From the IMG/VR virus record IMGVR_UViG_3300047496_000236: DNA of 20,000 nucleotides; one strand, given 5' to 3'. Shown here piece after piece: positions 1 through 20,000 of this stretch. The notes below the pieces were generated by a model. The model was not told where the DNA came from. It searched no databases and worked only from the letters and a program-made list of their open reading frames with translations. The DNA comes from an uncultured virus (IMG/VR IMGVR_UViG_3300047496_000236). Lineage: Duplodnaviria; Heunggongvirae; Uroviricota; Caudoviricetes. How positions within the stretch are numbered: position 1 is the first letter of the stretch; every line of letters starts with the position of its first letter. The position numbers and the translations under genes are program-made.

Positions 1-1080
1 GGCGAGGCAGGTGAACTGGTAACCCCTGGATCTGAAGTTCGCGAGATAGCTAGGCCAGTCATTAGCCCACGGCAGGGTGGAGGCCTCCTCGAGGTTCTTC
101 TCGGAGACCAGGCGGGTCCCGATGTCGTAGGACTCCGCGCAGCACTCCATCATCCACTTCGCGAATTCGGTATCCCTCTTCTTGAGGAACTCGAACCACT
201 TCACCTTGTTGCGGCAGTGCATCGGGAAGATGCACTGGGGGGCATGGTGCCCCTCGAAGTAGTTCCGGCGTTCGGGGTGCCCGTGGAGCCAGTAGCCGTG
301 CTCCGTATCGATGCCCTTGTCGCACTTAGGACAGACGAGCCCGTGGAGGCCAATAGCGCTCTCGAGGTCGGCGCCTCGCTTCATCACGGAGGTGTAGCCG
401 CACCCCTTGCACTTGATGGCCCACTCCGCCATCGAGGAGTCCTTCCAGAGGTACTCCACGGTGTTCGAAAGCGACAAGGGGGTCCCCGCGTACTGCTCGA
501 GACCCCAGTCCGAGGCCGACATGGATTCCCGCATGACCCCCAGGAATTCCTTGTTGATGCCCTGGACTTCGTCGACCACGAAGCGGTCCGCGTTGATACC
601 ACGGGTGCGATCCGCATCGGAGAACGCGTATGAGAAGAACATGGTGGAGTTGTTGTGAGGCATCGTCTTCTGGAGAACGGAGTCCCGGCCTCGGAAGGTG
701 CGCTCTGCCACCATTTCTCTCAGGATGCAGTTGTTGATCGCGGGCTTCACATACAGGCTCGAGAAGCGCTGGATCTGCTCCTTCAGGGGCGTCACGAAGA
801 GGGTGTTGAAGTCAGAGATCGCAATGGACAACGCGACGCCCTGGTGGGCCTGGCTCAAGCTCTTACCGGTTTGGCGGGCACACTTCCAGAGGGACCGCTT
901 CGGGGGATCCAGTCGGAACATGGGCCGCATGGGCTCGTGCCCCGGGCTCAGGCTGTAGGGCTCCCGCTTGAACTTGAACAGGACAGGCAGCAAAGGCACC
1001 AGTGTCTTTGCGCCGCTTCGCTGGAAGGCGTCCAAGTAACGGTCGACCTCGGCAAGCTGGGCCGCATAGGAACCCGACAT
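1..1080 (-). CDS. terL: Terminase large subunit, gpA-like (N-terminal ATPase part; 3' end beyond window edge)
   Basis: Manual translation from ATG 1080 (in-frame ATG also at 1089) is open to base 1: MSGSYAAQLAEVDRY... Walker A KCARQTGKS, Walker B RGINADRFVVDEVQ, coupling motif YAGTP, then CKGC...CPKC zinc-type pair typical of lambda gpA-like terminases. Not in ORF track because no stop lies in the window. Confidence 0.9.
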   Translation of the reverse strand, partial: MSGSYAAQLAEVDRYLDAFQRSGAKTLVPLLPVLFKFKREPYSLSPGHEPMRPMFRLDPPKRSLWKCARQTGKSLSQAHQGVALSIAISDFNTLFVTPLKEQIQRFSSLYVKPAINNCILREMVAERTFRGRDSVLQKTMPHNNSTMFFSYAFSDADRTRGINADRFVVDEVQGINKEFLGVMRESMSASDWGLEQYAGTPLSLSNTVEYLWKDSSMAEWAIKCKGCGYTSVMKRGADLESAIGLHGLVCPKCDKGIDTEHGYWLHGHPERRNYFEGHHAPQCIFPMHCRNKVKWFEFLKKRDTEFAKWMMECCAESYDIGTRLVSEKNLEEASTLPWANDWPSYLANFRSRGYQFTCLA

Positions 1081-1130
1081 AGCAACCATGAGGACCACTA
1101 TGAAGGCCTCTGGGAACCCCGCAACATTCC

Positions 1131-1200
1131 GATAGCTAAGAAAAAACGTGACGCCCCCTAACCGCCGGGGGTTCTCCCCGGGCAGTTAGAGGGCGGCGTT
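1131..1200 (-). terminator. Long hairpin + U-tract + GCTATC terminator-like module
   Basis: Minus strand: GCCCTCTAACTGCCCGGGG-AGAAC-CCCCGGCGGTTAGGGGGC stem followed by TTTTTTCTTAGCTATC, just downstream of the stop at 1242. Confidence 0.75.
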
Positions 1201-1241
1201 TCATCCTTTCAGGGCGAGGATCCCTTTCGGGATCAATCGCT

Positions 1242-2375
1242 CTACGCGGTGGCCAGGGCCTCCTCGTTGCTGACTTCGTCGGGCTTTTCAGCCGGAGTGG
1301 TCAGACTGTTGGCCTCGGCGGCCTGGGCCTTGCGACCCCGCTTCCCCTTGTGCTTGTTCTTCTTGCTGATCTTCGCCCCGGGGGTCAGGTCGACCGGGGG
1401 GAGCTCGATCTGGCTCTCCGTGGGGTCCACGTCGGCCGCCCCGAAGGCCGCCACCGGGGTCTCCACGGAAGCCGCCACCGGGGTCTCCGCGGGGGTCTCG
1501 GGGGTCACGGTCTCGACCTTGGGGGTCTCGATCGCTTTCCCCGAGAACCGGGCGGCGAGCCGGGCGCTCGCCTCGCCGTAGGACACCCAGGCCCCGAAGG
1601 CCTGGATGCTGGCGAGGTTCACGGGCTGCCAGCTGATTCCGTAGGTGGTGGCGTCCACGACCACCATTTCGGGGTACAGCTTGTGCACGAGATCCTTCGG
1701 GATCCGGGATTCCGGATCGCCGCCCGCCGCGAGGATGAGATCCTCATCGGAGGTATCCAGGCTGAGGCCGAGGGCCTCGGCGGCGACCGCGAGATCGGAG
1801 CCCGGACGGATCTTGCCGTTCTTGAGGCGGCCTTCCAGCAGCTCCGGGATCGCGTACTTCGTCACGACCTTCCCGCGGACTTTGGTCGCGATGGCGACCT
1901 GCTCCGGGGACACGTAGTACGGCACCTCGAAGTCCTGGAGCTCGAGCTCGTGGGCCCCGTTCTTGCCCCAGTGGCCCGCCGCGAAGCGCTCGAGGGCCTT
2001 GCGGCCCCCCTGGATGACGAGGTTCTCCTCGTCGGTGGCGATGAGCTCATTGCGGCAGATCGAGGCCCGGACGGTCCGCGCCACGGATCCCCCGAAGCGG
2101 AAGGGATCCGCCAGGGCGGCTTCCCGGGTCAAGGGGAAGCCGCCTTGGTTGATGCGCCCCTCGCTGTTGAGGATGCCCACTTCGGCGGTGTTCAGGGTGA
2201 AGCCGCGCGCCGTGGCGTCGTAGGCCACGACCTCGAGTTTGATGTTGGCCTTGAGGTGGGAGGACCCCTTCGGCTTCCAGAGCATCGGCATGGGTTCCCG
2301 GGCCTCGTGGAGGGTCCGCACCATGGCGATGGTGGCCAGGATGGCGGGGATGGCGCGGTTGAGGTTGTTGTTCAT
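1242..2375 (-). CDS. Hypothetical protein (377 aa) with ETP-rich low-complexity and basic C-terminal tail
   Basis: ATG 2375 (MNNNLNRAIP...) preceded by AAGGA. Strong GC3 codon bias. The longer 2624 start runs through hairpin/intergenic sequence. Ends before a terminator. Confidence 0.8.
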   Translation of the reverse strand: MNNNLNRAIPAILATIAMVRTLHEAREPMPMLWKPKGSSHLKANIKLEVVAYDATARGFTLNTAEVGILNSEGRINQGGFPLTREAALADPFRFGGSVARTVRASICRNELIATDEENLVIQGGRKALERFAAGHWGKNGAHELELQDFEVPYYVSPEQVAIATKVRGKVVTKYAIPELLEGRLKNGKIRPGSDLAVAAEALGLSLDTSDEDLILAAGGDPESRIPKDLVHKLYPEMVVVDATTYGISWQPVNLASIQAFGAWVSYGEASARLAARFSGKAIETPKVETVTPETPAETPVAASVETPVAAFGAADVDPTESQIELPPVDLTPGAKISKKNKHKGKRGRKAQAAEANSLTTPAEKPDEVSNEEALATA

Positions 2376-2477
2376 GGAGGATTCCTTGGTGTCTTGTGGT
2401 GAGATCCCGGGGTCGACACGCCCCCGAGATCTTTTGAGGACCTGAAACCTGAAGGCCTGAAATCTGAACTGGGATCT

Positions 2478-2493
2478 TTCTCCGCGCGGAGAA
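2478..2493. promoter_or_regulatory. 16-bp perfect palindrome TTCTCCGCGCGGAGAA (operator-like)
   Basis: Perfect palindrome in intergenic DNA. Identical 19-mer TCTTTCTCCGCGCGGAGAA at 2475-2493 and 11438-11456. Confidence 0.55.
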
Positions 2494-2645
2494 TTACCCC
2501 ACCCGGACCCAGAACCAGTTCCTGGGGTTCTTTTCTTCCGGGTTCTTCTTCTCCCACCGGCCCTTCGGGGGCTTCGTGCCGGTGTGAGTCCTACCGATGA
2601 CGGGGACCTTATCCCTGCGACCATCGGTAGGCCTCGAAGCCTTCA

Positions 2646-3080
2646 TCAGGCCGCGAGCTTCGCGAAACTGTCGATGCGCGAGAGGTCCAGGCGGACCCCA
2701 TAGGCCGCCTGGATCGCATCGATCACGGACCCCCGCGTGTCGGCAGCCCGACGCGCGTAGGTGTTGCGGGCCTCCAAGGAGCACCCGCCGTCCTTCCAGG
2801 CGTTATTGGCCGCCGCGGCGAGGTATTCCGCCGAGGTGGCTTTCGCCGCCAAGGTGGGCCGTTCGGAGAACCAGCCCCGGAGCAACCCGGAGACGAGTTC
2901 GTCGTACTGGGCCTCCAGCTTCTGGATCTCGATGCACTCCGCGGCCGAGACGCGACCCGCGGTGGTGGACTGGATGACGCGGCCGAGGGCCCGCGCGATG
3001 CCCTTGATATCGGAGGCCAACCCGAGCAGCGCGGCGTCGGGGGCAGAGGAGACGGGAGCGAGTTCGAGGGTAGCGTTCAT
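2646..3080 (-). CDS. Hypothetical alanine-rich helical protein (144 aa)
   Basis: ATG with AAGAAAGG upstream, GC3-biased codons, same strand as neighbours, ends ...FAKLAA. Confidence 0.75.
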   Translation of the reverse strand: MNATLELAPVSSAPDAALLGLASDIKGIARALGRVIQSTTAGRVSAAECIEIQKLEAQYDELVSGLLRGWFSERPTLAAKATSAEYLAAAANNAWKDGGCSLEARNTYARRAADTRGSVIDAIQAAYGVRLDLSRIDSFAKLAA

Positions 3081-3186
3081 AGGGTGCCTTTCTTAGGGGC
3101 AGGGGGTAGGGAAGACGGGATCACTTAGCCCTCGCCGCAGCGGGGGCTAAAAGATCCCCCGTGGATGCCATCCACGGAGGTCGGTA

Positions 3187-3519
3187 TTACGCACTCACTG
3201 TGTCTTCGATATCAGGACGGCGGTGGTACTGCCACCACTCGGAGCCGTCGTATTCCCCGCGGGTGGCCCAGGTGCCATCCTGGAACCAGATCACCCCGAA
3301 GAGGTGCTGGGTACCGTAGCCGCTGTCGTACTTGACGTTGAGGCTCTTGTAGGCCGCGTCGACCTCGGCCTCAGTGAAGCCCGGCTTGAGCTTCACCTTG
3401 ATCTGGCCTCCCTCGAAACCGGGCTCCCAGCTGTCGACGGTGTGCAGATCGATCACGAGGGCCTCGATCGGGCCCTTGTCCTTGATGAAATCCATGAGTT
3501 CAATCAACGCGTTGGCCAC
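3187..3519 (-). CDS. Conserved phage hypothetical protein (YDSGYG...GTW..RGEYDGSEWW type)
   Basis: GTG start with AAGGAGG SD. The aromatic motif YDSGYGTQHLFGVIWFQDGTWATRGEYDGSEWW resembles a widespread small phage protein of unknown function (recognised from memory). Confidence 0.85.
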   Translation of the reverse strand: MANALIELMDFIKDKGPIEALVIDLHTVDSWEPGFEGGQIKVKLKPGFTEAEVDAAYKSLNVKYDSGYGTQHLFGVIWFQDGTWATRGEYDGSEWWQYHRRPDIEDTVSA

Positions 3520-3706
3520 AGGGGCCTCCTTCTTTGTTGGGGGTTCGTAGGCCTCTGCCGCAGCAGAAGCCTATGAACCCCCCGTGCTTCCACGGGGGTT
3601 CGCGCCCTACTTCGGTCCCGCCTTTCGGTTAGGGACCCGTTCGGGAGCCGACATGAAGAACGACATCATAATCGCATCAGGAAGGCCCTCCTGTTGGTGG
3701 AGGCGT

Positions 3707-3895
3707 TCAGGCCGCAGCGAGGACGGCCTTGGTCCGACGCTGCTTGTTCTTGCGGCGGCTCCGGGCGGGAACCGGGAGCTCCGCGGGGGCCCGCCAGGCC
3801 TCGTATTTCTCGAGGCCGTACTTGCCACCGTAGTAGCCCCCGGCAGCGATGGCACAGATGCCGACGGCGAAGACGAAGGCGGATGGGCTGAGCAA
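3707..3895 (-). CDS. Small membrane protein (62 aa), N-terminal hydrophobic helix ending YYGG, basic tail
   Basis: TTG start with TAAGGAG SD; hydrophobic AFVFAVGICAIAAGG; RSRRKNKQRR tail; ends AVLAAA. Confidence 0.7.
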   Translation of the reverse strand: MLSPSAFVFAVGICAIAAGGYYGGKYGLEKYEAWRAPAELPVPARSRRKNKQRRTKAVLAAA

Positions 3896-4064
3896 GGTGT
3901 TCTCCTTACCGTGCTAGGAAAGACCCCCGGGGAGCGCACGGCCTCCCCGGGGCAGATCAGCGCACTATTCAACAGTCCAAGACCCGGTGTAGTACATAGC
4001 TCGCGCTACATAAGTCCTCCTTAGTGGAAGTGGTAGAGGCCCTGCTTAGGGGCCCCAAAAGCCT

Positions 4065-4130
4065 GATAGCAAAAGAAAATGAGATGCCCCGAGATCCCTG
4101 CGCAACTCGCACAGAGATCTCGGGGCATCT
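4065..4130 (-). terminator. 22-bp hairpin + U-tract + GCTATC module
   Basis: Minus strand AGATGCCCCGAGATCTCTGTGC-GAGTT-GCGCAGGGATCTCGGGGCATCT then CATTTTCTTTTGCTATC. Confidence 0.75.
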
Positions 4131-4234
4131 AAATGAGTAATTGAAATAACTGCCCCGTCGGGCGTGTTATTTAGCCCCCACCAAAGTGGGAGCCGACCTG
4201 CCCGGAGCCTTGCGGCATGGGGTCAGATCTGTCC

Positions 4235-4303
4235 GATAGCAAAAGAAAAGGCAGCACCCATCCGCGCTCCCGGGGGTTCTCCCCGAGAGTCGCAGATGGG
4301 TAC
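4235..4303 (-). terminator. ~21-bp hairpin + U-tract + GCTATC module
   Basis: Minus strand GTACCCATCTGCGACTCTCGGGG-AGAAC-CCCCGGGAGCGCGGATGGGTGC then CTTTTCTTTTGCTATC; same apical loop as the 1131-1200 module. Confidence 0.75.
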
Positions 4304-4925
4304 GGTCTTACTTCATTCAGAGGCCTGGTTAGGGCGGTCTGAATCCTGCGCAGCTTTCGCTACACAGGCGGTGCCCCGGAACCCCGGACCTCCTTACGGA
4401 GGCCCTGGGTGTGGGAGCGACCAGTTGTTGGTACGGAGCCCCCTCGGATGGAAGGGCCCCGATGGAGAATCGCAAATCTACCCTGGTGTGAATCGCCTTC
4501 ACTAAACCCGTACTAGCCGATGCGGAGCCACATCCATTTGTGGCAATCCTTCTCTTCGGGGTTCAAGTGTCGCCAGCGCCCCTTCGGGCAGCGGCGACCG
4601 GTGAATGTGGATCCGATACGATAGCTAGCCATGATGATCCCTCGCTACAGTTGTCGACTGCGCGTTAATGGGTGCTACAGGATGTCTGGGAATGACGCCG
4701 CTGCTTGATGGTGCAGTCCGTGCTAGAGCCCGGGGAAACCATGCCCTGGCCCTGTGAGGAGCGACCTCTGCCAGAGACCGGAATGACTCCTGTGAAACTG
4801 ACCAGTCCATCCTCGGGGATTCCGGCATCTCTACTGCGCCGGAAACCCAAGTGCCAGGAGAACCCCATAGGGGAGCCCTGGCGGTCCTGGTGACCAACCT
4901 GATCTTGGCTAGGCGGGGGGTCGGC
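4235..4925 (-). ncRNA. Candidate structured non-coding RNA (class unknown)
   Basis: No convincing ORF. Minus-strand GNRA-capped stems at 4345-4368 (GAAA) and 4381-4410 (GTAA), long-range helix 4523-4615 enclosing hairpin 4569-4598, G-U pairs that work on the minus strand, ends in a terminator. Confidence 0.45.
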
Positions 4926-4928
4926 CCG

Positions 4929-5366
4929 CTAGCCCAAGTAGAACATTCCAATCGCACGGGCCACAGGCGCCCGCCGCCGCTCCTTTCGGATAACGGCGAT
5001 ATATTCCATGATGACGAACCCCAGCTTCTCGTGGACGAGAAGGGTGGTGCCGGCCCCTTCGGGATCATGGAGCGCGCGAACCTCAGGGGAACCCCCGGCG
5101 AGGAGCTGGAGCTCCTCGTCAGCGATGGCCCTGAATCCACTCCTGGTCTGCGCGTATGCGTCGATAGCCACCCAGGACTCGTACAGCTCCTTCCTGACGA
5201 AGTTGCAGGCGAGCCTGAAAGTTCCGATCGCACGCACCCGTCTGAGCTCCGCAGCCGCCGCAGCGCTAGCGGGACCCCACTCGTCACCTTCGGCGCCCAG
5301 GGCTGCGAGGTAGGCCTGGTTAGCCTTGTACTCCAGACGCCGTCGAGCTGCTTCGGCGTCGTTCAT
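4929..5366 (-). CDS. Hypothetical protein (145 aa)
   Basis: ATG 5366 (MNDAEAARRRLEYK...) overlaps the upstream TGA (ATGA), purine-rich upstream sequence, protein-like composition. Confidence 0.65.
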   Translation of the reverse strand: MNDAEAARRRLEYKANQAYLAALGAEGDEWGPASAAAAAELRRVRAIGTFRLACNFVRKELYESWVAIDAYAQTRSGFRAIADEELQLLAGGSPEVRALHDPEGAGTTLLVHEKLGFVIMEYIAVIRKERRRAPVARAIGMFYLG

Positions 5367-5629
5367 GGGGCCCTCGCCTTCTTGGGCTTCGGGATCCCCT
5401 TGGCCCTCACGAGCCTGACGCCTCCGGGGCAGTCCCAGGCCTTTGCCAATTTCTTGGCTCCGGCCCGGGGCAGCCCCGGCACATAGCACCACCCGATGCG
5501 GTGCCTCGTCAGCAGTTCCCGCTCGTGCGGGCCCGCTGCTCTTGCTGGGATCACGGCCCAGCGCCGACGCCTGCTGCGGCGCCCTCTGTGCCCCCACTTA
5601 CGAGGGAATGTGGAGCGAGGCGTCTCCAT
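5363..5629 (-). CDS. Small basic hypothetical protein (up to 88 aa)
   Basis: Fills the gap between two genes; starts 4 nt after the upstream stop; its stop overlaps the next ATG. Start uncertain. Confidence 0.4.
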   Translation of the reverse strand: METPRSTFPRKWGHRGRRSRRRRWAVIPARAAGPHERELLTRHRIGWCYVPGLPRAGAKKLAKAWDCPGGVRLVRAKGIPKPKKARAP

Positions 5630-5633
5630 GGAC

Positions 5634-5879
5634 CTAGACCGTCGCCAGCTTGCGCTTCGACTTCACCTTGGCCCTGGCCCTGGCCTTGCCCACGGCCTTG
5701 CCGAGAGACTTCTCGACCTTGGCCGTCTTGCCGTAGGCCGCCTCCCTGATGCGATCCACCGCCATGCTGACGGCGTCGGGGTACCGCCGGGCCACCCACT
5801 GACCGCCATAGATGACGGCAGCGGTGGCGCCTGCGGCGCAGAGACCCAACGCAACGTTGGGCGAAATGACGATAGCCAT
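5634..5879 (-). CDS. Small membrane protein (81 aa), hydrophobic helix ending IYGG, Lys/Arg-rich tail
   Basis: ATG 5879 with GGGGAGG SD; MAIVISPNVALGLCAAGATAAVIYGG...KARARAKVKSKRKLATV. Confidence 0.75.
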   Translation of the reverse strand: MAIVISPNVALGLCAAGATAAVIYGGQWVARRYPDAVSMAVDRIREAAYGKTAKVEKSLGKAVGKARARAKVKSKRKLATV

Positions 5880-5961
5880 GTGAAACCTCCCCTTCGGGGT
5901 TCTGCCGCCGGAAGTGGCGGACATCCAGAGGCCAAGCTGGGGCCTTGGCCACTGGTGTCTG

Positions 5962-6402
5962 TCATTTCTTCAGAGATGCCCTCCTGGTGGGCACCTTCGT
6001 CACGACGTACTCGGAGCAGAACCTCCGATACTCGCAGGGCTCCCTTGCGGGATCCGCAATCCGGAGGGTGTCCCCCCGGACACCGTGAACCACGACGACA
6101 TGAGGGATGCCGAAGTAGTTCACAGAGGCCACCAGGATGAAACCGGCCCTCAGGAGGCGCCTGGCCTCCGGGAACAGGAGGCGCTGACCTGAGTACGTCG
6201 ACCGGAGCCCGTAGGTCCTCAGGGCCTTGGCGACCCTTTGCACCGAGGTGCCGTCCTTGGTGGCCCCAAGAAGCGGAATGAGATCCCGCGTCGGGACCCC
6301 CCATCCGAGGCAGGCATCGATGACCATCCCCGTGCACTCACATGCACAGGTCCAGTCCCGATACTGGAGACGCCTCCGGAGCGGATAGAGCACGGTGCTC
6401 AT
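5962..6402 (-). CDS. Stand-alone C39-like cysteine peptidase
   Basis: Q-x5-C motif (LQYRDWTC), GTS..L...LRTYGL segment, catalytic His in PHVVVVHG and IADP motif: the C39/papain-like pattern. No ABC-transporter domains. Confidence 0.8.
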   Translation of the reverse strand: MSTVLYPLRRRLQYRDWTCACECTGMVIDACLGWGVPTRDLIPLLGATKDGTSVQRVAKALRTYGLRSTYSGQRLLFPEARRLLRAGFILVASVNYFGIPHVVVVHGVRGDTLRIADPAREPCEYRRFCSEYVVTKVPTRRASLKK

Positions 6403-6461
6403 TTCAGCTCCGGCGGGATCTCTGGATGGAGCTCCTGCCTGGCGTTCGTCAGCTTCTGCAT
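6399..6461 (-). CDS. 20-aa peptide MQKLTNARQELHPEIPPELK coupled to the peptidase
   Basis: AAGGAGG SD 5 nt before ATG 6461; TGA overlaps the peptidase ATG (ATGA). Confidence 0.5.
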   Translation of the reverse strand: MQKLTNARQELHPEIPPELK

Positions 6462-6576
6462 TGAAGCCTCCTTCCGCCCCTCAGGGGCTTGGGGTGAAGC
6501 CGAACCCCGGGCTGCAGCCCCGGGGTTGGCGTAGATACGGGCCTTGGAGGCCTGCCGTCTCCGGCAGGCCTCCGAG

Positions 6577-7185
6577 TTATCCATGGGTCACCATGGACAA
6601 AAACGCCGACAGGGCCCACAGGGCCGTGACGGCCCCGGCGCCGCCGAAGAGCTTGGGCCCCAGGCCCTCACTCTTGCCGATGACAACGCGCTCCTGCGCC
6701 ATATCCAGGGGAAGCTCGAGCGCATGCCCGTGCTTCCCGCTGAGCGCCGTAAGCGCGGCGCTAGAGACCTCCTCGAAGCCCGTCCAGTCCGCTCCATGAA
6801 CGGACCCGATCCATTCCTCACCCCTGGAGACCCCGGCATAGGTCCCCCCGGAGAGCTCGTGGATCCGACGCGCCAAGAGCTCGACTCGTTCCTGCCGGAC
6901 GACCGCGCCGAAGAAGCGGTCGATCGCCTCCAGAGCAAAGAGCTTGCTATCGCCCCTGCTCCGCCCCGGGATAACGACGATCTCCCAGGGCCGCTTGCCC
7001 AGGAGGAGGGCGCTGAGGACCTCCACGGGGTCCTTGTGGGCATCGTGGTGAACCACGTTTCCCCATTTGCGCGTATCCAAGGTCGCCACCCTTCCCTTCC
7101 TCTCGTGCAAAAGGTTCCATTCGAAACCGCCTTCTTTCCAGGGCTTGATCCTGGTGAGGGTCCAAGGCCCATTGTTGGTCTGCAT
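6577..7185 (-). CDS. Hypothetical protein (202 aa) with C-terminal hydrophobic segment
   Basis: ATG 7185 (MQTNNGPW...) with GGGAGG SD; C-terminal LFGGAGAVTALWALSAFLSMV. Confidence 0.7.
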   Translation of the reverse strand: MQTNNGPWTLTRIKPWKEGGFEWNLLHERKGRVATLDTRKWGNVVHHDAHKDPVEVLSALLLGKRPWEIVVIPGRSRGDSKLFALEAIDRFFGAVVRQERVELLARRIHELSGGTYAGVSRGEEWIGSVHGADWTGFEEVSSAALTALSGKHGHALELPLDMAQERVVIGKSEGLGPKLFGGAGAVTALWALSAFLSMVTHG

Positions 7186-7509
7186 GTGTCCTCCCTGCCT
7201 TGTAGGCATATGGGGTAAACCCGCCTGAGACGCAGACCTCAAGCGAGCGGGGAATTCCGGATACCATGCCTCCGGTGGGGCATTGCGGCGATCTCGTTCC
7301 GCATCGCTCAGCTGTACTGCGCTAAGCCAGGGAACGAGTCCTCGTTTCCAGGGCGCCTTGATTGAGGTTGAGCGCGCTCCTTTCGGAGCCCTAGCCCTCC
7401 TCGCATTGCGCAGCGAATCGCGACCTGTTATTTACCCGGACAGGTTCCGGGAAGCCTAGTAGGCACACGAATCCTCCCTGCCCCTGTGGGGCATCCTGGG
7501 GTGAAGAAG

Positions 7510-7695
7510 CTAGACAGCCCTCTCAACCTGGCCCCACTTCACTCGCCACTCCAGAACGGTCCAGACCCCGTTCTGATGAAGGAGGCGACTGGGCAGCCAC
7601 TTGCCGTTCTCCAGGATTCCCTGGATCTCACGGCTGCGGCCGAGGGTGCGTTCGCACCGTGAAATGAGCTCCTCCATCTGACGCACTGAGCGCAT
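7510..7695 (-). CDS. Small hypothetical protein (61 aa)
   Basis: GGGAGG SD plus CTTCA-ATG leader identical to that at 6461. Confidence 0.6.
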   Translation of the reverse strand: MRSVRQMEELISRCERTLGRSREIQGILENGKWLPSRLLHQNGVWTVLEWRVKWGQVERAV

Positions 7696-7809
7696 TGAAG
7701 CCTCCCTGCCCCGTGGGGCACCTGGGGAAAAGGAAGCGGGGACTCGATGACCTCCCGCGGTAGCCCCCCTTTCTTCGGTTCAGGGGCCGGCAGCTCTGGG
7801 TACTGCATC

Positions 7810-8340
7810 CCTAAATCAGACCTCCCTAGGAGGCGTACGAACCCATAGGCTCGCCGGGCTCAGGTCAGCCGGAACCCTCTTTATGCCCACAGCCAGGTGT
7901 GGGCCCCGCACCTCATCTGGGCGGGCGGCAGAGTACTGGCAGGCTTTCCCGCTGTGGCGGTGGCCTCAAATGGATCCCGAAAGATCCCATGTCCGCATTC
8001 CAAGGATTACGGTAAACCAAACCCCACAGGGCTCGCCTTTGCTAGCCCCAGGAACCCCATAGGCTTTGGGTTCCGTACGCGGTCACAGTCCGGCCGCGAG
8101 CGCTGAACACCCTGCAGGGGTTCAGACACCTGGGGTATACCCAGGGACCGGGGGATGGCCCCCCGTTGTATTCAGGATCCTGCAGGACCCCTACTGACTG
8201 CGGCGGCGTCAGCCCTCCCCCTGCCCTGGGGTCGTATAGCCAGACACAACAGCGCTACAGCGCGGTTCGTCCTTCCAGGGGCGTACCGGTTTCCCGGTAC
8301 CTAAGAGATCCTTCGCGCTAGTTATAGTACGAAGGTCCTC
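7810..8340 (-). ncRNA. Candidate ~530-nt structured RNA / long leader (class unknown)
   Basis: No credible ORF. Begins directly after an AT-rich promoter-like element; chain of at least 8 hairpins, including GTACCGG-GAAA-CCGGTAC (8283-8300). Confidence 0.45.
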
Positions 8341-8373
8341 AAGTAGTAATACGCGAAACCGGGTCTTTATTTA
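8341..8373 (-). promoter_or_regulatory. Putative promoter TAAATAA-N15-TATTACT
   Basis: AT-rich island in GC-rich DNA right after the GNAT stop; TAAATAA recurs at 4167-4173, 7428-7434 and 12520-12526. Confidence 0.5.
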
Positions 8374-8397
8374 CCCCCCGGGGACCCCCGGGGTCCC

Positions 8398-8886
8398 TCA
8401 ATCACGCCACATCAGGACCCCATCTTCGGCAGGGCATCCTAGGGGGTGAAAGAAGCCCTGGACGACCCCCCGGGGGACGAATCCCAGCTTCTGCCAGATC
8501 CGCATGGCGCGGCTCCACTTCGGGTTCACGAGGCCTATAGCCGGGGGGGCCCCGGGCCCCCCTAGGAGGGCTCCTACGAGGCCCCGGCCAACCCCTGGAT
8601 ACCCCGGCATAGCCGCCACTGATGTGACATACAGGAGACCCCCGCGGGGCGCCCTCATGAGGTCGATCTCGGGCTTCCCGATGTCGTATATCCGCCAGAT
8701 CTCCAGGGCCGTTGCGTAGCCCTGAACAACCCCATCGATCTCCCCCACGACGAAGGTCTCCGGGGCATACCAGAGCTGGCGCCAGAACGGGAGCGCGTTG
8801 GGAGCCGCGATGCCAAGGGCAAAGGACGCCGTCTCGATCTCGAGGACGCGCTCGATGTCAGCGGAGACCGCCTGCCGGATGATCAC
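8398..8886 (-). CDS. GNAT (RimI-like) acetyltransferase
   Basis: N-terminal IRQAVSADIERVLEIETASF, motif A YVTSVAAMPGYPGVGRGLV, N...AMRIWQKLGF, C-terminal EDGVLM; GTG start overlaps the upstream TGA. Confidence 0.85.
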   Translation of the reverse strand: MIIRQAVSADIERVLEIETASFALGIAAPNALPFWRQLWYAPETFVVGEIDGVVQGYATALEIWRIYDIGKPEIDLMRAPRGGLLYVTSVAAMPGYPGVGRGLVGALLGGPGAPPAIGLVNPKWSRAMRIWQKLGFVPRGVVQGFFHPLGCPAEDGVLMWRD

Positions 8887-11423
8887 TGCTGCTGATCGCC
8901 AGCGAGGCCCCTGGCGGCTCCATAGCCGCCGAGGCCGACCCCGCCGGCTCCGAGGGCCTTGATGCTGGCGAGGAGGTGGGTATCGCGGCCCTGCATCTCG
9001 GACTGCAGGTTGTGATTCGTGAGCGTGCTATTGGCAAAGAAATCGGGGACCCACTTCGGGGTCGGATACAGAAGCCCGGAATGGCTGTTCGGATTCGCCT
9101 CGAAGATGATGGGTTTGCCACCCTTCCGGAAGCCGACATCGAAGGCGCCGCTGAGCTGCGAGTTCCGCTTGGCGAGCTGGGGTTCAAGGTGATCCCGGAG
9201 GGCCTGCTCAGCCCTGCGGGCCCCGGGATCCAGTCCGAGTTGGCCCAGGTAGCCCTGAATGGTCTTGTGCCGGGCCTCGGCCCCGGGGATCACGCGGCCA
9301 TTGACCATGTGGACCCTGTACTCGCTGGCGAGACCCCAAGGCGGCCTCTCGAGATCCACGCGGGGCTGGACGAAGCCCAGGGTAGGGTTCCTGAGGTAGC
9401 TCTGGAGCCTCCAGGCCTGCGCGTAGTCCGGGTTCTCTTTAAGGGCTGAGATCCATTCCTCGGGGTCATCCTTGAGGGCATGGACATCCCGGGGAGTCAT
9501 AGAGGTCCCCGGGATCTTCTCGCCCTTGGCGTAGCTGAAGTGGGGCAGGATGTCGTCCAGGTTGCTCTGGTCGTTGAAGAGGGTCCCGGCGCTCTGGAAG
9601 TCCCGGCGCCCCTTCATGATCCATTGGGGTGGCAGCTTGTTCAGGCGCTCCTCGAGCCAGGGGCGCAGGGCGTCCCCCTTGGGCACGGGACCCCCGAGGA
9701 CCTTGCTGAGAGGTGTTACCTCAGGAACCAGGCCAGGGACCAGCTTGCGGAGGCTCTGGAGTTCCTTGAGTTTGTCGTCGACGCCGAAGAACTTGAGATC
9801 CCCGGCGGTAGGCCCGATCCCGAGACGACCCCCTGGGTTCCTGTCCGCCCTGAAGTTGACCATGCCTCGGGGAGCCTTCTCTCCGTTGGGGCCGACGTGC
9901 TTGGTGCCGTAGGTCAGGTACGCCAAGAGATCCCGCATGACGCCCGGCTTCTGCTTCGCAAGCTCATCGAAGTCCTCCTGGGGCACATGCCGGAAGAGGC
10001 CCTTCTGACGCACGAGCTCAGTCATCTCGGGGCTCAGGATGCCTCCACGACCCCGGCGCGCGATGGCGTACGCGAGGGCCGCCGGAATCCCGGCTGCCGC
10101 GGCGTAGCCAGAGGCCGGCAGGGCCTTCTTCTTGTGCGGGGGTCCCGTGGGTATCAGGGACGCCGTCTTGTCGCCCTGGAGCTCCCTGGCGGCCCCGTAG
10201 GCCCCGGCCCCTGCAGCGGCAGCCCCGGTGCCCTTGAGGCCCGCCATGAGCCAGGTATCACGCCCCTGGATGGCGCCCTGAAGGCTGTGGTTGCTGAAGG
10301 CGGCCCTGCCAATGTCCATGGGGTTCCAGCTCGGGTTGGGGTAGAGGTGACCCGAATAACTATTCGGGTTCGCCTCAAAAGCGGTGGCCTTCCCTGAGGG
10401 ATCCAGCCCGACATCAAAGCCGCCGCTGAGGCTCGAACCCCTGGCAGCCAATGCGGGTTCCAGGTGCTCCCGGAGGGCCTGCTCTGCTTTGTGGGCCCCC
10501 GGATCCAGACCGAGCATGCCGAGGAGATGCCGCACCTTGTTGTAGCGTGACGTGGTTCCGGGAACCACTTTGCCATTGAGGACGTGGACGCGGTACTCCT
10601 GCTTCCCCAGGAAAGGGTTCGTGGCGATTTGGGTCCTGGTCTGAGCGAAACCGGAACCCGGGTTCTTGAGGTAGCCCTTGAGACGCCAGGCCATGGCGTA
10701 CTCCGGGTTCTGCTTCAGCGCCGCGGACCACTCATTGGCTCTGCTGGGGGACCTCCGGATCTCCTCGAGCTGATTCGGGGTCATGTCGATCCCGGGGATC
10801 ATGGCATCCGAGGGATGGTTCATGTACGGCAGGACCTTCTTGAGGTCGGCCTGATCCGTGAGGAGACCCCCGGCGGAATCGAAGTCCTTCTTGCCCTTCA
10901 GGATCCACTTCGGCCCCAGCACCTTGAGATTCTTCCGCAACCAGGGCTCCAGTGCGGGCCCCGTGGGCGGGGTCCCCTTGAGGACGCCGGAGAGTCTGGT
11001 GAACTTGGGGGTGATACCGGGGGCCAGCTTGTGGAGGAGGGCGGTCTCCTTGAGCTTGTTGCCCTCGCGGAAATCCCGGATGTCGGCCTCATTGGGTCCG
11101 ACCCCGAGGGGGCCCCCAGGCTTCTTCAGCGGATTGATGTCCACCATACCGGCGCCCCTGGGGGCTTCCGTTCCGACGTGCTTGGTGCCATAGGTCAGAT
11201 ACGCCAGGAGGGAGCGCAGCGGCGACTTGTCCAGGGCGGCGGCGTCGGTCTCGTCGACGTGACGGAAGACCCCTTTGGCCCTGGCGGCCTCCATGAGCTC
11301 GGGGCCCAGGAGACCCCCGCGGCCCCTGCGGGCGATCAGCATGGCAATGGCAGCGGGGATGCCAGCGGCTGCGGCGTAACCTGAGGCCGGCAGCCTCTTC
11401 TTGGGCTTGTGCTCTTGGACCAT
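8883..11423 (-). CDS. Tandem double ATP-grasp (RimK-like) protein, 846 aa
   Basis: Two ~420-aa homologous units, each with WI(L/M)KG..DF.SAG, F(A/V)Q.R, EYRVH..NG.V and FDVG....G....FEANPNS.SG (metal-binding E-x-N), each flanked by Gly/Ala-rich hydrophobic segments. Confidence 0.8.
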   Translation of the reverse strand: MVQEHKPKKRLPASGYAAAAGIPAAIAMLIARRGRGGLLGPELMEAARAKGVFRHVDETDAAALDKSPLRSLLAYLTYGTKHVGTEAPRGAGMVDINPLKKPGGPLGVGPNEADIRDFREGNKLKETALLHKLAPGITPKFTRLSGVLKGTPPTGPALEPWLRKNLKVLGPKWILKGKKDFDSAGGLLTDQADLKKVLPYMNHPSDAMIPGIDMTPNQLEEIRRSPSRANEWSAALKQNPEYAMAWRLKGYLKNPGSGFAQTRTQIATNPFLGKQEYRVHVLNGKVVPGTTSRYNKVRHLLGMLGLDPGAHKAEQALREHLEPALAARGSSLSGGFDVGLDPSGKATAFEANPNSYSGHLYPNPSWNPMDIGRAAFSNHSLQGAIQGRDTWLMAGLKGTGAAAAGAGAYGAARELQGDKTASLIPTGPPHKKKALPASGYAAAAGIPAALAYAIARRGRGGILSPEMTELVRQKGLFRHVPQEDFDELAKQKPGVMRDLLAYLTYGTKHVGPNGEKAPRGMVNFRADRNPGGRLGIGPTAGDLKFFGVDDKLKELQSLRKLVPGLVPEVTPLSKVLGGPVPKGDALRPWLEERLNKLPPQWIMKGRRDFQSAGTLFNDQSNLDDILPHFSYAKGEKIPGTSMTPRDVHALKDDPEEWISALKENPDYAQAWRLQSYLRNPTLGFVQPRVDLERPPWGLASEYRVHMVNGRVIPGAEARHKTIQGYLGQLGLDPGARRAEQALRDHLEPQLAKRNSQLSGAFDVGFRKGGKPIIFEANPNSHSGLLYPTPKWVPDFFANSTLTNHNLQSEMQGRDTHLLASIKALGAGGVGLGGYGAARGLAGDQQQ

Positions 11424-11438
11424 GAGCAGAGCTTAGCT

Positions 11439-11458
11439 CTTTCTCCGCGCGGAGAAAG
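11439..11458. promoter_or_regulatory. 20-bp perfect palindrome CTTTCTCCGCGCGGAGAAAG
   Basis: Fills most of the 36-bp gap between the 340-aa gene and the ATP-grasp gene; core repeated at 2478-2493. Confidence 0.55.
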
Positions 11459-11459
11459 G

Positions 11460-12482
11460 TTAGGCGGTCTGCAGGCTCAGCATCTCGATGAGGACATCCG
11501 CATCGGGGCGAGGCCACGTCTCGAGGATCTCGGAGGCCCGCTCGAAGCCGACACCCTTGACCTCGTTGTAGAGCGCGGGATCCACAGCGGCGACCTTGGC
11601 CCAATCCAAGTCGGAGAGCCGGATCGTCTTGCCGTTCATGAGGTGGACGAGGCCGTCTTCTGAGGCCGTCTTCACGTTGAGCACGGTGTCGTGGTACAGG
11701 GCCTCCTCGGGGAGCTCCAGGGAGACCCCGTAGGCCAGCTTGAGGCCCTGTTCGTCATCCAGAGCATCGAACGCCTTCATGGCGTACTCATCCCAGTCCG
11801 GGAAGTCGGAGGTGCTCCTGAGGATCGCGGCGACCTTGATGCAGCTCGGAGCCAGCGCGACATCGCGGCGGCGGCGCTCCATGAGCATGACATCGGCGGC
11901 CTCGTAGGACGGCAGCCCGAAGCCGGCGGCCTTCGTGATGTAGTCGAAGGCGACCGGGGTGACCCCGACTTCAGCGTTGCCACCGGAGCCCATGATCTCT
12001 TCGAAGAGGGTCCCTGCCGCCTTCTGGCGGGCTGCCCAGGGCAGCTTGTGACGCGACTTCCAGAAGGTCTCCGAAGCCTCCTTGAGGGACGTCGTTGATG
12101 CAAAGGGGAACAGGCGGTACTGGCGTCCACCGAGAGCGATGTCCAAGGCGTACTTCACACCCCGGGGTTCCGTGGCGTCCATGATCTCGGCGGCCATCTT
12201 GTTCACGGTATCGATGACACCGAAGATCTTGGCGGCCCCGAAGATCCGGGAGGTCACGGCGGCAGCGATCTTGGGGGTTCCAAAGGCTTCCGCGGCGCTC
12301 AGGATGCAGTCCTCCGGCGAGCAGATCGGGAACCTGCGGGCGGCCTGATCAGCGAAGGAGGAGGAAGGAAGACCGTCGTGGTTTTGAGACGTTTCCGCCG
12401 CGATCTTCTCAAGATCCACGGCTTTCACGGCTCTCTTGACGAGGTCGAATGCCCTGATGTCTTGGGTAGCGGTGGTGTTCAC
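11460..12482 (-). CDS. Hypothetical, probable virion/head-associated protein with multiple K-x-A-[A/S] motifs (340 aa)
   Basis: GTG start with AGGA upstream; KIAA (twice), KMAA, KEAS, KVAA (twice), KTAS. The virion role is inference. Confidence 0.7.
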   Translation of the reverse strand: MNTTATQDIRAFDLVKRAVKAVDLEKIAAETSQNHDGLPSSSFADQAARRFPICSPEDCILSAAEAFGTPKIAAAVTSRIFGAAKIFGVIDTVNKMAAEIMDATEPRGVKYALDIALGGRQYRLFPFASTTSLKEASETFWKSRHKLPWAARQKAAGTLFEEIMGSGGNAEVGVTPVAFDYITKAAGFGLPSYEAADVMLMERRRRDVALAPSCIKVAAILRSTSDFPDWDEYAMKAFDALDDEQGLKLAYGVSLELPEEALYHDTVLNVKTASEDGLVHLMNGKTIRLSDLDWAKVAAVDPALYNEVKGVGFERASEILETWPRPDADVLIEMLSLQTA

Positions 12483-12567
12483 TTGGTTTCCTATATCACG
12501 AACTGTAAGGGCGTCCAGTTTATTTACTAGCCCTGAGTCCTAAGATACGTTAAGAAGCCTACACCCT

Positions 12568-15147
12568 ATGTTGACGTCCCCTTTGAACAAAATGACACCC
12601 CAGGACCTCCTGGGAGCCCTGAACATCGGCGCCGGCAAGACCTACCCCAGCGTGGCGAAGTGTCCCCTTTGCCTGGTCCCGGGGGCCCTCGAGATCACCC
12701 TCGCCGTTGGGGGCTCCGCCGTATACGCCTGCAGAACCCAGACCTGCGGCTTCGCCGGGGATGGTCTGGAGCTCTTCGCCAGGGCTAAGAACTGCGGGCT
12801 TCAGGAAGCCGCCCACATCCTCCTCGCTGGAGGCATCCTTCCCGGGGACCCCGATTTCCATGTCCACCTCCAGGACTACCTCGGGGCCTACAAGGCGCAC
12901 CAGGTCATCGATGACTGGTGGGCCGAGCGCAACCAGCGTCTCCAGACCTCGAGCCATGCCGCGGGGATCCTGCAGGCCCTGGGGTGCTGGATAAGCCCGG
13001 CCCTTACGCTGGACCCCCAGGGCCTCGGGAAGCATCTCGGGATCTGCACCGGGCGTGAGCTCCAGACCCTCATGTCGGGCCATGAGCACCTCATGTACAC
13101 CCAGGGGTACCGCCAGTACCTCATCACCCCGCTTTACGCGGATCCCCGGACCATCACGGGCTTCGCGTACTTCACGGAGACCGACTTCGGCTGCGCCCAC
13201 CTGGACAGCCACAGCAAGGTCTTCGGCTTCGGGTTCCTCTCGACCACCGGCTTCAGGTCCGATGTCGTAGTCCTGGTGAATACCCCAGCTGCGGCCCTGG
13301 AGTACCTCGCGAACTCCTGGGGTGTTCCGGGAGCCCCTGGGATCCTCTATGTGCACCCCAGGGCCTCCGCCTGGGAAAGCGTGCTGGCCCGTAGGCGCCT
13401 CTTCCTGAACTTCAATGACTCCATCGAGACCTACAAGCAGACCCTCAGGGACTCCTCGGCGGTGGTCGTCTCCAAGAAAGCGATCCAGACCAGACACTAC
13501 GGACCCCTGAGCAGTCCCAAGGCTCGCCTGGAATACTTCCTCGAGATCGGGACTACGGCTCACGCCGCTGCAGGGGCCTACCTCCTCGGGATCTCCTTTG
13601 CGGAGGCCAGGGTGGCTGCCCAGAGCATGGATCTCCGCGGGGCCGATATGGCCCGTATCAGCTCAGCGGTTCCAGAAGCCTCGAGACCCCAAATGGAGGA
13701 GATCTTCGCTGACCTCCAAGAGAAGCTCTCGGTGAGCTACCGTGGGGATACCATCTCGATCTACAATGGCTCCTGGAGGTCCGAGAAGCATGGCGAGATC
13801 TCGAATGCGGTCTTCCTCGTCGATGAGGTCATCTGCGATACCCACAACAATCGGACCGTCGCCAAGGGTGTAGTGCTCCAAGGCAAGCAGACGTACCCCT
13901 TCCAAGACGACCTCGTGCGGCTCCAGACCAAGGTGGTCGACTTCTTGCAGGAGGTCCTCCGGAAGAACCATGGTGACATCCTGAATGTGGCCCCGGGCTG
14001 GACCAAGGGGAACAAGATGTACCACCTCAGCACCCAGTTCAGGGCGCCCCAGACGACCTACAGCGCCGTTGGAACCGGCTGGGCCAACGACAACAAGCGT
14101 TTGGTGCTGCCCCGGATCACCCTGGAAAACGGGGTCGTCGTGACCTCCACGAAGCTCCTGGATGGCTCCGGCCAGGGCCTAGGGATACCGCCTGATCTCC
14201 ACACCCTCGATCTGGATCCCATCCTGGTACCCTCGGATGCCTCGGCCTCGTTTTGGGCCCTATGGGCTGCCCTGACGGCCAACGCGTGGGGTCCCCTGCA
14301 GCCCCATGGGCCCCAGGGCTACGGGATCGTTGAGGCCACGGGGACCGCCTTCGACGAGGTCTACCAAGGCATGATCGAATCCATTGGGCTCCAGCGGGTC
14401 ACCCTGAGCACTACCGACGCCGTCAGGACCACCAAGGCTACGGAGCAGAAGTCGATCCTGCCCCTCGTCATCGATGAGATGTGGTCGCATTCCAAGTTCT
14501 TCGCGGCGTACCAGCAAGACGGCCTCCGCAACGCCTTCGTGGGGATGTCGCCCACGACGTACCTCGCCACAAGCCTCTCCGGGGGATGGACTTATCTCAC
14601 CCCCAAGGGGGTCCCCGGGACCGGTGTAGACCTCAGACCGTACTGGGCCCTCCTACCCATGTTCTGGGCCTGGCTGCAGGTCAACCAGGTCCAGTGGGAG
14701 CGTACGAGGTCATCTCTGCTGCCTGGGATCCTCAGGAACGCCGTGGAGCCCTGGTTGAGATCCCTGGGATACGAGAAGCCCGTCTTCGCAGACAAAGCTG
14801 TGGGACTCATCTCTGTGGACACCACGGCGGCCCAGGTCGCCTGGGGCTACCGCTTCATGGGGTTCCTCATTGAGGCCACCAAGAAGGGTATCCTCCGCAT
14901 CGGGAAGCCAGATGATCCCAAGTTCGCTGAGAACCTCACGGTCGACGAGGCCGGCAAGGTCGCCTTTGTCTCGAAGCAGCGTCTCGGGGCCCTGTTCCAG
15001 GAACTCGGCATTGAGCCCATCAGGCAGGAAGACATCGCGACCAACATGGACGCCGTGGGTTGCCTTGTGGGGCAGCGGTATCGTAATACCGTTGGAATCG
15101 TCATGGATCTCGAACGCTACAACCTCTGCTGGGCCATGAGGGCATAA
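12568..15147 (+). CDS. Primase/helicase-like protein with N-terminal zinc-binding domain (859 aa), probably degenerate
   Basis: CPLC...YAC...CGFAGDGLELFARAKNCGLQEAAHIL matches the DnaG/CHC2-type zinc finger pattern; LPLVIDE Walker-B-like motif in the C-terminal half; no clear GKT/S Walker A or TOPRIM EG/DxD. Confidence 0.65.
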   Translation: MLTSPLNKMTPQDLLGALNIGAGKTYPSVAKCPLCLVPGALEITLAVGGSAVYACRTQTCGFAGDGLELFARAKNCGLQEAAHILLAGGILPGDPDFHVHLQDYLGAYKAHQVIDDWWAERNQRLQTSSHAAGILQALGCWISPALTLDPQGLGKHLGICTGRELQTLMSGHEHLMYTQGYRQYLITPLYADPRTITGFAYFTETDFGCAHLDSHSKVFGFGFLSTTGFRSDVVVLVNTPAAALEYLANSWGVPGAPGILYVHPRASAWESVLARRRLFLNFNDSIETYKQTLRDSSAVVVSKKAIQTRHYGPLSSPKARLEYFLEIGTTAHAAAGAYLLGISFAEARVAAQSMDLRGADMARISSAVPEASRPQMEEIFADLQEKLSVSYRGDTISIYNGSWRSEKHGEISNAVFLVDEVICDTHNNRTVAKGVVLQGKQTYPFQDDLVRLQTKVVDFLQEVLRKNHGDILNVAPGWTKGNKMYHLSTQFRAPQTTYSAVGTGWANDNKRLVLPRITLENGVVVTSTKLLDGSGQGLGIPPDLHTLDLDPILVPSDASASFWALWAALTANAWGPLQPHGPQGYGIVEATGTAFDEVYQGMIESIGLQRVTLSTTDAVRTTKATEQKSILPLVIDEMWSHSKFFAAYQQDGLRNAFVGMSPTTYLATSLSGGWTYLTPKGVPGTGVDLRPYWALLPMFWAWLQVNQVQWERTRSSLLPGILRNAVEPWLRSLGYEKPVFADKAVGLISVDTTAAQVAWGYRFMGFLIEATKKGILRIGKPDDPKFAENLTVDEAGKVAFVSKQRLGALFQELGIEPIRQEDIATNMDAVGCLVGQRYRNTVGIVMDLERYNLCWAMRA

Positions 15148-15821
15148 TGCCGACCTCACTCGTACGCGGACCCGACCACACCCCAGCGCATGACCTCCGC
15201 AGGGCCATCCTCAGCGGAGAGATCTCGAGCTACGCCACGGTTTACGTCGGGATCCTGTGCCAACACTTCGGGGGCACCGAATGGTTCGGTTGGGAGCCCG
15301 ATGTGGTCTACCAGGAAGTCCTGGACGATCTCGGAGTCGATATGCCCCTGGTGGTCCGGGATGGCCTCTGGGGTCTCGTGAGCGCCCTCACGACGGATCG
15401 CTTCTATCATGACGCCATGTTCTTCAATCACGTCGCGCAGGCCCTCGGAGGCGGGCCAGTGACGATGGATCACTTCGAGCCCGCGGAGCCCCTCGATATG
15501 GCCTGGGCAGTCCTCGAGGTCGGCATGAACGACTCCGACAACGACGACCAGATCCAGTTCGGTCCCGAGGTCAGGACCTACGTGGGAGCCATACTGCACC
15601 GCGAGAACCTCGGGAAGGTGGTTCCCCTGGAGTTCGCCACGATGCCCCCGAAGGGGCTCTCTGACGAGCCTACGGCGCTTGCTGCGACAGTTCAGGATCA
15701 GGAGGACCAGCAGCGGTTGCTGGAGCAGCACCTTCAGCAACGGCTGCGGGAGCTTCGCGGCCAACTGACATCCGTTGGCGTGCTGCGCGCTGGTGCTCGA
15801 GGTGGTGCGCGGCCTCGATAA
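15147..15821 (+). CDS. Hypothetical phage protein (224 aa)
   Basis: TAATG overlap with the upstream gene; acidic globular sequence (WFGWEPDVV, LTTDRFYHD) and a Gln-rich coiled C-terminus. Confidence 0.8.
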   Translation: MPTSLVRGPDHTPAHDLRRAILSGEISSYATVYVGILCQHFGGTEWFGWEPDVVYQEVLDDLGVDMPLVVRDGLWGLVSALTTDRFYHDAMFFNHVAQALGGGPVTMDHFEPAEPLDMAWAVLEVGMNDSDNDDQIQFGPEVRTYVGAILHRENLGKVVPLEFATMPPKGLSDEPTALAATVQDQEDQQRLLEQHLQQRLRELRGQLTSVGVLRAGARGGARPR

Positions 15822-16194
15822 GACGACTCGACATGATCTCGAGATCGAGCCCGTGTTGTTCCCCGGGCATCTCGATCTTGTCGAAGGAGACCTCAGTGGC
15901 GGTCCTGAGACTCCAGGCCTGATCCCCGTTCACGATGAGGAATAGCCTGTCGGCCACCATGATGGCCTGGAGATCGCCGCCCTTGAGGACAATCCGGGCC
16001 ACCGTAGCCATGGCGATTTCCGGGGCGCAGTACAGCACGAGATGCACGTAGGTGAACAGAACCGCGAGGGTCTTCGGGTTCGCGAAGGCGCCTTCCTGGT
16101 CTCCGGCAGCGAGCTGCAGGGAGGCCCCATAGAGGCGATCCGCGGGGAGGCCCATCACATTGGCGAGGGCGTCATAGGGGATTTTGAGGCTCAT
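15670..16194 (-). CDS. Hypothetical protein (174 aa)
   Basis: ATG 16194 (MSLKIPYDALANVMG) overlaps the TGA of the upstream gene; last gene of the coupled minus-strand operon. Confidence 0.65.
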   Translation of the reverse strand: MSLKIPYDALANVMGLPADRLYGASLQLAAGDQEGAFANPKTLAVLFTYVHLVLYCAPEIAMATVARIVLKGGDLQAIMVADRLFLIVNGDQAWSLRTATEVSFDKIEMPGEQHGLDLEIMSSRLIEAAHHLEHQRAARQRMSVGREAPAAVAEGAAPATAAGPPDPELSQQAP

Positions 16195-16475
16195 AGCACA
16201 GTTCTCCGGGGGAACCCAGGGGTTGACACAAAGATGAGGAGCTGGTCCACACCGAGCAGCTTCTTCAGAGCTGCCTGACGATCCGCACCGAGACCCAAGA
16301 TGCAAGTGCGGACCGCGTTGCCGTCCATGCTCTTCTTGGCTTGGGCAGCCTTCCCGGGGCAGTTGCAGGGCGGGGCGTCCTCGACCTTGAAGAACTGCAG
16401 ACACGGGAACTGGGCTCTCTGAGGGTTGCTCAGGAACCCCAAGATGGTTTCGTCATCGAGCACCAAGGCGCTCAT
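16191..16475 (-). CDS. Hypothetical protein (94 aa, Cys-containing)
   Basis: ATGA overlaps at both ends; FPCL, PCNCPG motifs. Confidence 0.75.
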   Translation of the reverse strand: MSALVLDDETILGFLSNPQRAQFPCLQFFKVEDAPPCNCPGKAAQAKKSMDGNAVRTCILGLGADRQAALKKLLGVDQLLIFVSTPGFPRRTVL

Positions 16476-16846
16476 ATCACGTAGCTCTCTGCTGGGACCA
16501 TAGTGTTCAGGATGACACGGGTCCTGATGTACTCATCGAGCTCAGCCAGGATGGCCTGGAGCCCCTTCTGGATGATGTGGAGATCCTCGCAGACCGCCTT
16601 GATGCGGTCAATGCGGGAGGTCCCGGTAGCATCTGGGGTCGGATACAGCGGAACGGCGTCGTCCTCAAGGGGGGTCGCGACCCAGAACAAAGGGGTCCCC
16701 GGAGTGATGCAGAACCTCGCGATGTCCCCCAGGCGATTCTCGAGACACCTCACGGCCAAGGTGTAGTTGCCGGTGGCGTCCTGGGTAATCGAGGTGTCGA
16801 CCTGAATCATGTCGGCATGGCCGAACGGTAGCCAGATCGTGCTCAT
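16472..16846 (-). CDS. Hypothetical protein (124 aa), probable paralog of 16843-17178
   Basis: ATGA overlaps at both ends; F.VAT..D...P...R...I pattern shared with the neighbour. Confidence 0.75.
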   Translation of the reverse strand: MSTIWLPFGHADMIQVDTSITQDATGNYTLAVRCLENRLGDIARFCITPGTPLFWVATPLEDDAVPLYPTPDATGTSRIDRIKAVCEDLHIIQKGLQAILAELDEYIRTRVILNTMVPAESYVI

Positions 16847-17178
16847 ATCGTGGCTCCGCTGAGGTCGATGCTTTCAGGAGGACCCGCCAAGGGCTTCCGA
16901 AGATCCGCGATGATGGCCTCGATCATGAGGTCCGCGATCTGCTTCGAAGGGGTATAGACATCGATCGTGGGGGTCCTGAAGGGGGTCCTAGTGGGATCCG
17001 TGGTGACGGTCTGGAGATCATAGGCTGTCGCGACGTGATCGAAGACCACAGAGAAGCCTGTGTTGACGCACACGAACAGCGCCGGATCCACGATGCCGCT
17101 GAGGGTCAGGATGACGCGGTACGCCTGCATCTTTTCCTGGTAGACCGCGGCGGGGCGTTGAACAGCGAGGGTCAGCAT
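16843..17178 (-). CDS. Hypothetical protein (111 aa), possible structural protein
   Basis: Starts 9 nt after the large structural gene; stop overlaps the next ATG. Confidence 0.75.
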   Translation of the reverse strand: MLTLAVQRPAAVYQEKMQAYRVILTLSGIVDPALFVCVNTGFSVVFDHVATAYDLQTVTTDPTRTPFRTPTIDVYTPSKQIADLMIEAIIADLRKPLAGPPESIDLSGATI

Positions 17179-17187
17179 GCCACCAGC

Positions 17188-20000
17188 TTAGCTAGGGATC
17201 GTGACCTGAAAGGGGCACCTGGCGATCTCGTTGCCCCCATCCATGACGAGGTCGATGTAGATCCAGATCGGGATCCCCTTGGGGAGCTCAGCGTTGTCGA
17301 CGAAGCGAAGTGTGAGCCCCGACGACGTATGAGAGGACAGCACGAGCTCCTTGATCTCGATGACATCCGAAGGGCTCGAGGGGACCTCAGAGGCTCCGGT
17401 GTTGTAGTAGGCCCTGACTTGGAAGGCTGTACGCCCCGCCACGGATACGGGGGTATCCAGGGTCACGAAGAGCGCGGAAGTGGTCTGAGTCAGGTGGATC
17501 TTGGAGACCACGAAGGTGTCCGTGATGTCGGCGTGGCTAGGGCCCCCGGGATACGGATAGGTTGGGTATGGCACGAAGATATCACCATTCAGGGAGTGCA
17601 GTTCCAGAGTTCCAGGGGCTGTGGTATCCCCTGGGATCCCTTCGAACCCCAGAACCCTAGTCGAAGCTGGGCTCCTGACCCAGGTCGCAGGTCCAGTGAA
17701 TATCTCCATGATGCCACGGAACTGGATAGCCGGGGACCCGCCGGTGGCGGAACCCCAGAGGAACCCCGGATGCACGTAGATGATCTCGGTGGCGACGAGC
17801 TTGTTGTAGTCATCGATGGCGACCAGGAGACAGAAGCCTGGCTTCACCGCCGTGAACACCAAGGTCCCGTGGGGGCCTGCGGCAATGGTGCCGGCGGAAC
17901 CAAAGAGCTTGTGGCTCGTGATGTTCCCACCGGCATGCACTATCGGCAACGTGGGGTTCGCCAGAGTGCAGAAGGAATACCGGCCGACGCGGCGCACGGG
18001 GGAGTAGTGGCCCAGAGCGAACCCGGTATCGGGGTTGGAGCCAGCGGGGATCACATTGGGACCTGAGATCGGATTATCGCTCTTCGTCAACCAGGTCGCC
18101 GGATCCCAGTCGTAGGGGGTGCTCGGACTCCAGCTATCAGTCGGGGACTGCGCATTGGGGTTCCCATGCAAGGAGAGCCCCATGTAGGCCCCGTCGAGGC
18201 GGAAACCGCCGAGGATCTGCTGGAGATGTTGGCTCTGGTGGCGTGGGAAGTCTCCAATGGGCTCGATGCTGGATCCGATCAGATTGGCGACCTTCTTCTG
18301 GGCGCTGAATTGGGTCTGATAGCTGAAGACGACTCCCAGGCTTCCCTCGTCGGTGCTGTAGGAATCCACGGTGCTGTCCTGCAGGGAGAGCAGCGTGATG
18401 AAGGCGGTCAGCACAGGGGTCTGGCGGTCCGTGCCAACGATTGGCGGTCCACTGGGTTCGTCTTGGGTGTCCGTGCTTGAAGATGTATACGAGACATTGA
18501 TTGAGGTCCCCGTGAAGACACCGCCCTGGGAGTTCGTGCTGGTGGGGCCTGATCCCGCATTGACCGACGTCATCGCGATCGAGCCGACAGTGATCTGGCC
18601 GGCAGAGACTACGTGGTACTCATTGGGCGATGATCCCGAGGTGTAGTTCAGGGCGGTCCCGCACGACACATAGACGTAGTACGCATCGAAGTCGAGGTTG
18701 CCATCGGGGTACGCCGCACCGCAATAGCTGTCGATGGTGTAGTAGCCCTGACCCCTAGCCCTAGAGATCGTAGCGGTGCTGTCGTTGAAGGAACCAACCC
18801 CGACGCCGCTGCCGTAGTTGTCGAAGGAATACGTGTAGGTCTGAATGAAGGAGTGCAGGGAGCCCGTGCCGGCGTCGGGATCCGTCCCGTCGTAGGTCGA
18901 ATCTCGGGTCGTGCTGTTCATGACGATGTCGACCATGAACCCGGGGGCCATGCGGGCTTCGAGGTGCAGGAAGAGCTCCGGGAGAGCCTTCACGGAGCCA
19001 TCGGGGTAGATCACCGTAGGGCCAGCCAGGTAGCCCCCATCGAGCTTGGCGCCGCCGCTCATGCCGGCGATAGCGGGCTGCTGGTCACGGTCATAGGTCA
19101 CGTAGAACGGGGCCACTGGCGACCACACCACAGTGTTTTGGCCCCCGGAGGGCCCAATGGCAAACGTGTTGCCGGTGGAGCTACCGTCGAAGCCGAAGAT
19201 CACATTGGACTGCGGGGTGTACGAGCCGGGGTCGTAGTAGGTGTCGTAGACGGTGTAACAGCTCAGGGGTTGGCCAGTCTTCTGAAGGCTGATGAGCCCT
19301 TCTACCAGCGGAGGCTGGAAGGTCGTCGTGGCCACCAGAGGCGCCGCGGCCTTCCAGACAACCCCGACCCCGAGGTGGACCCAGGCGCTATACCAGGTGC
19401 CCCCAGAGGCGACGAAATGGACCCCGAGGTCATCAGTGATGGCAGTGTTGACGACGAACTCGCCAACGACGCCTGAAGGAGGACTGCATCCATTGGAACT
19501 GATGGCCCAGGCGCCCCCGTTGCCCATACGGTAGATCCCGCCCAGAAACGGTCCAGCGGAGACCCCCCACCGCGGGACCACCGACGCCAACGTGGAGTAG
19601 TCCCGTATCAAGAAGGAATACACCAGGTTGCCGGGGGTCATCTCGCCTTCGGTGAGGACCCTGAGCCGGTCGTGCACATAGACGCGCCCGCTGACCCCAA
19701 CGGCCATGATAGGCAATGCCGGATCGGATCCGAGGTAACGGGACGGGGGCTCCGTGAGTCCCGCCGGCATCACGAAGCCGCCCACGGAGCCATACCCCAT
19801 ATAGAGATCCATGGGGCTCATGCCGGAGAGCCAGGACGACTTCTCCTCAGAGAGGCCCGGCGGGAGACCTGTAGGGGGTGCGCAGAATCCCTCGTCAACG
19901 AGGGTCTTGAAGATGCTGCTGACCTCCAACGGCTCAATGATGACGGCATCCTTAGCCGGGAACGTCTTGTCGAATCCGAGGGGGCGCCTGGTCCAGTACT
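17188..20000 (-). CDS. Large Gly/Ser/Thr/Tyr-rich probable tail/baseplate structural protein (5' end beyond window)
   Basis: Frame stays open from 17188 past the listed TTG at 19929 to the window edge (YWTRRPLGFDKTFPAK...); beta-rich composition typical of phage tail or fibre proteins. Function is inference. Confidence 0.65.
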   Translation of the reverse strand, partial: YWTRRPLGFDKTFPAKDAVIIEPLEVSSIFKTLVDEGFCAPPTGLPPGLSEEKSSWLSGMSPMDLYMGYGSVGGFVMPAGLTEPPSRYLGSDPALPIMAVGVSGRVYVHDRLRVLTEGEMTPGNLVYSFLIRDYSTLASVVPRWGVSAGPFLGGIYRMGNGGAWAISSNGCSPPSGVVGEFVVNTAITDDLGVHFVASGGTWYSAWVHLGVGVVWKAAAPLVATTTFQPPLVEGLISLQKTGQPLSCYTVYDTYYDPGSYTPQSNVIFGFDGSSTGNTFAIGPSGGQNTVVWSPVAPFYVTYDRDQQPAIAGMSGGAKLDGGYLAGPTVIYPDGSVKALPELFLHLEARMAPGFMVDIVMNSTTRDSTYDGTDPDAGTGSLHSFIQTYTYSFDNYGSGVGVGSFNDSTATISRARGQGYYTIDSYCGAAYPDGNLDFDAYYVYVSCGTALNYTSGSSPNEYHVVSAGQITVGSIAMTSVNAGSGPTSTNSQGGVFTGTSINVSYTSSSTDTQDEPSGPPIVGTDRQTPVLTAFITLLSLQDSTVDSYSTDEGSLGVVFSYQTQFSAQKKVANLIGSSIEPIGDFPRHQSQHLQQILGGFRLDGAYMGLSLHGNPNAQSPTDSWSPSTPYDWDPATWLTKSDNPISGPNVIPAGSNPDTGFALGHYSPVRRVGRYSFCTLANPTLPIVHAGGNITSHKLFGSAGTIAAGPHGTLVFTAVKPGFCLLVAIDDYNKLVATEIIYVHPGFLWGSATGGSPAIQFRGIMEIFTGPATWVRSPASTRVLGFEGIPGDTTAPGTLELHSLNGDIFVPYPTYPYPGGPSHADITDTFVVSKIHLTQTTSALFVTLDTPVSVAGRTAFQVRAYYNTGASEVPSSPSDVIEIKELVLSSHTSSGLTLRFVDNAELPKGIPIWIYIDLVMDGGNEIARCPFQVTIPS

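Follow-up and report, generated by a model that had tools for sequence, protein, structure and literature searches.

A non-coding, hairpin-rich stretch behind a promoter-like signal in an uncultured tailed phage, possibly a long transcript leader

Introduction

In the lambdoid late leader, the promoter pR′ gives a short terminated 6S RNA that is read through under Q antitermination. In phage HK022, the put RNAs form two stem-loops just past the promoter and act in cis on RNA polymerase. Much larger are GOLLD and ROOL, described as large ornate RNAs that are often present in phages and prophages (bioRxiv 10.1101/2024.12.08.627333; PMC5737381). Long structured 5′ UTRs can contain cis-regulatory elements such as riboswitches, attenuators, and RNA thermometers, and like them the stretch analyzed here has a promoter-like signal on one side and an ORF on the other. 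It occupies positions 7810 to 8340 of a 20,000-nucleotide piece of DNA from an uncultured virus, and we refer to that whole piece as the window. A preliminary description had proposed a hairpin-chain RNA of ~530 nt on the minus strand, either an undescribed large noncoding RNA or a very long regulatory leader. We conclude that the stretch is real, non-coding, and rich in hairpins, that its start signal is plausible and phage-specific, and that a long structured leader is its likeliest identity.

Results

The window comes from a tailed phage, since its ORF at 1–1098 (minus strand) has a Pfam match (E 1.7e-8) to the ATPase domain found in large terminases of the gpA type. When 25 ORFs were compared with Pfam, two passed the curated cut-off, namely this terminase and, at 5962–6402, a C39-like peptidase; two others, one GNAT-like and one ATP-grasp-like, gave sub-threshold matches. 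None of 18 ORFs matched PHROGs, a PDB sequence search with four large ORFs returned no match, and single-protein queries of IMG/VR with a TerL fragment, the 460-aa protein, the GNAT protein, and the 202-aa protein returned no relatives. The 846-aa ORF adjoining the structured gap sits on a 72,134-bp contig; its single match in a set of 5.8 billion proteins was itself, and no relative was found among the genome contigs searched. The nearest TerL relatives are 52% and 49% identical to the window terminase, and the nearest named phage by large terminase, Salmonella phage Arash, is 34% identical. Judged by these sequence comparisons, the lineage is highly isolated, that of an orphan tailed phage. 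A 22-bp hairpin with a U-rich tail (4129–4064) and strong GGGAGG ribosome-binding sites would point to a bacterial host. Sequencing reads contained the stretch in two of four moss-metagenome runs, identical in both and without variants; both of these runs may be its source, and none of the runs listed for the stretch is an RNA run.

All genes around the structured gap read from the minus strand. From 11423 to 5962 (minus strand), an 846-aa two-halved protein is followed by the GNAT-like ORF, the structured gap, small ORFs, and a C39-family peptidase domain (E 2.3e-6), a gene set that may resemble ATP-grasp-type peptide-modification clusters such as microviridins. The two halves of the 846-aa protein are similar (DNA repeats ~1,275 nt apart, 76–92% identity), and the protein gives sub-threshold ATP-grasp R2K matches. 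A perfect 18-nt palindrome, CTTTCTCCGCGCGGAGAA (plus its complement), occurs at 2476–2493 and 11441–11458, ~9 kb apart, the second copy falling in the short gap that separates the 340-aa and 846-aa genes. Among the TerL relatives (P0002–P0024), 12 of the 23 longer ones have intein or LAGLIDADG domains (PF14890, PF14528), and several are on contigs of 90–233 kb.

The gene-free gap extends over 7696–8397 (minus strand), from the stop of the upstream GNAT-like ORF (TGA, 8400–8398) to the ATG at 7695. That ORF encodes 162 aa, has its own stop codon, and scores 18 bits in Pfam against a cut-off of 20.7 (residues 27–107). The gap is wider than the ~530 nt (7810–8340) assigned to the RNA in the preliminary description. 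Across 7701–8450, each of the six frames holds 5–9 stops of at least two kinds, and therefore no frame would be opened by reassigning a single stop. GC3 periodicity disappears over roughly 7650–8370 (spread 0.03–0.18 versus 0.3–0.6 in the flanking genes), and no pair of Shine-Dalgarno sequence and start codon was found between 8340 and 7707. Nothing here has the open frame, codon periodicity, and start signal of a protein-coding gene, standard or recoded. We also rejected a pseudogene: 19 stop-free pieces of at least 25 aa were compared by tblastn with 80 related loci and the rest of the window, and none matched at E ≤0.01. The stretch is non-coding, in line with the earlier judgment that it holds no credible ORF. 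Its GC content stays between 0.615 and 0.635 (62% overall), with no AT-rich dip.

The stems that had been picked out by eye, from 8340–8305 to 7833–7821, all exist on the minus strand where they had been placed, and folding recovers them, 7833–7821 weakly. Hairpin 1 (8305–8340, −14.6 kcal/mol, two G-U pairs) would form the presumed 5′ end of the transcript. Hairpin 2 (8283–8300, −11.6 kcal/mol) is GTACCGG-GAAA-CCGGTAC, a fully paired 7-bp stem capped by a GAAA tetraloop, the one GNRA loop among the hairpins, and beyond it folding predicts a branched domain closed by CCCUGG/CCAGGG (8223–8282). The 121-nt 5′ block, 8222–8342, folds to −51.9 against −38.0 ± 3.5 for shuffles (z −3.97), and none of 200 shuffles was as good. 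Six hairpins are predicted within 8028–8165 (8165–8149, 8144–8130, 8129–8100, ~8098–8078, 8074–8051, and 8049–8028); the block 8025–8170 has a z of −2.29, and four of 200 shuffles fold equally well. Five more occupy 7856–7988 (7988–7972, 7966–7941, 7925–7905, 7904–7885, and 7877–7856; −10.4 to −11.3 kcal/mol each). At the proposed 3′ end, a weak hairpin, CCUCC-UAG-GGAGG (7821–7833, about −8.4 kcal/mol), is followed by UCUGAUUU; this hairpin is not terminator-like, being missing from the terminator scan and at chance level in stability (z 0.02). The motif CCUAUGGGGUUC lies at 8052–8063, with a second copy at 7838–7849 (one mismatch) and another at 4860–4871. Written as CCUAUGGG(G/U)U(U/C)C, it has five copies at ≤1 mismatch where 0.48 are expected, a number reached by none of 200 shuffles; all five are on the minus strand (the remaining two at 2693–2704 and 17750–17761), and three of the five are in non-coding gaps.

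Upstream of 8340, a GC-rich hairpin (8374–8397; 7-bp stem, −16.4 kcal/mol, no U-tract) comes immediately behind the GNAT stop, and 2 nt further on lies TAAATAA (P1, 8367–8373), a recurring promoter-like or regulatory motif. TAAATAA has four copies in the 20 kb (8367, 7428, 4167, and 12520) where 0.12 are expected, and none of 200 shuffles reaches four; every copy is on the minus strand and in non-coding DNA. When the four sites are aligned, those seven bases alone are invariant, and at three of them (8367–8373, 7428–7434, and 4167–4173) a GC-rich hairpin ends 0–2 nt before the motif. Behind the copy at 7434–7428, too, ~240 nt that lack coding signal separate the motif from the next gene. As a clade-wide signal we rejected TAAATAA, which is not enriched in 20 related loci (GC ≥0.56; 0–2 copies each, near expectation). 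The second element, TATTACTA at 8344–8351, contains the promoter-like TATTACT noted before (8351–8345), which does stand just ahead of the first stem, 4 nt away. In the form WATTACTM, that is (A/T)ATTACT(A/C), it has two copies, at 8344–8351 and 4135–4142 (expected 0.18; one of 200 shuffles reaches two), both on the minus strand, downstream of TAAATAA, and 4–5 nt before a strong hairpin; ATTACT is missing at the other two TAAATAA sites. From these motifs we infer a candidate minus-strand transcript start near 8340, for which the best support is the recurrence of the motifs, a pattern that suggests such a start.

The second site with both elements is the unit 4173–4064, in which TAAATAA and WATTACTM are followed 5 nt on by a 22-bp hairpin (z −8.79) with a U-rich tail; in sequence, this arrangement resembles a promoter followed by its short, terminated RNA. 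The unit is part of a second, larger gene-free stretch of ~1 kb (3896–4940, minus strand), which shows no GC3 periodicity and immediately precedes the operon whose last gene is the large terminase. In local folding, no tiles of the window score more strongly than those of 3896–4940 (z −7.67 and −6.21), and two hairpin terminators in it (~4268–4233 and 4129–4064) have an identical 15-nt tail, TTTTCTTTTGCTATC. A unit of TAAATAA and AATTACTC between those terminators would make an RNA of ~70 nt that is the 22-bp hairpin.

At the downstream end, a scan of 3000–13000 gave 17 terminator-like sites, none of them on the minus strand between 8397 and 7696; a terminated RNA gene was rejected for this interval, as no GC-rich hairpin with a U-tract marks a 3′ end there. 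The first gene past the structured stretch is a 61-aa ORF (7510–7695, minus strand) whose frame fits the GC3 phase, unlike that of an overlapping 89-aa ORF. It is preceded by GGCAGGGAGG at 7701–7710, with the Shine-Dalgarno sequence GGGAGG and a spacer of 5–6 nt to the ATG; it matched no Pfam family and gave no informative Atlas match (best score 0.85). The segment 7700–7737 (minus strand) is a conserved translation-initiation element, and its predicted fold (−19.4 kcal/mol) pairs the GGGAGG with an upstream CUUCC, although this stability is not above chance. Related elements stand before the ORFs starting at 7695, 7468, 6461, and 7185. On the minus strand, this ~45-nt element occupies 7693–7737, 7465–7510, 6459–6503, and 7183–7232, before ORFs of 61 aa, 25 or 12 aa, 20 aa, and 202 aa, respectively, and reads in the order CUUCACCCCAGG, a small GCCCC-loop-GGGGC hairpin, GGCAGGGAGG, and the start codon. 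The 20-aa ORF (6399–6461) and the start of the C39-like peptidase gene share an ATGA overlap. We rejected paralogy of the non-coding gaps, whose common part is the 38-nt translation-initiation element alone.

With somewhat less than even confidence, we read the stretch as an untranslated part of a phage transcript from the minus strand, either its long leader or a spacer between cistrons. Transcription would start near 8340, downstream of a phage-specific bipartite signal made up of TAAATAA (8373–8367) and TATTACTA (8351–8344). The RNA would open with a stable 5′ hairpin, continue through ~645 nt of GC-rich hairpins, and, with no terminator on the way, enter the 61-aa ORF (7695) and then the cluster of small genes that follows. 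The hairpins may act in cis, for example as a 5′ stabilizer, as processing or pause sites, or by controlling access to the Shine-Dalgarno sequence of the first ORF; both the production of the RNA and a regulatory role for its hairpins are proposed from sequence features. The geometry is that of a leader, in that the stretch lies between a motif-inferred start and the first same-strand ORF with no terminator between them. Since no terminator-like site occurs in 8397–7696 and the stretch runs into the 61-aa ORF, a leader or intercistronic RNA is favored over a free-standing one; of the two possibilities raised in the preliminary description, the leader is thus the one that gained, while a discrete, conserved large noncoding RNA was not demonstrated. 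Against the leader stand the absence of any sigma-70-type promoter in 3000–13000, the unequal spacing between TAAATAA and ATTACT in the two units (16 versus 25 nt), and the missing U-tract of the hairpin after the GNAT stop, which makes read-through from upstream possible instead of a start at 8340.

The stretch folds better than shuffled sequence, so the refuting outcome named in the preliminary description, folding at the level of shuffles, did not occur. The global MFE of the 531 nt was −251.1 kcal/mol versus −227.5 ± 6.8 kcal/mol (z −3.46; none of 100 shuffles as good), and local folding (span ≤45) gave a z of −5.02. This excess is not specific to the stretch, which counts against the leader. 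The plus strand also beats its own shuffles (z −4.44), and when 37 tiles of 531 nt were scored (30 shuffles per tile), four outscored the finding, with minus-strand z of −6.2 to −7.7, while the two tiles overlapping it gave −3.71 and −3.07. Minus-strand z was −3 or lower in 11 of the 14 tiles between 1063 and 8496, and the 21 tiles from 8497 onward ranged from −2.1 to +1.0. Of the 150-nt segments within the finding, 8251–8400 alone stands out (z −4.39; scan to 10575), and segments elsewhere, such as 4051–4200 and 6451–6675, reach −7.3 to −7.8. The strongest 150-nt folds on both strands (z −5.4 to −7.8) are those of 6451–6750, which takes in the 202-aa gene at its 3′ end as well as the intergenic hairpins that precede the 20-aa ORF. 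The local fold of the minus strand uses 19 G-U pairs and that of the plus strand eight, and scoring the minus-strand helices in plus-strand sequence costs them 21.6 kcal/mol; the same asymmetry is seen in tiles from 3718 to 8496. On this folding model, the asymmetry fits an RNA read from the minus strand. We conclude that the folding is in part beyond chance and that the stretch is no more structured than its surroundings.

Another reading is that the stretch is non-functional spacer DNA, such as a decayed gene or insertion, whose hairpins stem from 62% GC and a regional habit of local structure, which we consider unlikely, although it is the best of the alternatives to a leader. It gains from the count of strong hairpins (−9 kcal/mol or better), of which the stretch has 11 but shuffles already yield 8.8 ± 1.4, with 20 of 200 shuffles reaching 11; from the excess on both strands and the neighboring coding tiles, which score equally well or better; and from the finding, in all searches described below, that the region is kept in no relative. 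It is opposed by a total local stability 5 sd beyond shuffles and by the enriched strand-specific motifs at the start of the stretch and inside it. The stop-free pieces match nothing and there is no residual codon periodicity, which speaks against decay from a gene, and phage genomes are normally densely coding, whereas here 700 nt without a gene have been kept.

Searches for known RNA families agreed with the earlier impression that the stretch matches no tmRNA, RNase P, SRP, or intron. None of the 4227 models of Rfam 15, among which are those for tmRNA, RNase P, SRP, group I and II introns, ribozymes, riboswitches, phage pRNA, and large ornate RNAs, matched at gathering score anywhere in the 20-kb window. 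A relaxed scan of 7400–8800 gave five chance-level matches at E ≤10, the best of which was snaR-A (21.8 bits versus a threshold of 98, E 0.084) at 8362–8479, largely outside the finding. ARAGORN found no tRNA or tmRNA genes in the window. A self-splicing intron was rejected, as the GNAT ORF has its own stop, the 61-aa ORF has its own Shine-Dalgarno sequence and ATG, and no intron model matched.

Homologue searches were likewise negative. Distant-mode blastn of 7780–8400 found no match in 50,697 phage records and 72,556 plasmids, and an exact 42-mer of the region occurred in no IMG/VR stretch. An exact 19-mer covering hairpin 2 was found at 15 loci in JGI metagenome contigs, all chance occurrences (such as terminators, or tRNA arms on the other strand), and none of the 15 shares anything else with the window (blastn, E ≤1e-3). 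Against 80 TerL-related IMG/VR loci (1.21 Mb), nhmmer of 7696–8397 gave nothing at E ≤10, blastn of the same interval gave seven matches (best E 0.25), and a single-sequence covariance model of 8222–8342 gave nothing at E ≤10; against five whole related records, the covariance model reached a best E of 0.89. No homologue of the region turned up in any collection searched.

We regard as distinctly unlikely a free-standing, trans-acting structured RNA of ~530 nt (8340 to ~7812), encoded by the phage under its own promoter and of an undescribed class. Such an RNA would account for the promoter-like motifs, the well-defined 5′ block (8222–8342, z −3.97), and the hairpin 7833–7821 followed by UCUGAUUU, and a stretch with no coding potential and no known family leaves room for a new one. 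However, the proposed 3′ end lacks a terminator-like site and its hairpin is at chance, the centroid structure does not retain the long-range helices that close the MFE fold, no homologue and hence no covariation supports it, and both the lone GNRA loop and a structure score unexceptional for this part of the genome tell against it. More doubtful still is the wider proposal of a new class of large (at least 530 nt), trans-acting structured RNA made from a phage-specific TAAATAA ... ATTACT type of promoter, whose support is the recurrence of the motifs and a moderate excess of folding, with nothing beyond. Its setting could possibly link it with the duplicated ATP-grasp-like protein, the GNAT protein, the small ORFs, and the C39-like peptidase.

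That the stretch works at the level of DNA and not of RNA, for instance as an origin of replication or as a cos/pac packaging region, is highly improbable: it is non-coding, 6.6–7.3 kb upstream of the large-terminase gene, rich in inverted repeats, and by z-score folds equally well on the plus strand, but there are no iterons (four two-copy direct-repeat families of 9–17 nt in 7650–8420), no tandem repeat inside 7696–8340, and no AT-rich dip, the 19 G-U pairs in its stems would become A-C mismatches in the other strand, and the gap 3896–4940, directly before the terminase operon, is the better packaging-site candidate. An iteron-type replication origin was rejected specifically, as neither clustered direct repeats nor an AT-rich unwinding region was found.

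Discussion

If real, the stretch would be a long structured leader or RNA in an almost uncharacterized phage lineage, and together with the unit 4173–4064 it would define a new promoter-like signal for that lineage.

Among the described systems, GOLLD and ROOL share with the stretch a length of several hundred nucleotides, a phage origin, and the lack of an ORF. The stretch differs from them in that no tRNA genes are nearby and its centroid structure supports no multi-way ornate architecture. Both families presumably have Rfam models, and neither is among the five Rfam matches at E ≤10.

The likeness to structured 5′ UTRs extends to the predicted hairpin at 7737–7700, which pairs the Shine-Dalgarno site. 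The stretch differs from such UTRs in that it matches no known aptamer, has no terminator/antiterminator pair, and has a Shine-Dalgarno hairpin (7737–7700) that is no stabler than shuffles (z 0.02).

The put RNAs of HK022 resemble the stretch in having two stable stem-loops at the transcript start, here presumed to be 8340–8305 and 8300–8283. The stretch matched no Rfam family and, unlike the put system, has within it no terminators that would need antitermination.

Finally, the lambdoid late region differs from this locus in several respects. In the stretch there is no terminator, and the length is about three times that of lambda 6S RNA; around it, no Q-like protein was recognized (no Pfam family for the neighboring ORFs) and no sigma-70 promoter was found. 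As at pR′, however, a promoter-like signal would be followed at once by structured untranslated RNA, with small genes, a lysis-like cassette, and the terminase genes downstream, and the sister unit at 4173–4064 combines a putative promoter with an immediate terminator.

Follow-up and report, generated by a model that had tools for sequence, protein, structure and literature searches.

Three minus-strand genes follow one another as an apparent operon within the window, the whole stretch of 20,000 nucleotides that was analysed (Table 1). The first encodes a 340-aa protein with no assigned function (P0066), the second, 36 nt downstream on the same strand, an 846-aa protein (P0001), and the third a 162-aa protein (P0002). 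The codon-position GC pattern of the latter two ORFs is typical of genuine minus-strand genes. Searches of Pfam, PHROG and NCBIfam returned no match for the 340-aa protein; the Atlas clusters closest to it consist of phage hypothetical proteins (score 0.91), and it could be a partner or a substrate of the ligase described below. The palindrome that separates it from the 846-aa ORF could act as a regulatory hairpin or in RBS sequestration. The hairpin directly 3' of the last gene is probably where the operon ends. No convincing ORF, tRNA or Rfam match was found in the approximately 700 nt past this hairpin (7696-8397). The setting appears phage-like and the contig highly novel, an assignment that rests mainly on TerL (phrog_675, 5e-31), about 8 kb downstream of the operon. 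Two to three kb downstream of the operon lie a C39-like peptidase gene, which belongs to another transcription unit and whose domain also matches the NHLP bacteriocin export peptidase model (E 3.2e-5), and a gene for a 96-aa membrane-type protein.

Table 1. Features of the apparent operon and its surroundings, in window coordinates.
Feature	Position	Strand	Basis
C39 peptidase domain	5962-6402		Pfam, E 2.3e-6 (above cut-off)
GC-rich hairpin GGGACCC-CGG-GGGTCCC, directly 3' of the GNAT stop	8381-8397	minus
P0002, 162-aa GNAT-fold acyltransferase (predicted)	8398-8886	minus	fold of Atlas model; overlap
GTGA overlap of P0002 start and P0001 stop	8883-8886	minus	sequence
P0001, tandem pair of predicted ATP-grasp ligase units, one 846-aa chain	8883-11423	minus	translation; internal repeat
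Unit 2, residues 424-846	8886-10154	minus	architecture and invariant residues as in unit 1
Unit junction K419-T-A-S	10158-10169	minus	sequence; alignment with single-unit relatives
Unit 1, residues 1-423	10155-11423	minus	AF2 model; alignment
Perfect 20-nt palindrome CTTTCTCCGCGCGGAGAAAG	11439-11458	minus	between P0066 stop and 846-aa ORF start
P0066, 340 aa, first gene of the apparent three-gene operon	11460-12482	minus	coding GC pattern
Divergent intergenic region beyond P0066	12483-12567

The 846-aa ORF translates without an internal stop and consists of two copies of one domain, no other domain being found with Pfam. The original prediction had proposed two homologous units of about 420 aa. 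Indeed, residues 1-423 and 424-846 share 223/421 identities (53%, E 1e-135), a similarity far above chance, and every motif that had been named is present in both: QEYRVH in unit 1 and SEYRVH in unit 2, GFDVG and AFDVG, FEANPN in each, HKPKKRLPASGYAAAAGIPAA and HKKKALPASGYAAAAGIPAA, and AYGAARELQGD and GYGAARGLAGD near the ends. The midpoint junction K419-T-A-S was likewise located where it had been placed. Close to K419 we found neither an in-frame ATG, GTG or TTG nor any extra linker; unit 2 thus lacks a start of its own, and the junction reads as the C-terminal tail of unit 1 joined directly to the N-terminal tail of unit 2. The protein is best read as a covalently linked pair of paralogues, not as a polyprotein that requires cleavage. 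The two units differ by a dN of 0.44 and a dS of 0.91 (NG86), showing that the duplication is old and that both copies are still constrained.

It had also been expected that each half would model as an ATP-grasp fold. For unit 1, an AF2 model built from a 34-row alignment reached a pLDDT of 90.1 and a pTM of 0.85. In this model, an Ala-rich hydrophobic N-terminal helix (residues ~13-31) precedes a pre-ATP-grasp domain, a RAGNYA domain carrying K176 and a kinase-like domain, which contains E276-x-R278-x-H280, D337 and E350-x-N352; the unit ends in two helices, the final one rich in Gly and Ala. Foldseek returned 112 PDB matches at E<=1e-3; among the matches listed, all are ATP-grasp proteins, with DdlB at the top. 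Similarly, the wide VIA-align search gave ATP-grasp proteins in 50/50 of the matches listed, spanning residues 48-394, the best among them being TTLL11 (Z 10.5). The E, R, D, E and N residues are invariant in 34/34 aligned sequences, both units included (E278, R280, D339, E352 and N354 in unit 2, where K181 is nearly invariant). K176, in model strand E173-177, is conserved in at least 90% of the rows; R278 of E-Y-R-V-H, part of model strand E276-282, is aligned with the R of 'DIRCLVV' in RimK. In the accessible part of PMC4431377, the marks of the superfamily are a Lys towards the end of strand 2 of RAGNYA, an Asp in strand 4 of the kinase-like domain and an ExN at the last strand, and the Arg corresponding to R278 is assigned to the clade that holds most peptide- and amide-bond ligases. 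All together, the model of unit 1 and the residues conserved in unit 2 argue that both units are ATP-grasp folds with complete catalytic motifs.

The third gene starts at the GTG of CAGCAGTGATCATC, which forms a 4-nt GTGA overlap with the TGA stop of the 846-aa ORF, in agreement with the overlap that had been noted; the two genes thus appear to be translationally coupled. An ESM Atlas model of the 162-aa protein (pTM 0.85) matched GNAT clusters that are 96-100% PF00583 with a TM of 0.87 over 160 residues, and its ten best feature matches (score 0.96) all belonged to the same family or clan. A single-sequence AF2 model was unusable (pLDDT 31). Matches to Pfam Acetyltransf_1 (E 0.0036, 18.0 bits against a cut-off of 20.7) and to the GNAT 4h89 in the PDB (E 0.34) were weak, and a search for sequence relatives found none. 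The segment PGVGRGLVGALL looks like motif A, the acetyl-CoA-binding motif. The protein is therefore predicted, from its modelled fold, to be a GNAT. It has this fold in common with RimI-type enzymes, but the description 'RimI-like' goes too far: the RimI equivalog TIGR01575 scored 12.9 bits (E 0.089), far short of its cut-off of 86.4.

We then placed the ligase among known ATP-grasp families. Only 63 relatives were found among 1.84 billion representatives. The sole Pfam families matched by the 846-aa protein, R2K_2 (E 3.1e-5, 24.3 bits) and R2K_3 (E 1.7e-4, 22.2 bits), fell below their gathering scores of 26.2 and 26.3, and unit 1 alone gave no Pfam match at E<=0.01. The same two are the nearest Pfam families among the relatives: at E<=0.01 R2K_3 was matched by 13/34 and R2K_2 by 9/34 of the alignment members (best 1.1e-8). 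The original prediction had called the units RimK-type, yet RimK models did not match the protein in Pfam (E<=1) or NCBIfam (E<=0.1), and hhalign of the family profile with E. coli RimK gave a probability of 51% (E 1.5e-4) over only 87 C-terminal columns. E. coli RimK is the glutamate ligase of ribosomal protein S6, and RimI the N-acetyltransferase of the S18 alanine; a ribosomal target, which had been suggested as one example, found no support in this analysis. We conclude that the family is rare, undescribed and phage-associated, that it is closest to the predicted R2K clade, to which it is distantly akin without clear-cut membership, and that it is not RimK.

Two relatives showed that the pairing is not confined to this locus. 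In one (P0065) two units lie in one chain, and in another (L002) two adjacent paralogous genes are 7 nt apart. In a 35-row tree, each tandem pair grouped as sisters (support 100/100, 100/98 and 100/99). The paired arrangement is thus seen in three lineages, each with its own sister copies, which are fused in two of them and encoded by adjacent genes in the third; gene conversion can also account for the sister placement, as an alternative to independent duplication. Other relatives have different partners. In two distant relatives, P0049 and P0061, a GNAT that scores above the Pfam cut-off is fused at the N-terminus; these were the only such fusions in the 43 relatives scanned with Pfam, and because the two proteins are orthologues (37% identity) they represent one event. 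The GNAT of P0049 has no detectable similarity to the 162-aa protein (E 4.1), and therefore the two GNAT associations look independent. A functional ATP-grasp-GNAT link, as had been proposed, gains support from these fusions and from the R2K.3-GNAT operons described in the accessible text of PMC4431377, but a GNAT adjoins the ATP-grasp relative in 0/3 related loci (L001, L002 and L006). The relative P0051 has an Amidoligase_2 domain. In L001, a whole unit occupies residues 592-1034 of a 1236-aa protein with 2H-SAK, LigD_N, DNA ligase and InPase domains, and in L006 the relative adjoins a KTSC-MazG protein, two contexts that fit a phage-host conflict. The L006 relative is also directly followed by a holin (phrog_2359, 1.8e-11).

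From these results, we propose that the three-gene operon encodes a two-unit ATP-grasp ligase and a GNAT that build or attach a short capped tag, together with the 340-aa protein; we give this reading a probability of roughly 0.55. Each unit would bind Mg-ATP through the conserved K176, D337 and E350-x-N352 (unit 1 numbering) and activate a carboxylate as an acyl-phosphate, which would be attacked by an amine to yield an amide or peptide bond. Such chemistry would be expected because it is that of the superfamily and because the Arg of the amide-ligase clade is conserved. Acting side by side or successively, the two units might build a short amino-acid or peptide tag, or attach it to a protein or small acceptor, and the GNAT could then N-acylate, and so cap, the product or the same target. 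The system would probably serve host takeover or counter-defence. Ligase chemistry is not guaranteed, since the most familiar R2K protein, Cdc123, has been discussed as a factor in assembly; our literature search found no demonstrated activity or substrate for the present family, R2K.2 or R2K.3.

An unlikely elaboration would make the rare family a phage-delivered or membrane-docked protein-tagging machine that needs two non-identical ATP-grasp units, one starting and the other lengthening an amino-acid chain on a host protein, with the GNAT as cap and the conserved Ala- and Gly-rich terminal helices for docking or dimerisation. Initiating and elongating TTLL enzymes divide such work on tubulin, and a need for two non-identical units would explain why the pair arose or was kept at least three times. 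If so, the machine would be the bacterial-virus counterpart of eukaryotic polyglutamylation and polyglycylation.

Other readings of the same genes were weighed against the capped tag. The units could form a Ddl- or L-amino-acid-ligase-like pair that makes a short peptide non-ribosomally or, at the membrane, modifies a precursor of peptidoglycan, with the GNAT capping the product; the pair may thereby be linked to superinfection exclusion or lysis. The ten best Foldseek PDB matches of unit 1 are all D-Ala-D-Ala ligases, but their TM values are low (0.29-0.35) and VIA-align ranks TTLL11, ITPK1 and a RimK-domain protein first, so that the fold has no preference for Ddl. Consistent with a membrane location, hydrophobicity is highest in the terminal segments of the 25 full-length units checked, where uncharged runs mostly measure about 15-30 residues; however, the hydropathy signal is borderline, the Kyte-Doolittle mean reaching 1.6 in only 5/25 N-terminal and 1/25 C-terminal segments, and the L001 unit sits, helices included, inside a large multi-domain protein, which fits poorly with obligatory membrane anchors. 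The holin that follows the L006 relative, and the C39-like peptidase and 96-aa membrane-type genes downstream of the operon, would suit a role in lysis, whereas no biosynthetic partner genes were detected with Pfam or NCBIfam. We thus consider this small-molecule or envelope reading rather unlikely. It is still less probable that the 846-aa chain is cut at KTAS and packaged in the virion so that both ligases are injected with the DNA. The original prediction of a protease-processed polyprotein found no sign of cleavage at KTAS, the junction shares no conserved motif with that of P0065, neither the protein nor the operon contains a peptidase domain, and no structural genes were identified near the operon, with TerL about 8 kb away. 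Neither virion packaging nor membrane insertion gained support in this analysis, the sole hint being the L001 relative, which is embedded in a polyvalent protein. In favour of a processed and packaged chain, the two units of L002 are separate polypeptides, and the PHROGs matched by the InPase domain of the L001 protein carry minor head, virion structural and DarB-like annotations; the part of PMC5512222 available to us argues that packaging is likely for proteins bearing such an InPase domain and that polyvalent proteins may undergo processing.

We judge equally improbable a phage-borne, graspetide-like (microviridin-type) RiPP pathway, in which two ATP-grasp macrocyclases would join side chains of a ribosomally made precursor peptide by cross-links, the C39-like peptidase would remove the leader and the GNAT would acetylate the new N-terminus. 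Microviridin clusters include a GNAT, and the C39-like domain lies about 2 kb downstream of the operon. Moreover, the best PDB sequence match is the ATP-grasp ligase 5ig8_A (E 0.048 with unit 1, E 0.1 with the profile), and RiPP ATP-grasps occur among the structural matches listed (7m4s, Z 8.8; 7mgv, Z 8.3; 5ig9, Z 7.7; 7drm, Z 7.6). These sequence matches are not significant, however, and the Z scores are tied with those of many non-RiPP ATP-grasps. In the accessible part of PMC8939145, some microviridin-like loci hold two ATP-grasp genes and C39-ABC transporters are the most common neighbour; here, the C39-like gene belongs to a different transcription unit, past the hairpin and the non-coding stretch, it lacks an ABC transporter, and the next gene encodes a small membrane-type protein, an order reminiscent of a lysis cassette. 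Next to the ligase there is no precursor-like ORF of up to 150 aa, its neighbours being the 340-aa protein and the GNAT, and no pattern of peptidase or precursor genes is seen in L001, L002 and L006.

The locus is a compact and testable case: a single chain contains two complete predicted active sites, the acetyltransferase gene is coupled to it, and a candidate partner of 340 aa is apparently co-transcribed. The recurrent pairing of paralogous units, of which we found no mention in the papers searched, looks like a design rule and suggests a division of labour between the units. R2K-type ATP-grasp ligases are predicted to act in conflicts, as effectors that tag proteins with peptides; for no phage or bacterial member did our reading of the literature yield a demonstrated substrate. 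Finding the target would provide a first biochemical handle on the clade and on a new way in which phages alter proteins of the host or their own; should the product prove to be a small capped peptide, a phage-borne non-ribosomal route would be added.

Several known systems resemble the locus in part. Microviridin and graspetide clusters have a similar gene content (two ATP-grasp units, a GNAT and a nearby C39-like peptidase), but their precursor peptide and ABC transporter were not found here, and E values of 0.05-0.1 are not significant. The L001 relative is one module of a polyvalent protein as described in the available part of PMC5512222 (Iyer et al. 2017), where ATP-grasp amidoligases are named only as RNA ligases; such proteins combine several unrelated effector domains, frequently together with a peptidase for processing, whereas the present protein has one domain doubled, no peptidase and no typical polyvalent domains. 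TTLL polyglutamylases are protein-tagging amino-acid ligases too; TTLL11 (9hq4_E) aligns with unit 1 over 236 residues (rmsd 4.4, identity 11%), with a Z only about 1.5 above that of many other ATP-grasps, and TTLLs are eukaryotic and carry microtubule-binding domains that the phage protein lacks. RimK shares the ATP-grasp fold (4iwx, Z 8.5; the RimK-domain protein 5i47, Z 8.8), and the C-terminal kinase-like half of the family aligns with the E. coli enzyme, matching Q, E-x-R, D and ExN; each phage unit is about 120 aa longer, including the terminal helices and a helical insert (residues ~194-253).

The closest likeness is to R2K. The structural matches include Cdc123 (4zgp with Foldseek; 4zgo, Z 6.6, with VIA-align). 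A second K/R in the loop that follows the strand-2 Lys, a trait of R2K, gives a mixed picture: both units have it (K-G-K-K and K-G-R-R), many relatives have other residues there (for instance IKGTDE, LKSTGG and IKGVNE), and it is not conserved family-wide. Unlike R2K, the family has conserved Ala-rich N-terminal and Gly/Ala-rich C-terminal helices and recurring tandem pairs, and it has ExN where R2K.3 has ExGD. A conserved D/N-K-x-x-E opens the helix after the pre-ATP-grasp domain. Its residues are K123 and E126 in unit 1, where helix 123-133 begins, and K128 and E131 in alignment A2, both of them nearly invariant. The motif may be the linker lysine between the pre-ATP-grasp and RAGNYA domains that is absent from R2K members; by eye it looks like RimK 'DKLRS', but a local alignment of this region with E. 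coli RimK did no better than shuffles, 97 and 60 of 200 of which reached its score. As far as the accessible text of PMC4431377 goes (Burroughs, Zhang & Aravind 2015), the R2K clade comprises Cdc123/R2K.1, R2K.2 (PF18299), which is found in caudate phages, and R2K.3 (PF14243), which shares operons with GNATs and a second ATP-grasp; R2K.2 and R2K.3 are proposed to ligate peptides that are then acted on by a second ligase or capped by the associated GNAT, in phage-host conflict. By analogy, the locus described here reads as a variation on this predicted ATP-grasp and GNAT peptide-ligation theme.

The minus-strand genes of the window form a run from about position 12482 down to position 1, closing with a partial large terminase (TerL); G+C content is ~63% and the coding frames are clear by codon-position GC. 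Within this run, the 846-aa ORF P0001 is composed of two homologous units (unit 1, residues 1-423; unit 2, residues 424-846), its halves sharing 53% identity across 421 aligned residues (E 1e-135). Every motif quoted in the original prediction was found in both halves, and the start of the 162-aa ORF P0002 does overlap the P0001 stop, as had been stated. No in-frame ATG, GTG or TTG was read near the junction of the units, thus unit 2 cannot be translated from a start of its own. Comparison of the units (dN 0.44, dS 0.91) shows that the duplication is old and that constraint persists on both copies. Prediction of a complex between unit 1 and unit 2 gave run scores of 0.91, 0.01 and 0.01, with a median below the mark.

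Coordinates of the features discussed (in the window unless another contig is named)
Feature	Coordinates	Strand	Evidence or remark
Partial large terminase (TerL)	1-1098	-	Pfam GpA_ATPase E 1.7e-8; phrog_675 E 5.2e-31
460-aa ORF	1242-2624	-	good coding signal
110-aa ORF	3187-3519	-	phrog_3972 E 8e-21 (unknown function); weak excisionase PHROG match
96-aa ORF after C39 domain	5634-5924	-	one hydrophobic helix, basic tail
Standalone C39-family peptidase domain, 146 aa	5962-6402	-	Pfam E 2.3e-6, above cut-off
GC-rich hairpin GGGACCC-CGG-GGGTCCC	8381-8397		after P0002 stop; sequence reading
P0002, 162 aa	8398-8886	-	GTG start, GTGA overlap with P0001 TGA
P0001, 846 aa	8883-11423	-	ORF translation
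KTAS junction, residues 419-422 of P0001	10169-10158	-	sequence reading
Perfect 20-nt palindrome CTTTCTCCGCGCGGAGAAAG	11439-11458		spacer, P0066 to P0001 start; sequence reading
P0066, 340 aa	11460-12482	-	36 nt upstream of P0001
859-aa ORF	12568-15147	+	good coding signal
ORF of at least 936 aa	17188-19998	-	good coding signal
1236-aa protein of viral contig L001	7676-11386		2H-SAK + LigD 3'-phosphoesterase + ATP-dependent DNA ligase + ATP-grasp unit + InPase

P0001 had no match in PHROGs or NCBIfam, and its only Pfam matches were sub-threshold, to R2K_2 (E 3.1e-5, 24.3 bits vs a threshold of 26.2) and R2K_3 (E 1.7e-4). With unit 1 as query, HMMER searched 1.84 billion representatives exhaustively and returned 64 proteins at E<=1e-3, query included, the best relative at E 4.6e-25; the relatives are mostly single units of ~400-500 aa. 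In a family alignment of 34 rows (both window units and 32 relatives), E276, R278, D337, E350 and N352 are invariant and K176, Q261 and H280 nearly so. The available text of PMC4431377 gives the ATP-grasp catalytic template as a strand-2 lysine, an aspartate and ExN, with an arginine characteristic of the clade that forms amide bonds. The residues conserved here match this template, clade arginine included, and on these grounds both P0001 units, judged by sequence, look catalytically competent.

An AlphaFold2 model of unit 1 built from the same alignment (pLDDT 90.1, pTM 0.85) gave 112 Foldseek matches in the PDB at E<=1e-3, among them D-Ala-D-Ala ligases, biotin carboxylases, TTL, LysX and Cdc123. 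In a structure search independent of Foldseek, all 50 rows listed were ATP-grasp, headed by TTLL11 (Z 10.5), ITPK1 (9.1), a RimK-domain protein, AMdnB (8.8) and RimK (8.5), and including Cdc123 (6.6). The ATP-grasp assignment originally made from sequence is thus borne out by the model. The RimK-type label attached to it is not: the profile aligned to E. coli RimK over the C-terminal 87 columns only (probability 51%), and the family of the window is not RimK.

Each unit opens with an uncharged Ala-rich stretch of ~21 residues, then RRGRGG, and closes with a Gly/Ala-rich helix; both terminal features are conserved across the family alignment and were modelled as helices at high confidence. The terminal segments were the most hydrophobic in every one of 25 full-length units checked, a Kyte-Doolittle mean of 1.6 being reached by five of the 25 N-terminal and one of the 25 C-terminal segments. 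In the 1236-aa multi-domain protein of L001, residues 592-1034 form a complete unit with both helices. We conclude that the terminal helices belong integrally to the ATP-grasp module, and their membrane insertion is possible. A role as firm transmembrane anchors was rejected for lack of support, given the borderline hydropathy and the embedded unit of L001.

P0002 matched Pfam Acetyltransf_1 below threshold (E 0.0036) and a GNAT of the PDB at E 0.34, its single-sequence AF2 model reached pLDDT 31, and a sequence search for relatives returned only P0002 itself. The ESM Atlas holds its own model of this protein (pTM 0.85), which matched GNAT clusters with a TM of 0.87 over 160 residues and a feature score of 0.96, and on this model we accept a predicted GNAT fold. 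The support is for a generic GNAT fold only; the RimI-like nature proposed for P0002 is not supported beyond this, the RimI equivalog scoring far below cut-off. P0002 showed no similarity to the ORF that follows the L001 gene and no sequence similarity to the GNAT fused in the relative P0049.

Relatives were sparse in the collections scanned, in some cases with narrower sub-alignments of this diverse family. Tblastn of phage records with P0001, P0049 and P0028 and megablast of the whole window found no match, and GTDB genome scans found no relatives. IMG/VR scans hit two contigs only, one carrying L001, L003 and L004 and the other L006, and a JGI metagenome scan hit L002 only. Genomic context was read for three of the 63 relatives (loci L001, L002 and L006). 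In L002, which lies on a metagenome contig of 17.6 kb, the units are encoded by neighbouring paralogues, P0014 and P0007, separated by 7 nt; a polynucleotide-kinase-like gene and a methyltransferase are nearby. In L001 (146-kb viral contig), the unit is embedded with 2H-SAK, LigD_N, DNA ligase and InPase domains. The L001 protein fits the term phage polyvalent protein as used in the accessible text of PMC5512222, and no description of its combination of RNA/DNA-end repair with an amidoligase was found in the partly accessible literature searched. In L006 (204-kb viral contig, 40% GC; 4134-9019), a single-unit relative is flanked by an 863-aa KTSC-MazG protein on one side and a holin (phrog_2359) on the other, and genes for collagen-like tail fibres follow a few kb further downstream.

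Among the long relatives, the orthologues P0049 and P0061 each have a GNAT at the N terminus that exceeds the Pfam cut-off, P0051 has an Amidoligase_2 domain, and P0065 has two units in one protein. The ATP-grasp and GNAT pairing, expected to be conserved, holds in part: a GNAT is fused in P0049 and P0061, and the L002 contig has none. A 35-row tree was built on both units of P0001, both L002 genes, the P0065 halves, the core of P0010 and 28 relatives of full length; the other relatives, being fragments or proteins with several domains, were omitted. Each tandem pair emerged as sisters (support 100/100, 100/98 and 100/99), thus the pairs result either from three independent duplications or from concerted evolution of tandem copies. 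Whichever the origin, pairing of non-identical units recurs in the family.

The functional unit probably comprises three genes, P0066, P0001 and P0002, because they are closely spaced, with a divergent intergenic region beyond P0066 and, downstream, the hairpin that opens ~700 nt (7696-8397) of GC-rich, ORF-poor sequence with many short inverted repeats. P0066 look-alikes are phage hypothetical proteins only. The GGAG inside the palindrome CTTTCTCCGCGCGGAGAAAG could be a sequestered ribosome-binding site. No promoter-like site was found between 7400 and 12700, where seven terminator-like sites were detected vs a shuffle mean of 2.8; the hairpin has no T-run and is not among the seven. The 7696-8397 stretch, where no ORF was convincing, could hold regulatory sequence, an origin or an RNA of unknown type; tRNA and Rfam scans had no matches there or elsewhere in the window.

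The contig, 72 kb long in all, is unusually novel. TerL is at most 34% identical to known phages; the 859-aa ORF, the ORF of at least 936 aa and the 460-aa ORF had no Pfam, PHROG or NCBIfam match, and tblastn against 50,697 phage records matched neither of the first two. The C39 peptidase and the 96-aa ORF could form a lysis cassette or represent a leader peptidase. TerL is preceded by ORFs of 144 and 460 aa, and the position of the 110-aa ORF upstream of these two suggests a possible small terminase or DNA-binding protein.

What might the three-gene unit do? Given the complete active site, the two P0001 units would act as ATP-dependent amide ligases, which may work in two steps to build or attach a short tag; P0002, as an N-acyltransferase, would cap this tag, and the whole would serve in phage-host conflict. 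Two ATP-grasps with a GNAT and a C39-like peptidase nearby would also suit a graspetide-like RiPP pathway, but no precursor was found and the similarity is insignificant. A small-molecule or envelope ligase is another candidate, consistent with Ddl as the top Foldseek matches, the holin neighbour in L006 and the hydrophobic ends of the units. The processed, packaged polyprotein originally proposed would have its one point of support in an analogy with L001. An amide-ligase pair with an N-acyltransferase, making a capped short tag in a conflict role, is the best-supported reading.

By profile matches, the R2K clade is the nearest described group, because 13 of the 34 alignment members match R2K_3 and nine R2K_2. 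Three points speak against membership. R2K enzymes lack the linker lysine, whereas the window family keeps a conserved K-x-x-E at what looks like its position in classical ATP-grasps; the second loop K/R of R2K is not conserved in the window family, which has ExN where R2K.3 has ExGD. In a local alignment of the K-x-x-E region with RimK, the linker-lysine equivalence was not significant, and we therefore regard the window family as close to R2K but outside it, and as yet undescribed. Neither the family nor its recurrent pairing was found described in the literature searched, which was available in part. The same functional prediction has already been made for R2K.2 and R2K.3, in the portions available of PMC4431377 and PMC7824862, and the window system fits this already predicted theme.
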